From: a bacterium | GTDB taxonomy: Bacteria; SAR324; XYD2-FULL-50-16 | Assembly (NCBI GenBank): GCA_032250835.1 | Contig: JAVVEA010000001.1 | Coordinates: 384,001-448,000, forward strand | Reading direction: 5' to 3' | DNA: 64,000 nt | Shown: positions 1-64,000 of the stretch, one piece after another | Layout of the letters: each line of letters starts with the position of its first letter | How positions within the stretch are numbered: position 1 is the first letter of the stretch | The notes under the pieces: generated by a model | Told to the model about the DNA's origin: nothing | Seen by the model: only the letters and a program-made list of their open reading frames with translations | Database searches by the model: none | Made by a program: the position numbers and the translations under genes

Positions 1-472
1 ACCAAAATTCCAAGACCAGATGCTCTAACTGAAGCGCTTCTTGCTTGGGTTGTGCGCCCTTCAAAAAACTCTGGGCCAAGGCTAAATCACCGAACCAAAG
101 GGCCAGAAGGGCCCGTTGTTGGTCTAGCTCGGCGCTCTTGAACGCCGATCCAGGCTTTTGGGTGAGGGCCGCAAAGGCGGCACCGTAAAAGCCCTGGTAG
201 GTTAAATATCGCACCTGATGGGCCAGCGCCTCGGCGTTGGGCGCGGGGGCGCGGGGGTGGCGTTCTAAGGTAAGGAGGTAAAGCTGGGATTGGCGGACCG
301 ATGAGTCCACCGGCAAGCGGCGGTATTCATCTTGTGCGGAGCTATAGTCTCCGCGGCGCTCAAAGCCTAAAGCCCGAAGATAGGCCGACCGACGCCCGTC
401 GCGCAGCGGTTGGGCCGCTTGCAGCAGGGTAGGGGTGAGCAAGAGAGCACATAAAAGCAGAGCTTTAAACAT
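1..472 (-). CDS. Exported helical (TPR-like) hypothetical protein, truncated by window start
   Basis: Manual translation from ATG at 472: MFKALLLCALLLTPTLLQAAQPLRDGRRSAYLRALGFERRGDYSSAQDEYRRL... Signal peptide-like N-terminus; frame open to the window edge. Confidence 0.6.
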   Translation of the reverse strand, partial: MFKALLLCALLLTPTLLQAAQPLRDGRRSAYLRALGFERRGDYSSAQDEYRRLPVDSSVRQSQLYLLTLERHPRAPAPNAEALAHQVRYLTYQGFYGAAFAALTQKPGSAFKSAELDQQRALLALWFGDLALAQSFLKGAQPKQEALQLEHLVLEFW

Positions 473-481
473 CAACAACCC

Positions 482-510
482 AAAAAAAAAGGGACCCGAA
501 GGCCCCTCTT
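482..510 (-). terminator. Intrinsic terminator
   Basis: Minus strand GGGGCC-TTCG-GGTCCC followed by a T9 run, just after the stop of 518..1579. Confidence 0.85.
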
Positions 511-517
511 TATTTCG

Positions 518-1579
518 CTAAAATCTCACCAGGAAAGAGCCGGAGTAATCCGGGTCTTTGCGGAGTTGAGCCAAGACCTTCTTGGCCTCTCCCCTGGAGT
601 CGTACGGTCCCGCATAAACTTTGATGCTGTCGTAGTCTTTGCGGACATGTTCTAGGTTAAAGCGGACCTTGTCTTTTTGCAGTTCCTTTTCTAAATAGAA
701 CTTCAAGTCTTTAGCCCGGTCTAAGGCCGGGAAGGTACCCATGGTGATGCGGTAACCATTAGACTGACTGGCCACACTCGCTTGGCCCGGCTTGCTGTTG
801 ATCCGGTTGATCTGGTCGGCCAACTGTTTGGCGTCACGGTAATTATATACATCACCGGTAATCAACTCAATGAAGTCAAACTTTTCGCCCACCTGTTGGG
901 TAAAGACAGGCTCGCCTTTTTTGCGGATCGCATCGGCGTAGTCTTCTTTGCAATTCTCAAAAGAGCAGGTTGCCACCTGAATCAAGTATTGGGCCCTGGG
1001 CTTAGCGGGCATCGCCTGTACCGGTGGCGGCTCTTGAGCCGGTTCGGGCTCGACCATCACCGGAGGGGGAAGCTGCTTTTTGAACTTAGGCATCTCCAAC
1101 TTAATTTTGGGCTGTTCCATGCGGACCACTTCTTCCTTGAACTCGCTTTCCATGGGCGGCATTTCGTCCATAACCGGCGTTTCGGGCTCGTTCATGAAGA
1201 AGTACCAACCAGCGCCGCCACCGGCACCGATCAAGATCAAGAGAATCAAAACAATCCATTTGCCCTTCCCACCGGACTTCGCGGCCGCCGGTGCAGCCGC
1301 TGGGGCGGCTGCAGCCGCCGCTTGCGGGGCAGCTTGAGCCGGGGCGGCTGGGCTAGGTGCAGACCCACCGCCGCCGTCGCTGTCCATATCTTCAATCGAG
1401 GAAAGATCTTCGAAGAAGGAGTCTAGTTCGGAATCGCCCGATTCACCGCCACCTCCACCGCCACCAGATCCGCCATCGTCGTCGCCAAGGGCATCGTCCA
1501 GGGAACCGGCAAAGTCGTCGCCGCCATCGTCATCGAGTCCCAGGTCGTCGTCTAAGTCGAAATTTTCGTCATCACCCAT
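518..1579 (-). CDS. SPOR-domain bitopic membrane protein
   Basis: Acidic/Gly/Ala-Pro N-terminus, one TM helix (WIVLILLILIGAGGGAGWYFF), Pro-rich linker, and C-terminal SPOR-like motifs (YRITMGTFPALDRA; VYAGPYDSRGEAKKVLAQL). Confidence 0.7.
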   Translation of the reverse strand: MGDDENFDLDDDLGLDDDGGDDFAGSLDDALGDDDGGSGGGGGGGESGDSELDSFFEDLSSIEDMDSDGGGGSAPSPAAPAQAAPQAAAAAAPAAAPAAAKSGGKGKWIVLILLILIGAGGGAGWYFFMNEPETPVMDEMPPMESEFKEEVVRMEQPKIKLEMPKFKKQLPPPVMVEPEPAQEPPPVQAMPAKPRAQYLIQVATCSFENCKEDYADAIRKKGEPVFTQQVGEKFDFIELITGDVYNYRDAKQLADQINRINSKPGQASVASQSNGYRITMGTFPALDRAKDLKFYLEKELQKDKVRFNLEHVRKDYDSIKVYAGPYDSRGEAKKVLAQLRKDPDYSGSFLVRF

Positions 1580-1606
1580 GGTTCTCTCTCTGTTGATCGG
1601 TTCGCG

Positions 1607-2359
1607 TCATCTTTGAGCCAGTCGGGCCAGCCCCAACAGCGTCAACCCTGGTTCCAGGGCGTCTAGATTGGCAGTTTGGCGGTACATGAGATCGGCCAAG
1701 CCACCGGTGGCCACGCGGAAAATAGGTGCCCCATGGGAGGCGGCAATTTTTTCCAGCATGGTTTCCACCAGCGAAGAGTATCCAAGAAGGATACCAGATT
1801 GTAAGGCTTCCTTCGTATTTTTTCCAATAATTTCGGTGGGAAACTCCAGAGGGACCTCATAAAGCCCCTCGGCGCTTTCCGCCAGCGCCTTACGACAGAG
1901 TTCCAAGCCTGGAAAAATAGCGCCACCTAAAAAGGTTCCGGCTTGATTGATCACGTCAAAAGTGGTGGCCGTGCCCAGGTCTACCACCACCAAATCCCGA
2001 CCATATCGTTGCCAAGCCGCCCAAGCGGTCAGCAAGCGGTCAATTCCGGTTCCTTCGGTGGCGATAACCAAGCCTTCGGCTTCCAGCCAAGCTGGAGTCA
2101 CCGGCTTAAGGGCAAAGCCCAGGTCCTTAGACAAGCTCTCAAGCAGCGGCGCGATGCTAGGCACTACTGAGGCATAAATTAAGACCTCGAAGGGTCCCCA
2201 GGCGGCCACCAAAGGGGCCAACTGGTCGCGGTAAAAGGCGGCTTCGCGCAAGGGGCGGGTGGGCAGGCGCAACTCTTTGAGCAACTCCAAGCCGTCGAAC
2301 CAGCCAAAATGCAGCGTCGAATTGCCGGCATCTAGAACCAACCGCTTAGAAGAAGCCAT
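1607..2359 (-). CDS. coaX: Type III pantothenate kinase
   Basis: LDAGNS, ASVVP, GIDR, VVDLGTATTFD and GGAIFPG motifs. Confidence 0.93.
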   Translation of the reverse strand: MASSKRLVLDAGNSTLHFGWFDGLELLKELRLPTRPLREAAFYRDQLAPLVAAWGPFEVLIYASVVPSIAPLLESLSKDLGFALKPVTPAWLEAEGLVIATEGTGIDRLLTAWAAWQRYGRDLVVVDLGTATTFDVINQAGTFLGGAIFPGLELCRKALAESAEGLYEVPLEFPTEIIGKNTKEALQSGILLGYSSLVETMLEKIAASHGAPIFRVATGGLADLMYRQTANLDALEPGLTLLGLARLAQR

Positions 2360-2999
2360 GGTCCTTCAAAAAGGATTCGTTCAGTTTCGATTCAGGTTGG
2401 TTCTGCGCCCCAAAGGACAACATGCGTTCCACATAACGTCCAATCAAATCCGTTTCGAGGTGGACTAGGTCGCCAGGGCTCAGTTCGCTCAAGTTCGTTT
2501 CCAGATAAGTATGGGGGATGATGGCTACTTCTAGTTGCTGTGAGTCGAGCTTCGAAAGGGTCAGGCTGATGCCGTTGATGGCCACCGATCCCTTGGGGAT
2601 AAAATATTTTTCTAGGGCCCCATCGAAGCTGAAAGCGAGTCGGTAAAAATTCCCCTGTTTCTCCACCAACTCGCAACGACCGATCCCGTCCACATGCCCT
2701 TGGACCATATGCCCACCTAAACGGTCGCCCATCCGTAAGGCCCGTTCCAGATTGAGGCGGGCTCCGCTGCGCTTGGCGGCGAAGAGACTTTTGTCTAGTG
2801 TTTCACTAGACAACTCAAAAGCGGCGCTCTGGTCATCGAAGCGCACCACCGTCAGGCAAACCCCATCGATTGCCACCGAGTCGCCTAGCTTCAGGTCCGA
2901 TTGGATCAAGCGGCAGCGCAGGGTCAGTTCCTTTTGGTTCGGGCCGATGCCGCGCAGGGCCTCTAGCTGGCCCACTTCTTCAATCAATCCGGTAAACAT
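2346..2999 (-). CDS. ribE: Riboflavin synthase (alpha chain)
   Basis: MFTGLIE start, DGVCLTV, NLERAL, GGHMVQGHVDG. Confidence 0.97.
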   Translation of the reverse strand: MFTGLIEEVGQLEALRGIGPNQKELTLRCRLIQSDLKLGDSVAIDGVCLTVVRFDDQSAAFELSSETLDKSLFAAKRSGARLNLERALRMGDRLGGHMVQGHVDGIGRCELVEKQGNFYRLAFSFDGALEKYFIPKGSVAINGISLTLSKLDSQQLEVAIIPHTYLETNLSELSPGDLVHLETDLIGRYVERMLSFGAQNQPESKLNESFLKDHGFF

Positions 3000-4107
3000 C
3001 CTCGATCCTTCGGTAGTACTCTAACCCCAGGTCTGGGCCCAACCGCTCGACGCCACCTAGGTGCCAGCGTGGCAGGTCCGATAAGTTCTGGCCCAAGCCG
3101 GCATCGCCCGCAAAACCCGGCGCGCTCGACTGCCCCATCACCAAACCTGCATAAAAGAGACACCAACGGTCTACCATGTCCGCCTTGAGAAAGCCAGCGA
3201 TCAAGGCCGCTCCCCCTTCAAGCAGCAAACTCACCAGACCCAGCCCAAACAACTGTTCCAAGGCCCAACGAGGAGGTATTTGAGGCGTCGAGGCAACTAA
3301 ACAATCCACCCCCAAAGCTTCAAATTCGCGGACCCGAGCAGGTAAAACTCGACTGCCCAAGAGAATCACCTTTCGGACCCCCTCGCGGGGCTGAAAAAAG
3401 CGGGCCGATGGATTTAATTCGCCTAGGGTTGAGAACACCACCTGTACCGGGTTGCGCGGCCTATCGCTGTGGCGGTCCGTCAGTTGGGGGTCGTCCTGAT
3501 TGAGCGTGGCGGCACCTACCCCAATGGCTTGATGGGCACTGCGCAACCGGTGGCCTGCCGCACGAGCCTCGGGCCCGGTAATCCATTGGGATTGCCCGGT
3601 TGCGGTGGCGATTCGCCCGTCTAAACTCACCGCCGCTTTAGCACTCACATAAGGCAGCTTTTGAAGCATCTGTTTATTAAAGACCCGGTTTAAGGCATAA
3701 CAGGCTTGCGCCAAAGGTCCTTGTTGCACCGCCACGCCTTGGCTGCGCAGCCAGTCCAGGCTCTTACCGCTCATCTGGGGATTGGGGTCAAGGCTCCCAA
3801 CCACCAAATTTTTGACCCCCTTTTCTAAGATCAACTGGGTGCAGGGCGGGGTACGGCCTTGATGGTTGCAGGGCTCTAGAGTGACGTAGAGGGTCGAGTC
3901 GGCAGGTACTTGGTCCCAATCGGCCAAGGCGTTGACCTCCGCGTGGGGCTTCCCGGCCAGGTGGTGCCAACCTTCAGAGAGGATTTCCCCGGTACCAGAG
4001 ACCAACAGGGCCCCCACCATGGGGTTGGGTTCGGTTTGGTTTTCGGCGCGGCGGGCCAGTTCGATGGCCCGGGCCATGTAATATTCGGGAGGATGCTGCG
4101 CAGCCAA
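2980..4107 (-). CDS. ribD: Bifunctional riboflavin deaminase/reductase
   Basis: PNPMVGA, HAE, TLEPCNHQGRTPPC, SLDGRIA, LLEGG. Start could be the ATG at 4078. Confidence 0.96.
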   Translation of the reverse strand: MAAQHPPEYYMARAIELARRAENQTEPNPMVGALLVSGTGEILSEGWHHLAGKPHAEVNALADWDQVPADSTLYVTLEPCNHQGRTPPCTQLILEKGVKNLVVGSLDPNPQMSGKSLDWLRSQGVAVQQGPLAQACYALNRVFNKQMLQKLPYVSAKAAVSLDGRIATATGQSQWITGPEARAAGHRLRSAHQAIGVGAATLNQDDPQLTDRHSDRPRNPVQVVFSTLGELNPSARFFQPREGVRKVILLGSRVLPARVREFEALGVDCLVASTPQIPPRWALEQLFGLGLVSLLLEGGAALIAGFLKADMVDRWCLFYAGLVMGQSSAPGFAGDAGLGQNLSDLPRWHLGGVERLGPDLGLEYYRRIEDVYRID

Positions 4108-4111
4108 AAGC

Positions 4112-4609
4112 TTATTTAACCTCGGCCAGACGAATGATCCGTTCTTCGGGGCTCAAGATGGCGGTAATTTTGGCCCCAAATTTCTCGTTAACCACCACCA
4201 CTTCGCCGGTCGCCAGGAGGTGTCCGTTAACATAGACCTCCAATTCCTCACCAACCAATCGGTGCAATTCGATTACCGAGCCCTGACCTAAAGACAACAG
4301 GTCACTGATGTACATCTTAGCCCGCCCCACCTCAAAGGTTACCTTGAGCTTAATGTCCATCAGAAAGTCTAAGTCCATGGTGCCGTCGGCACCAGAACCG
4401 ACCCCCGAGGCAGTCATGGTTTTTTTAGCGCCCGGCACTACGGCCCCTTCAGCGGGGTCTTCAGGCGGGATGCCGTCTTGCTCCAAGGCCGCTTGTGCGG
4501 CCTCAAAGGGGTCTACCTCACCACCAGCGTCCTCTTCCTTGGGGGGGCCATCGCCACCGCCAAGTTGCTGCATCGCCGCTTCAAAAGGGTCCAATTCTTC
4601 AGCCATCAA
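4112..4609 (-). CDS. fliN: Flagellar motor switch protein FliN with acidic N-terminal extension
   Basis: SpoA domain: LDFLMDIKLKVTFEVGRAK...LGQGSVIEL...GEVVVVNEKFGAKIT. Confidence 0.88.
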   Translation of the reverse strand: MMAEELDPFEAAMQQLGGGDGPPKEEDAGGEVDPFEAAQAALEQDGIPPEDPAEGAVVPGAKKTMTASGVGSGADGTMDLDFLMDIKLKVTFEVGRAKMYISDLLSLGQGSVIELHRLVGEELEVYVNGHLLATGEVVVVNEKFGAKITAILSPEERIIRLAEVK

Positions 4610-4612
4610 GAC

Positions 4613-4909
4613 CTACTGGGCTTCGGGTTGCTGGGACTGGTTCTTTGGGATCGCCGCATAACGACCGGCGCAACGCATCTGGGTCGGTGCTAAGAAGGAT
4701 TTATTGGCGTCTCGGTAACGATCCCGCACCGGTTTCATGCACCAAAAGGCCTCACCGTCGACGCGCTTGAGCACACAGGTATATTTTGCCTTATAGCATT
4801 CGGGTGGGCGGATATAGTCCTGCGCCGAAAGGGGCATTTCCCTCGACAACGCTAGGCTCCCCACCAGCATTAGCGAAACCGCCAGGAGCATCAATTTACC
4901 GATCATCAC
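4613..4909 (-). CDS. Small exported Cys-containing hypothetical protein
   Basis: Signal peptide-like N-terminus, four Cys, tightly packed between fumarase and fliN on the same strand. Confidence 0.55.
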   Translation of the reverse strand: MMIGKLMLLAVSLMLVGSLALSREMPLSAQDYIRPPECYKAKYTCVLKRVDGEAFWCMKPVRDRYRDANKSFLAPTQMRCAGRYAAIPKNQSQQPEAQ

Positions 4910-4990
4910 GTTCCATCATTGAGTTTTGGAATCAGGTTCGCCACAGGGGCTTACCTGAATACCAAAGCAGGTTTTAGGCCAAACCGGCCG

Positions 4991-6595
4991 TTAACCTACG
5001 GCAAAGAAATCGTTCCCTTTGTCGTCTACGATAATAAAGGCCGGAAAATCCTTTACCTTGATCTTATATATAGCTTCCATGCCCAGCTCGGGAAATTCGA
5101 TCAACTCCATTTCGGTGATGCACTCTTTACCTAAGATGGCGGCGGCTCCGCCGATGCTGCCTAGATAAAAGCCACCATATTGGTGGCAAGAGTCCGTCAC
5201 CCCTTTAGACCGGTTGCCCTTGGCGAGCATCACCATACTGCCGCCCTCCTTTTGGAAGACCGGCACATAAGAGTCCATCCGTCCGGCGGTGGTGGGGCCG
5301 AAGCTACCTGAGGCAAAACCCTCAGGGGTCTTGGCGGGACCGGCATAATAGACCACATGGTCTTTAAAGTATTGGGGTAACTCCTCGCCGTTGTCCAGCC
5401 GTTCCTTCAGCTTCGCGTGGGCGATGTCGCGCGCCACGATGATGGTGCCGCTGAGCATCAGCCGGGTCTTGATGGGGTACTGGCTGAGCGTCTCTAAAAG
5501 TTTGGGCATGCCCATATCTAGGTCAACCGCCACGGCGGCGGTACCTTCGGCGGTATGGGAGGGCAAGTACTGGGCCGGGTTGGTTTCGAGTTGCTCTAAA
5601 AAGACCCCTTCTTTGGTGATCTTGCCCTTAATGTTGCGGTCGGCGCTGCAACTTACCCCCAGGCCCACGGGGCAAGAGGCTCCATGCCGGGGTAGGCGGA
5701 TCACCCGGACGTCATGGGCAAAGTACTTGCCGCCAAACTGGGCCCCTAGGCCCAAATGGCGGGTGATCTCTAGAACCTGTTGTTCCAGTTCCAAGTCTCG
5801 GTAGGCCCGGCCGCCTTCGCTGCCGCTGGTGGGCAAGGTGTCTAGCTCCTTGGCGCTGGCGAGCTTGACGGTCTTTAAGACCATCTCGGCGCTGGTGCCG
5901 CCGATGACAATGGCCAAGTGGTAGGGCGGACAAGCGGCGGTACCCAGCCCCCGGATCTTCTCGCTCAAAAAGGGGAGTAGGGTCTTAGGGTTAAGCAACG
6001 CCTTGGTTTCTTGATAGAGGTAGGTCTTATTGGCCGAGCCGCCGCCTTTGGCGATAAAAAGAAACTTATAGGCATCCTGCCCCTCGGCGTAAAGATCGAT
6101 CTGGGCCGGAAGGTTGGTGCCCGTGTTTTTTTCTTCATACATGCTCAGCGGGGCCACCTGGGAATAGCGCAGGTTGGTTTCGCTGTAGGTCTTATATATA
6201 CCAGCGCTCAGTGCCTGGGCATCACCGCCTTCGGTGATCACACGCTCGCCCTTCTTGCCCATCACAATCGCCGTACCGGTGTCTTGGCAACTTGGGAAGA
6301 TTCCCTCGGCGGCGATCACGGCGTTTTCGAGCAGGTTGGTGGCCACGAAGCGGTCATTTTCGCTGGCTTCGGGATCTTCTAAAATGTTTTGCAAAGACTT
6401 CAAGTGCGCCGGCCGTAGCAAATGGGAAACATCTTTCATGGCCTTCTCGGCCAAAAGCGTTAGGGCTTCGGGCGCGACTTTTAGAATTTGGTGCTCCCCC
6501 CAAGACTCCAAGCTAACATGTTCGTCAGTTAACTTTAGATAGGGCGTTTGATCGGGTCCAAATTGGAAGAGGTCTTCGTATAGGAATGAGGGCAT
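4991..6595 (-). CDS. fumA: Class I (Fe-S) fumarate hydratase
   Basis: [40 protein letters not shown]. Confidence 0.97.
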
Positions 6596-6731
6596 CTGGG
6601 GGTCCGTTGGGGTTGTCTAGAATGTTTATCTGCCTATTTTGCCAAACTTCAAGTCCCCTTGCTACCCCTTTCTTGACTAACCTGCTTTGGGGAATAGGTT
6701 TATATACCTAAATCTTTTTTAAATATATCTC

Positions 6732-6760
6732 TTGCTAAAAGCCGCGCGTTTCGTTAATAT
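6732..6760 (+). promoter_or_regulatory. Sigma70-like promoter for the Crp/Fnr gene
   Basis: TTGCTA-N17-TAATAT, followed by an AGGAGG SD before ATG 6802. Confidence 0.55.
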
Positions 6761-6801
6761 ATTACCAACAGAACATGTCCAACCCGCCTTAGGAGGATCA
6801 A

Positions 6802-7485
6802 ATGGGAGTCTCAGGATTGGTGGGTCGCGAAAGGTATTCCAACTTCAGCGCCCAAGAAATTACCCACTTTTTTATGGAGTGGGGCAAGCTGACGACCGTG
6901 CCCAAGGGTACGACCCTATTCACCCCTGGAGAAAGGGGCGATCAGGTTTACTACGTTACCCACGGTGAAGTGAAGATCTATCGCTCCACTAATGAAGGCA
7001 AAGAGATCATCATGGAACTATTGGGGCCTGGTGGCGTGATCGGTGATTCTGAAGCCTTGAGCGGCTTGGAGTGGAAAAACACCGCAGTAACCAAGCGCGA
7101 CACCATTGTCCACGTATTGAGCCGCCGGACCTTGCTTGAGCGGATCGAAAAGGACCGCAAAATTGGTGCTTGGTTGCTTGAGCGGCTGGCCCGCAAGCAA
7201 TTGGAGACCGAAAACCTGATGGAAGGCTTGCTCTTTAAGAGCGCCAACGCCAAAGTGGCGCAGGTTCTCTTGGACCTCTCCGAGCGTTACGGTGTAAGCA
7301 ATGATGAAGGCTTGTTGATTGATTATTTGATCACCCATCAAGAAATTGGCAACACCATCGCCACCACGCGCGAAACGGTGTCTTATGCCTTCATGGAATT
7401 CCGCCAAGCTGGCTTGATCGATACGGTCAAGCGCCGCACGGTGATCAAGGACCGCGAAGCTTTGCTGGCCGTAACCCAGCAGTAG
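6802..7485 (+). CDS. Crp/Fnr family transcriptional regulator
   Basis: cNMP-binding barrel (LFTPGERGDQVYYVTHGEVKI) and HTH (ITHQEIGNTIATTRETVS). No FNR cysteines. Confidence 0.92.
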   Translation: MGVSGLVGRERYSNFSAQEITHFFMEWGKLTTVPKGTTLFTPGERGDQVYYVTHGEVKIYRSTNEGKEIIMELLGPGGVIGDSEALSGLEWKNTAVTKRDTIVHVLSRRTLLERIEKDRKIGAWLLERLARKQLETENLMEGLLFKSANAKVAQVLLDLSERYGVSNDEGLLIDYLITHQEIGNTIATTRETVSYAFMEFRQAGLIDTVKRRTVIKDREALLAVTQQ

Positions 7486-7649
7486 AGGTTCCAAAAAGGG
7501 TATTATACCCCTGGGCCCGCCCTCTTCCCCCAACCACTGGGGGGCGGGTTCCCCTTTACTGCAAATTCCCCCCCATTGCGCTTTTTCCAGCTTTGTGCAA
7601 AGCTGAGCGTCCACCGAAAAAAAATGACCCCGATCCCCGTATAACGGAG

Positions 7650-8210
7650 ATGTACAGCACTAACGAATTCCGCAAGGGCCTCCGCATTGAGGTTGACGGC
7701 AACCCCTACATCATCGTAGAGAACCAGTTCGTCAAGCCCGGCAAGGGCCAGGCCTTCAACCGCGTAAGGATCAAAAACCTGCTCAACGGCAACACCATCG
7801 AGCGGACCATGAAGTCCGGCGAAAAAGTGCCCAAGGCGGATATTGTCGATAAAGAGATGCAATATCTCTATCTAGACGGCGACAAATACCACTTCATGGA
7901 CACCCAAACCTATGAGCAGATCGAACTGACCAAAGATCAGCTAGGTGACAACTGGGCGTGGCTGAAAGAACAAATGATGTGTCAAGTCATGCTGTACCGG
8001 GGCGTCGCGGTTTCCGTCGAGGTTCCCAACTTTGTGGAACTCGAAATCACCTACTGCGAGCCAGGTATTAAGGGCGATACAGCCACCAACACCACCAAGC
8101 CCGCCGACATGGAAACGGGCGCACAGGTTCAGGTGCCTCTTTTCGTTACCCAGGGCGAGAAGATCAAGATCGACACCCGCACCGGCCAATATGTGGAGCG
8201 GGTCATGTAG
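7650..8210 (+). CDS. efp: Elongation factor P
   Basis: MYSTNEFRKGL..., VKPGKGQAF, PGIKGDT, VPLFV, DTRTGQYVER. Start set at ATG 7650 (GGAG immediately upstream). Confidence 0.97.
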   Translation: MYSTNEFRKGLRIEVDGNPYIIVENQFVKPGKGQAFNRVRIKNLLNGNTIERTMKSGEKVPKADIVDKEMQYLYLDGDKYHFMDTQTYEQIELTKDQLGDNWAWLKEQMMCQVMLYRGVAVSVEVPNFVELEITYCEPGIKGDTATNTTKPADMETGAQVQVPLFVTQGEKIKIDTRTGQYVERVM

Positions 8211-9128
8211 ATGCCTTCTCGCGCTCTTAAGGCGCGGGCCGATCTACTGACGCGGCTGCGTCACTTTTTTGCACAGCGGGGGCTGACCGAGGTCAGCACC
8301 CCGCTGCTCTGCTCCTACCCCAACCTAGAAGCTCATATCGACCCGGTCCCAGCAGGCTCAAACCGCTGGCTGCCCAGTTCTCCCGAATATGCCATGAAAC
8401 GCCTGTTGGCGGCTGGCTCGGGATCGATCTACCAGATTTGTCCGGCCTTCCGTTTGGGCGAGTTGGGCGCTAAACACCAGCCTGAATTCACGCTCTTAGA
8501 GTTTTATCTAGTCGCCCAGGATCATTGGGGCCTGATGGACTTTGTGGACCAACTGCTGCAAGAGGTTTTAGGTTGGCCTGCGGCCCAGCGGATTGATTAT
8601 GCAGAGGTCTTTAGAGATACCCTGGGCATCAACGCCTTGGCCTTAGAGATGGACGCCTTCGCTAAGGCCTTAAAATCGCGCCAAATGGCGGTTCCTGAAT
8701 TTCTGATGACCGCCAACACCACCCAAACGGACCGGCTGGATTACCTCTTTTCGACGTTGATCGAACCCGATTTAGGTACCGACCGGCCGGTTTTGTTGAC
8801 CGGTTATCCCCCCTTTATGGCCGCGCTGGCACGCATAGACCAAGGGCGCGCCGCGAGGTTCGAGGTCTTTTACCGGGGACTGGAGTTAGGCAATGGTTTT
8901 TGGGAGCTTAAAGACCCCGCTGAACAGCGAGCCCGCTTTGAAGAAGCCAACCGCCAAAGGGTAGCTGCGGGAAAGTCGGCCTATGGGGTAGACGAACGAT
9001 TCTTGGCCTGCTTAGACCAATTGCCAGATTGTGCGGGAATCGCCCTAGGTTTAGACCGCCTGCTGATGCTTTGGCTGGGCGTTGATTCTATCGACCAGGT
9101 TTTAACCTTGCCTTGGGATCAAATCTAA
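8211..9128 (+). CDS. epmA: EF-P lysine aminoacylase EpmA (GenX/PoxA)
   Basis: SSPEYAMKRLLAAGSG, HQPEFTLLEFY, ELGNGFWEL, GIALGLDRL; abuts efp. Confidence 0.93.
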   Translation: MPSRALKARADLLTRLRHFFAQRGLTEVSTPLLCSYPNLEAHIDPVPAGSNRWLPSSPEYAMKRLLAAGSGSIYQICPAFRLGELGAKHQPEFTLLEFYLVAQDHWGLMDFVDQLLQEVLGWPAAQRIDYAEVFRDTLGINALALEMDAFAKALKSRQMAVPEFLMTANTTQTDRLDYLFSTLIEPDLGTDRPVLLTGYPPFMAALARIDQGRAARFEVFYRGLELGNGFWELKDPAEQRARFEEANRQRVAAGKSAYGVDERFLACLDQLPDCAGIALGLDRLLMLWLGVDSIDQVLTLPWDQI

Positions 9129-9490
9129 CGAGGTGCCGCAACGAGCTTTTCGCTGGCTCCCTGGCCCTGTAACGGCTTACCTTTGGGGCTTTGTTGAGCC
9201 TTTGGCTTGATCGTCTTGGACTCATCGTCCGCCGGGGCCCCATGGAGCTCTTCAATCGCTCCGTCGAGCAGCATCAGCGCTGCTTCAATCAAATCTTTTG
9301 AACCATAGCCCCGCTCGACCAAGCAGTGGACGAAGCTCTTGGTGACCAAGGCCAATTCCTGGGCATTGGGCTCGCCGCCGCTCATTTCGGCTTGGGTCTG
9401 CTCTGGGCAGCAAGGTTTTCCCGTAATTTTGGACATCTGGTTCGGTTTCATGAGAATTAGAGGTTCAAGTTCCATGCCCTCACGACCCAA
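9125..9490 (-). CDS. Small hypothetical protein
   Basis: Helical core (LALVTKSFVHCLVERGYGSKDLIEAALMLLD) with disordered ends. Start uncertain. Confidence 0.5.
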   Translation of the reverse strand: MGREGMELEPLILMKPNQMSKITGKPCCPEQTQAEMSGGEPNAQELALVTKSFVHCLVERGYGSKDLIEAALMLLDGAIEELHGAPADDESKTIKPKAQQSPKGKPLQGQGASEKLVAAPR

Positions 9491-9540
9491 AGAGTTCAGC
9501 TCTGCGTTGCTCGAATCCCTTGGACTAGTCTACCTCTTTA

Positions 9541-10161
9541 CTACCCCCTGCGCAAATCAAAGCCTTGGTAATTAAGCTGCTTAAGCCAGCCTTCGGCTTC
9601 GGCAGAGGTTTCGTCAGCACAACTCGCCACCACCACCGCCGCCTCACTTTGGGTGAGCATCTGCCTAAAAAGCTCCTGCATCGGCGGGTCTAGCGGTCGT
9701 TTATGTAGTTCACTGATCAATATAAGCCCACTTTCTTGGAAGGCCAGGGCGCAGAGCACAAAACGGAGTTTGTCTTCGCCATGGAGCTTATAGATCGGGA
9801 AATGCCGTAGATGCCAAGCTTTGATCTGCTCCATCAGGTGCCGCTTGGCGGTACGGCGTCCGCCGAGGCGGGTGAAAGGTTCGGATTCTAAAGCTAGATA
9901 ACCTCCGGCATGACGCCGGTATACCTTTTCGCCGAGCAGCAATCGGTCAGACTGGCAAAGATACTCTCTCGCTTTGGTCACCACCCCACGATCTGGCCGG
10001 TAGCGGCCCTCTAAGATACCAAACAGGCAATTGAGCTGGTCGCGGTGGTCAAATAGGAGGTGGTAGCGCCGCCCCGATTCGATTTCTAAGCTAACCCGTT
10101 GCAGCCCAAATTCCTCACCAGCAAAAAGATCTATATTAGAGAGCTGTGCCACCAAGGCCAT
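9541..10161 (-). CDS. Degenerate ABC-ATPase-like protein
   Basis: ABC NBD spacing is retained, but Walker A, signature and Walker B are all substituted. Confidence 0.6.
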   Translation of the reverse strand: MALVAQLSNIDLFAGEEFGLQRVSLEIESGRRYHLLFDHRDQLNCLFGILEGRYRPDRGVVTKAREYLCQSDRLLLGEKVYRRHAGGYLALESEPFTRLGGRRTAKRHLMEQIKAWHLRHFPIYKLHGEDKLRFVLCALAFQESGLILISELHKRPLDPPMQELFRQMLTQSEAAVVVASCADETSAEAEGWLKQLNYQGFDLRRG

Positions 10162-10164
10162 AGA

Positions 10165-10656
10165 TCACTCCCAGCCCAGCGCTTGTCTGGAAATTTTTTC
10201 CAAGTGTTTTTGGTAGGCTGCCATTTCCGGGTCCCCTTCGGCGGGAGCCCAGGGAGCAAAGTCTTTATCGCTGATCTTAACGTAAGGCCCATGTTTGACT
10301 TCGTAATAAACGCTGCCGGGCTCAAAAGACAAGATGGCATGCCAAGTTCCCACCGGCACCTCGACCCCGTAATCTAACGAAGCAGGGTCCAGGGGAAAAA
10401 ACTGAACGGCTTCGCCGGAATCGTCGAAAAAGATCACCACACCGCGTCCTTTTAAGCACAAAAAAGCTTCGGCTTTGGGCGGGTCGAGATGGCGGTGCGG
10501 CTGGACGTAGGAGCCGGGCTCGATGGCGTTTAACATACGCTGAACCAAATCATCAGCCGATTGATGAAAATTGAAGTTGGTTCGGCCTCGGGGCGTTTCA
10601 GCTCCCTTCTTAGCGGTCGTTTCGAGTAGATTCCGGTTGATGGCGATGCCGGTCAT
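10165..10656 (-). CDS. WbuC family cupin-fold metalloprotein
   Basis: RGRTNFNFH, VQRMLNAIEPGSYVQPHRH, GTWH, EVKHGPY, FAPWAPAEG. Confidence 0.88.
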   Translation of the reverse strand: MTGIAINRNLLETTAKKGAETPRGRTNFNFHQSADDLVQRMLNAIEPGSYVQPHRHLDPPKAEAFLCLKGRGVVIFFDDSGEAVQFFPLDPASLDYGVEVPVGTWHAILSFEPGSVYYEVKHGPYVKISDKDFAPWAPAEGDPEMAAYQKHLEKISRQALGWE

Positions 10657-10816
10657 AGGCTTGGCTTAATTGGTCAGTTAACAAACGGCGCCTGCGCGCT
10701 AAGGCAAGCGTTTCACGTAATTTTAAGGCCAACAGCAGAACCAACAGCAGCACCACCAAAACCAAAGCGCCCAGCGCGACTTCTTGGAGATGATCAAGTA
10801 GCCACTGGAGTTCCAT
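10610..10816 (-). CDS. Small single-TM membrane protein
   Basis: Hydrophobic helix followed by basic RRRR; TGATG coupling to the upstream receiver gene. Confidence 0.55.
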   Translation of the reverse strand: MELQWLLDHLQEVALGALVLVVLLLVLLLALKLRETLALARRRRLLTDQLSQAYDRHRHQPESTRNDR

Positions 10817-11202
10817 CAGCTGGCCTGGGGGCGGTAGGACTCAATGAATCCTTTGAGTTGGTCTAAGTCATAAGGCTTGATCAAAACACCCGTCGCCCCA
10901 GCATTAAGGTAAGCTTCGGTTTTGTCTTGGGCGGTGGACATCAAGACCGGCAGGTTTTGGTATTCTGCTAGGCTACGCAGCTTACGTAGCAACCCCAAGC
11001 CATCACTAAAGGGCAGGTTGACGTCTAAAATCACCAAATCCACGCGGCTGCTGGCCCGCAGTAGGGCGTAGGCCTCAAAGGCATCGTGGCACAGCAGCGT
11101 TTCAACCCCGCCGATCTTGGATAACACCTTGGCAATCAATTTGATTTGCGGTTGGCTGTCTTCAACTAGCAATATCTTCAAATGAGTTTTAAATAGGCTC
11201 AT
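10816..11202 (-). CDS. Single-domain response regulator (CheY-like)
   Basis: ILLVEDS, LVILDVNLPFSDG, LMST, KP. Confidence 0.9.
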   Translation of the reverse strand: MSLFKTHLKILLVEDSQPQIKLIAKVLSKIGGVETLLCHDAFEAYALLRASSRVDLVILDVNLPFSDGLGLLRKLRSLAEYQNLPVLMSTAQDKTEAYLNAGATGVLIKPYDLDQLKGFIESYRPQAS

Positions 11203-11334
11203 GTAGTGTTCTCCTTAGGTGACTCAAAATCTAGCGCCTCTGGGTCTGTTTTGCCAAGTCTTAGCTGCGCTTGGCCAGTTTACAATCGAAGGCATCCATC
11301 GTATTGTGGTAGGAGCACCCCTGTTAGGAGTTGA

Positions 11335-12195
11335 GTGAATCCACAGACCCTTTTTAGTTTCGGATTGGAGCCAGTTAGCGACCCATCCCTATGGGCTACC
11401 CTCTTTTTGCTATTCGGCCTCTTTGTGCTGCATGTGCTGATCCAAAAGCTTTTGGCTCCGCGTTTTGCAGACTTGCACACCCGTTATTTGGTGGTCAAAA
11501 GCAGTTCGACGCTGCTGCTCTTTTTGACTATCTTCTTTTTTGCCAAGTTGTGGTTCAACAACTTTGTCAGCCTCGCCACCTTCATGACCATGATCTCCGT
11601 AGGCTTGGTGATCGTGCTCAAAGAGGTGTTGCTCAATTTTTTCGCCTCCATTGTGATCCTCTGGCGCAGCCCCTTTAAGCTGCGCGACCGCATCCAGATC
11701 GGCGAAATCACCGGCGACGTAGTGGATTTAGGGCTCTTTTACTTTACGGTCTTAGAAGTCGGCAACTGGATCAAGGCGGACCAATCGACAGGCCGCACCC
11801 TCAAGGTGCCCAATGCGCTGGTCTTAACCCAGCCGATTGCTAATTTTAGCCGTGGCCTGCAAAGCATTTGGAACGAGATCCCGGTGCGTTTTGCCGCCGG
11901 GACGGACTGGGAAGCAGCCAAAGCGGTGATGCTTAAAACCGGCACCCGCGAGTCCCTAAAAGCCATCGACCATGCAAAACAGGCCATGAAGCGCGCTGAA
12001 AGTGAGATCATTTATACCTGCTTGACACCCACCATATACACCCGGTTTGATGATGAGGGCATCACCCTCACCCTTCGGTATTTGTGCAATCCTAGGCAAC
12101 GTAGAGATAGCGAGCACCATATATTTGAAGAGCTTCTTCACGAATTTATAGGGCACAAGAAGATTATTTTGATGTTAGACAAAAAAAAGGCTTGA
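11335..12195 (+). CDS. MscS family mechanosensitive channel
   Basis: Three TM segments, PFKLRDRIQIGEITGDVVD, DQSTGR, VPN. Confidence 0.9.
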   Translation: MNPQTLFSFGLEPVSDPSLWATLFLLFGLFVLHVLIQKLLAPRFADLHTRYLVVKSSSTLLLFLTIFFFAKLWFNNFVSLATFMTMISVGLVIVLKEVLLNFFASIVILWRSPFKLRDRIQIGEITGDVVDLGLFYFTVLEVGNWIKADQSTGRTLKVPNALVLTQPIANFSRGLQSIWNEIPVRFAAGTDWEAAKAVMLKTGTRESLKAIDHAKQAMKRAESEIIYTCLTPTIYTRFDDEGITLTLRYLCNPRQRRDSEHHIFEELLHEFIGHKKIILMLDKKKA

Positions 12196-12288
12196 TTAAG
12201 TCCTTTTAAGCCTCCATCATCTCTTATTCTTTCTTGCTACACCGCCTTCTGCGGTGCCGTTCCTGAAACCCCGGTCGGGAGCCGTGTC

Positions 12289-13581
12289 TTGAGACAAGTC
12301 ATCCATATCATTGCGGAATATATCGGCTGTAAAGCCAACCACGAGCTTTTCACCAATCTCGATGCGTTGATGGCAACGCTTCGCGAGGAAGTCCGCAAAG
12401 CTGGTTTAGAAACAGTTGCCGAAGCTGGTTATTCCTTCGGTGAAGGCTGCGGGGTTACGGGCAGTATTGTACTGGCCGAATCTCACATGAATATCCACAC
12501 CTGGCCTGAGCGGGATTTTTATTGCAACATCGATATTTCGGTCTGCAATTATTCCTGCGACAACTTTCCTAAAGCCCTCGATTTGGCGAATGCGCTCAAG
12601 ACGGTTTTCAAGCCCCTGGACGTTAACGAAAAAATCATTAAAGGCTACCGCGACTTTGAAGACGACAAGTACACCGAGTACTTCTCCTCTGACAGCGGAT
12701 TCTTCATCAAGCCCAATCAGGTGCTGTACCGCAGCGCTGATGAGCTCCAGCAGGTTGAAGTATACGACACCAAAGACTTCGGTCGGGTGCTGCGCATCGA
12801 CAACTTCTTCCAGACCTCTGAACGTGACGAGGCCTTCTACCATGAGCCCCTGATCCACCCGGCCATGATCGCGCACCCCAACCCTGAAAAGGTGTTGATC
12901 ATTGGTGCTGGCGACGGCGGCGTGTTGCACAACGTGCTCAAGCACAAGTGCGTTAAAAAAGCGGTGATGGTCGAAATCTCTGACATGGTCATTGAAGTCT
13001 CTAAGAAGTACCTGCCGATGGTACACAAAGGTGCTTTCGAAGACCCACGTGCTCAGGTGATCATCCAAGACGGCTTGGAATACATCGCCGGGACCGACGA
13101 AAAGTTCGACGTGATCTTGCTAGACCTGACCGACCCGATCGGTCCGGCCCGCGCACTCTATACCAACGCATTTTATGCCAAGGTAAAGAGCGCTTTAAAA
13201 GATCAAGACGGCATTTTGGCTTTACATACCGAGTATCCCTTTTACCACCCTAAGGTATACGGACGTATCAATCAGACCCTGCGGTCTTTGTTTAAGAAAG
13301 TCACCAATGGCTTCAACTTCGTACCCATCTACGGTACGATCATGGGCTTTGGCTACTGTTCTGACCGCACGGACCCCAAAGCACTCAGCCCCGCGGAAGT
13401 ACAAAACCGCTTGGTCGAGCGCGGTGTGACCGACCTCAAGCTGTACAACAGTGAGATGCACTTTAGCTTCTTAGCCGAACCTGCTTATGTGAAGCAGATT
13501 TTGTCTCAAGAACATGAAGTGATCACCCCGGCCAAAGGGTTGGACGAATTCATGCAAACGTATAACGTTGCACGAGATTAA
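12289..13581 (+). CDS. speD-speE: Fused S-adenosylmethionine decarboxylase / spermidine (aminopropyltransferase) synthase
   Basis: N-terminal ~120 aa with VLAESHMNIHTWPE (pyruvoyl E|S site). C-terminal QTSERDEAFYHE, LIIGAGDGG, DVILLDLTDPIGP. TTG start. Confidence 0.92.
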   Translation: MRQVIHIIAEYIGCKANHELFTNLDALMATLREEVRKAGLETVAEAGYSFGEGCGVTGSIVLAESHMNIHTWPERDFYCNIDISVCNYSCDNFPKALDLANALKTVFKPLDVNEKIIKGYRDFEDDKYTEYFSSDSGFFIKPNQVLYRSADELQQVEVYDTKDFGRVLRIDNFFQTSERDEAFYHEPLIHPAMIAHPNPEKVLIIGAGDGGVLHNVLKHKCVKKAVMVEISDMVIEVSKKYLPMVHKGAFEDPRAQVIIQDGLEYIAGTDEKFDVILLDLTDPIGPARALYTNAFYAKVKSALKDQDGILALHTEYPFYHPKVYGRINQTLRSLFKKVTNGFNFVPIYGTIMGFGYCSDRTDPKALSPAEVQNRLVERGVTDLKLYNSEMHFSFLAEPAYVKQILSQEHEVITPAKGLDEFMQTYNVARD

Positions 13582-13605
13582 CGGCACTCTTACCTGAGGT
13601 TGAGC

Positions 13606-13977
13606 ATGAGCCAAGCAAACAACCCCGAGCCCTGGGGCTGGTCTACCTCGGTGGACCTGTATGGGTGCGATCCCGAAGCGATTCGTTCGGAAGTAAAAAT
13701 CAAAGAGTACGTCAAGCAATTGGTGGCGTTGCTCCAGATGAAAGCTTTCGGCGAAACACAGGTAGTGCATTTCGGCGAAGATGAGAAGGTTGAAGGCTTT
13801 TCGATGACCCAACTGATCGAAACCAGCCTGATTTCCGGTCATTTTGCCAACGCCAGCAACGCGGCCTATTTGGATATCTTCTCCTGCAAGGCCTATGATG
13901 CAGAAGAAGCCGCCAAATTCTCTAAAGAGTTTTTTGGTGCCAAAGAAGTCAGCATGCAAATGTTAGTGCGGCGCTAG
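13606..13977 (+). CDS. SpeD-homologous pyruvoyl-dependent decarboxylase (candidate ornithine/arginine decarboxylase)
   Basis: WGWSTSVDLYGCD, QLIETSLISGHFAN and YLDIFSCK give the AdoMetDC fold with a non-canonical cleavage motif. ATG at 13606 (TTG 13600 in the ORF track). Confidence 0.85.
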   Translation: MSQANNPEPWGWSTSVDLYGCDPEAIRSEVKIKEYVKQLVALLQMKAFGETQVVHFGEDEKVEGFSMTQLIETSLISGHFANASNAAYLDIFSCKAYDAEEAAKFSKEFFGAKEVSMQMLVRR

Positions 13978-13985
13978 TCGTCAAC

Positions 13986-14024
13986 CGGTCGAGGGCTTGC
14001 CCCTTGACCGGCCCCCGCCTTTTT
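13986..14024 (+). terminator. Putative terminator hairpin after the polyamine operon
   Basis: CCGGTCGAGGG-CTTGC-CCCTTGACCGG; the T tract lies a few nt downstream. Confidence 0.55.
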
Positions 14025-14149
14025 CCGAACTCCCCGCAATTTCCCCCTTTAGCTTAAACAGCGCGCCCATCTACCGTTGCGAAAGCCATAAAAATCGCGC
14101 ATATTGATAACCAAGACTTAAAGGATGTGTTCACCTGCCTAGGAACTCC

Positions 14150-16459
14150 ATGCAGCCATTGCAGCTAAACCGGTTTTATCTCTGGAAGATCTTTTTCTTG
14201 ATCTTCTTGCCGGTAATGGGTTTCATGGCCATTTTGCTTGGGTTGTTTGATCGACATCACCTCCACGAGACTGAAACCCGCCTGATCCAGCGGATCGAAC
14301 AACACCACCACCTCCAACAACAACAGATCGAACGTCATATTGGCCAGCTGCTGTCGGATTTTTATTACCTCAGTCAAGACCTAGACCTCTTCAACCACCT
14401 AGTCAAAGGTAGCCCGCCCGACAAGGATCAGGTTAAACGCTTGATGTCCTTTATCATGTCGCGGGAGAATGTCGACCAATACCGATTTGTTTTGCTAGAC
14501 GGACGTGAGGCCTTCCGCATCAATCAACCCCAAGTGGGTCTGCCGGTTTTGGTCCCCCCGGAAAAGCTTCAAAACAAATCCAGGCGTTACTATTTTGTTA
14601 ATGCAAAGGATTTAGACCCAATGCATTACTACATCTCCCCCTTAGACCTCAACATAGAACACGGGGAGTTGGAGTACCCCTTCAAACCCATGCTGCGCGT
14701 GGCTATGCCTGTTTATAGCCACCAAAAAATCGGCGTGTTGATCGTCAACTATCTGGGTGCCAAACTGCTTGAAGACATCCGCCGGACCACCTACCTAGAC
14801 GGTGGCCAATTGATGATCACCAACGAACAGGGCTATTACCTTTTACATCCAAACGAGGAGATGGAATGGGGTTTTATGATGCCCCAACGCAAAGATTCAT
14901 CTTTCGGCCAGCAGTTCCCTCGTAGTTGGGCCGAGATCCAGGCGCGAAACAACGGCTACTTCCACAACCACGAAGGCCTCTTCGTTTTTGATAAAATCGA
15001 CCTAACCCGGTTGATCATCAGCAACCTTCCGATGAGGCCCTCTAACCAAAACCTACCGAAATGGACGGTAATTAGCCAAATTTCCCAAGCGGCCATCCTC
15101 AGCGAACATTACCAGCAAATGCTGGGCATCTACTATAGCTACGCCGCACTTACGTCACTCTTGGCGGTTTTCTGCTTTTACTTTGCCTGGCATCAGCAAA
15201 AATTAAAGGCCTCTCAACTGCTCAACAAAGAACAAACGGTCACGCTAAAAAAGCGGATCAACGAACTGAATTGTCTATATGACGTGACCCACTTGACCGA
15301 GTCCGAAGAATCGAGCTTTGAAGAGATGATGCAGCGCCTAGTCAACCAAATCCCTCAGGCCTGGGAATACCCTGAATACTGCTCAGCTCGTCTGGTCATA
15401 GGTGCTGACATTTGGCGAACGCCCAACTATAAAGAACCAGAAATGAGCCAGAAAGAGGAGATCTTCAACGATGGGGTTCGGCTCGGTTTTCTGGAAGTAG
15501 GCTATAGCCTCAACACGGGCCGAAAGAGGTTTTTAGACGAAGAGCTGTCTTTGTTGCAAGCCTTAGCGCTCAGGGTCCGCAAGGTATACCAATACCAATC
15601 GGCGCGCGAAATGATCCAAAGCCACCAAGAGCAACTAGAACGCCAAGTATCCCAAAGAACCAGCGAGTTGGCAGAGGCCAATAGCCGTCTGATCCACGAA
15701 GTGGCCGAAAAACAGCGGCTGACCGAGGTCTTAGCCGAAGCGAAGCAACATGCCGAAGAAGCTACCGAGATGAAGACCACCTTCTTGTCCCTGGTGGCCC
15801 ATGACCTAAAATCCCCCTTCTTCTCTATCTTGGGCATCTTGCGGCGCATCTTGCGCAAGGAAGCCAACCTAGACCCCAAGCACCGCAACCTACTCGAAAG
15901 CTCTATTCTCTCAGGCCAGCGGCTGCTGGATATGATTGATAAATTAATCAATATCAATAAAATCCAAACCGGCGGCATCCAGCCAGATTACCAGGAGATT
16001 CTGCCCCATGACATGGTCGGTGAAATTCTCGACCAGTTTGCCGATGCAGCGGATCAAAAGGGGATCAGCTTGGTCAATGACCTCGCGCCTAAAATGGTGG
16101 TAGAAACCGATCCTTTTTTGCTTGGTGAGGTGCTCAGCAATTTGATTTCCAATGCCATCAAGTTTTGCAGCACCGGTGATCAAATCCGGGTCTACCGCGA
16201 AGGCACCAAGGGCCTTAAGTTGGTGGTTGCGGACACGGGCCTCGGGATTGAGCCGCAGGTGATGCAAATGCTCTTTAAGGAACAATTCTCGACGACGACC
16301 ACCGGTACTTTAGGGGAAAAGGGCACTGGTTTGGGCCTGCCCTACAGTGCCGACATCATGCGCCTGTTGGGCGGTGAAATCTCTGTGGAATCCGAAATCA
16401 ATCAAGGCAGTCAATTCATTTTGTCCTTGCCTAGCCACCGCCTGCGACCTTCAATTTAG
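14150..16459 (+). CDS. Membrane sensor histidine kinase (periplasmic dCache-like, GAF-like, HisKA, HATPase)
   Basis: Two TMs, LQNKSRRYYF/YISPLDLNIEHG Cache motif, VAHDLKSP H-box, NLISNAIKF, DTGLGI, GTGLGL. Confidence 0.92.
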   Translation: MQPLQLNRFYLWKIFFLIFLPVMGFMAILLGLFDRHHLHETETRLIQRIEQHHHLQQQQIERHIGQLLSDFYYLSQDLDLFNHLVKGSPPDKDQVKRLMSFIMSRENVDQYRFVLLDGREAFRINQPQVGLPVLVPPEKLQNKSRRYYFVNAKDLDPMHYYISPLDLNIEHGELEYPFKPMLRVAMPVYSHQKIGVLIVNYLGAKLLEDIRRTTYLDGGQLMITNEQGYYLLHPNEEMEWGFMMPQRKDSSFGQQFPRSWAEIQARNNGYFHNHEGLFVFDKIDLTRLIISNLPMRPSNQNLPKWTVISQISQAAILSEHYQQMLGIYYSYAALTSLLAVFCFYFAWHQQKLKASQLLNKEQTVTLKKRINELNCLYDVTHLTESEESSFEEMMQRLVNQIPQAWEYPEYCSARLVIGADIWRTPNYKEPEMSQKEEIFNDGVRLGFLEVGYSLNTGRKRFLDEELSLLQALALRVRKVYQYQSAREMIQSHQEQLERQVSQRTSELAEANSRLIHEVAEKQRLTEVLAEAKQHAEEATEMKTTFLSLVAHDLKSPFFSILGILRRILRKEANLDPKHRNLLESSILSGQRLLDMIDKLININKIQTGGIQPDYQEILPHDMVGEILDQFADAADQKGISLVNDLAPKMVVETDPFLLGEVLSNLISNAIKFCSTGDQIRVYREGTKGLKLVVADTGLGIEPQVMQMLFKEQFSTTTTGTLGEKGTGLGLPYSADIMRLLGGEISVESEINQGSQFILSLPSHRLRPSI

Positions 16460-16467
16460 TCCTTGAA

Positions 16468-18393
16468 ATGAGCGCAAGAGAACTACAAAAAAGTGTTGAT
16501 CAATTCATCCGCTCACAACGACGCAAGCGGATCCAGCCGGCCGAACGGGACCTGCCTTTAACCCGACTGATTGAGGAAACGGGCCCTCTCGACCCGGATT
16601 GGGTGGAGCAGATTTCTCAATCCAAGGGGGTGGCGCCCAACCAATTCCAGCCGGGCAAGCAGGCCTTTGTCGAGGCGATCAAACGCCTCAACGGGCTCAA
16701 CGCAGCCAAACGCCTCTTTGTGCTCGAAACGATCAACCTGCTAGGTAGTCCTGATGCGATAGACAACTTGGTCACTTCCTTGTTTAACGGGAAAGCCGAA
16801 GAGCGCCGCCGCCTAGCCATGAGCTTCATCCTTTCCTTCCGGGGAACCGACCGGGTCACCGACCTATTGGTTAAGGCCAAACATCTCTTCAACGCCAAAA
16901 CCATTGACTCCCAAACTCATGGATTGGTGTCTTTCCGTTTTGAGATGGCCGAAAAGCTGATTTTGTTTTTCAGAAAGTCTTATGTGCTCGCAAGGGCCAA
17001 AGAGCTAGGCATGGACCCAGAGCTCAGCTTGGACCTACTACGAGGCATTTTAAAAGACGGCGACCTAGTCAACCTATCGAAGTTTTTGATCATTGATGAG
17101 GAGTTAAAAGAACGGTTGCCCGAAGTGATCAGTGCCATCCAATCGCACCGGATGTTGCCCATCTACGCCAAGAAGCGTTACGATTTTTTACGGGACTTTT
17201 TTGTTCATCTTTCGGAGCCAGGGAAGTTTCTGGGCGTAGATGGCTCGGACGTCTCGCGGATCTGCGCCGCCTTTTTGTGGACCAACCGGCAGTTGATCCC
17301 CCCGCAAAACTTGGTGGCCGCCATGTTAAAGACCGCCGAATATTCCCTCCCCGCTACCCGCACGCAGCTGATGAACTTCTTAGAGCAATTGGCCCCGTCG
17401 ACGGTGGATGCCTTGATCAAGGATCTTAAGGACATCTTTAAAGCGCTCATGAAAGAGCCCTATGCCGACCTAGGCGCGCTATTCGCTTCGGCCAAGTCCA
17501 AATACGACCAAGGCGAAGAAGACTTAAGCCTCTTTGGACAGGTCTATGCGGGTCTGATGGATATGAAAGCCAAGGGCTGGTTAGCCATCAAAGGAGTCGA
17601 AGAGTTTTTCGAAAAGGTGCGTCATGACCTAGGTGCCGGTGCGAACCCCCAACAGTCCCTTGACGACATCTTCAACGCCGCCCCAGACGTGGACAACGTC
17701 GAACCGCCGATGATGATCGAAAAACACTCTGAGTTCAACCGGCTGTTCCGCAAATTGCGGCCGGTCAACACCACCGTTGATGGTTTCAGAGGGCCCCGCG
17801 AAGGCGCGGGTAAACGGGCTGCCCAAGCGAATCTGCGGGTCTTTGAAAGCCAAGAAAACATGACCCAATTTAAAGAAGGCATGGAGGTCATGTTGGAGTA
17901 TTTCAGTAAAAACTGCTCGGCAATCCACGCTTATGAATTCAAGCCGCCCAAATTTCCTCGGCAGGTAATGGAGCAGCTAGGAAGCTTTCTGGCCATGGAC
18001 GAGGATGAGGAACCCCTGTTGTTGTGCTTCGGCATCACCTACTTCGAAGCCGACGGCGCGGGAGGGAGCGGAGAGATAGAGGACCTGATCACCCGGCATA
18101 TGCTGCCCTACTTCTTCACTATGGTCAGCAGCAACTTCAACACGGTGCTCCACGCCCGTAGCCGCAAGATCGATACTGATTTTAGCAATGAAGATGAGGA
18201 AGATGGAGCCTATGAAGCCAATCTGGGCATGCTGGAGTTTAAGGCCGCTGACCTGACCTACGCCGAATACTTCCGCTCCGCAGCCCAGCATTTACTAGCA
18301 CTCTTCCATGGCCTGCCTGAGCCCGCATGGCGTTCTGCCGAGGTTCAAGGTTCGGTGGCCTTTTTGTTCGACAAACTCAAGATTGCTTACTAA
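16468..18393 (+). CDS. Large cytoplasmic alpha-helical hypothetical protein
   Basis: 641-aa ORF 8 nt after the kinase, with no recognisable motif. Confidence 0.75.
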
Positions 18394-20509
18394 GCGACGC
18401 TCCCCCTACGATCCGCGCCACCTGATCCACCAACACACGCAGCGCTTCGGCTTGGCTTTCCAATTGCGTTGCTGCTGCCGAAGACTGTTCCGCAGCGGCG
18501 GCGTTGCTCTGGGTCACCTCGTCTAACTGCCCCAAGGCCAGATTGATTTGCCCTAAGCCGGTGGATTGCTCGTCCGAAGCTTGATAGATTGCTTCGACTT
18601 GGCGGTTCATATCCTCTATCCCTTGGTCTTCTTCACGCGATAACACCTCAAGCTCGCCCATTTGATGCGCCAAGGCTTGAGTTTGCGCAAGAATTTCTTG
18701 CAGCGCTTCCGCCCCCTTTTGAGCCAGTTGATCTCCCTGTACCGCCGCAGCGGCATTTTTTGTTATTAGTTGGCCGATTTCTTTAGCTGAGGATTTGGAG
18801 GTTTCCGCTAGACGAGATACCTCGTCGGCCACCACCGCAAAGCCTTTGCCTACCTCCCCAGCCCGTGCGGCTTCAATCGCAGCATTGGTGGCCAACATTT
18901 TGGTTTGCTGGGTGATCTCATGGATCAAAGCCAATACCTCTTTGATTTCTTCGCTGCCCTGGCGGATTTGCCCCATAGATTGGACAATAGAGCGCATCTC
19001 TTGTTCCCCCTTCTCGGCAGATTGGCTAGCCTGCTTTGCCGCACTAGCGGCTTCACCAGCCATTACCAGGGTACGGCGGACTCTGATAGCCGCTTGAGAC
19101 ATCCCCTCGGCGGTGCGCCCGGAGCGTTGCGCATTGCTTTGGGCTTGCTGCGAGAGTTCCTCAAGGGTGCTGGCGGTTTGCTCTAGACTGGCGGCTTGTT
19201 CGGTCGCACCAGCCGAAAGACTGCTGGAGGTGCGCGCGATTTCTGAGGAAGCCCCGGAAACCTCCTGGGCCGCCCGGCTTAAGTCCTGAACCAACTGTTC
19301 CAGTAGGTTGGTAATGGTTTTGCCCTGCGAGAGTCCGACCCACAAAGTTACCAAAACCACTAATCCAGCAACTCCATAAACCCATAAGATGGCGCTTTGC
19401 ATCTGCTCGGCATAACCCAAAAGATCCCGCCCCAATTGGTCTTCAACCTTCTTGAGTAGGTTGATTTTTAGGGTCATTTGCTCGAACCAATAGGTTGCTT
19501 CGAAGGTGAAATTAGGTTGCGCCAAAGGCACCAGGGTCAAACTCCAAGCCGCTCGGTCCTTGACTGCTCGGTCCTTCAAGACACCGATCTGGTGCCAGCG
19601 GGCCTCATCTTCTGCCATCAACATTGGCGGTTGAACCCCCTGGATTTGCTGAAAAAAGGGCCCCCAGGGCTCTGATCCAGCAGGTAGAGCCGCCAATAGG
19701 CCTTCAAAAAACCTAGCTTTTTGGGTTTGTCCTAGCGCATCGGCTTCAATCTGTTGCACTAAATCCACCGCGGGACCAACAATCATTTCTTTGGCCCTTT
19801 GGCCATTGTTACGGGTTGCTAGCGCCAGATACTCCTGCCAATAAGCTTCGTGTTTGGAACGCAAATTTAAATATCGTTCGTATAAACCCGGAGCAAAGGC
19901 ACCGCGTGCCAGGGTATTGCTCAAGACCGCCCGCATCACCCCGGCCTGTTCCTTGTGTTGCAAAAAGGCCGCATAGGCGGCGAGCCGCCGGGCCATCTCG
20001 GCATCCGGCGTTTTCTGGATCGCCGTTTCAACGGCTCCAATCAAATCGGCGATGATCCCGCTGTAATAGCCCAACGCTTGCCCAATCGGCAGCTTTAGCT
20101 GGCTGATCTCTTGCCTAGTTCGCGTTAGCGCCGCTAAGCTGGCCAAAGCCGCCTGAGTTTTTCCAGTAAAGGCATCACCGCCCATGGCTTGATCAAAGTC
20201 TTCCCAAAATTGCTGCAATGCCCTCAGGCGTTCGTCGGTCAGCTTTCTTTGCTCGCCTAGAGCTTTTCCAAAGTCTTTCCCGCCGGAACCCAGGTACCCG
20301 GCGCTCATGCCCCGCTCCTTTTGGAGCTCATGGACCAGCGCGCTGGAGACGGTAGAAAAAACGGTCAGCCCTCGGACTTGCTCAATTTGGCCAGAAAGTT
20401 GGTATTGACGGCTCAACTCGACGGCGGCAAACCCCATCAAACCGATCAACGGGAGGGACACCATCCAAATCAGCCGCATCCGAACGGTCATCTCATTAAC
20501 TTTAAACAT
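18377..20509 (-). CDS. Methyl-accepting chemotaxis protein with NIT (nitrate/nitrite) sensor
   Basis: [44 protein letters not shown], and an MCP signalling domain. Start set at ATG 20509. Confidence 0.9.
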
Positions 20510-20641
20510 AAGGTACCGCTGGGCTGTGGTTGGTTCGGCATCTTCCCTGATTCGAGCCCGAAGCAGCAAATCGCCTCAAGACCTTACGGGGCCGGTTGGA
20601 ATCCAAAAATTCCGGTGCATAGGGCCTAAGCGGGCGCTCCA

Positions 20642-20980
20642 TCAGGGCTCCTTGGCTTGGGCAGGCATCCTTGGCATGGACCAAGTCAATAAAAGACCCT
20701 TTGGAATGCAGCGGTTCAAGTAGGGGATTAAAGCCGGCCCTGGCCCTCCAGTGGGCTGGTCCTCTTGGGTCAGGATCGAAGAACCGCTCCTGAAGACGGG
20801 TCGAACGGAAAGGGGGCGAACTGGCTTGGTTGCTTTATTTAACACCCCGCCCTCTAGCCGGGCGTGGCCCAGTTCTTTGGGATAGCGCGGTGTCGATTCT
20901 AGGGCCCAGCCTTTCCGATCATGGACCTGGTGGGGGGTTGGTAAGATGCCAACGCCAGGCGTAAGGATACTTCCGTTCAT
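20642..20980 (-). CDS. Hypothetical protein
   Basis: GGAGG SD before ATG 20980 and an upstream promoter-like sequence; no recognisable family. Confidence 0.4.
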   Translation of the reverse strand: MNGSILTPGVGILPTPHQVHDRKGWALESTPRYPKELGHARLEGGVLNKATKPVRPLSVRPVFRSGSSILTQEDQPTGGPGPALIPYLNRCIPKGLLLTWSMPRMPAQAKEP

Positions 20981-20990
20981 GGGGCCTCCG

Positions 20991-21014
20991 GTGAATACTT
21001 TGTTCAATATTCAC
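20991..21014. promoter_or_regulatory. Palindromic operator candidate, copy 1
   Basis: GTGAATA-CTTTGTTCAA-TATTCAC, just downstream of a minus-strand TTGCAA-N16-TATCAT promoter (21047..21020). Confidence 0.6.
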
Positions 21015-21049
21015 CTTCCATGATAAGGCATAAAAAGCACTTTGCAAGT

Positions 21050-21646
21050 CTATTTTGCGCTCAACCCTGAAACCACTAGATCCATTACCGCAGCAAGTTG
21101 CTTTTCTAATTCTTTCAGAGGCGAGGCGTGCAGCATCAAGAAGTGGGGCATTAAAAACTTGATTAGCGCGACAAACAGGGCTTCGGCCGTAACCTCCAAT
21201 TGTTCCACTTGAAACTCACCGGACTCGCCTCCTTGACGCAGCATTAGGGCTAACATGCCGCGCTTGATTTTCATGTGCTCTTTGGCCATGTCCAAATGCT
21301 CGGTGGAAATGAATTGGACTAGCTCAAAGAGGTGGAATTGTTCGGAGAAGGTGTGGTGGTTAAAACGGAGCGTTTCGAGCACAAAACCTTCAATCCGCTG
21401 GCGGTTGCTGAGCCCCTTAGCCTGGGTAAACTCTTCGGCCAAACTGCGGCTGTGCTCAACAAACCGCCGAACCACGCCCACTCCAATGTCGCGTTTGTTG
21501 GTGAAGTACCGGTAAAGATTGGCGGTCGACATCTGGCAATCCGACGCAATCTCAGCCATCGCGGTCTTCTTAAAGCCATACTTCACGAAGCGTTGGTAGG
21601 CAGCGTCTAGAATCTGGTCTTGCGTTTGGTCCCGTTTGGCGTTCAT
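21050..21646 (-). CDS. TetR/AcrR family regulator
   Basis: ILDAAYQRFVKYGFKKTAMAEIASDCQMSTANLYRYFTNK. Confidence 0.95.
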   Translation of the reverse strand: MNAKRDQTQDQILDAAYQRFVKYGFKKTAMAEIASDCQMSTANLYRYFTNKRDIGVGVVRRFVEHSRSLAEEFTQAKGLSNRQRIEGFVLETLRFNHHTFSEQFHLFELVQFISTEHLDMAKEHMKIKRGMLALMLRQGGESGEFQVEQLEVTAEALFVALIKFLMPHFLMLHASPLKELEKQLAAVMDLVVSGLSAK

Positions 21647-22908
21647 CCTTCAACTCTCTTAGGGTCTTTTAAAGCGTTTAAAAACAAATATCCCAAGTAA
21701 ATATGATCACCCGCCAGCCCAAGGCCTGCAAAAGCCAAGATCACCGGTGAGGACAACAAAAAGCCCAAGGCCAACAACCCGAGTGCTACCAGCAATGCCC
21801 AGGACTCTCGCAGCTGTTGGGTTTCGCTCATCAGGTCGCCCAAAAGGGGGGCTCCTGGTTTACCGATCTGGTGGCTGTACCGATGGAACCAAACCAGAAA
21901 AGTAAAAATCTTATACAACATAGCATGGGTTGCGGTGAGCGCAAAAGCGAACAAAAATAGCAGTCCTGCCGCTTCACTTAAAATCAAATGGTTAGAAGTC
22001 AATCCAACCAAAATCCCCGCCAAAGAGGTGGCTAAACCCAGCATGGCCCACCGGAGCAACTTCAACGCCGGGTCCATCCGCTTGCGCCGACGTCCCATCA
22101 CCACCCGCCTAAATTCCACCAAATAAAGCCACAATCCAGCGGCGATAAAGGCCCCGGCAGGCAACAGCCAAGGCCCCGAAGCCCCCAATCCGAGCGAAAC
22201 CAACAGACCCAATAAGCCGTAGGCGATCAGCCGCAAGACCCGGAAGGCTCGGGTCGGCTCAAAATGGGGACAAACATAAAACATGGGGATCAGGTGGTAA
22301 CTGACGCCGATCACCAAAAAGCCGACCCAGCCGATCAAAGCCACACTGAAGTGGGCTTCTCTGAGCGGCCCCGGCAAGGCAAAGTACCCGGCCAATTCGC
22401 CCAGCCGGGCCCAACCAAACAGCCAGACCAGCAACAACGAAGCCGCCGAAAGCCGCATGGCCAGCAAGGTGGGTCGGTGGGTTCCAGACACCCGGGCCAG
22501 GGCCACCGCAATCTGCACCAAAAACAGGCCCACCGCAAGACCCAGCCCCGCCAGGGCCGCAACGGCCCAAAAGGAAGCCCAGGTCTCAAAAAACAAGACC
22601 ATCGAAAGCGTGCCGCCGGCCAGTAATAAATATACCCAAAGAGACCAGCCCGGGAGCGGGACCTGACCGCCGATCATCACCGGGATCATCTGATAAAAGG
22701 CCCCAAACATGACCATCGCCAGCCAACCTAAGGTCCAAAGATGCACCCAAGCAATGGCAGGACCCAGCAGGGGCGACGCCAAGATTTCCTCGGCCCGCCC
22801 CGTAAGGTACAGCCCGCCTAAGCAACCAAAGGCCGGAGCGGTGACAAAAAAACGAAAGGGCACCCAAAGGGGAGGCGCTTGGTCTAGACTGACGCCGCTA
22901 TACATCAC
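21643..22908 (-). CDS. Polytopic membrane protein (NnrS / heme-copper oxidase subunit I-like superfamily)
   Basis: About 12 hydrophobic segments; HLWTLGW...GAFYQMIPV and HFSVALIGW...SYHLIPMF repeats; MLYKIFTFLVWFHRY. Typical partner of DUF2249 and hemerythrin genes. Confidence 0.7.
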   Translation of the reverse strand: MMYSGVSLDQAPPLWVPFRFFVTAPAFGCLGGLYLTGRAEEILASPLLGPAIAWVHLWTLGWLAMVMFGAFYQMIPVMIGGQVPLPGWSLWVYLLLAGGTLSMVLFFETWASFWAVAALAGLGLAVGLFLVQIAVALARVSGTHRPTLLAMRLSAASLLLVWLFGWARLGELAGYFALPGPLREAHFSVALIGWVGFLVIGVSYHLIPMFYVCPHFEPTRAFRVLRLIAYGLLGLLVSLGLGASGPWLLPAGAFIAAGLWLYLVEFRRVVMGRRRKRMDPALKLLRWAMLGLATSLAGILVGLTSNHLILSEAAGLLFLFAFALTATHAMLYKIFTFLVWFHRYSHQIGKPGAPLLGDLMSETQQLRESWALLVALGLLALGFLLSSPVILAFAGLGLAGDHIYLGYLFLNALKDPKRVEG

Positions 22909-23131
22909 GGTGCCAGATCAACAGTTCCACTAAGTCCGCCTCTTCGATCTCAAAGGCGTAGTCAAATCCTCGGGTGGTCAAAATCGGTAGCAAATGGACC
23001 GGACGCATCCGGTGGCGCATCAGCAGCTTCTTACCTTTCGGGAGCGCCTCAAGGGCTTCCAGCACCAAAACCATCGGCTCCGGAGGGGGCAGCTCACGGC
23101 AATCAACCAAAAGCGGATCTTTAAGCGCCAT
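22898..23131 (-). CDS. DUF2249 (TusA/SirA-like) protein
   Basis: VDCRELPPPEPMVLVLEALEAL...HRMRPVHLLPIL...RGF. Confidence 0.8.
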   Translation of the reverse strand: MALKDPLLVDCRELPPPEPMVLVLEALEALPKGKKLLMRHRMRPVHLLPILTTRGFDYAFEIEEADLVELLIWHRDV

Positions 23132-23552
23132 CGCGCAGGGCCTCAAGTTGCGGGATCATCTCGTCTTTAGCCAGTTGCTGGTCCAGCATAGGGTACAAAA
23201 TATTTTCTTCTTTGAGGTTGTGCTGCTGCATCAGAATCATCAACGTCTCAGCTGGTCTCAGGGCTGCCTGAGTGTCCCCTTGGTCCAAGGAGCTTTGCAT
23301 CTGGGCTAATAGTTGTCGCATCTGTTGGTGCTCTTGGCGCATCACTTCGGTGGGGCCCATGCCCTTCATGCCCGTTTTGTCTTCAAAAACCGGGAACAGG
23401 ATGGTTTCTTCCATGTCAAAATGGCAGGCCATGGCACCCAGAAAGGCCGACAACTCTCCGGCACCCCCGCCAGCGTCCAAGGCGTCTTCGGCCTCGGCAA
23501 AGAGGTGGTCGCAGCGTTGGTGGTCTTGGTGCATAAAAAGAGAGATATTCAT
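23121..23552 (-). CDS. Hemerythrin-like di-iron protein
   Basis: DHQRCD, HFDMEETILFP, EHQQMR, HNLKEENILYP. Confidence 0.92.
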   Translation of the reverse strand: MNISLFMHQDHQRCDHLFAEAEDALDAGGGAGELSAFLGAMACHFDMEETILFPVFEDKTGMKGMGPTEVMRQEHQQMRQLLAQMQSSLDQGDTQAALRPAETLMILMQQHNLKEENILYPMLDQQLAKDEMIPQLEALRDGA

Positions 23553-23620
23553 GAGGCAAGTCCGGTATTGGGTTGGAAATCTTGAGGAGATTTTACCAGA
23601 TAGCTGGCCCAGACAAAAGC

Positions 23621-23654
23621 CAAATGTGAATATTTTTCAATATTTTCACATTTG
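23621..23654. promoter_or_regulatory. Palindromic operator candidate, copy 2
   Basis: CAAATGTGAA-N14-TTCACATTTG, containing GTGAATA-N10-TTTTCAC (23626..23649). Confidence 0.6.
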
Positions 23655-23674
23655 TCCGAGGATCTTGCGGGAAT

Positions 23675-24718
23675 TTAGTAGTCGAAGGCCAGCGAGATGC
23701 GCGCCATGTCTTGGCGGTAATCGGCAAGGAACGGGCTGTCGGTGTAGCGGTACATCCACTTCAATAAAAGCGGCGAACCCCAGATTTGGGTTTCCCCTTT
23801 ATATTCGTAACGCTGCAACAGCTGTCCGCTCGAAGACTCTACCCGGTAAGGGGCAGATTTATCTTCACTGTCGTAGGTAACCTTCAGGTTGCGGCCAATG
23901 AGGGCAAAACCAAACTGGTTTTGGGAGTCCCAAAGAAAAAAACTAAAGTCCGATTCAACCTTAGCTTCAATGCCGGTGGTGCCCACCAGAGAAATCCGGT
24001 CAAAGGCAATTCTAAACTGCTTCCAATAGGCTTCTGGCCCCGGCTCAACGGGCCTACGGTCATAATACTCAAAACCGTAAAGAAATTCTGCCGTATCGGG
24101 ATCAATTTGGGGGTACTCCTGACGACGCTTTCGCGAATAACTACGCCAGCCCTTCTGTTTGCTGTTATATGCACCCAGGGCGAATTCATACCAAGGGTAT
24201 TGCCGCCGTTCAATCTGGCCCCCGGTTGCCAGCCGGCGGTCCAAATCTACCCCGCCATTCACTTCAAAAAACTCGCGGTTCTTCTCGGTTTTGATCGCAA
24301 AATGGTCGGTGGCGTACACCCCCGGCTCGGACCAATCTTTCTGGTAACTCCCTCCGGATTCGGTCGGGCTCTCAAAACGCCGCCATAGGCTCAATTCTAG
24401 ATTGCTGTGGCGAAAGTCCCACCTTGGAGTGACCACCTCATAACTTTGGGCTTGGAGTTGATCCCCTGCGCCATTGTAGCCTTCTAAAGTAACCCGTTCG
24501 CCTTGAACGGAAAAATAGTGGGCACCTAAGCCAAAGCCAATCAAGCCAAATTGGCTGTGTTCCGATTGGCGGTAGTCTAGCGAGCGCCCTTGAAGCAAGC
24601 TTTCTCGCTGCCAATACTGGTCTTGTTTGAGCTGCGCACCGACCTCTGCCTCAAAGGCCCAGGCCGGAGCTGCCATGACCATCCCCAAAAAAGCTAGAAT
24701 CAGCGCTTTGAGTCTCAT
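23675..24718 (-). CDS. Predicted outer-membrane beta-barrel protein
   Basis: Signal peptide (AAPAWA|FE), aromatic-rich amphipathic strands, C-terminal ISLAFDY. Confidence 0.6.
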   Translation of the reverse strand: MRLKALILAFLGMVMAAPAWAFEAEVGAQLKQDQYWQRESLLQGRSLDYRQSEHSQFGLIGFGLGAHYFSVQGERVTLEGYNGAGDQLQAQSYEVVTPRWDFRHSNLELSLWRRFESPTESGGSYQKDWSEPGVYATDHFAIKTEKNREFFEVNGGVDLDRRLATGGQIERRQYPWYEFALGAYNSKQKGWRSYSRKRRQEYPQIDPDTAEFLYGFEYYDRRPVEPGPEAYWKQFRIAFDRISLVGTTGIEAKVESDFSFFLWDSQNQFGFALIGRNLKVTYDSEDKSAPYRVESSSGQLLQRYEYKGETQIWGSPLLLKWMYRYTDSPFLADYRQDMARISLAFDY

Positions 24719-26574
24719 GGAGTTTCCTTGGAGAGTTCAAATCGGCTCTGGTCCTCTAACTCGGCCCGAGTGATCTCTTTGACCAACCGAAAACCAACCC
24801 GACGGTCCATCTCTGAACTCATGATAAAGCTTCGTTTAAAACAGCGCAAGGCTGCGGCCCCAGCATCATAATGACCACCCCGGACGACCTGTGCATCGGT
24901 GCTGCCTTTTTGGAGCAGCGGTTGGTTCACCTGGGTCTTTTCGTAGGCCTGGGGGTCCCATTGGTCGGCAACCATCTCGGCTACGTTGCCGCTAAAGTCG
25001 AAGAGTCCCAAATTATTGGCCGGAAACATCGCCACCGTTGCGGGCTCTTTCCAGTGCATTCCTTTGTGATAAATCGGGCCGTCGTCTTTGAGTTGGAGAC
25101 GCTGTCGGTTGGTATCCAGATCCGCATTAAAGGCGATTTCCTTGGGGTTCGCCAGGTTCTTCCCGTTGCCAAATCGCTGCTTGGCCCCCAAATCACGGCA
25201 GGCATACTCCCATTCGGCCTCGGTGGGTAGGCGTACTTTCCAGCCCGAAGCGGTGGAAAAGGTTTCCACAAAGCGGGTCACCTCTTGGACACTGACATTT
25301 TCCACCGGCATCAAGCCCTTTTTTGACTGGTGGTAGCTCGGGTTATAGCCCATCATCTGTTCAAATTGCGCCTGGGTGACTTCGGTCTGGGCGACAAAAA
25401 AGTCCCCTAAACACACGCGGTGGACTGGGGCCTCAAAGCCCTGGTCCTCCTCGAAAACATCGCCCATCAAGTAACATCCCTTAGGCGCCTGCACAAAGAC
25501 CATGCCGGACTTTGGCTCGGTAAGGGTGGGGAAGATGGCTCGTTGGAATTTAACGCCCGTAAAGTCCGTGTTAAACAATAGAGCCTTAGAAAAATCGGTG
25601 CCGCTCAAGTCGGCTCCCGAGAGGTTCGAGTCGAGCAGTAGGGTGTCTTCTAGGGTAGCATACGAAAAGTCGGCTCCCGACAAATCAATGGATTTAAAGC
25701 TCAACCCCTTCAGCCAAGCCCCCTTAAAGTTGGAGTTTCTAAGGTCTAACCCTTCTAGCGCGACTCGGGTGATTTGGGCCCTAGGAAACTGAGGTGCTTT
25801 TAACTGAGCCCCGGTAAAGCGGGTCCGCTCGATCACTACGGCGCGGAAATTGGTCTTGAGTAGGTTAGTTTTGGTCAGGTCCGTATCCACCAAAGAAGCG
25901 CCTTCAAAGTTGGCCCCTTCAAGGTTCGTGGAATGGAACTTGGTTCCGCGCAGATCCGCACCGGAAAAGTCAGCACCGCGTAGATTCTGGTTGGAAAGAT
26001 CCATCCCGGCCAGATTGCTGCCCTTAAAGCTAACGCCCGTTAAAATCGCATAATCAAACTTGGTCTGGCGTAGATCGGTGCCCGAAAGATCGCCTTGATT
26101 TAGGTCCGCACCGGTAAAGTCGGTCTTTCTTAAGTCCGCCCCAGCAAAGCTGGTTTGGGTCAAGTCCCGGTGTTTGAAATCATACCCCGACCAGTCGCTT
26201 TCGCCCACCAGAGCACCCCGTAGGTCCGCCTCAAACAACAGAGCCTGCGCCAAATTGCTACGCCGCGCGTCCACCTTCTTTAAGCTGGCATTGCGGAAGT
26301 CGGCATTTTTCAGGTCTGCCTCGCTGATATTGCCGCCCGTAAGGTTGGCACCGCGGAAGTTTACGCCATGTAAATCGGCACCGGAAAAATGCACGTTACG
26401 CAAGTCCCAGGCCCCAAAATCCATCGCCTGATAAGGGCGGTCGCCTGCATGCTGCTGGCGTAGACGCTGGTCTACGCTGACGCAGCCCAAAAGACTACCC
26501 AACAGGGGGATCAAAATAAAAAGGGGACTAAGTCTCAGCAAAACAACACTCCAAAGTTTGCCTGGAAGATACAA
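24715..26574 (-). CDS. Lipoprotein with long pentapeptide-repeat region and C-terminal FGE-sulfatase (SUMF1) domain
   Basis: Lipobox LLGC; ~300 aa of A(D/N)LxG repeats; TEVTQAQF, RLPTEAEWEYACR, NNLGLFDFSGNVAE, RGG, GFRLV. Confidence 0.88.
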   Translation of the reverse strand: MYLPGKLWSVVLLRLSPLFILIPLLGSLLGCVSVDQRLRQQHAGDRPYQAMDFGAWDLRNVHFSGADLHGVNFRGANLTGGNISEADLKNADFRNASLKKVDARRSNLAQALLFEADLRGALVGESDWSGYDFKHRDLTQTSFAGADLRKTDFTGADLNQGDLSGTDLRQTKFDYAILTGVSFKGSNLAGMDLSNQNLRGADFSGADLRGTKFHSTNLEGANFEGASLVDTDLTKTNLLKTNFRAVVIERTRFTGAQLKAPQFPRAQITRVALEGLDLRNSNFKGAWLKGLSFKSIDLSGADFSYATLEDTLLLDSNLSGADLSGTDFSKALLFNTDFTGVKFQRAIFPTLTEPKSGMVFVQAPKGCYLMGDVFEEDQGFEAPVHRVCLGDFFVAQTEVTQAQFEQMMGYNPSYHQSKKGLMPVENVSVQEVTRFVETFSTASGWKVRLPTEAEWEYACRDLGAKQRFGNGKNLANPKEIAFNADLDTNRQRLQLKDDGPIYHKGMHWKEPATVAMFPANNLGLFDFSGNVAEMVADQWDPQAYEKTQVNQPLLQKGSTDAQVVRGGHYDAGAAALRCFKRSFIMSSEMDRRVGFRLVKEITRAELEDQSRFELSKETP

Positions 26575-26695
26575 GGATCATGCCGAGTTGGGGCCTCGCC
26601 ACACCAGGAATCCTTTACACGAGAATTCTTGTGCAAAGTTGCGCCAACTTGTTATGCTGAAACCTGAAAGAAACATTCCAATAAAGGAGCATCAA

Positions 26696-26908
26696 ATGTC
26701 CGATCAGGTATACAAAAAAGTTGAGATCGTTGGGACCTCGGCCGAGGGGATCAGCGAGGCAGTCAAAAACGCCATCGACAAGGCTGGCGAGTCTTTACGG
26801 CATATGTCTTGGTTCGAGGTAAAGGAAATCCGCGGCCATATAGACGCCGACAAAAACAACCAGGCCCTATTTCAAGTGACCTTGCAGATTGGGTTTAGGC
26901 TAGAATAG
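26696..26908 (+). CDS. Dodecin (flavin-binding)
   Basis: VYKKVEIVGTS...AIDKA...WFEVKEIRG...FQVTLQIGFRLE; AAGGAG SD. Confidence 0.93.
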   Translation: MSDQVYKKVEIVGTSAEGISEAVKNAIDKAGESLRHMSWFEVKEIRGHIDADKNNQALFQVTLQIGFRLE

Positions 26909-26909
26909 G

Positions 26910-27581
26910 TCACCAAGGAATCGATCGTCCCTGATGGCTCATAAAGGCACCGTTGTCTGAGGCACTCAAGCGTTCGGCCTGGGCGATCATCCCCCGGGCC
27001 GAATCTTCTGCACTCAAGGGGGCTCCCTGCCCCCCCATACGGGTGCGGACCCAGCCGGGACAAAAGAGGGTGCAGATGATACCTCGAGGACCCAAGTCCT
27101 TCGATAAAGTCACAAAGGTCATGTTCAGAGCCGCCTTAGAGGCGCGGTAGGCATAAGAACCACCCCCTTGGTTCTCTGATAGACTCCCCATGGTGCTGCT
27201 GGTGGCCAATAACTTCGGCTCACTACCGGCCTGTAGGTGTTCCCCAAAGGCCTCGGCCATCAATAAGGGCGCTAAGGCATTAACGGTCAGGCACTCTTGC
27301 CAGCTTTGGGCGTCAATCTGCCCTAGCCGGCTCGCCGCTTCGGCGTATACCCCCGCATTTAGCCACAAAATATCAATCGACCGCCCTTTTAGCTGTTGGG
27401 CCAGTTGCACGGGCCCCTTCGGGTCCATTAAGTCCAGCCTGAATTGTTCGATCTGAGGGGGCAACGCAGCGCCGAGCTGGCGGACTGCCGCAAGCACCTG
27501 CCAGCCCCTTTGGTGGTACTGCCGGGCCAGTGCCTCTCCGATCCCACGGTTGGCCCCGGTGATCAAGATAGTCTTAGACAT
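26910..27581 (-). CDS. Short-chain dehydrogenase/reductase (CsgA-like)
   Basis: TGANRGIG, NAG, YRASKAALN, PGWVRTRMGG. Confidence 0.93.
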   Translation of the reverse strand: MSKTILITGANRGIGEALARQYHQRGWQVLAAVRQLGAALPPQIEQFRLDLMDPKGPVQLAQQLKGRSIDILWLNAGVYAEAASRLGQIDAQSWQECLTVNALAPLLMAEAFGEHLQAGSEPKLLATSSTMGSLSENQGGGSYAYRASKAALNMTFVTLSKDLGPRGIICTLFCPGWVRTRMGGQGAPLSAEDSARGMIAQAERLSASDNGAFMSHQGRSIPW

Positions 27582-27589
27582 GGAGGCCT

Positions 27590-29374
27590 CTAGTCTTCGC
27601 TGCTTTCAGCGGCCTTTTTGGCTTCTTTGGCTTCTTTGGAATAGTTACGCAGATGGAAACCGTCCAATTCTTGTTTCTCGTAGAATTCACGGCGGTCCCA
27701 AATATTTTTCACATCCGTAAAGATACGGTTGAATTCGGTTTGTTCCTCTTTTTCCAAAAAGTCGAATTTGTCCGTTTCGAACCGGCGGAAGAACTCGTAA
27801 TACTGCCCCATATTCCGGTCGTCTTTAAAATACAACGCGCCAAGCAACAAAATGCGCGCACACCGGAAGACCAAGGGATTGTTTTTAGAGCGGATATAAA
27901 GCCGTTCGGACTCGGCCAAGGCGTCCTTCAATTTGGACTCGGCTTCTTTAACGTTTCCCTGTTTCATCAACACTTCGGCCTGATGCAGCCGCAGGGTCAC
28001 CACTTGACCGGCCCAGTTGTCTGAATCATTAGCCAACGAAATGGCCAAGGCGGCTTCGATGGCTAGTTCATAAGACTGCACCACCGTAAAGTCCGAGCGG
28101 TGGATGTCGAATAGCTCGTCTTTGTGTTCGCCCAGGCGCTCCATGCGGCGGTCCTTACCCTCGACCCAGGGGTCTTTAAAGCGACTAATCCCCAATTCAG
28201 TGGGGGTTTTATCGCGGTCCGAAAGCAAGAAAAGCTTGCGGTGGATGGTGGCGAAGAGACAGTGGGGGCAGACTGTGACCTTGATCCGGTTGAAATCGAT
28301 CAGGTCAAAACCCTCGGCTGCGCCTTCATAGGTCTGGATATAAAAAATGTTTTGGCGCGGTTTCTGGCTGTGCTGTTTGAGCTGAAAGAAGCTAAATTCA
28401 CCGGGGTTGTCGCAAACAAAACACTTAACCTTGCGGACCTGGACCGAGTTGTTGGACGGATGCCTACTGAGCAACCCTTTGGATTCTGCTTCCTGGTCTT
28501 CTAAAGACGTATTTAACCGGACGGCGGCCACCAACTGACGACGGCGCAATTTCCAGGCAATCATGCGGTTGCACCAGTCCATCACGTCCGTATAACTCTT
28601 GGTGGGCATCCGGCTTAAATCGGCCATCAGCTTGAGCAGCTGGCTGCCGTGGTAGCCAATATCCCCTTTGGAAGTAAAGATCTGGATCACTTCCATGAAG
28701 ATCATGATCAACAGCTCCTCGTGCATCTTCGGCGGACGCTTGAGCGGAGGCCGGTGCTGCTTGAGCACATGATGCCGCAGTACGACCTGCTCTTCCTTGG
28801 TGGTCGCTGAAAGCAACATTTTCTTGAGCAAAGAGACCTCCCGTTCCTCTTTGACTCCTTCGATAATCAGCGCCGCAACCAGCACGTCTATGTACCACTT
28901 CTTTTGTTCCGTATCCAGCTTCTTGACCGGAACGATAAACTCCTCGTCGTTGATCTTTTTTGAAACCAGTTTTTGTTGGAAGGCTTTGACCTCCAATCCC
29001 TCGCGGCCCCAATTGAGCATTTCGCGGGTGTAGACGTCGTGGAAGTCGAAGAGGCGGCCTACTTTTTGGAGTAGCGCTTCTTCACGCTTGATCAGCTCCA
29101 AATCAGAGATACAAATCTCCACCAATTGGCTGTGGATTTCGGCCAGTTGGAATTTATTAAAGCCCACCGGCTGGGTCAGCGGGGGAAGCGTGCCGGATTC
29201 TAAGTTGCTGACCAACTCTTTGCGGGCACCTTCATCGTTGACGTATTTGAGGGTGGACTTGATGAACTTCACTTCCGAGGCGGCAATCTCATCATCGGCC
29301 AGAATCGTCGTCTCCAATAGCTTGGCATACCAAACGATTTGCTCTTGGGTCAATCTGGTGATGTCCAGGCTCAT
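27590..29374 (-). CDS. Tandem TerB-like domains fused to a DUF2225-like Zn-finger/TPR domain
   Basis: Two ~150-aa repeats (EQIVWY/EQKKWY), CFVC...VCPHCLFA, helical TPR-like C-terminus. Start set at ATG 29374. Confidence 0.65.
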   Translation of the reverse strand: MSLDITRLTQEQIVWYAKLLETTILADDEIAASEVKFIKSTLKYVNDEGARKELVSNLESGTLPPLTQPVGFNKFQLAEIHSQLVEICISDLELIKREEALLQKVGRLFDFHDVYTREMLNWGREGLEVKAFQQKLVSKKINDEEFIVPVKKLDTEQKKWYIDVLVAALIIEGVKEEREVSLLKKMLLSATTKEEQVVLRHHVLKQHRPPLKRPPKMHEELLIMIFMEVIQIFTSKGDIGYHGSQLLKLMADLSRMPTKSYTDVMDWCNRMIAWKLRRRQLVAAVRLNTSLEDQEAESKGLLSRHPSNNSVQVRKVKCFVCDNPGEFSFFQLKQHSQKPRQNIFYIQTYEGAAEGFDLIDFNRIKVTVCPHCLFATIHRKLFLLSDRDKTPTELGISRFKDPWVEGKDRRMERLGEHKDELFDIHRSDFTVVQSYELAIEAALAISLANDSDNWAGQVVTLRLHQAEVLMKQGNVKEAESKLKDALAESERLYIRSKNNPLVFRCARILLLGALYFKDDRNMGQYYEFFRRFETDKFDFLEKEEQTEFNRIFTDVKNIWDRREFYEKQELDGFHLRNYSKEAKEAKKAAESSED

Positions 29375-29535
29375 AGGTTCCGCATTGTTGGGCCTTGGTT
29401 TGACACCAAGACAAGGGCCCCAAAGGGGCGATAGATCGGGTGCAACCTTGCTGGTTGCTCCCGCTAGGGTTATCAAATTTTACCGGCAAGCTCTACTGCT
29501 TTTTAGCCCTGAATTGACCTCCCCAATCCAGGCTA

Positions 29536-30804
29536 TCAGTCCCCTTTTTTGTAAAAGCGCCATTCTTTGCCCACAATCAACCGAGAGGGCCGCCCCCTTG
29601 AGAGGTAAGCCCAGGCCCACTGGACCACCACAAAGAAACGATTTTTAAAGCCCAGCAGATAATAAATATGGATCACCAGCCAGGTGATCCAAGCAAAGAA
29701 ACCCACAAAACGCAGCGGTCCTAACTGGATGATCGCCTTGCTGCGCCCGATGGTCGCCATCTGGCCTTTATCGATATACTTAAAGGGCCTGCGTGGCTTC
29801 CCGTCCAGTTCGGCCAAAATATTCTTGGCCACCGCGCGGCCCATCTGCATGGCTACCGGAGCCATCCCCGGCAAGGGGCCGCCGGGCTGGTGCGAAAAGT
29901 TGCACTGGTCGCCGATCACAAAAACTTCGGGCTGGTCGGCCAAGCATAATTCTTCGGTCACCATGATGCGCCCGTTGCGGTCCCGTTCCACCTCAAGCGC
30001 TTTGTTCAGCCTCGTCGCCTGGACCCCGGCTCCCCACAAAACGGTTGAACAACGGATGCGTTCGTCGCCCACGGTGACGCCTTCCGCGTTGACGTCCGTT
30101 ACGGTGCTAGAGTTCCAGACCTGAACCCCTAAACTCTCCAAATCGCGCACCACCTTGCTGGCCAAGCTGGGGTGGAAACTGGGCAAAATCCGGGGGCCCG
30201 CCTCAATCAAGATCACCCGGGCCAAGGTCGGGTCGATATGGAAGAAATCTTTGGCCAAGGTATAGCGGCTCATCTCCCCGATGGCTCCGGCCAACTCCAC
30301 ACCCGTAGGGCCGCCACCGACCACAACGAAAGTCAAATGGTGCTTCTGCCGGGTTTTGTCGGTTTCTTTTTCCGCCAGTTCAAAGGCGTTTAAAACCCGG
30401 CGGCGGATTTCGGTTGCTTGTTCCAAGGTCTTTAAACCCGGCGCAAACTCTTCCCATTCTTCGTGGCCAAAATAGCTGTGCTGGACGCCGCAACCGAGCA
30501 CTAGATAGTCGTAAGGATAGCGCCCGTGTGGGGTGAGCACTGCGCGGCCCTCACGGTCCACGGCGATGACCTCGTCTTGTAAGATGCGCATGTTCGCTTG
30601 ATTCGAAAACAGCGCGCGGATCGGTTGGGCAATCTCGGCCGGACTCAGGCTGGCCATGGCTACCTGATACAGTAAGGGCTGGAAGAGGTGGTAATTACGG
30701 CGGTCAATCAAGGTGATCTCAACGCTTTTTTTATTTACCAGCGCTTTTGCGGCATTCAGCCCGGCAAATCCTCCGCCGACGATCACCACCTTTTTGCGTT
30801 CCAT
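29536..30804 (-). CDS. ndh: Type II NADH dehydrogenase
   Basis: GGGFAG, LFQPLLYQVA, GGGPTGVE, GD...APVA.QMG, YIDKGQMATIGR. Confidence 0.95.
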   Translation of the reverse strand: MERKKVVIVGGGFAGLNAAKALVNKKSVEITLIDRRNYHLFQPLLYQVAMASLSPAEIAQPIRALFSNQANMRILQDEVIAVDREGRAVLTPHGRYPYDYLVLGCGVQHSYFGHEEWEEFAPGLKTLEQATEIRRRVLNAFELAEKETDKTRQKHHLTFVVVGGGPTGVELAGAIGEMSRYTLAKDFFHIDPTLARVILIEAGPRILPSFHPSLASKVVRDLESLGVQVWNSSTVTDVNAEGVTVGDERIRCSTVLWGAGVQATRLNKALEVERDRNGRIMVTEELCLADQPEVFVIGDQCNFSHQPGGPLPGMAPVAMQMGRAVAKNILAELDGKPRRPFKYIDKGQMATIGRSKAIIQLGPLRFVGFFAWITWLVIHIYYLLGFKNRFFVVVQWAWAYLSRGRPSRLIVGKEWRFYKKGD

Positions 30805-30887
30805 AGCTCTACAAGAAGAATAGTTTGGGGCCCAGTTTCGGGCCGAAGGGTTATCCTAGGCCAGAAGCCACATTCCCGCAAGAGTCC

Positions 30888-33287
30888 TTAAGGGGATTTC
30901 CCGTCTATTGTAGCAAGCTTCGCCTCGGCCTCGGGATATCCTAGGTGCGCCGCTTGGCGTAGGTATCTTTCGGCCTTGGCCGGTTCTTGTTTTAAGTAGA
31001 GTTGGTAAGCCGCCCAGGCAGCGACGGGAAGGCTGGCTGCGGCCTGCTCGACCCAACGAACGCCGATGCGCAAGTCTTCGTCATTTTGGCGGTGCTTGAC
31101 CAGCATTCGCCCCAAAGCGTACTGAGCCAAATCCAACCCCGATTTGGCGGCCTGCTGATACAGCGCACCGGCTTTGGGTAGATCGGCTACTTGCCCGAAG
31201 CCCTCTTCCATAGCCCTGCCGGCAAAATAGATCGCATAGGGATTCCCTTTTTTCACTAAAGGCCCCAACAAGGCAAAACCCCCTTTAATATCTTGCGGGG
31301 TGCCCCGACCGCTGACTAACATCCCGCCCAGGTAGGCCGCCGCGTTTTCATCGCCCTGTTGTTGAGCTTCACTAAACCAGCCAAAAGCCAAGTCATCGTT
31401 TGCCGGTAATTGCCGTCCCTCGGCAACCAGGCGGCCGATCCAAAAGGCGGCCCCAGGCTCTTTTTGTAGGTACCTTGCATAGAGCGGGCGCAACAATCGA
31501 TCTTCACGGGTCTGGTCAAAAACCGGCTCTTTTTTAAAATCATGCCGCGACTGCCCCATCAGACTCAATCGACCTTGTTCTAAGTTCCAATCGCTGGTCA
31601 GGCGCGGGCCCTGGGTCTGTAAAAAATCGCCGTCTAGGTCCTGCACTAATTGTCCCAGATGGTCGCTATCTTGGCCACTAAGGGCTTCGGCCAAAAGCGG
31701 CCATTGTTCAATGGTCAAACTGCCCAACAAGAGCCCCTGGTTAAGCCAGGAATTCAGAAAAAACCGGCCCGCATGCCCTTGATCGGTGCGGCTCAAGAAA
31801 GAAAGGTAGCCCAATTCCAGGGGGAAATCCGCACCGGAGCGACTCCGGGCCAATTTCAAGTTCAGGGCGGCCGACTGGTCGAAGTGACTTAAGCTGTCCA
31901 ACTCAAAGCGGCGCGGCCCACTCAACTGCCAAAGCAGGGCGTAGCCTTGCGTTACATCGTTCCCGCCGGTCTCGAATGCCTCGCGGATGCCCGCCAAGTC
32001 CAATCCTTTAAGCCGTAACCGGCCCGAATGATCCATCTTCGAGAGCACCCCGGGCATCTCGGGCCGCTCCCCCTGGGCTTTCCACTGTGCCTCTAGGTCC
32101 AAGGCCCCCTGGGCCGATGCACCCTCCCCCTTAAAATTCAAAAAGTCTAGAATCAAAGGCTCAGGCCCTCCCAGCGCCTTAAGCCCCTTCAAATCAAAGG
32201 CCCAATCAAATTCAACGCCTTCTAATAATTTAAGTAAGGCCCCGAGGTTGCGCTGGTTATTCGGCAGGTCATGGTAGGCTGAAAATTGGGGGCTTTGGTA
32301 ATGACTGCGGCTCGAAGCACTTAAGCGCGCCAGTTCCCAATGCCGCCCCAGCAAATCGGCGACAAATCCTTGAATCTCAAGACTAAAATCTACTAGATAC
32401 CGCTTTGCGCTAAAAAAGCTACTTTCCTTGCCCTGTTTCAGGTCTAACTTGGCTTGTTTAAGCTCCAACAACTCACCGGAGCGCGGGTCTTGGTAGTGCA
32501 AGCTATTGATCTGGTTGTGGCTATTGAGGCTACTGAGGAGTTCATCAGACAACCTAGCTTGGGCCTCTGCTCTGGCGTCTGAGTCGGCGGCCTGCAAGAG
32601 ATCAAGGTAGGCTTGGTGGCTGAAGCTCAAGCGGTTTTCGCTGGTCCAGCCGGTCAGTTCCAGTTCGGGGCTCTGGATGGCCAGATGGAAATCCAGTTTG
32701 CCCTGGCTCATTTGGTCTTGGGGTTTCAGCCCGAAGACTAGGCGGCTCAATTCAAACTGCACCGGCACACTGAGACCCCAGTCAACAAAGAACAGCAACC
32801 GCTTTATTTTTAAGTCGCCCGCTAAAGGACCCGAGGGGCTTTGGCTGTATCCTTCTCCGGCTTCTGCGCGCCAATCACGCGAACCGAGACTCTTAAAGGA
32901 AAAGCGGTATCCGCTCACCCCGTCGGCGCTCAAATCTTCGGGTCTGAAAGATAGTTCCAGGTCTTTGCCTTGAAACCCGTCGGGGTCCTTAGCGCTAAAG
33001 GCTTTAAAGATATGTAGAGTAACCCGTTCGGGCCGGTAGTCTAGCTTCGCGCCATCAATTTCCAACCGCTGGCCCAGTAATTCCAGTTGTCCTTGTAATA
33101 GGTGGATTCTTTGGGCTTGGGCGTCCACCTGGGTCGAGGTGGTGACGAGGCGGATAGGGCCAATATTGAGCGGCTTGGCTAGCAGCAATTGGAGCTGTTC
33201 AAAACTCAAGCTTGCGGCGAAGAGCGGGGCCGCACAGAAGCCAGCCACCAGGGCGAGACTGAGATTCCGTAAGATCCTAAACGTCAT
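30888..33287 (-). CDS. Exported protein with C-terminal Sel1-like repeats
   Basis: Signal peptide from ATG 33287; Sel1 repeats (AFGWFSEAQQQGDENAAAYLG; ALYQQAAKSGLDLAQYALG). Confidence 0.75.
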   Translation of the reverse strand: MTFRILRNLSLALVAGFCAAPLFAASLSFEQLQLLLAKPLNIGPIRLVTTSTQVDAQAQRIHLLQGQLELLGQRLEIDGAKLDYRPERVTLHIFKAFSAKDPDGFQGKDLELSFRPEDLSADGVSGYRFSFKSLGSRDWRAEAGEGYSQSPSGPLAGDLKIKRLLFFVDWGLSVPVQFELSRLVFGLKPQDQMSQGKLDFHLAIQSPELELTGWTSENRLSFSHQAYLDLLQAADSDARAEAQARLSDELLSSLNSHNQINSLHYQDPRSGELLELKQAKLDLKQGKESSFFSAKRYLVDFSLEIQGFVADLLGRHWELARLSASSRSHYQSPQFSAYHDLPNNQRNLGALLKLLEGVEFDWAFDLKGLKALGGPEPLILDFLNFKGEGASAQGALDLEAQWKAQGERPEMPGVLSKMDHSGRLRLKGLDLAGIREAFETGGNDVTQGYALLWQLSGPRRFELDSLSHFDQSAALNLKLARSRSGADFPLELGYLSFLSRTDQGHAGRFFLNSWLNQGLLLGSLTIEQWPLLAEALSGQDSDHLGQLVQDLDGDFLQTQGPRLTSDWNLEQGRLSLMGQSRHDFKKEPVFDQTREDRLLRPLYARYLQKEPGAAFWIGRLVAEGRQLPANDDLAFGWFSEAQQQGDENAAAYLGGMLVSGRGTPQDIKGGFALLGPLVKKGNPYAIYFAGRAMEEGFGQVADLPKAGALYQQAAKSGLDLAQYALGRMLVKHRQNDEDLRIGVRWVEQAAASLPVAAWAAYQLYLKQEPAKAERYLRQAAHLGYPEAEAKLATIDGKSP

Positions 33288-33358
33288 ACTTGGGGCTTGG
33301 AGCGGGTTGGCGATGAGCCAGGGTAACAACTTCGCTGGGCACCGCCAAGGGAAAGTAA

Positions 33359-34510
33359 CTACGTTGCCCTTTGGCCGGGCAAACGAAACTGATTGATTTC
33401 TCCGTTTAGCTCCTGGGCCAAGTCACGGATCTCTTCGGCCCAATCGGCCACCTCGGCGGTGATCCCACCAAGCCCCTCAATGGCCATGCTGTTTTCTTGA
33501 CTCATTTGCCCTAAACGGGCGGTGTCGTTGCGGACCTTTTGGATCTCCGTTGATTGGCGGGACATGGCTACAGAGATGCCGTGCACCTGCCCTGAAATGG
33601 CCGAAATAGCCTCTCGGGTGCGGCTGTAGCTAGTCCCGGTTTGGGTGATCATGTTCTCGCCCTCTTGTACCCGCTCGCCACTGGTCTCGATCAATTGCTG
33701 GGTCCGGCTGACGGCCTGAGAACTTTGGTCGGCTAATTTGCGCACCTCGTCGGCGACCACAGCAAAGCCACGCCCGGCTTCACCCGCCTTGGCCGCTTCA
33801 ATGGCCGCGTTGAGCGAAAGTAAGTTGGTGCGGCTGGCGATTTCGGTGATCGTTGAGACGACTTGGATCACCTCCCTCGAGCTGTTAGCAATTGCGGTCA
33901 TGCTGTCGTTGAGTTTTTCTAAAGACCGGGCCGCTTGGGCAGCTTCGGCTTCCACTTGATCAGCCTTACTTTGGGCTCCGTCGGTTACCTGGGCGACCTC
34001 ATCGGCTGCTTCGAGCATTCGAGCGATCGACTGGGCCGCCGTCTCCACCACCAAAGCCATCTCACGCGAGCGGGTTTCTAAAAGCCTCATCTCCTCTTTA
34101 AACTGCTCGCCCATTTTCTCTAAAGACCTGGAAGCCCAATCGAGCCCCGTGACGCTGCCTGCCAATTTCTCGACCATACTGGACCAGCGCTTACGCATGT
34201 CTTCTAAGGCCTGAATGAACCGCCCGACCCGGCAGTTGGAGACCGGCCCTTTTAGTTCAAAGGTCAAGTCACCGCTGGAAAGCACCTCGGCCATCTTGAT
34301 CCCTTCGCCCATGGTCTTGAGCAAAGTTTTTTGGACGATATATATATTGATCACCCCAATGAGTGAACCGGCCAGGATGCAGCCGATGTCAAAATACAGC
34401 TTAAGGCCCGGCTTCCAGTCCACAAAAAACTGGGCATAAAAAGGAAAAATAACCCCCATCAGGACTCCAAAGCCCAACATGGATAGGTATAAGCGGGTCA
34501 TGATACTCAT
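33359..34510 (-). CDS. Methyl-accepting chemotaxis protein (2 TM, HAMP, no periplasmic sensor)
   Basis: [33 protein letters not shown]. Start set at ATG 34510. Confidence 0.92.
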
Positions 34511-34758
34511 GGTCTCTCCAACCGCCAAGGAAAGCGCCTTGGGCAAGGTGTACAGCGGTCCAAATCAAAATATCTCTATATTCAGAATCTTAAAGGCACT
34601 CGTTTTTAGCTGACTGCTCAACGGTTGTCAATGACTTCAAAAAACCAGACCTTTGGTTCAGCGGGCCAAACAAACTGTATCGATCGAGGATGAGGCCTTG
34701 AACTGCCCGTTCGACCCATATAAGATAGTAGGCAAAACTCCTTAAGGGAAATAAAAAG

Positions 34759-35028
34759 ATGGCAAAAAAAATCGCCTTGATCACACGCCACCGACAGGCC
34801 GAGGCCATGAGGATGGCCTTGGGACTCACCCTGCTCGAAGACGAAGCGGAAGTGTTTATTTTGCAGGATCTTCTAGATGACGACGCCACGGCCAACCAAC
34901 TGCGCCAATGCCAGTCGGTGGACCTTCCGGTCTACTGCACCGCCCAGGGCCCCGCAGGCCTTCCTTACCTCGACCTAGCCGAGGCGGCCCAGCGCTGGAC
35001 CCAGTTTGACCGTTTGGTGACCCTTTAA
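34759..35028 (+). CDS. DsrF/TusC-like small protein
   Basis: AEAMRMALGLTL, EVFIL, C-terminal FDRLVTL: DsrE/F fold pattern. Confidence 0.6.
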   Translation: MAKKIALITRHRQAEAMRMALGLTLLEDEAEVFILQDLLDDDATANQLRQCQSVDLPVYCTAQGPAGLPYLDLAEAAQRWTQFDRLVTL

Positions 35029-35043
35029 CCTCCTCAGATAGCT

Positions 35044-35229
35044 ATGAAAATTCTATTGATTCAAAAGACTGACGCCCTGGAACCGGCTTTACAGACGCTG
35101 CTCGAAGCCCATCAGGCGGCGGGTCACCAACTCACCCAAATACCCCTGCCCCCTGCGGACGGGGACTTCGGCCCCCTTTTAGAGGCCATCGAGGAAGCCG
35201 ACCAATTACTGACCTGGGAGCTAACATGA
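35044..35229 (+). CDS. Minimal DsrH/TusB-like protein
   Basis: MKILLIQK...DFGPLLEAIEEADQLLTW. Confidence 0.55.
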   Translation: MKILLIQKTDALEPALQTLLEAHQAAGHQLTQIPLPPADGDFGPLLEAIEEADQLLTWELT

Positions 35230-35525
35230 AGCTAGGTATCTTAGCGGTGAACAACGGATACGCCGACCAACTGGTGGCACTCGCAAGTGCTGCCATGGAG
35301 CGAGGCTGGGGCGTTAAAATCTTCTTAAACGACCAAGGCATTCATTTGGCGGTAGACCCGCGCTTAGAAGAGTTGGCCCTAAAGGGGGCGGGTATCTCCT
35401 ACTGCGAAACCAGCGCTAGGGCCTTCGGTTACGATCCCTTGAAAATCCCGCGCAAGCTCAAACGAGGCACCCAACTGCAACATGCCATGTTGCAGCAAAT
35501 GAGCGATAAAGTGGTGGTCTTATGA
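35226..35525 (+). CDS. DsrE/TusD-like sulfurtransferase
   Basis: KIFLNDQGI, conserved Cys in ISYCETSA, GTQ, SDKVVVL; ATGA overlap with the previous gene. Confidence 0.75.
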   Translation: MKLGILAVNNGYADQLVALASAAMERGWGVKIFLNDQGIHLAVDPRLEELALKGAGISYCETSARAFGYDPLKIPRKLKRGTQLQHAMLQQMSDKVVVL

Positions 35526-35703
35526 TCTGTTTAGTCTAGCTTATCAAGCCGCAAAAAAAAATTTACCAGTATAGTTTGGGAACTTTACTTGTAAAGTCTA
35601 GGTAGGAATTGATACAATTGATTAACGACTCAATATAAATTTTCCCTGCTTGGCCTCGAACCAGTCAAGTAGAACGGCAGCAAACACCAAAAGCGAGGTG
35701 GGT

Positions 35704-37794
35704 ATGGAAGGGCAAATGACCTTCAATAAAAAGGTTAACCTGGGGGTGGTGCTGATCGCTTTGATCAGTTTAATCCCTATTGTTATCTTGGCCTTTCTTT
35801 CGATCAACGCTGCTGAAAAAGCGCTGGAACATCAGGTCCAAAACCAACTGGTTTCGGTCCAAAAGATCAAGTCCGAGATCCTTCGGGACTACTTTATAGG
35901 CGTAAAAACCCAGACCAAAATCCTGGCTGCATCCTTGCACCCTTACGAGGGAAAATATGAAGAGGCACACAAGTACCTTGAAGGCTACGAAAAGGATAAT
36001 GGTTATTATGACCTCTTCTTGATCCGACCCGACGGATATATCTTTTACTCTGTCGCCAAAGAAGCAGACTACCAAACCAACTTACAGACCGGTAAATACC
36101 GCGACAGTAACCTAGGAAAGCTGTTCCGCAAGGTATTGCAGACCAAAGAGTTTGCTTTCGTTGACTTCGAGCCCTACGCCCCTAGCAATGGCGACCCTGC
36201 TGCCTTTGTGGCCTATCCGATCCTCGATAAGGACCAAATCGTTACGGTCGTCGCCCTTCAGCTCCCGCTCGACGAAATCAACCAGACCATGCACCTCAAA
36301 GAGGGCATGGGCGACACCGGTAAGACCTATCTGGTGGGGCCCGATAAGCTCATGCGCTCCGACTTAAGAGAAGACCCTGAGAAACATTCGGTTTTAGCCT
36401 CCTTTAAAAACCCCGAAACGGGGAAGATGGACACCCCAGCGACCCAGGCAGCCCTAGCGGGCAAAAGTGGTGTATTGCCCTTATCGATGGATTTTAACGG
36501 CGACCCTGTGGTTGCGGTCTACGGCTCCGTTGACGTTTTCGGTATGACTTGGGCTTTAGTTGCTGAAATGGACATGGAAGAGGTGGACCGGCCGGTGGTA
36601 GCCCTCACCAAACAGGTGGCGGTCATTGCCGGGGTCGTCTTGGTGGTGGTCATTTTGGTGGTGCTGCTGATTGTTTACGCCGCCCGTGGGGAGGTTCGTT
36701 TCTTAGGCCAGATTGTGGGCAACCTCCGGGGGGCCTCGGACCAAGTGGCCGCGGCTTCGGACCAGATTTCTTCTGGAGCCCAGCAACTCTCCCAAGGCGC
36801 CACCGAACAGGCAGCGAGCTTAGAAGAACTCTCGGCCAGTACCGAAGAGATCTCCAGCCAAGCCCAAGGCAACGCAGCTGGCGCAGAACGGGCCTCCAAT
36901 GCGGTGGGTGAAACCGGCGGGATTGTCTCACAAACAGCCGACAACGCGACCGCTGCCGCAGGCCTGGCCAAAGCCGCCCGAGATGCCGCCGAAAAGGGTG
37001 CCCAGGCGATGGAGAAGATTTCGGTGAGCATGAAAGAGATCACCGATACCAGCACCAAAGTCGCCGATATCATTGAGGTGATCAACGAAATCACCCACCA
37101 GACCAAGATGCTGGCTACCAACGCCGCCATTGAGGCCGCCCGTGCGGGCGAACAGGGCAAGGGCTTTGCGGTGGTCGCCGATGAGGTCAGTAAGCTGGCC
37201 GAATCCAGCAAGTCTTCAGCTAAGGAGATTGGGGCGCTGATCAAAGAATCCAATACCAAGGCCAAGCAAGGCTCCCAGTATGTAGTGGATGGTGAAGCGG
37301 TCTTAAAAGAAATCTTAGAAAAGGCCCGAGAGGTGGCCAGCTTGGTAGACGAAATCTCTGGCTTTGCCGTTAGTTCGAAGCGCAAGGTAGAGGAAGTGAC
37401 CCTTTTGGTGGATGACATCAAAACCGCCTCAAACGAGCAAGCCAGAGGTATCGAACAGGTTTCCGACTCGATCACCCAGATGGACGAAGTCACCCAAAAC
37501 ACCGCCGCCAATGCCGAAGAGTCGGCCAGCGCCGCCGAGCAGCTAAACAGTCAGGCCGAATCGCTCAAGGCCCTGGTCGCTGAGATGGCCCAGCATTTTG
37601 GCGTCAAATCTGAGCGCTCGGTCCAAAGCCGGGTGAACCCGCCGGCTGTGCACCGTCTTACTAAATCAGAACCGGAGCCTAAGTCTTCGCGCACCAACCA
37701 CCCGGTCCAAAAGGCTTTGCCTAGTTCGGGTGCCTCAAAGGTTATCAAACCTTCTCAATCGATCCCTATGCGAGATGACTTCGACGAATTTTAG
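35704..37794 (+). CDS. Methyl-accepting chemotaxis protein with Cache sensor and C-terminal pentapeptide
   Basis: [37 protein letters not shown], signalling domain, ends DFDEF. Start 35704 or 35716. Confidence 0.93.
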
Positions 37795-37897
37795 CCCCAA
37801 AGGCGGATAGGCTCAAAAAGTAAAAGGGATGGATTTTTGTGGGGGCCCTGTTTATGCTTTAGGTACACCAACCTATCGAACCTGACGCTAGGCCCCC

Positions 37898-40435
37898 ATG
37901 AAGTCTACCGGAACCGACCTTCCCGCGCAGTTTATCGCTTTACTCGAGGGCCTTTCTAAGGGCGGCGAACTACCCCCTAGCAAAGGCCATCCGCTGGCCG
38001 AGGTGATCCAAGCCCTTTCGCGCTGGGCCCCGAGCGAACAAAAATACAAACACATCTTCGAAAATATCCAGGATATTTACCTTGAGGTGGATTTCGCTGG
38101 CCAAATCTTAGAAATCAGCCCTTCGGTCAACACCTACCTCGGGTTTACCCCCGCCGCACTGATCGGAACCCCGGTGGAGTCCCTCTTTGCCGATGATCAA
38201 GAGCGTGACCGGCTCACCGAATGGATCAAGCGCAACGAGCGGATTTCTGATTACGAGATTGAGTTGCGCGACCGCACCGGGCGCGCCTGCCTCTATTCCA
38301 TGAGCGCTAGCTTGCTGCGGGACTCCAAAGGCGAACCGATCGGTATCGGCGGCCTGCTCCGCTGCGCCGAAGCGCGCCGGGAGTATGAGGAACTGCAACG
38401 CCAAAAAGTAATCGCCGAGGCTTCGAGTGCCGCAAAAACGGAGTTCTTGGCCAACATGAGCCACGAAATCCGCACGCCCCTAAACGCCATCATCGGGATG
38501 ACCGAGTTGGGACTCGAAACGCGTCTGACCGAAGAACAGGTGGAGGTCTTTGAGACCATCAGCCAAGAGGCGACCAACCTGATGGACATTGTAGACGGTA
38601 TTTTGGACCTCTCGAAGGTAGAGGCTGGAAAATACGAATTAGACCCCATCCCCTTCGAAATGCGCTTGGTGATTGAGGAACTGGGCAAAGCCTATGGACG
38701 CCGGGCCCAAAAGAAGGGCTTAGAGTTCATTTCATACCTTTCGCCCGACCTCCCGTCGCGCCTGATCGGCGACCCTGTCAAACTACGCCAAATCTTAAAC
38801 AACCTGATCGGAAACGCCTTTAAATTCACCCACGAAGGGGAGATTCTGGTCCATGGGAAATTGGTCGAAGACCGAGGCGACTGGGTCAAGGTCCGCTTCG
38901 AAGTGCGCGACACCGGGATCGGCATCGCCCCGGACAAGCTAGAACAAATCTGGCTAAGCTTTACCCAAGCCGACAGCAGCATGACCCGCAAGTACGGCGG
39001 GACCGGTCTGGGCACTACCATTGCGCGCGAATTTGTGCAGATGATGGATGGAGAAATCGGGGCAGACAGCGAATTAGGCAAAGGCAGCCGTTTTTGGTTT
39101 GAGGTCATCTTAAAGAAGCAGCCCAAAGAAGAACGGCTCGAAGAAAAGCCCCAAGTGGAGTTAAAGGGGCTGCGGGCCCTAGTCGTTGACGACCGAGACG
39201 CTAACCGGCATGTGGTGATGGGGTATCTGCGCTTTTGGGGCGTTGAGGTGGTAGGCGCGGCGAGCGGCGAAGAAGCTTTGGGATACCTAGGTAAGCTCGA
39301 TAACGCCCAAGCAAACCCCGACTTGATGGTGGTCGACATCCAGATGCCGGGCATGGATGGCTTTGCGCTCGCGCGCCGGATCAGGGCTATGCCGACCTAT
39401 AGCCAAACGCCCCTGTTGGTCACCACCACAGCGGGCATGAAAGGCGACGCCCGCAAATGCCTAGAAATCGGCATTGATGGCTACCTCTCCAAACCGATCC
39501 GCAAAGACGACTTATACGAAGCGCTTTGTTCGATTCTTGGGTTCCAGCCCAGAGCGGCCAAAAACTCCGCCCACTTGGTCACCCGGCACACCCTAGCCGA
39601 GGCCCGCCGAAAGGAGGTCCAAGTTTTGTTGGTCGAAGACTATCTGACCAACCAGAAGATCGCCCTAAAATTCCTCGACAGCGCCCAATACCAAGTCACC
39701 TTGGCCGAGAACGGGGCGGCCGCCGTAGAGGCTTTTAAGCAGCGCCCCTTTAGCGTGATCTTGATGGATGTCCAAATGCCCATTATGGACGGCTTTACCG
39801 CGACCCAAAAGATCCGCGAAATAGAAGCCAAGCTTTCTGAAGAAACCACCGAAACACCCAGGGTGCCTATCGTCGCCATGACCGCACATGCCATGAAAGG
39901 CTACCGGGAAGAATGCCTGGCAGCCGGTATGGATGACTATATCAGCAAGCCGCTGCAACGCCGCGACTTCTTGGCAATTGTAGAGAAATGGGCCAGCGGC
40001 GGTGGGGCCACCAGCAGCCCTGAAGAGCCCGGACCTGAAAGGGAACCGGCCGCTGATTCCACCGAGCAACCGATGGACATTGAAAAGGCCCTGTCGGAAT
40101 TTGAAGGCGACCTTCCGCTCCTCAAAGAGGTCATTGAAGGCTTTTTAGAGATCGCCGCCCACCAGATTGTCCTGTTAGACAAGGCCTTTGGCCAATCGGA
40201 CTTAACAACGCTGGCTTCGGAGGTTCATTCCATTAAAGGCGGTGCGTTGAACCTCACAGCCATAAATTTAGGGCAAGCAGCGGCGGCGCTTGAAAATCTG
40301 GCCCGTTCGGGTACACTTAAAGGTATAGAGGAGGCGCTAGGGTTGGTACGTCGCGAGTATGCCAACCTAAGTTCATTCGCCACGGCCCGTTTGGGCGAAA
40401 TTGGGGGGACCCAACATAGGGGTAAAGATACATGA
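37898..40435 (+). CDS. Cytoplasmic hybrid histidine kinase PAS-HisKA-HATPase-REC-REC-HPt
   Basis: [20 protein letters not shown], two receivers (DIQMP, DVQMP), HPt HSIKGGA. Confidence 0.95.
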
Positions 40436-40905
40436 TCCGGATCCTGGTGGTTGATGACGAATTGGTCAGCCGCAAAAAGATGGCTAAAATATTAAATGCC
40501 CTGGGTAAGGTCAAAGAAGCCGAAACGGGCAATGGCGCGATCAAAGCCTTTTCTGACGCCATCGACGCCGGGGAACCCTTTGATCTAGTCAGTCTCGACG
40601 TTGGCTTACCGGACCTTAACGGTACGGACCTGTTGGTTGAGCTACGTGACCTTGAAGCTAAGGTGGTTACGCCGGGCTACAAGCCCGTCAAGATCTTGAT
40701 GGTGACCGCCCACTCGGACCGCGACACCGTGCTCACCAGCATCCAAGCCGGTTGTGATGAATATGTAGTTAAGCCCTTCACCTCCGATCTGGTGATGCGC
40801 AAGTTGCGTCAGATCGGCTTTTTAAGTAAAGAGGGGGACCGGTCCAAGGGCTCTAAACCCAACGTAAATCCTCTATTAGATCCCAAAAACAACCCCTGGT
40901 CTTAG
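40432..40905 (+). CDS. Single-domain response regulator
   Basis: [29 protein letters not shown] overlap with the kinase. Confidence 0.92.
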
Positions 40906-40907
40906 CC

Positions 40908-41948
40908 TTAAAGTTCCAGCTCCAATCGACCAGCGCGCAGATTCAGCCCCCGCGCCAGTCCAGCGTCCACCTTACCATCCGCCATTTGGATCAAATAGGG
41001 CAAAACCGCCTCGCTCAGCGCGGTAGACGCAGTGCGCGGCACCGCAGCCGGAAGGTTGGTGATCGCCGAGTGCAACACCCCCAACTCTCGGTAAAAGGGT
41101 TCTTTGTGGGTACAGGGGCGAGAGGTGGCAAAACAGCCTCCTTGATCGATAGCAATATCCACCGCCACCGAACCTTCGGGCATCAGCGCCATTTGCTGTT
41201 CGGTCACCACAATCGGGGCGCGCTTACCGGGCAGATAGACCGCCCCGACCAACAGGTCCGCCTTTGGCAACAAGCGCTCTAACAATCCTGGTTGACTGAC
41301 TTCGCAGTGCAGACCCGCTGCCGCCTGATGAGCACGGGCCATCGCTTCGGCAGCCAAATCAATCAGCCAAACTTCGGCGCCCATCTGCCGCGCTAAAACC
41401 GCCGCTTCGGTGCCGGCCACTCCCGCGCCCAAGACCACCACCTTCCCGCTAGAATGGTCCAAGGTACCGCCGAGCAGCGTCCCCCGGCCCCCTTGGGAGC
41501 TATGCAAGAACCTTGCGCCCAACTGCACCGACAACCTCCCGGCCAAAGCCGACATCGGGGCCAAAAGGGGCGTTTTGCGGTCCACCCCCACAGTCTCAAA
41601 GGCATAGCCAGTCAACCCGATCTGGAGCAGCGACTCGGTCAATTTGGGGTTCCCGCCCAAATGCAGGTAACAGAACAAAATATGGTCCCGTCGCAGGAGC
41701 GGTAACTCTTCAGGTTGGGGTTCCTTAACCTTCACCACCAACTCCGCTTTCCCATACAACTCAGCGGCATCGAGAAGGATTTTCACCCCTAAGGAGGCAT
41801 AGTCCTGGTCCTCAAAACCGGCCCCTTGGCCAGCGCCTTGCTCCATCACCACTTGGTGCCCCGCAGCCAGCACCTGCGCGCAGGCAGTCGGGGTCAGGGC
41901 GATGCGGCGTTCGGCGGGTTTTACTTCTTTGGGGATGCCGATGATCAT
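40908..41948 (-). CDS. ald: Alanine dehydrogenase
   Basis: MIIGIPKEVK, VKVKEP, YLHL, LLAPMS, GAGVAG, DIAIDQGGC, NLPAAVPRT. Confidence 0.93.
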   Translation of the reverse strand: MIIGIPKEVKPAERRIALTPTACAQVLAAGHQVVMEQGAGQGAGFEDQDYASLGVKILLDAAELYGKAELVVKVKEPQPEELPLLRRDHILFCYLHLGGNPKLTESLLQIGLTGYAFETVGVDRKTPLLAPMSALAGRLSVQLGARFLHSSQGGRGTLLGGTLDHSSGKVVVLGAGVAGTEAAVLARQMGAEVWLIDLAAEAMARAHQAAAGLHCEVSQPGLLERLLPKADLLVGAVYLPGKRAPIVVTEQQMALMPEGSVAVDIAIDQGGCFATSRPCTHKEPFYRELGVLHSAITNLPAAVPRTASTALSEAVLPYLIQMADGKVDAGLARGLNLRAGRLELEL

Positions 41949-42143
41949 GAAGGTCTCCTAAAAAACAAGGGTTATGTCTAAGAGGGTAGCCGCTAACCTC
42001 CTGACTGCCAAGCAGAATTAACTCAATTCAAAAAACGTAATGTAGCTACCAAAAAGTTCAATTCAGTCCGGTGAGGCTCGCCTTACGCTCAATATGATGT
42101 TAGGCTAAAAAATCCTACTTTTCTAAACAAGATAAGGAAACTT

Positions 42144-43710
42144 ATGCTCAAATCACTAAAAATACGTGCCCGGCTGATCGGTGTCTTCGGGCTGTTGATT
42201 CTATTCATATTGTTAATTGGGGGTATCAATTTATATAACATGAATCATTTGGCGGATTTGACCAACAAAATGTACAAACACCCCTTTGCGGTGAGTAATG
42301 CGGTTTTGAGTATTGAAGTGAATATCCTCTCCATGCACCGGGGAATGAAGGACGTAACCTTAGCCAAGAATCCAGAGGTAGCTAAACAGGCCGCAGCAAC
42401 GGTGGCGGAGGATGAAAAAAAGGTATTGGCGCAATTTGAGATCGTTTACGACCGGTTTTTGGGTGACAAAAAGATGGTCGATGACGCCCACCAAGCCTTT
42501 CTCAACTGGCGTCCGCTCCGTCAGGAGATAATCAAATTGATGGCCCAAGGCAAACGCGAAGAAGCCGTGGCTTTAGAGCATGAAAAAGAAACGGTAATGG
42601 TCGGAGAACTCTACGAAAAGGTAGAAACGCTCAATCAATTTGCCCAAACGAAAGGCGTGGGCTTTTTTAAAATGGCGGTGGAGACGCGGGATCTGGTTTT
42701 TGCGGAGACCCTGGGCCTATTGGTGGTGGTCGTGGGGTTAGCCTTAGTCTTGGCCTTTGTGGTGAGTCGCTCGATCACCGTGCCTTTGGTCCACCTCAAT
42801 GCCGTGATCACGCGCATCGAAGAGCAAGGCGATTTCACGCTACGCGCAGATATAGCAGGCAAGGACGAAGTAGCCCAAAGCGGCCAAGCGCTAGATAAAT
42901 TGCTCGCTACGCTGCAACCGGCGATGCGCAATATCTTAAGCGAAGCTGAAACCCTTTCGGCCGCCGCCGCCCAACTTTCGGCCTCGACCACCGAACTGAG
43001 CCGCACGGCTGATGAAGTCAACGGGGGTATTGAAGGCCAAGCCGCCGCCATCACGCAAGCGAACCAAAACATCATCGAGCTAACCCAGTCGATCCAAGAC
43101 GTCAGTGCCGGAGCGCGCCAAGTGCACCAAGCGGCTGGAGAGGCTGATAAAGCTGCCAGCAACGGCGTATCGGCGATGCAAAACACCAAGGCGGCAATCA
43201 CCAAGATTTCCGAGTCTTCGGGCAAAATTGTGGGGATCATCAATGTGATCACCGAAATCGCCAACCAAACCAACCTACTTAGCCTCAACGCCGCCATCGA
43301 AGCGGCCAAGGCCGGAGAGTCGGGCAAGGGTTTTGCGGTCGTCGCCGACGAGGTACGGGTCTTGGCGGACCGCTCGAATACCCAGGTGGAACAGATCCGA
43401 AACCTGATCGAAATCAGTAGCCAGAACGTGACCGAAGGGACCCAAGTGGTCGAGACCACCGCCGAATATTTAACCCAAATCACCACCCAAGTTCAACAAA
43501 TCGGCCAACAGATCGCTAGTATAGCCGACGAACTAACGGCGCAGGAACAACGGGCCGACGAAGTTTCCAAGGCCACAGAAGAGATCAACGAGATCAGCGA
43601 AACCAACGCCAGCGCCATGAATCAAGTCAGCGTAGCGGTGACAGAAATCGAAAAAACCAGCGAAGAACTCAGCGGCATGGCCGAGAAGCTCAAAGACCTA
43701 GTCCAAGTCT

Positions 43711-43721
<11 letters not shown>
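42144..43721 (+). CDS. Methyl-accepting chemotaxis protein (four-helix-bundle sensor, HAMP)
   Basis: [15 protein letters not shown] (GKDEVAQ), [18 protein letters not shown]. Confidence 0.94.
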
Positions 43722-47394
<3,673 letters not shown>

Positions 47395-47464
47395 AGGGAG
47401 CCTAGTTGGGGTTTCCCCTTTGTAACAAATCGACCTCAAGGCGGAAAGTACCAGCTTAAAAAAC

Positions 47465-47508
47465 AAAAAACCCGTCTCTTCCGTGCAGGCAGAAGAAACG
47501 GGTTTTTT
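47465..47508. terminator. Intrinsic terminator (bidirectional form)
   Basis: AAAAAACCCGTCTCTTC-loop-GAAGAAACGGGTTTTTT, downstream of the FmdB-like gene. Confidence 0.8.
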
Positions 47509-47549
47509 GGGTTCCGAAAGACCAACCTGGTCCTTTAGCAGCCGCCAGC

Positions 47550-47753
47550 TCAGCTGAAGCCAGAGGAACCGCCAAAAGAAGGCGCTGAGCCGCCCGACCC
47601 ACCACCGCCACCAAAGGCGAAGGCACTCACCTCGCGGTGGGTTTCAGCGCTGCCGCATTGGGGGCAATTGAGGGGCGCGTCTTTCTCGTCGCCTTTGCGC
47701 AACTCGGTAAAATCGTCGCCGCAGGCCTTACAATGGTAATCAAACAGAGGCAT
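47550..47753 (-). CDS. FmdB family zinc-ribbon protein
   Basis: MPLFDYHCKACG...CPQCGS...R.VS, Gly/Ser tail. Confidence 0.88.
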   Translation of the reverse strand: MPLFDYHCKACGDDFTELRKGDEKDAPLNCPQCGSAETHREVSAFAFGGGGGSGGSAPSFGGSSGFS

Positions 47754-47901
47754 GGGAGTGATTCATAAAGGTTATGTGAAATAACTATATTCGAATATTA
47801 ATATATGTTAAAGGGCTTGGCAAGACTTTTTTTGCCAGTCTATTCTAACCCAACCCCGACCTAGGGCTTAGGTAGGTGGTGGTGACGCTAAAGGGGGCAG
47901 G

Positions 47902-48381
47902 ATGATCCAGATAAATTCAGGCGGACAGACCGGGGTGGACCGTGGGGCCTTGGATGCGGCTTTAGAGTTGGGCTGGGCGGTCGGCGGATGGTGCCCCCAA
48001 GGCCGCCTGGCCGAAGACGGCCCCATAGAGGCCCGCTACGGGCTCAAGGAGCTACCCGGCGCAGGCTATGCCCAGCGCACGGTTAAAAATGTGGCCGACT
48101 CGCCGGCCACGGTGATCTTACACTTCGGCCCCCTACGCGGCGGGACGGCCTATACCGCCAAAGTGGCACGCCGCTTATCCAAGCCACTTTTATTGCTAGA
48201 CGCCCACAAACTGGATTTAGCTGAGCTGGTCGAAGGGTTTTATGCCTTCCATCTAGAGGTAACCGCCGCCGCTTACAACCTCGCCGGGCCCCGAGCCAGC
48301 AACCAGCCGAGGGCCCATGAGTTGGCGCGGCAGTTGGTCTTGGGCTTTGCGGCCCGCCTCAATACTGAAGACGGCGGCTAG
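47902..48381 (+). CDS. SLOG superfamily YpsA-like (putative molybdenum carrier) protein
   Basis: SGGQTGVDRGALDAA, GGWCPQGRLAEDG, RTVKNVADS, GGT, NLAGPRAS. Confidence 0.85.
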   Translation: MIQINSGGQTGVDRGALDAALELGWAVGGWCPQGRLAEDGPIEARYGLKELPGAGYAQRTVKNVADSPATVILHFGPLRGGTAYTAKVARRLSKPLLLLDAHKLDLAELVEGFYAFHLEVTAAAYNLAGPRASNQPRAHELARQLVLGFAARLNTEDGG

Positions 48382-48452
48382 CCAAGTTTGAATCATTGGC
48401 TTAAACTGGATTGAGGAGGAACAGGACCCCTCTTTTTAACCCCGGAGTCGTT

Positions 48453-48881
48453 ATGTCCCAAATCATTCCTTGCCCCGCTTGCCAAGCAAAAAACCGCGTC
48501 CCCGACGACAAGCCCGCCCAAGCGGGAAAATGCGGCCAATGTAAGTCACCCCTTTTTACGGGCCATCCAGTCAACTTGGACCTCAAAAGCTTTGACGCCG
48601 CTATCGCAGGCGACCTGCCGGTGTTGGTCGACTTTTGGGCCGAATGGTGTGGCCCCTGTAAAATGATGGCACCCGTCTTGGCTGAAGCCGCCCAGACCTT
48701 AGAACCTCGTTTACGCATCGCCAAAGTAGATACCGAAAAGGATCAAATCCTAGCGGCACGCTTTGGCATCCGCAGCATCCCGACCTTGGCCCTCTTTCGC
48801 CGCGGTCAGGAACTCGACCGGATCAGCGGAGCCATGCCGCTAGCCCAATTAAAGGCTTGGCTGGACCAAAAACTAGGCTAA
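48453..48881 (+). CDS. trxC: Thioredoxin 2 with Zn-finger
   Basis: CPAC...CGQC N-terminus, DFWAEWCGPC. ATG 48453 after GGAG. Confidence 0.93.
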   Translation: MSQIIPCPACQAKNRVPDDKPAQAGKCGQCKSPLFTGHPVNLDLKSFDAAIAGDLPVLVDFWAEWCGPCKMMAPVLAEAAQTLEPRLRIAKVDTEKDQILAARFGIRSIPTLALFRRGQELDRISGAMPLAQLKAWLDQKLG

Positions 48882-48988
48882 GCTGCAAACCGCTCTTTGG
48901 GAACTAAACCAAATACTTGTCAATTAATACGGCAAAGGGTATGTTCGTTACCTAATATCTGGCCTTATATCGTTCTTTTCGGTCTTTT

Positions 48989-49828
48989 ATGAAGTGGAAT
49001 GACATCATCACACCGATCGAGCATTTTTCTGCTAAGGAGATGGCGGATTTTATGCGCCAATCACCGCTAGGTAGCTATGAGCTGCTTGATGTGCGCCAGC
49101 CGGCTGAATACGCTGAAGGCCATCTCCCGGGCGCTAGATTGATCCCCTTGGACCAGTTGTTACAGGGCCAGTTCGACTTCGACCCCAGACACACCTTACT
49201 GATCTACTGCCGAGCCGGTAACCGCAGCCTAGCGGCGGCTCAGTACCTAAACCAAATGAACAGCGGTCGGGTGGTCAATTTGGTGGGCGGGATTATGGCC
49301 TGGGAAGACAAGATGGCTACCGGACCCTACGAGCACAACCTCCAGCTCTTTGATCCAGAAACGGAATTTGAAGACGCCCTGTCGTTGGCTTATGCCATGG
49401 AAGAAGGGTTGCGGCGCTTTTATATTTCCTTAGGTGAACGGATAACGGACCCGAAGAGTCAGAAGTTATTAGAGCAACTGGCGGAATTTGAGGAAAACCA
49501 CAAAGCCTCTTTAGATGCCAGCTCCAATTTACCCCAAGGCCCAAAAACCCACCCGTTGCACGGCAAAATTCTAGAAACCGGAAGTCTGGTGGACGAGCTC
49601 TTGGGGCGGGTGGAGTGTTTCATCAACGGCCCGCTGGACGTTTTTGACTTCGCCATGGGGATTGAGGCCCAGGCCTTTGATTTTTATATGCGTCTTAGCT
49701 ACCGCGCCGAAGAAGAAGAATCCTCGCACCTCTTCCGCGACCTAGCCGAAGAAGAGTTAACCCACCTAGACCTGTTGGTCCAAGAAAGTAAGGCATTCCA
49801 CCGCTCAATGAACTCCGGCCTGAACTAA
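48989..49828 (+). CDS. Rhodanese domain fused to ferritin/rubrerythrin-like di-iron domain
   Basis: LLDVRQPAEY..GHLPGA, YCRAGNRS; two E..E(F/L)Y...E..H halves. Confidence 0.85.
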   Translation: MKWNDIITPIEHFSAKEMADFMRQSPLGSYELLDVRQPAEYAEGHLPGARLIPLDQLLQGQFDFDPRHTLLIYCRAGNRSLAAAQYLNQMNSGRVVNLVGGIMAWEDKMATGPYEHNLQLFDPETEFEDALSLAYAMEEGLRRFYISLGERITDPKSQKLLEQLAEFEENHKASLDASSNLPQGPKTHPLHGKILETGSLVDELLGRVECFINGPLDVFDFAMGIEAQAFDFYMRLSYRAEEEESSHLFRDLAEEELTHLDLLVQESKAFHRSMNSGLN

Positions 49829-50562
49829 CGGCGCAGTTGCCCCTTGTGGAATCGCGATTCGGGGATCTCCTGATCAAACAGCAACTCCTCGACCGTAAAC
49901 TCCGTCCCCTGCCCGGATTTAAGTACATCCTTAAAGCGCATCCGCTGGGGGTACCATCCCTTGGTGGTCTGCATGACTTCTAGGGTTTCTAGCACCTTGA
50001 GCAACTTGCCGCTGGCGGCGAAAAGCTCTTGGCGTAGCGGGACGTATCGTTCCTTATCAACCCACAATCGGATTTTCTGGTAGGCTACGTCGGGCACCTG
50101 AGCACTCAGTAGGATGCGGTAGACCGGGCGTCCTTGAATCTCTTCCTCGCCCTCTAAAAGGGCCTCGTACAGCTCCTCTCGGGGGCGTCGCTCCATCATG
50201 TCTTCGTAGCTCATATCGCTGCCCATCACCTCGCGCCGCAGCATATGGCCCGAAATGTTAACCACCCGGTCGGCGCTGGGGTAATAGATCCAAAGCTGAT
50301 CCCCCAGTTTAAGCATCTTGGTGCCCCGCTCGCGGGCCGGGGCTAGATATTCGGTAAAGGATTGGTCTTTGCCTAAGATCCAGCTTTTTGATTCGATGCT
50401 GCGGGTCGCCCGTTTGCCGTGGATCACCATGGTGGAGGTGATCACCTGATTTTTTGAATTCAACGATTGGTCCATCTTGCGGACAATGGACATCGCCTCT
50501 GGTGCGGCCTTTAAGGAGGTAAAGGTAAGGAGCCAAAGACTTAGTAAGATCATTATTTTCAT
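49825..50562 (-). CDS. LolA-like outer membrane lipoprotein-sorting protein
   Basis: Signal peptide, PARERGTKMLK, LWIYYPS, MGSDMSYEDM, SGKLLK. Confidence 0.85.
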   Translation of the reverse strand: MKIMILLSLWLLTFTSLKAAPEAMSIVRKMDQSLNSKNQVITSTMVIHGKRATRSIESKSWILGKDQSFTEYLAPARERGTKMLKLGDQLWIYYPSADRVVNISGHMLRREVMGSDMSYEDMMERRPREELYEALLEGEEEIQGRPVYRILLSAQVPDVAYQKIRLWVDKERYVPLRQELFAASGKLLKVLETLEVMQTTKGWYPQRMRFKDVLKSGQGTEFTVEELLFDQEIPESRFHKGQLRR

Positions 50563-50570
50563 GCCAACTC

Positions 50571-51845
50571 CTATACCTCTAGTTCCACAAACAGGCGGGA
50601 GGTGTCCCGCCGGAAAATCCCCAACCCCGAAACCAACGCCCCCAACAAAGGCGCAGCAATGCCCGGCAGTAACCCGGAAACAAAAGTGGCGGGCACCACC
50701 TGGGCCCGGATGCGGTCCTCAAATAACATGGCCATCTCGCCGGTCATCATCGCAGTGATGTCGATCCCCACCTCTTGCATCCAGTATGCGGGAATCAAGC
50801 CCAGAGCGGTTCCGATCAGGGTACCGCCCAACCCGATCAAAAGGCTTTCTAACAGCAAGGTTCCATAGACCTGCCGCTTTGTTTCACCCATCGCCAAGCG
50901 CACGCCCATCTCCGAATAGCGCCGGATACCGCTCATCAAGCCGGTGTTCCACAAGACAATGCCCATGATCAAAATAAAGATCACATAAACGTAAGTCATC
51001 ACCTGCGCATAGATCGCAAACAGAGATTCCAGGTCGTCTTGTTCTTCGAGCATCAACATCACCGGGCCGTAGGGGTCCGAGTCGCCCGGGTGCTGGGCGT
51101 TGAAGTTGCGCACAAGAGCTTCTGGGCGGTGGTAAAAATAGTTTCCATCACGGTAAAACCCGAAGATTGCGGTCGCACCGTTGCCTAAAGCCAAGAATTC
51201 CTGAGCTCCGCGCAATTCCATCACCAGCGCGCTGCGGTCGAGCGCGATCACGCCAAACCGAAGGGTACCGACCAGTTTAAAATTCCCCACCGCCATACCC
51301 CCGTTGACATCCCCGCCAATTAGGGTGATTGGGTCACCCAACTGAAGGCCCATTTTATCCATAAAAACTTGGGCAATCAGCAGTTCACTGGGACTTTCAG
51401 GCAACCGCCCTGAGGCCAAGGATTTTTTTAAGTTCAACGTCTGGACCTCGCTTCGCGGGCTCAGCAGGTCCACGGCGGTCACCGAAGCGGTCGCCTGGAA
51501 CTTGGTTTCTCCTGCCGCATCGGGCGCATCGAGCAGCGCCCCAAAATAGATGCGTTCGTGCCAACTCATCTGCGGTATCTGTTCCTCAAGCTGGTTTAAC
51601 AAGGGGCCATTGCCCAACAGGGCAAGATCGGGGCTCTGTTGGTTGGCTTTGACTGCCGCTTGGGTCAAGACCTTGACATGTCCGGTGTTAAAGCGGGCCG
51701 TAGAACGGTATAGCCCCCCGACCGCGCCGGTGATGTAGGCCTGCATAAAAACCACCATGGCCACGCCCAAGGAGATCACCAGGAGGGGAAAGAAGCTGCG
51801 GGACCGGTCCCTTAAGAGACCTTTAAATAAAAAACTAAGCATCAT
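50571..51845 (-). CDS. MacB/FtsX-type ABC permease
   Basis: TM, periplasmic loop, 3 TM; NTGLMSGIRRYSEMGVRLAMG. Confidence 0.88.
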   Translation of the reverse strand: MMLSFLFKGLLRDRSRSFFPLLVISLGVAMVVFMQAYITGAVGGLYRSTARFNTGHVKVLTQAAVKANQQSPDLALLGNGPLLNQLEEQIPQMSWHERIYFGALLDAPDAAGETKFQATASVTAVDLLSPRSEVQTLNLKKSLASGRLPESPSELLIAQVFMDKMGLQLGDPITLIGGDVNGGMAVGNFKLVGTLRFGVIALDRSALVMELRGAQEFLALGNGATAIFGFYRDGNYFYHRPEALVRNFNAQHPGDSDPYGPVMLMLEEQDDLESLFAIYAQVMTYVYVIFILIMGIVLWNTGLMSGIRRYSEMGVRLAMGETKRQVYGTLLLESLLIGLGGTLIGTALGLIPAYWMQEVGIDITAMMTGEMAMLFEDRIRAQVVPATFVSGLLPGIAAPLLGALVSGLGIFRRDTSRLFVELEV

Positions 51846-53011
51846 AGCCTCCCACTCAGCGCGTTAGCGGGGCTCATTTTCGCGATCACGCGCACTGGCC
51901 AGAAGCTAACGAAGACCACCATGGCGTTGACCAACAACACCGCGGTTAGAACCTTCCCCCAGCCAAAGAGGGGATAAAAAACCTGCCCAAAGGCCATCCC
52001 GAAGTCCTCACCGCTGATGCCCATATCCAAACCCGTTTGGGTGCTCCAATAAAACAGCGGCCCTGCCCAAACTAGGGTCACCAAGCTGGCCAAGATACCC
52101 TGCAGGGACCCCTCGACCACGAAGAGGTAGGTTACCTTGGCGTTGCTCATGCCTAAGGCCATGAAGGTGCCGATCTCCTTCTTGCGGCGGAAGACCGCCA
52201 AGGCCTGGGTATCGAAAACGGCAATCAGGCCCAAAAGCAGCAACAAAGCAAAGAAGAAACTTTGCCCCGCACTTTTGGTCTGGACCATTTCCAGGGTGTC
52301 GCGCATCAGGTAATCGACGTCGCGAAAAACCCATCCACTCGGAGCCGAAGGGGTAACACCCGGCTTGACCCACAACAGGCTGGTGAAGCTTTGGGTCTGG
52401 TTCATCTGGTTGAGCTTTGAATAACTCAAATATATTTGCCCCTGATCCATAGCGGGCACCTGAGTCTCCAGCAAAGCCACCACCTCCGCGTCCAACGCGT
52501 TGATAGCCCCGGCTTGGGTCCGCCACCGTAGCGTGACGAGGTCGCCGGTGCTGACCCCTAAGTTCTTGGCAAAATGCCTCCCAATCATCACCTTCAAATT
52601 CCCGTCGCTCAGTTCACCCGCAAGGGGTGAAAAATCCAATTCCAGGCAGTTCTGTTCGGGGTCCACCCCCTTCAGCAAAACATTCTTAAACCGTTCCTTA
52701 GCATAGATCCCGCCGGAGAGTAGCAACACCGGGCAGGCCGAGCCTTGGGCGACCAGTGGGCTCAAAGCGGCCGGTTGCAATGAGCGTGAATCCTCTAGGG
52801 TCATGGGATCGAAAGGGTCGTAGCTCTCTTGCCAGAGTTGGCCGCCGCCTATCTCTTCGGCAACGCGCAGGCTGCTCATTTCATCCAGCATACCGGCCAT
52901 GAGCCCCTGCAAGAAGATGATGCTCGCCAGCGTCAAGGAAAGCACAAAAACATTGAGCCAAGTCCGCAGCCCTGCGGCAAAAAGGTTTTTTAGCGCGATC
53001 TTGAATATCAT
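51842..53011 (-). CDS. MacB/FtsX-type ABC permease
   Basis: KIALKNL..., RRKKEIGTFMALG, C-terminal SPANAL. Confidence 0.88.
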   Translation of the reverse strand: MIFKIALKNLFAAGLRTWLNVFVLSLTLASIIFLQGLMAGMLDEMSSLRVAEEIGGGQLWQESYDPFDPMTLEDSRSLQPAALSPLVAQGSACPVLLLSGGIYAKERFKNVLLKGVDPEQNCLELDFSPLAGELSDGNLKVMIGRHFAKNLGVSTGDLVTLRWRTQAGAINALDAEVVALLETQVPAMDQGQIYLSYSKLNQMNQTQSFTSLLWVKPGVTPSAPSGWVFRDVDYLMRDTLEMVQTKSAGQSFFFALLLLLGLIAVFDTQALAVFRRKKEIGTFMALGMSNAKVTYLFVVEGSLQGILASLVTLVWAGPLFYWSTQTGLDMGISGEDFGMAFGQVFYPLFGWGKVLTAVLLVNAMVVFVSFWPVRVIAKMSPANALSGRL

Positions 53012-53718
53012 CAGACCTCCGCTGGCTGCGGAACCTGGGTCCGGTCTTCGGCGACGCTGCCGTCTTTTAAGGTGATCACCCGCCGCAGGTAGTTGATCAC
53101 CTTCTGGTCGTGGGTCGAGAAGAGGAAGGTGGTGCCGGTCTCTTGGTTGATCTGCAACATCGCATCTAAAATATTGTAGCTATTTTCGCTATCCAAGTTA
53201 GCGGTGGGCTCATCGGCCAAGACCAACTTCGGCTTCTTGACCATCGCCCGGGCGATAGCCACCCGCTGGCATTGCCCACCCGAAAGCTGACCTGGGCGGC
53301 TGTTGACCTTGTCACTCAAGCCTACCCACTCCAAGGCCTCCATCACCGCGGCGCGTTTTTGCGTAGCGCCCCAACCGGCTAAGATCAACGGCAGTTCTAC
53401 GTTTTCGTAAACGCTGTAAACATTCAGCAAGTTAAAGGTCTGGAAGATAAACCCAAAGTGGTCGAGCCGCAATTTGGCCGCCTCACTGGCCCCCAAACCG
53501 GAGATTCGCCGCGAGCCCAGCATCACCTCCCCGCTAGTGGGTTGGTCCAAGGCCCCGATGATGTTAAGCAAGGTGGTCTTTCCCGACCCCGAAGGCCCTA
53601 CCAACCCAGCGAATTCCCCGGCCCCCAAATCCAAATCCACGCCCTTGAGGGCATAAAAGGCCTCTCCGCCCATTGGGTAAATTTTGTTTAATCCACGAAT
53701 GCCCATCAATTCGTTCAT
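53011..53718 (-). CDS. ABC transporter ATP-binding protein (LolD/MacB-like)
   Basis: [30 protein letters not shown]. Confidence 0.96.
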
Positions 53719-53726
53719 CTGATCCC

Positions 53727-54800
53727 TTAATGGTTGTACTGGACCACCAACCCCGCCCCCCAGCGGGCGTCATCCTGGTTAGTATTGAGCTTAAATACCG
53801 AAAGATTCCAAAGCAGATTATCGTAGCTACGCTGCCAGTCGAACCGAGCCTGCTGGGCTTGGGGTTCTTCGGTGGTGAACCAACTGATCCGGTAATTATC
53901 CAATAGGCCAAACCCCAGACTGGCCATCAAGGCGTTCGATTGCGCACTCCGGTTCCAGGCGGCCCCGCCGCTCCGGGTGTCTTTGCGGTAGTGTTCGGCG
54001 GTTAGCAACAGCCCTTCGAGCCAGTTGATCGAAGTATCCATGCCCAGCGTGCCCCAACGCTCGTCCTGCGCCGACGGACCCTCCCGCGCGCGGGTCAAGC
54101 CGACCCCTTCTACCCAAGCCCCCAGGTAGGTAAAGTCCGCCTTGGCGTCGAGGGCTAGCCGGCTTTCTGGAACTGACTCTTGGCCGGGTAGGGACAGGGT
54201 TCTTCGGTGCAGCGTCAATCCCGCCTCGAGGGCTTCAAAAGAAAGCTGGGCACGTCCGCCCCATTCTACCCGATGTTTCTCAGAGGCGTAAGGAGTCAAG
54301 GCATATAGATCCTGATTACCACCCAGCGACCAGAGCCAAAAGGTCGAGTTTTCTTTCGTGGAGACCCGCAACAAAGCTCCTTTGACCCCTTTGGTGAAGC
54401 CCGTAGGGTCCAGGGGGTCTTTCTGGTCAAACCATTGTAAACTACGCAGCAACACCGCCGGTCCGAAGCTCAACTCTTGCAAGCCCAACCGGAGTTCGGT
54501 GTTCGGGTCAAAAACACGGCCCCAGGCCCGCAACAGCTCCGCTTCGGTTTCTAAAGCCTGAGCGTTGGTTTGCTGGTGGTATAGGTAACCGGCCAACTGG
54601 GCATCCCAAGCCCAAGCCCTTTCTCCGGCTCCCTCTAGCTCCCATTGCGGGAGGTAGCGCAGCTGCCAATCCGATGTTTTTTGATCGACCATGCCTTGGC
54701 TCACAAAAGCGGCTTCGCCCCGGTAAGCCCAATTTTGGGCCTCAACCAAGCCCGGCATCCCCACCAAACAGAGCCAAAGCCCAAGCCATTTATAGCCCAC
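53727..54800 (-). CDS. Predicted outer-membrane beta-barrel protein
   Basis: Signal peptide, LRLGLQELSFGPA, FDQKDPLDP, C-terminal LVVQYNH. Confidence 0.7.
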   Translation of the reverse strand: MGYKWLGLWLCLVGMPGLVEAQNWAYRGEAAFVSQGMVDQKTSDWQLRYLPQWELEGAGERAWAWDAQLAGYLYHQQTNAQALETEAELLRAWGRVFDPNTELRLGLQELSFGPAVLLRSLQWFDQKDPLDPTGFTKGVKGALLRVSTKENSTFWLWSLGGNQDLYALTPYASEKHRVEWGGRAQLSFEALEAGLTLHRRTLSLPGQESVPESRLALDAKADFTYLGAWVEGVGLTRAREGPSAQDERWGTLGMDTSINWLEGLLLTAEHYRKDTRSGGAAWNRSAQSNALMASLGFGLLDNYRISWFTTEEPQAQQARFDWQRSYDNLLWNLSVFKLNTNQDDARWGAGLVVQYNH

Positions 54801-55275
54801 CTTGTCTCCTCCGGCGTTGCCGCTCGATCACCCGTTCGACCAGCGCTGGCCATTCTTCTTCTAAAGCGGCGTAGAGCTCTTGCATTTCCTCTAACATCCG
54901 GCGGCTGCGACCGGCATCTTCAGGTAACATCTGCAAGCCCCGCTGGGCTAGATCCCGCATGATCGAAAATTTCATGTTAGAGCCCTGCAATGAGGCGGCC
55001 CAGGGGTGCGCCGCAGCGCGGTAATAGTCGGCCCTTTTGCCGGGATAAGCACGGCGCTCCACAAAGGACAACAGCTCTAACATCTTTAAGGCCGTACTCA
55101 CCGAGCTTTTGGCGGCCTTTAGGTTTTTCACCATATCGCCCATGGTCTGTTCGGCGGGCTCACAAACCAACAGGTAGCCCATCACCCGGCCGGGCATCCG
55201 GGGAACGCCGAATTGCTCGAACACCAAACCAAATTCTTGAATAAACTGTTCAGGCCCGCTGAGCTTTCGATCCAT
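54790..55275 (-). CDS. GbsR/MarR-like winged-helix regulator
   Basis: FEQFGVPRMPGRVMGYLL, AAKSSVSTALKML, PGKRADYY. Confidence 0.88.
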   Translation of the reverse strand: MDRKLSGPEQFIQEFGLVFEQFGVPRMPGRVMGYLLVCEPAEQTMGDMVKNLKAAKSSVSTALKMLELLSFVERRAYPGKRADYYRAAAHPWAASLQGSNMKFSIMRDLAQRGLQMLPEDAGRSRRMLEEMQELYAALEEEWPALVERVIERQRRRRQGGL

Positions 55276-55318
55276 GAATTCCTTCTGATCCTAGTTTATT
55301 TCATAGTATAAAGTTCTC

Positions 55319-55342
55319 AGTGTTCGGTCAATACCGAACACT
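55319..55342. promoter_or_regulatory. Perfect inverted repeat, candidate operator of the GbsR/MarR-like regulator
   Basis: AGTGTTCGGT-CAAT-ACCGAACACT, 44 nt upstream of the regulator start. Confidence 0.65.
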
Positions 55343-55475
55343 AAAAACCAATATCCTAAAAGTAGCAGGAGGGGGATTTTATATATCATTCTCTTTCCAT
55401 TTCTAGTTTGGACGTATATAGTGAATAGTCTGTTCGTCCTTAAGGGACGTCACCTTAACTAGAATAGAGGAGTCA

Positions 55476-57377
55476 ATGAGCGTTAAAACACGCCTGATCG
55501 TTTTGGGTGCTTTAGGTTTTGTAGCCATCTTGGTCAGTTTTGCTGCCGGATTACTGGTTGGCGGGCCCGTTGCCTTTGTCGCGATTGCCGTCTGCTTGAT
55601 CGGTTATGCGGGATTCTTAACTTTTGTCTTCACCTCCGTCAGTGGTGCCTTCAAGCAATTCATCAGCTGTATGGACGAGGTTTTAGAACGAGGCGACCTA
55701 TCGGCGGCTCAAGATTTCTGCGGTAAAAACGAGTTTGGGCATATTGGAGACCGGCTCAAAAGCTTTGCCGATCAAGTCCATTGCAAGATCGAAATAGCTG
55801 AGCGAGTCGCTCACGGCAACCTTTCTGCAGATTGTCCGGTGGTCTCTGATCACGACCGCTTGGGACTCGCCATGTCTCGGATGATCCGCAGCCTCCAGCA
55901 AAAAGCCAAAACCTTAGACCTCCTCTCCAAAGGTAACACCACCGTGGTCTTCAAACGCGACTCTGCCGAAGACGATCTGGGCACGGCGATGGAGCACCTA
56001 TACAAGAATCTACTGGCCAAGACTGAGGTCACCTCTAAGATCGCCACCGGCGACCTCTCGCTAGATATTTCTTTGGCTTCACCAGAGGACTTTTTGGGTA
56101 AATCGGTGCAGAAGATGACCACCGATCTGAACAACATGATCCGCGACGTCACCATTGCCGCGCACCAGCTAAGCAACAACACCGACGACATCAACCGCCG
56201 GGCCTTAAACGTGGCCGAAGCGGCGGACAACATGAACGACACCATTGCCGGGGTGGCCAAAAGCACCGAGGAAATCAACTCGGCCATCAACAGCATTTCT
56301 GCCGCCGCCAACCAGATCACCAGCACCATGGAAGGCGTCGAAACCTCCGTAGTGGGCATGACCGACTCGATCAAGGACGTTGCCTCAAAATCCAAAAATA
56401 CCACTTCGGTGCTTGCTTCGGCGCGCAAGATGGCCGCCGACGCCGACAAAGGAATGCAGGCCTTAAACGATTCAGCCATGGAGATTAGCTCGGTTTCGGG
56501 CATGATCCAAAAAGTGGCCGCTCAAACCAACATGTTAGCGCTTAACGCCAACATCGAAGCGGTCAGCGCCGGTAAGTTAGGCAAGGGATTTGAAGTGGTT
56601 GCCCATGAAGTCAAAAGCCTAGCCGTTCAAACGGCCACCAGCGCAGAGAACATCTCAAATAAGATTAGCTCTGTACAAGAGCAGGTTCGTTCGGTCACCA
56701 CGGTGATCAACGAGATCGTTGAGATCGTCACGACGATCGCTAGCTCCTCCGAAGCAATCAGCGACGCGGCGGAATCCCAGAGCATCACCTCAATGGAGAT
56801 CACCAGCAGCGTCAAAGAAACCAGCAAGGCTATCGCCGAAATTGCCCACCTGCTGGCCAACTTGACCGGTGGCGCAGAGAAGCTATCGGGCAGTTCGTCT
56901 CAGATGGCTCAAGGCAGCGCAGAGGTGCTCGACAGCATGCAAAACATCACCGAAAGTGTGCGCCAAGCCGAAGAGGTTAGCAAGAACCTGAGCGAACTGA
57001 TCAGCCGCTTCAAACTCGCCGATTCAACGATCTTCGAAAAGGCCATCGGCGACCATATGGTTTGGAAGGAGCGCTTAGAACGCTTGATTTCAGGCAACGA
57101 TCCTTTAGAAGACGCCCAATTTGTTTCACACCGCCACTGCCGCTTCGGCAAATGGCTTTATGATGGGGCTTTAGAAGAATTCGCCCAATACCCGCAGATG
57201 GCTGAGATTGAACCGACCCACGAGGAGATCCACAACACCATCCGCAACGTGATCGAGAGTCTACAAGCCGGTGACGAAGCCAAGGCGCGCAAAGAACTGA
57301 ACAGGTTTTATCCGCTCTCTGAAGAGTTGGTGAAGTTGCTGCGCGAAATCCAATCAGCCAGCCAAAAAGCGGCCTAA
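55476..57377 (+). CDS. Methyl-accepting chemotaxis protein with multiple HAMPs and C-terminal CZB domain
   Basis: Two adjacent TMs, repeated HAMP-like units (DxLG), signalling domain, DHMVWK...HCRFGKWLY...HEEIH. Confidence 0.9.
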
Positions 57378-57382
57378 AGGCT

Positions 57383-57412
57383 AGACAGACCGGAGCACCC
57401 GGTCTGTCTTAG
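57383..57412 (+). terminator. Hairpin / putative terminator
   Basis: AGACAGACCGG-AGCAC-CCGGTCTGTCT right after the stop; weak U tract. Confidence 0.55.
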
Positions 57413-57518
57413 CTAAACTAGGTCCAAAGACAATCGCAGCCAAAGGGACTCACGAATTGATAGGCACTCAGCCCAAACTGCGCTATTCTGAGGCGTAACC
57501 TTAAGCAAGAAAATCCTT

Positions 57519-59732
57519 ATGGTCCATCGTCTGATTGCCAACCGTCCCCGTCGTATCTTATTACTAGACCCCCTTTGGCCCGCCGCGCATAAGCTGCTCG
57601 ACCATGTGGCCGATTACCACCGCCTCGAACCGGCTAACCTGGACCACCCGGAACTCTGGGAGCCCCTTCCCGACGTAGTGGTCCTCGCGGTAGACCATCC
57701 CGACTTTGATGCCTGGAGTTGGTTAGAGCAGTTCAGCCAACAAACCCAGTCCTTTGATATTCCGTTGGTGCTTACCGACGGGAGCTATAGCGCCGAACAT
57801 GCCTTAAAAAGCTGCCATGTCGGCGCCGAGGACTATTGGGTCCGCAATGAGGACCCTGAATTTACCAACTGCCACTTCAAGCTATTCTTCCAGCGCCATG
57901 GACGTAAGCTAACGGATTTGCAGGGTTTTTTAGGGGGGCTCTTCCGCAACCTGCCCAATACCGGGGTGCTCTGGTTCGATGAGAATCTTGACGTCTTGCT
58001 GGCAGGTGGTGAATTGCTCTACAAGTTGGGCCTAAGCGGCACGGAGATGTTGGGCAAGCCCATGAACCGGGTAGAAATGGAAGGCCTGCAAGAGGGCTTT
58101 ATCAAGTATTGCCGCTTAGCGCTCGACGGCCAAGGAAGCGCCATGGAGAGCCGGGCCGAAGACCTGGAGCTGTTTCTGCACTTCCTGCCCCAGAGCCTTT
58201 CAACCGGCGCGCTTAGCGGTCTGGTGGTACTGCAAGACGTAACCCCCCAACGGGCCGAGGGGGAACACCGCATTTTAGAAGGCATCGGCGACAGTTTGGA
58301 TCTCCTGATCGCCTATGTAGACCACCGCGGAAAATACCTCTACGCCAACCGCGCCTATTGTGACTGGATCCAGCGTCCCATGTCGGACATCCTCCATAAA
58401 GAGGTGGCCGTGGTACTTGAGCCGGGATATTACGAGCGCCTCAAGCCCCACATCAACGCCGCACTCAACGGCGAGCGCGAGCAATTTGAACTTAAGTACC
58501 ACTTCAGCGGCATCGGCGAGCGCGATATGCTCTTGTCTTATACCCCCCACGTAACCCACGGACGCGTGCAGGGCTTTTTGGTGATTGCCCAGGACGTGAC
58601 GGCTTTACGCGAGTCGCACCGTAAGTTGAAGTTTTTTTATGAGTTGTTAGGCCAAAGCAACGATATCTTCGCGGTGCTGACCTTTGAAGACGGGCGTTTC
58701 ATCGACTTCAACCAAGAGGCCTGCAAACGATTTGGATATAGCAGTGATGAGTTGTTGAAGCTCAGCATATTGGATGTTGATGCTAAGCTACATGACCTAG
58801 CCCAATGGCAAGGCATTGCCCGCATGACGAGGGACAAAGGCGACCGCCTGATTGATTCGGTAGGGATCACCAAAACCGGCGACCGATTTCCCGTAGAAGT
58901 TTCGAGCCGCTACGTCGCCCATGACGGCAAAGAATTTTTTGTGGTCAATATCCGCGACACCACCGAACGCCTCAAGCGTGAGACCGCCGAGTTGGAACGG
59001 CAGATGGAATTAAGCAGCATTTTCAAAGCCTTTGGGGATTTATATCTGTGGATGAACCGAGAAGGCGAAATCAAGGGTTACCAAGTATCCAGCTTCGCGG
59101 ACCTAAGACTGCCGCCCCACCGTTTGATTGGCTCAAAAATCGAAGATCTTCTGCCCACCGAAGTAGCCGAACGGATTTATCAAAGCATCGCCGCCTTAGG
59201 AGAGGGCCACGAAATCCACGAGATCGAATACTCCCAGGAATTTGAACTGGGCATGCGGTATTATGAAAGCCGCTTGTTACCGGTTTTAGGTAATCAGATC
59301 TTATTGATCGCCCGCAACGTAACCGAACGCAAAACGGCCCAGCAAGCGCTGGGACACTATAAAGAAGAGTTGAGTTCCGCGCAAGGGCTGCCGCGGCTGG
59401 GAATTTGGGAGTTTCATTTACCTGAGGCCCAGTTGCACTTCTCACCAGAGCTTTGCCAATTCCTTGGGTACCAAGGCGAAGAAGCAATGGATCTTTTGGG
59501 CTTTTTAAGCCATGTGCCCGAAAAGGAGCAGGAGGAAGTGAAAGACTACCTACAGAGCATCTCGGAAAAAACCGAGGGCTTCAAATTCCGCCACCATTTA
59601 AAGGATCGGCAAGGGCGAGAGCATGAGATTTTGCACTACAGCCTACCCATCCAGCTTGAAGAAGGTGAACCTACCAAGTGGCTGGGCTTGATCCAAGACT
59701 TAGATACCTTGCCTGGGCCGCAGACCAAATAA
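57519..59732 (+). CDS. Degenerate receiver plus multiple PAS domains, no output domain
   Basis: N-terminal REC-like segment (GAEDYW); PAS units ending QDVT, QDVT, RDTT, RNVT and QDL; no HisKA or GGDEF. Confidence 0.8.
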   Translation: MVHRLIANRPRRILLLDPLWPAAHKLLDHVADYHRLEPANLDHPELWEPLPDVVVLAVDHPDFDAWSWLEQFSQQTQSFDIPLVLTDGSYSAEHALKSCHVGAEDYWVRNEDPEFTNCHFKLFFQRHGRKLTDLQGFLGGLFRNLPNTGVLWFDENLDVLLAGGELLYKLGLSGTEMLGKPMNRVEMEGLQEGFIKYCRLALDGQGSAMESRAEDLELFLHFLPQSLSTGALSGLVVLQDVTPQRAEGEHRILEGIGDSLDLLIAYVDHRGKYLYANRAYCDWIQRPMSDILHKEVAVVLEPGYYERLKPHINAALNGEREQFELKYHFSGIGERDMLLSYTPHVTHGRVQGFLVIAQDVTALRESHRKLKFFYELLGQSNDIFAVLTFEDGRFIDFNQEACKRFGYSSDELLKLSILDVDAKLHDLAQWQGIARMTRDKGDRLIDSVGITKTGDRFPVEVSSRYVAHDGKEFFVVNIRDTTERLKRETAELERQMELSSIFKAFGDLYLWMNREGEIKGYQVSSFADLRLPPHRLIGSKIEDLLPTEVAERIYQSIAALGEGHEIHEIEYSQEFELGMRYYESRLLPVLGNQILLIARNVTERKTAQQALGHYKEELSSAQGLPRLGIWEFHLPEAQLHFSPELCQFLGYQGEEAMDLLGFLSHVPEKEQEEVKDYLQSISEKTEGFKFRHHLKDRQGREHEILHYSLPIQLEEGEPTKWLGLIQDLDTLPGPQTK

Positions 59733-59787
59733 GCCTGCTTCGCGGCAATTTTAGGCCGTCTACTAAGCTGCGGATAGGCTGTGGCTC

Positions 59788-59816
59788 TTGCCTCTTGGCG
59801 GTTTATCCGGTAGCTT
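59788..59816 (+). promoter_or_regulatory. Sigma70-like promoter
   Basis: TTGCCT-N17-TAGCTT. Confidence 0.45.
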
Positions 59817-59825
59817 CAGCTTAAA

Positions 59826-59880
59826 GGCCTGGGACGCGAAAGCTGTTGGAGGAGGTTTAACTTCTCTCACGCCCCAGGCC
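59826..59880. ncRNA. Candidate structured RNA / leader hairpin
   Basis: GGCCTGGGACGCGA...TCACGCCCCAGGCC closing stem with an inner GGAGGT-TTA-ACTTCT hairpin. Confidence 0.35.
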
Positions 59881-59982
59881 CAATCTAAAACTTGGGTCTT
59901 TCATTAAGCGGTAATCTAACAAACTCAAGTGAAGACTTCCAAGTTGTTTTGCGGGTCAATTAGGGTCAAAAGGGCTGCATCG

Positions 59983-62900
59983 GTGAATAGCCACGTTATT
60001 TCAGTTGCTAGCCATAAGATATGGCTTCTGGTGATGGGGGTTTTGTGCTCCTTTGGGGCTAGCTTTGCCCAGGCTTCCCCCTCAAATGACCTATTAGAAT
60101 TATCCGTCGAGGCCCAAATATATAGCGCCCCGAACGAAGCCATGGGCGTCGACGAAGCGCTTATTTTGTTTCGTCAGAACAAAGTATTACCCAACGAAGG
60201 ACTGCATTTCGGGGTCTTTTCGGGAGTGCAGTGGATTTATCTGCGCATCCACAACCGCTCCCCGGCGGCCCAAGAATTTTACCTGCAAGGCAGCTATGCC
60301 TCGGTAGAGTATTTGGACTTATACCGCATTGGCCAAAGTCCGCTGACGCCCGAAGCGCACGGAATATCCATCCCGGCGGCGCAAAGAAAAACCCAGCACC
60401 CCTTCCCGCTGCTTCGATTCGACCTCCCGGCGGATACGGAGCGGGAGTATTTAATCCGCGCTCAAAACCTGGGGCAGATTCCCTTAGGATTTGATCTACT
60501 GAGCCCTAGCGAGCTGGAGATCAAACGCGTCCATTCGCACCTGTACCACGGGATCTTTTATGGGTTGCTGGTGGTGGCCATTCTGGTCAGTTTGATCACC
60601 TGGATTAGCTTCAAAGAAAACTATTTGCTGGTCTTTTTTCTGCTGTTGATCACCGAGTTGTGGTTTATTTCCATCGGTGATGGATACTTTCGTTTGATTG
60701 TTGCACCCCATGCAGGGGCAGCTGAAATCAGGGCTTTTTTGATGAGTTCGCTGGGTGGGATGTTGGTCTTTTCTTTGGCCCTCACCAACAGTTTTTTGGA
60801 TATCCCAAAAACCCAACCGAAACTCGCCCAGTTCACCTACTTCTTGTCGGCGGCCATTGTCTTGACCACCCTTTGGGTGGTGCTGGGGGCAAAAGCCAAC
60901 GGGAGCATGCTGGCCTTAGCTTTGGTCTGTGTCGCTACCATGCTGGTCGCTACAGTGATCGGCATCAAAAACCGGGTGCCGGCGGCCCCATATTTTGCCT
61001 TCGCCTTCTTGAGTATCGAATTGGCCGCTGCGGCGCAGGCGATGAAGTTTTTGCGGATCACCGAGCCCTTGGAGCGGCTTGAAGATGTTGATATTTGGTT
61101 GCACTTTGGTTTTGGGGCCGAGGCCTTATTGTTGGTCTTTGCGCTGAGCGGGCGTTTGCGGAATCTAGTGATCCAGAAACAAAAAGCCCAAGAGGCCCTG
61201 ATCGCCCAGGAACGTGAGCAGGTCACCACCTTGGCCCGGCTAGACCGGCTAAAAGACGAATTTTTAGCCAACACCACCCATGAATTAAACACACCGCTCT
61301 TTGGGATGTTGGGGTTACTCGAAAACCTGCAAACCACCGCCGCCGAACGCCTAACGCCCACCGAACGACGCCAGATCGACCTAGCTACCGCCACAGGGCA
61401 AAGATTAACCCACCTAATCAAAGACATCCTTGATTTTTCGGCATTAAAAAACAACAAACTAACCCTAAGACCCAAGACCTTTAACTTAAGCCTGCTCAGC
61501 GACTTTGTCCTTTCTTTATTGAGGCCTTTGGTCGGGGTTAAGCCTTTGGAACTTGAGTTGATCAAGCCATCCCAGCCTCTATGGGTCGTTGCCGACGAAA
61601 ACCGATTGCAGCAGATCTTATTTAATCTGGTGGGCAATTCTCTAAAATTCACCCATCAAGGAAAAATCACCCTGGAATTGAGCCAGGATGAAGAGTTCGC
61701 CTGGGTAAGGGTCCGCGATACAGGGGTCGGAATCCCCAACAGCAACTGGAACCGGCTATTTGAACCCTATAACCAAGAACACCCCGAGGTCGTCAGCCAG
61801 CTAGGCGGTAGCGGTCTAGGCCTTTCGATCACCCTCAAGTTGATTGAGCTACAAGGCGGGCGTTTGGAGATGCAATCTAAACCGGGTGAGGGCACCTGCT
61901 TTGCCTTTTGCCTCCCCCTAGGCAGCCCCGCGCTGGTCGAGAAGCCTCAACTTGAGGTGCCCTTAGCTGAGCCTTCTCTAGAGCCCGTCCAAAAAACCAA
62001 CAACCAGGGCCCCCAAATATTAGTGGTCGACGACGAGCCGGGCAATCTATCGCTGCTCAACGATCTATTAAATGCCCAGGGATACCGTCCGGTCCTTATG
62101 CCCGGCGGGCCAGAGGCATTGGAATGGATCGAAGAGAACCGGCCCGATTTGGTTTTGTTAGACCTGATGATGCCCTTTGCCAACGGATTTGAAGTCTGCC
62201 GAGAAATCCGGCGGCACTACAACGCCGAGGAATTGCCCGTCCTCTTATTGAGCGGACGCAACGCGCCAGAGTCCCTACAAGACGCCTTTGCCGCCGGGGT
62301 TAACGACTACATCGGCAAACCGATCATGGGCCAAGAGCTGATGGCTCGCATTAGCTTACACCTGCGGATACGCGAGAACCACAGCCTGCAAAGTCGGGTC
62401 AAGTTACTCGGGGCGGTCCAAGAAGACCTCGCCCAAAGCCACAGTGGACTCCGCGAAGCGTTGGAACACACCAGCGAGCCGGTCTTGTTGCTCAATGAAC
62501 ACCTGACTCCTTACTTCATCAACCAACAGGCCCGCCGCCTTTTGGGGCTAAAAGACGAAGAGCGCCCCCTTTTGAGTTCACTCTTTGAAGGGGCCAACGA
62601 GGTCCGACAAGTGGCCGAACAGACCCCCACCGAAGGTCAGGTGGTCGCCCTGCAAAAAACTCGACTCAAAGGCAGTCAAGCACACCTTTCGCTGGCTCGC
62701 CTCGCCAAAGGGCAGTGGATGTTAAATATCCACCAGAACAGTGAAGAACGCCAGGACCGCAAGCTAGAATTCCGCGAATTGCTGGTGAAGGTGATGCAAC
62801 AGTCCCTAGACCTTTGGGAACGCGCTAGCGGGCAGAATAAATTTGACCTCGCCGAACGCAGCGGTATCTGGCGCATCTACCAGGATGAAGGCCGCTTGCG

Positions 62901-63066
62901 CACGCGCATATTAGACAAGTATTGTAGCCTAAAAACGCTGCCTAAATATCCTAGATACATGGACGTGCTGCGCACGGCGCTTTTTGTGCTCTCTGAGTGC
63001 CCTGAGTCCAATGCGCAAACCAACGAATTGCGAGAAAACCTAGAGGCATTGCAGCTTTTGGTTTAA
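59983..63066 (+). CDS. 7TM-DISM hybrid sensor kinase with REC, PAS-like and C-terminal ChiS-family DNA-binding domain
   Basis: Signal peptide, DISMED2 (WIYLRIHN), 7 TM, FLANTTHELNTPL, GGSGLGL, DLMMP; C-terminal LDLWE...KFDLAERSGIWRIY...RTRILDKY...PKYPR. GTG start 59983 inferred. Confidence 0.88.
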   Translation: MNSHVISVASHKIWLLVMGVLCSFGASFAQASPSNDLLELSVEAQIYSAPNEAMGVDEALILFRQNKVLPNEGLHFGVFSGVQWIYLRIHNRSPAAQEFYLQGSYASVEYLDLYRIGQSPLTPEAHGISIPAAQRKTQHPFPLLRFDLPADTEREYLIRAQNLGQIPLGFDLLSPSELEIKRVHSHLYHGIFYGLLVVAILVSLITWISFKENYLLVFFLLLITELWFISIGDGYFRLIVAPHAGAAEIRAFLMSSLGGMLVFSLALTNSFLDIPKTQPKLAQFTYFLSAAIVLTTLWVVLGAKANGSMLALALVCVATMLVATVIGIKNRVPAAPYFAFAFLSIELAAAAQAMKFLRITEPLERLEDVDIWLHFGFGAEALLLVFALSGRLRNLVIQKQKAQEALIAQEREQVTTLARLDRLKDEFLANTTHELNTPLFGMLGLLENLQTTAAERLTPTERRQIDLATATGQRLTHLIKDILDFSALKNNKLTLRPKTFNLSLLSDFVLSLLRPLVGVKPLELELIKPSQPLWVVADENRLQQILFNLVGNSLKFTHQGKITLELSQDEEFAWVRVRDTGVGIPNSNWNRLFEPYNQEHPEVVSQLGGSGLGLSITLKLIELQGGRLEMQSKPGEGTCFAFCLPLGSPALVEKPQLEVPLAEPSLEPVQKTNNQGPQILVVDDEPGNLSLLNDLLNAQGYRPVLMPGGPEALEWIEENRPDLVLLDLMMPFANGFEVCREIRRHYNAEELPVLLLSGRNAPESLQDAFAAGVNDYIGKPIMGQELMARISLHLRIRENHSLQSRVKLLGAVQEDLAQSHSGLREALEHTSEPVLLLNEHLTPYFINQQARRLLGLKDEERPLLSSLFEGANEVRQVAEQTPTEGQVVALQKTRLKGSQAHLSLARLAKGQWMLNIHQNSEERQDRKLEFRELLVKVMQQSLDLWERASGQNKFDLAERSGIWRIYQDEGRLRTRILDKYCSLKTLPKYPRYMDVLRTALFVLSECPESNAQTNELRENLEALQLLV

Positions 63067-63077
63067 TCAACTCTGGG

Positions 63078-63103
63078 GGGCTGAAGCCTTTAGCAGCCCT
63101 TTT
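63078..63103 (+). terminator. Putative intrinsic terminator
   Basis: GGGCTG-AAGCCTTTAG-CAGCCC-TTTT after the kinase stop. Confidence 0.55.
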
Positions 63104-63223
63104 GTCGGCCCCGGTGAACGGGGCCGTTGGGCCCGCAGATTCCTTAGGCCCAGCCCTTAAACTGGGCCCGGAACCGAAGGCGGCCAATCAAACCTAAAAC
63201 ATCACCTCTAAAGATAAAGTTGC

Positions 63224-63571
63224 ATGGTCTTTGTCTTCGTTTATGGAACCCTAAAGCAGGGCTTTGCCAACCACCACTACCTTGCGGGCTTGGAGATGAG
63301 GCCCGGCTGGGTCGAAGGTTACCAACTGCACCAAGGCCCCGGATATCCCTACGCCGCACCTGGGCAGTCCCGAATTTATGGGGAGGTTTACCCCGTCGAT
63401 GACGCCCTGTTAGCACAGCTAGACGCCTTAGAAGAAACGCCCCACTACTACCGCCGCATAGGGTGCCAAGTCCATTTTGGAGGCGGTGAAACCTGCCCAG
63501 CCTACCTATACGTCCGCCCCGAAGCGGCGGGTCTGCCGGTCATCCCTCAAGGCAAGTACAACCTCACCTAA
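63224..63571 (+). CDS. Gamma-glutamylcyclotransferase (AIG2-like) family protein
   Basis: VFVYGTLKQGFANHHYL, YP, GEVY, LDALE, YYRR. Confidence 0.9.
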   Translation: MVFVFVYGTLKQGFANHHYLAGLEMRPGWVEGYQLHQGPGYPYAAPGQSRIYGEVYPVDDALLAQLDALEETPHYYRRIGCQVHFGGGETCPAYLYVRPEAAGLPVIPQGKYNLT

Positions 63572-63666
63572 AGAGGGTTTACATGAAATAGATTTGTCTT
63601 CTAGGGCTTATTCAGGTAAATTGCCATCGTTAACCGAACCTATCGCCGCCCCACTTAGGAGAGATT

Positions 63667-64000
63667 TTGCGAGTCAAAAGCTTGGATTACGAAAACCCCA
63701 TAGCCATCCTACGCGATGTATATTGGGTCGGCTTTTATGACGCCGAAGCGGACCTGCATTGCAACCCCTTCTTGCTGATCGATGAAGAAGAGGTGGTCCT
63801 CTTTGATCCCGGCTCGATCCCGCATTTTCCGGTGGTGATGCGTAAAGTGATCGACGTGGTCAACCCTGAAGAGATCAGCCATCTGGTCTTAAGCCATCAG
63901 GACCCCGACGTTTGCGGCAACGTGGCGGTTGTCGAAGACCTGATCGACCGCAAAGACCTCTTGTTGATCAACCACAGCAGCCAAACCCGCCTGATCCATC
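63667..64000 (+). CDS. MBL-fold oxygen-binding di-iron (ODP-like) protein, truncated by window end
   Basis: Manual translation from TTG 63667 (AGGAG SD): ...VYWVGFYDAEADLHCNPFLLIDEEEVVLFDPGS...LSHQDPDVCG. Confidence 0.8.
   Translation, partial: MRVKSLDYENPIAILRDVYWVGFYDAEADLHCNPFLLIDEEEVVLFDPGSIPHFPVVMRKVIDVVNPEEISHLVLSHQDPDVCGNVAVVEDLIDRKDLLLINHSSQTRLIH

Follow-up and report, generated by a model that had tools for sequence, protein, structure and literature searches.

A SpeD~SpeE fusion gene followed by a SpeDC-type gene: a predicted compact operon for spermidine synthesis from L-ornithine

Layout of the locus

The window, a 64,000-nt stretch of bacterial DNA, carries two closely spaced genes on the forward strand that both encode homologs of S-adenosylmethionine decarboxylase (AdoMetDC, SpeD). 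The first gene, ORF1 (12289–13581), begins with a TTG codon and encodes a 430-aa protein in which a class 1b AdoMetDC is fused in frame to SpeE, a spermidine synthase/aminopropyltransferase. A Shine-Dalgarno-like site read from the sequence (GGGAG, 12277–12281) lies 7 nt upstream of the TTG, and tblastn alignments with relatives start at residue 1. The second gene, ORF2 (13606–13977), encodes a SpeDC-type protein, i.e., a predicted pyruvoyl-dependent L-ornithine decarboxylase. The ORF listing gives a TTG start at 13600 for this gene; we prefer the ATG at 13606, which has its own Shine-Dalgarno-like site (GAGG, 13596–13599, also read from the sequence) 6 nt upstream and yields a protein of 123 aa. 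With this start, the gap to the ORF1 stop codon (TAA, 13579–13581) is exactly 24 nt, as given in a sequence-only reading that preceded this analysis. The whole unit comprises 553 codons across the two genes.

Eight nucleotides past the ORF2 stop codon, on the same strand, is an 11-bp G+C-rich hairpin (13985–14011), followed by a run of five Ts (14020–14024). The hairpin has a fold energy of −21.7 kcal/mol (z −2.54), and 2 of 200 shuffled sequences fold as well or better. It is likely to be the terminator of the ORF1-ORF2 unit. The 8-nt distance from the stem to the start of the T run kept a consensus terminator scan from calling it; the counts from the consensus promoter and terminator scan were not above those for shuffled sequence. 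An Rfam search of positions 11200–14300, at E values up to 1, gave no match and hence no known riboswitch or leader. From the spacing, the ribosome-binding sites, and the downstream hairpin, we infer that ORF1 and ORF2 form a putative operon. Two antisense ORFs, at 12406–13068 and 13471–13959, were rejected as genes, having no Pfam family match.

Two different SpeD homologs

The domain structure of ORF1 is clear. Pfam places AdoMet_dc at residues 6–112 (E 1.6e-16), Spermine_synt_N at residues 129–178, and Spermine_synth at residues 181–360 (E 9.7e-53). The AdoMetDC domain as a whole (residues 1–122) corresponds to positions 12289–12654, and the two SpeE families to 12673–13368. The frame is uninterrupted, with no stops in an open frame of 461 aa. 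ORF1 scores above the cut-offs for the NCBIfam polyamine aminopropyltransferase model NF002010 (313.9 bits; cut-off 260) and for the speE model TIGR00417 (257.2 bits; cut-off 249.55); its AdoMetDC domain scores 62.0 bits against TIGR03330, under the cut-off of 75.65. The E-S-H...H-T-W-P-E motif is present (E64/S65/H66 and H70–E74, including W72 and P73). When the domain is aligned to Thermotoga maritima AdoMetDC (1TLU; E 5.2e-10), S65/H70/C86 fall on S63/H68/C83, i.e., the processing Ser and the catalytic His and Cys (PMC10407285). Self-cleavage is predicted between E64 and S65, with the Ser codon at 12481–12483. Fusions of this kind are common: among the best ORF1 homologs listed, 119 of 120 have both PF02675 and PF01564; the next-closest large group among those listed is labeled Burkholderiales, with proteins of about 419 aa that are only about 39% identical. 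Judged by sequence, ORF1 is a single polypeptide that begins as a class 1b AdoMetDC and continues as a spermidine synthase, which agrees with the earlier description of a canonical AdoMetDC fused to an aminopropyltransferase.

ORF2 is a SpeD homolog of another kind. It matches Pfam AdoMet_dc (PF02675) over residues 17–124 (E 1.6e-24; 86.7 bits against a cut-off of 25), it scores 36.1 bits against TIGR03330, under the cut-off of 75.65, and a BLASTP comparison with the AdoMetDC domain of ORF1 gave no alignment even at E 100. Over 122 residues, ORF2 is 59% identical (E 1e-53) to Methanogenium cariaci WP_062398326.1, which an exact look-up identified as the protein encoded at L072:3959-4372. The M. 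cariaci protein was characterized by Li, Liang, Phillips and Michael (2023, PMC10407285), who described SpeDC as a pyruvoyl-dependent L-ornithine decarboxylase derived from class 1b AdoMetDC. It decarboxylates ornithine with a kcat/Km of 920 M-1 s-1 (their Table 3), is inactive on arginine and lysine, and does not rescue an E. coli speD deletion (PMC10407285).

The catalytic region tells the two proteins apart. In ORF2, I-E-T-S-L-I-S-G-H-F-A-N occupies the position of the canonical SpeD A-E-S-H-x-x-I-H-T-W-P-E, the replacement noted in the sequence-only reading. The genuine class 1b motif is missing, with Thr-Ser-Leu at the cleavage site and His-Phe-Ala-Asn in place of His-x-Trp-Pro-Glu. Sequence comparison predicts self-cleavage at T73|S74 (Ser codon 13825–13827). 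S74/H79/C94 are spaced by 5 and 15 residues, exactly as T. maritima S63/H68/C83 are, and are invariant both in the alignment of relatives and in 80/80 SpeDC-like loci, although conservation at residues 73–81 and 90–98 among these loci is circular, because they were chosen by two peptide patterns over those positions. Four residues in the central region, Gln, Thr, Phe, and Tyr in that order, are diagnostic of SpeDC (PMC10407285, text on Fig. 8). They are matched by ORF2 Q69/T73/F80/Y88, which the M. cariaci enzyme has in common; the positions come from our own alignments rather than from Figure 8 of that paper. Q69 and Y88 are kept in 80/80 SpeDC-like loci, and all four residues occur in each of the five complete ORF2 homologs of the window's family. 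By contrast, the signature is absent from 35/35 canonical SpeD domains; in every one of these, Glu takes the place of the Thr, the Ser is followed by His, and Trp-Pro comes after the His.

Phylogeny and predicted structure are consistent with this assignment. A tree of 57 rows was built with a quick method and drew on 30 of the 80 loci fetched. In it, 17 canonical SpeD domains, including that of ORF1, are split from 40 rows that contain ORF2 and the M. cariaci enzyme by a branch whose SH-aLRT support is 99%. ORF2 thus groups with SpeDC, apart from canonical SpeDs, in a tree with one biochemically characterized SpeDC. The Sinorhizobium phage phiN3 enzyme falls on the SpeDC side on a very long branch. 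The accessions assayed in PMC10407285 were sought by exact look-up in three sequence clusters: they were not among the members of the Desulfotignum cluster (12/12 listed), not listed in the Methanospirillum-labeled cluster, and not among the 15 of 82 members listed for the Atribacteria cluster. The AlphaFold model of ORF2 has a pLDDT of 92.9, and its top Foldseek matches are 1tmi, 1tlu, 1vr7, and 2iii; TM scores to T. maritima and Aquifex AdoMetDC are 0.79–0.86, at 21–22% identity. Together with the PF02675 match, the model supports the AdoMetDC-like fold that had been proposed. Neither ORF2 itself (phmmer) nor a 17-sequence profile retrieved an AdoMetDC structure in sequence searches of the PDB; the tie between ORF2 and the solved fold runs through the predicted structure only.

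From its sequence, we place ORF2 in SpeDC, the pyruvoyl-dependent L-ornithine decarboxylase family, with L-ornithine as the predicted substrate. The proposal that the second gene encodes a neofunctionalized SpeD homolog is well supported by the 59% identity to the M. cariaci SpeDC, the signature residues, the tree, and the genome context described below. The novelty it implied for the enzyme does not hold: the SpeDC family, and the fact that its genes lie in clusters with speD and speE, have been in print since 2023 (PMC10407285). Close relatives of ORF2, where public sources name them, are called S-adenosylmethionine decarboxylase, a name that, going by the published evidence, is wrong for this family.

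Genome context and alternative functions of ORF2

The genome searched spans 3.66 Mb in 43 contigs and is 97.19% complete; genes missing from the searches are not proven absent, because the assembly is 97% complete and in 43 contigs. PF02675 is confined to ORF1 and ORF2 genome-wide. The sequence-only reading had reported no agmatinase in the window; indeed, no gene of the arginase/agmatinase family was found in the window or in the whole genome. Agmatine deiminase, PdaD, and the deoxyhypusine-synthase family were likewise not found in the genome, OKR_DC_1, nspC, and Sacchrp_dh_NADP gave no genome match above cut-off, and SpeA, SpeC, CASDH/HSS, and SpeY were not recognized in this 97%-complete assembly. 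The genome also fits the genome criteria applied in PMC10407285, with two SpeD homologs and with no SpeA, SpeC, SpeB, or AguA recognized. Two PF02784 genes are present, LysA and a LysA-like paralog. The latter, a LysA-like/FslC-like PLP decarboxylase of 450 aa (L004:1318-2670), makes a PLP route to putrescine possible. An ornithine carbamoyltransferase-like gene (261.8 bits) means that ornithine should be available. There are also two further aminopropyltransferase-like genes, one of 557 aa and PRK03612 type (566.6 bits) and one of 292 aa and PRK04457-like.

Relatives show a matching pattern. An ORF2 homolog occurs in 6 of 18 other genomes of the window's family, and in all six a full-length SpeD~SpeE fusion lies directly upstream on the same strand. 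No arginase-family gene was found in the seven SpeDC-bearing genomes of the family (this one counted), whereas 10 of the 12 family genomes that lack SpeDC have one. This distribution may reflect a single evolutionary split rather than several independent events.

Three other functions for ORF2 were weighed against this background. The first is an arginine decarboxylase of SpeDA type, descended from SpeD, whose agmatine product is used directly or aminopropylated. There is precedent, and substrate specificity in and around the SpeDC clade is not absolute: arginine decarboxylases arose from SpeD several times, the arginine-specific enzyme of Pelagibacter phage HTVC201P lies inside the SpeDC clade (PMC10407285), and one phage SpeDC relative (UCP01) takes both ornithine and arginine (PMC9992855). 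Nonetheless, we regard arginine as a very unlikely substrate. Agmatine would be a dead end in this organism, because its genome shows neither an arginase-family ureohydrolase, agmatinase included, nor an agmatine deiminase. ORF2 carries the complete four-residue SpeDC signature, and its 59% identity is to an ornithine-only enzyme. In addition, a tblastn search of 50,697 phage records with ORF2, a collection that perhaps lacks HTVC201P, returned only Sinorhizobium phages, at 22% identity. The sequence-only reading had left the choice between ornithine and arginine decarboxylase to be settled; every computational test run favors ornithine as the predicted substrate.

Even less probable is that ORF2 is a second, divergent, genuine AdoMetDC that gives extra decarboxylated S-adenosylmethionine to the two other aminopropyltransferase paralogs. 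The presence of those paralogs fits this idea, as does the phiN3 enzyme, which is reported to be a bona fide AdoMetDC (PMC9992855) even though it has the Gln and Phe of the SpeDC group and sits on that side of the tree. Against it, ORF2 lacks three features shared by 35/35 canonical domains, namely a Glu preceding the Ser, a His following it, and Trp-Pro-Glu, and the Pro of Trp-Pro-Glu is completely conserved in genuine AdoMetDCs (PMC10407285). The low TIGR03330 score and the failure of the M. cariaci relative to rescue the speD deletion point the same way, and a second AdoMetDC would leave the genome without a recognizable putrescine source. Least probable of all is that ORF2 is an inactive or regulatory partner modulating the AdoMetDC domain of ORF1, in the manner of the trypanosome prozyme or of the degraded domain at the C terminus of the Victivallis SpeD-SpeDC fusion. 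Fusions of SpeD to a degraded SpeDC domain do exist (PMC10407285), and SpeD and SpeDC form one polypeptide at 15 of the 80 loci fetched, which suggests that the domains can work side by side, but ORF2 retains the processing Ser, the His, the Cys, and the whole conserved core, invariant across relatives, as expected of an active enzyme.

A predicted route from ornithine to spermidine

We consider it highly probable that ORF1 and ORF2 together constitute a compact operon whose products synthesize spermidine, with L-ornithine and S-adenosylmethionine as the starting compounds. The computations show the domain content, the catalytic and signature residues, the fold, the kinship to a characterized enzyme, the genome context, and the conserved layout in relatives; self-processing, substrate specificity, products, and co-transcription are predicted from these. 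The ORF2 proenzyme would cleave itself between T73 and S74, leaving residues 1–73 as the beta chain and yielding an alpha chain of 50 residues that starts with the pyruvoyl cofactor derived from S74; the processed enzyme would then convert L-ornithine to putrescine without PLP. ORF1 would cleave itself between E64 and S65, and its pyruvoyl-bearing alpha chain would run on into the aminopropyltransferase domain. Decarboxylation of S-adenosylmethionine would fall to the AdoMetDC domain, and the SpeE domain would transfer the aminopropyl group of the decarboxylated product to putrescine, giving spermidine. All computational tests run agree with the PLP-free, two-gene route that had been put forward, each step of which is predicted from sequence.

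AdoMetDC-aminopropyltransferase fusions have reportedly been described by Green et al. in 2011 from Delftia and others. Fusions in Ca. Pelagibacter (ubique HTCC1062; HTCC7211) have two active halves (PMC11107197), and like ORF1 they combine an N-terminal class 1b AdoMetDC with a C-terminal aminopropyltransferase. The Pelagibacter fusions also yield spermine or thermospermine, whereas the predicted product of ORF1 is spermidine. ORF2 shares with the SpeDC enzymes of PMC10407285 the Pfam family, fold, length class, Ser/His/Cys set, and Gln/Thr/Phe/Tyr signature, its activity being predicted. A further parallel is the crenarchaeal arginine decarboxylase (Giles and Graham 2008, cited in PMC9992855 and PMC10407285), likewise a SpeD paralog recruited for a reaction further up its own pathway. 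As those citing papers present it, the crenarchaeal enzyme is close in sequence to its AdoMetDC parent and requires agmatinase; by contrast, ORF2 has no BLASTP similarity to the neighboring AdoMetDC domain, and its genome shows no agmatinase.

Neither a SpeDC gene clustered with speD and speE nor an AdoMetDC-aminopropyltransferase fusion is new to the literature. Clusters of speD, speDC, and speE are known from Ca. Atribacteria, Anaerolinea thermophila, and Ca. Sumerlaeota, and SpeD-SpeDC fusion proteins from Desulfotignum phosphitoxidans and Ca. Omnitrophica OLB16 (PMC10407285). The same three activities, leading from ornithine to spermidine, are encoded together here; however, the order is SpeD, SpeE, SpeDC, and SpeD is joined to SpeE rather than to SpeDC. 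Of the 80 loci fetched, 11 encode speD, speDC, and speE as separate genes in that order, and in 15 speE follows a SpeD~SpeDC fusion. The order SpeD, SpeE, SpeDC occurs in only two, from a Woesearchaeota MAG and a Coxiellaceae genome, with the three genes separate in both. We found no published description of a SpeD~SpeE fusion followed by SpeDC. This arrangement adds a third packaging of the ornithine-to-spermidine activities to the three separate genes and the SpeD~SpeDC fusion. It also adds a well-supported SpeDC for a lineage that is not among the phyla in the abstract of the founding paper (PMC10407285); the nearest named proteins are labeled Candidatus Lambdaproteobacteria, SAR324 cluster, and Deltaproteobacteria. 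As predicted, the route is very compact, with every recognized step PLP-independent, and it could serve as a test case for the coordination of pyruvoyl enzymes or as a small pathway module.

A more speculative possibility, which we think improbable, is that SpeDC, instead of forming a free homodimer, associates with the AdoMetDC domain carried by the SpeD~SpeE fusion. The resulting complex would hold two pyruvoyl cofactors and an aminopropyltransferase, and putrescine and decarboxylated S-adenosylmethionine would be passed straight to the transferase. If so, the complex would couple putrescine and spermidine synthesis, and it would represent a second, independent way to tie the three activities together. 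The analogy is with the possible domain pairing in the SpeD~SpeDC fusions of other lineages.

A SpeD~SpeE fusion followed by a second SpeD homologue

ORF1 (12289–13581, + strand) encodes a SpeD~SpeE fusion of 430 residues, with a TTG start codon at 12289, a GGGAG motif 7 nt upstream of it, and a TAA stop codon at 13579–13581. Pfam assigns residues 6–112 to AdoMet_dc (E 1.6e-16), 129–178 to Spermine_synt_N, and 181–360 to Spermine_synth (E 9.7e-53). The C-terminal two thirds score above the cut-offs of two NCBIfam spermidine synthase/aminopropyltransferase equivalogs, NF002010 (313.9 bits, cut-off 260) and TIGR00417 (257.2 bits, cut-off 249.55). The N-terminal domain aligns with the Thermotoga maritima S-adenosylmethionine decarboxylase (AdoMetDC) 1TLU at E 5.2e-10, so that S65, H70, and C86 face S63, H68, and C83, the pyruvoyl-forming and catalytic residues of the T. 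maritima enzyme (Li et al. 2023, PMC10407285); the Trp-Pro-Glu after the histidine is also present. Both domains are present in 119 of the 120 best-matching homologues of ORF1; the closest carry the labels Lambdaproteobacteria, SAR324 cluster, or Deltaproteobacteria, and a sizeable Burkholderiales-labeled set has ~39% identity. SpeD~SpeE fusions in general are common and already known, and Green et al. reportedly worked on AdoMetDC-aminopropyltransferase fusions as early as 2011. For SpeD~SpeE-type fusions from Pelagibacter, both halves were shown to be active (PMC11107197).

ORF2 (13606–13977, + strand) starts 24 nt past the ORF1 stop codon and encodes 123 residues from an ATG at 13606, 6 nt upstream of which lies a GAGG motif; the ORF listing also offers a TTG start at 13600. 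It matches AdoMet_dc with 86.7 bits. The two-gene arrangement described in the sequence-only reading is confirmed.

Relationship of ORF2 to pyruvoyl-dependent ornithine decarboxylases

ORF2 is distant in sequence from canonical AdoMetDCs. Its score against the AdoMetDC equivalog TIGR03330 is 36.1 bits, below the cut-off of 75.65; BLASTP gives no alignment to the ORF1 AdoMetDC domain even at E 100; and neither ORF2 nor a profile built from its relatives retrieved any AdoMetDC from the PDB by sequence. Despite this distance, the predicted fold is that of AdoMetDC: an AlphaFold model based on 17 aligned relatives (pLDDT 92.9) has the T. maritima and Aquifex AdoMetDCs as its best Foldseek matches (TM 0.79–0.86, rmsd 1.6–1.9 Å, 21–22% identity).

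The family to which ORF2 belongs is large and tightly conserved, with 4411 proteins at E ≤0.001 among 4415 candidates and 38 invariant columns in an alignment of 17 members from many phyla. Scanning prokaryotes at one genome per species yielded 588 relatives, and the loci of the best 80 were fetched. One of these, L072:3959-4372 from Methanogenium cariaci JCM 10550, encodes exactly WP_062398326.1, to which ORF2 aligns gap-free over 122 residues with 59% identity (E 1e-53). The purified M. cariaci enzyme decarboxylates L-ornithine with a kcat/Km of 920 M-1 s-1 (PMC10407285, Table 3); the same paper reports no activity with arginine or lysine, and no restoration of spermidine in an E. coli speD deletion.

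The spacing of S74, H79, and C94 in ORF2 equals that of the T. maritima catalytic set. Four further residues in a conserved central region, in the order Gln, Thr, Phe, Tyr, are diagnostic for SpeDC, the pyruvoyl-dependent L-ornithine decarboxylase family (PMC10407285). Q69, T73 (just before the serine), F80 (just after the histidine), and Y88 are common to ORF2, the M. cariaci enzyme, and related sequences; judging from our own alignments, they probably are these four positions. In the 80 fetched loci, Q69, F80, and Y88 are present in all and T73 in 79; the loci were picked by peptide patterns spanning ORF2 residues 73–81 and 90–98, a choice that bears on the T73 and F80 counts and leaves only those for Q69 and Y88 unaffected. 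The 35 canonical SpeD domains at the same loci have Val, Ile, Leu, Phe, or Ala in place of Q69 (with one gap), Glu in place of T73 (35/35), Thr, Ala, or Ser in place of F80, and Ala or Asn in place of Y88. All 35 also have His after the serine and Trp-Pro after the catalytic histidine, and that proline is invariant in genuine AdoMetDCs (PMC10407285). A whole-protein search of the window's own family gave five complete homologues, and each of them has all seven residues of ORF2.

ORF2 was placed in a quick maximum-likelihood tree (57 rows) with the ORF1 domain, 8 homologues from related genomes, 16 neighboring canonical SpeD domains, the Sinorhizobium phage phiN3 enzyme, and 30 SpeDC-like sequences hand-chosen for taxonomic spread from the 80 fetched. 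The 17 canonical domains, that of ORF1 included, and the 40 rows that include ORF2 and the M. cariaci enzyme lie on opposite sides of a branch with 99% SH-aLRT support. ORF2 therefore does not cluster with canonical AdoMetDCs, in keeping with the earlier proposal of a probable pyruvoyl ornithine or arginine decarboxylase; its nearest grouping is with two family members (95% support). The phiN3 enzyme, reported as a genuine AdoMetDC that grouped with phage ornithine decarboxylases (PMC9992855), likewise joins the SpeDC side here, through a very long branch; tree position alone thus does not fix the substrate.

Taken with the gene context described below, these data make it very probable that ORF2 is a SpeDC that makes putrescine and that ORF1 is a SpeD~SpeE that makes spermidine. 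The ORF2 proenzyme would cleave itself between T73 and S74, and S74 would become the pyruvoyl group heading a 50-residue alpha chain; the processed enzyme would decarboxylate L-ornithine to putrescine. ORF1 would cleave between E64 and S65 and convert putrescine to spermidine. Its pyruvoyl-bearing chain would run on into the aminopropyltransferase, so that decarboxylated SAM would be made beside the domain that uses it. An arginine decarboxylase would belong to the same broad class of neofunctionalized enzymes in the earlier proposal; given the substrate range of the M. cariaci enzyme and the missing agmatine-to-putrescine route, we hold this to be highly improbable. There is scarcely more room for a second AdoMetDC, with the phiN3 precedent and two further aminopropyltransferase paralogues on one side and the residue differences, the low TIGR03330 score, and the lack of speD rescue by the M. 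cariaci enzyme on the other. An inactive regulatory subunit, in a protein that keeps the processing serine and the catalytic histidine and cysteine, is also highly improbable.

Polyamine genes in the genome and its relatives

The window's genome (3.66 Mb, 43 contigs, 97.19% complete) has PF02675 in ORF1 and ORF2 only. Searches of it found no arginase/agmatinase family member, agmatine deiminase, pyruvoyl arginine decarboxylase PdaD, or deoxyhypusine-synthase family member, and nothing above cut-off for carboxynorspermidine decarboxylase, a saccharopine-dehydrogenase-type domain, or OKR_DC_1, where the weak match is a LegC-type aminotransferase. On the reasoning of Li et al., where a genome has no means of turning agmatine into putrescine, the ornithine activity is expected of its second SpeD homologue. 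An ornithine carbamoyltransferase-like gene scores 261.8 bits, just below the cut-off of 280.85.

One loose end concerns the earlier claim that the route to spermidine is PLP-free. The genome has two Orn_Arg_deC_N genes, LysA (357.6 bits, cut-off 297.9) and a LysA-like PLP decarboxylase of 450 residues (PF02784; L004:1318-2670, contig C14, about 30540–31892). The latter scores 222.6 bits for lysA and 213.9 for the N-citrylornithine decarboxylase FslC, both below cut-offs, has an ATP-grasp gene on one side and a weak urea-transporter-like match on the other, and might conceivably provide a PLP route to putrescine. Second PF02784 matches are also present in relatives G003, G006, and G007. The genome further encodes two aminopropyltransferase paralogues: a PRK03612-type protein of 557 aa (L007:679-2352, contig C22; 566.6 bits, above cut-off) and a PRK04457-like protein of 292 aa (L009:1261-2139, contig C11, minus strand; below cut-off). 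Similar long aminopropyltransferase frames occur in family genomes both with and without SpeDC.

ORF2 homologues (E ≤0.001) occur in 8 of 40 related genomes, 6 of them among the 18 other family genomes. In all six (G002, G003, G006, G007, G010, and G013), a full-length SpeD~SpeE fusion in one frame, 56–78% identical to ORF1, lies directly upstream of SpeDC. An arginase-family gene is found in none of the seven SpeDC genomes (these six and the window's own) versus 10 of the 12 other family genomes; G001 and G011 have neither. This pattern fits an ornithine decarboxylase that makes agmatinase unnecessary, and among kin genomes it may represent a single split.

Of the six fusions, that of G003 resembles ORF1 most (78% identity). 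The SpeDC of G003 (L096:1477-1848) lies about 230 nt behind the fusion, is only ~44–49% identical to ORF2, and keeps all signature residues; in the tree it does not join the other SpeDC sequences of the family. This copy is either replaced or fast-evolving. In G034, a divergent SpeD homologue (L099:11-373) is 27–30% identical to ORF2, has an ~11-residue insertion, lacks the SpeDC Gln and Phe, and could be a different neofunctionalized type. Contig C37 of G034 carries a SpeA-sized PF02784 frame adjoining an arginase-family gene.

Gene arrangement and flanking sequence

When flanking sequence of up to 4 kb is considered, speD, speDC, and speE are separate genes in 11 of the 80 fetched loci; a SpeD~SpeDC fusion precedes speE in 15, the type that Li et al. 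characterized from Desulfotignum and Omnitrophica (PMC10407285); and 52 have neither a SpeD nor a SpeE match in the flank. Three unfused genes in the window's order (speD, speE, speDC) are found only in L014 and L045, which come from a Woesearchaeota MAG and a Coxiellaceae genome. Their SpeD and SpeDC both group with the window's family (tree supports 92 and 89, with long branches meeting in the SpeD part), which suggests joint travel of the three genes, with the fusion of speD to speE arising in the window's lineage. Subject to those long branches, the grouping also hints at whole-cluster transfer between an archaeon and bacteria.

The SpeDC family, its diagnostic residues, its occurrence with two SpeD homologues, and speD/speE clustering are all described in PMC10407285. 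In the literature covered, we found no description of a SpeD~SpeE fusion followed by SpeDC; supplementary figures and further papers may show it. The accessible text of PMC10407285 does not contain SpeD-SpeE, speDspeE, aminopropyltransferase, or SAR324, one file of its supplementary text does not contain SpeE, SAR324, or Lambdaproteobacteria, and PMC11107197 does not mention SpeDC. The two genes represent a known enzyme family in an apparently new gene arrangement, which would not surprise a specialist. The finding is useful for annotation because public sources name ORF2-type proteins S-adenosylmethionine decarboxylase.

ORF1 and ORF2 are presumably co-transcribed. An 11-bp hairpin at 13985–14011, 3' of ORF2 (−21.7 kcal/mol, z −2.54), is followed by a T5 run at 14020–14024. 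No Rfam family matches the ORF1-ORF2 region, and its long antisense ORFs match no Pfam family. By Pfam, the pair lies between an MscS-like channel gene upstream and a Cache/histidine kinase gene downstream (14150–16459), neither polyamine-related. A 641-aa ORF (16468–18393, + strand) with no Pfam match at E ≤0.01 starts 8 nt after the latter. Further upstream, a 206-aa ORF (9541–10161, − strand) that matches no Pfam family adjoins a DUF6016/cupin-like gene (10165–10656). A class II (D, K, N) tRNA-synthetase catalytic domain is all that a 305-aa protein (8211–9128, + strand) contains; its length presumably fits the EF-P lysylation enzyme EpmA/GenX.
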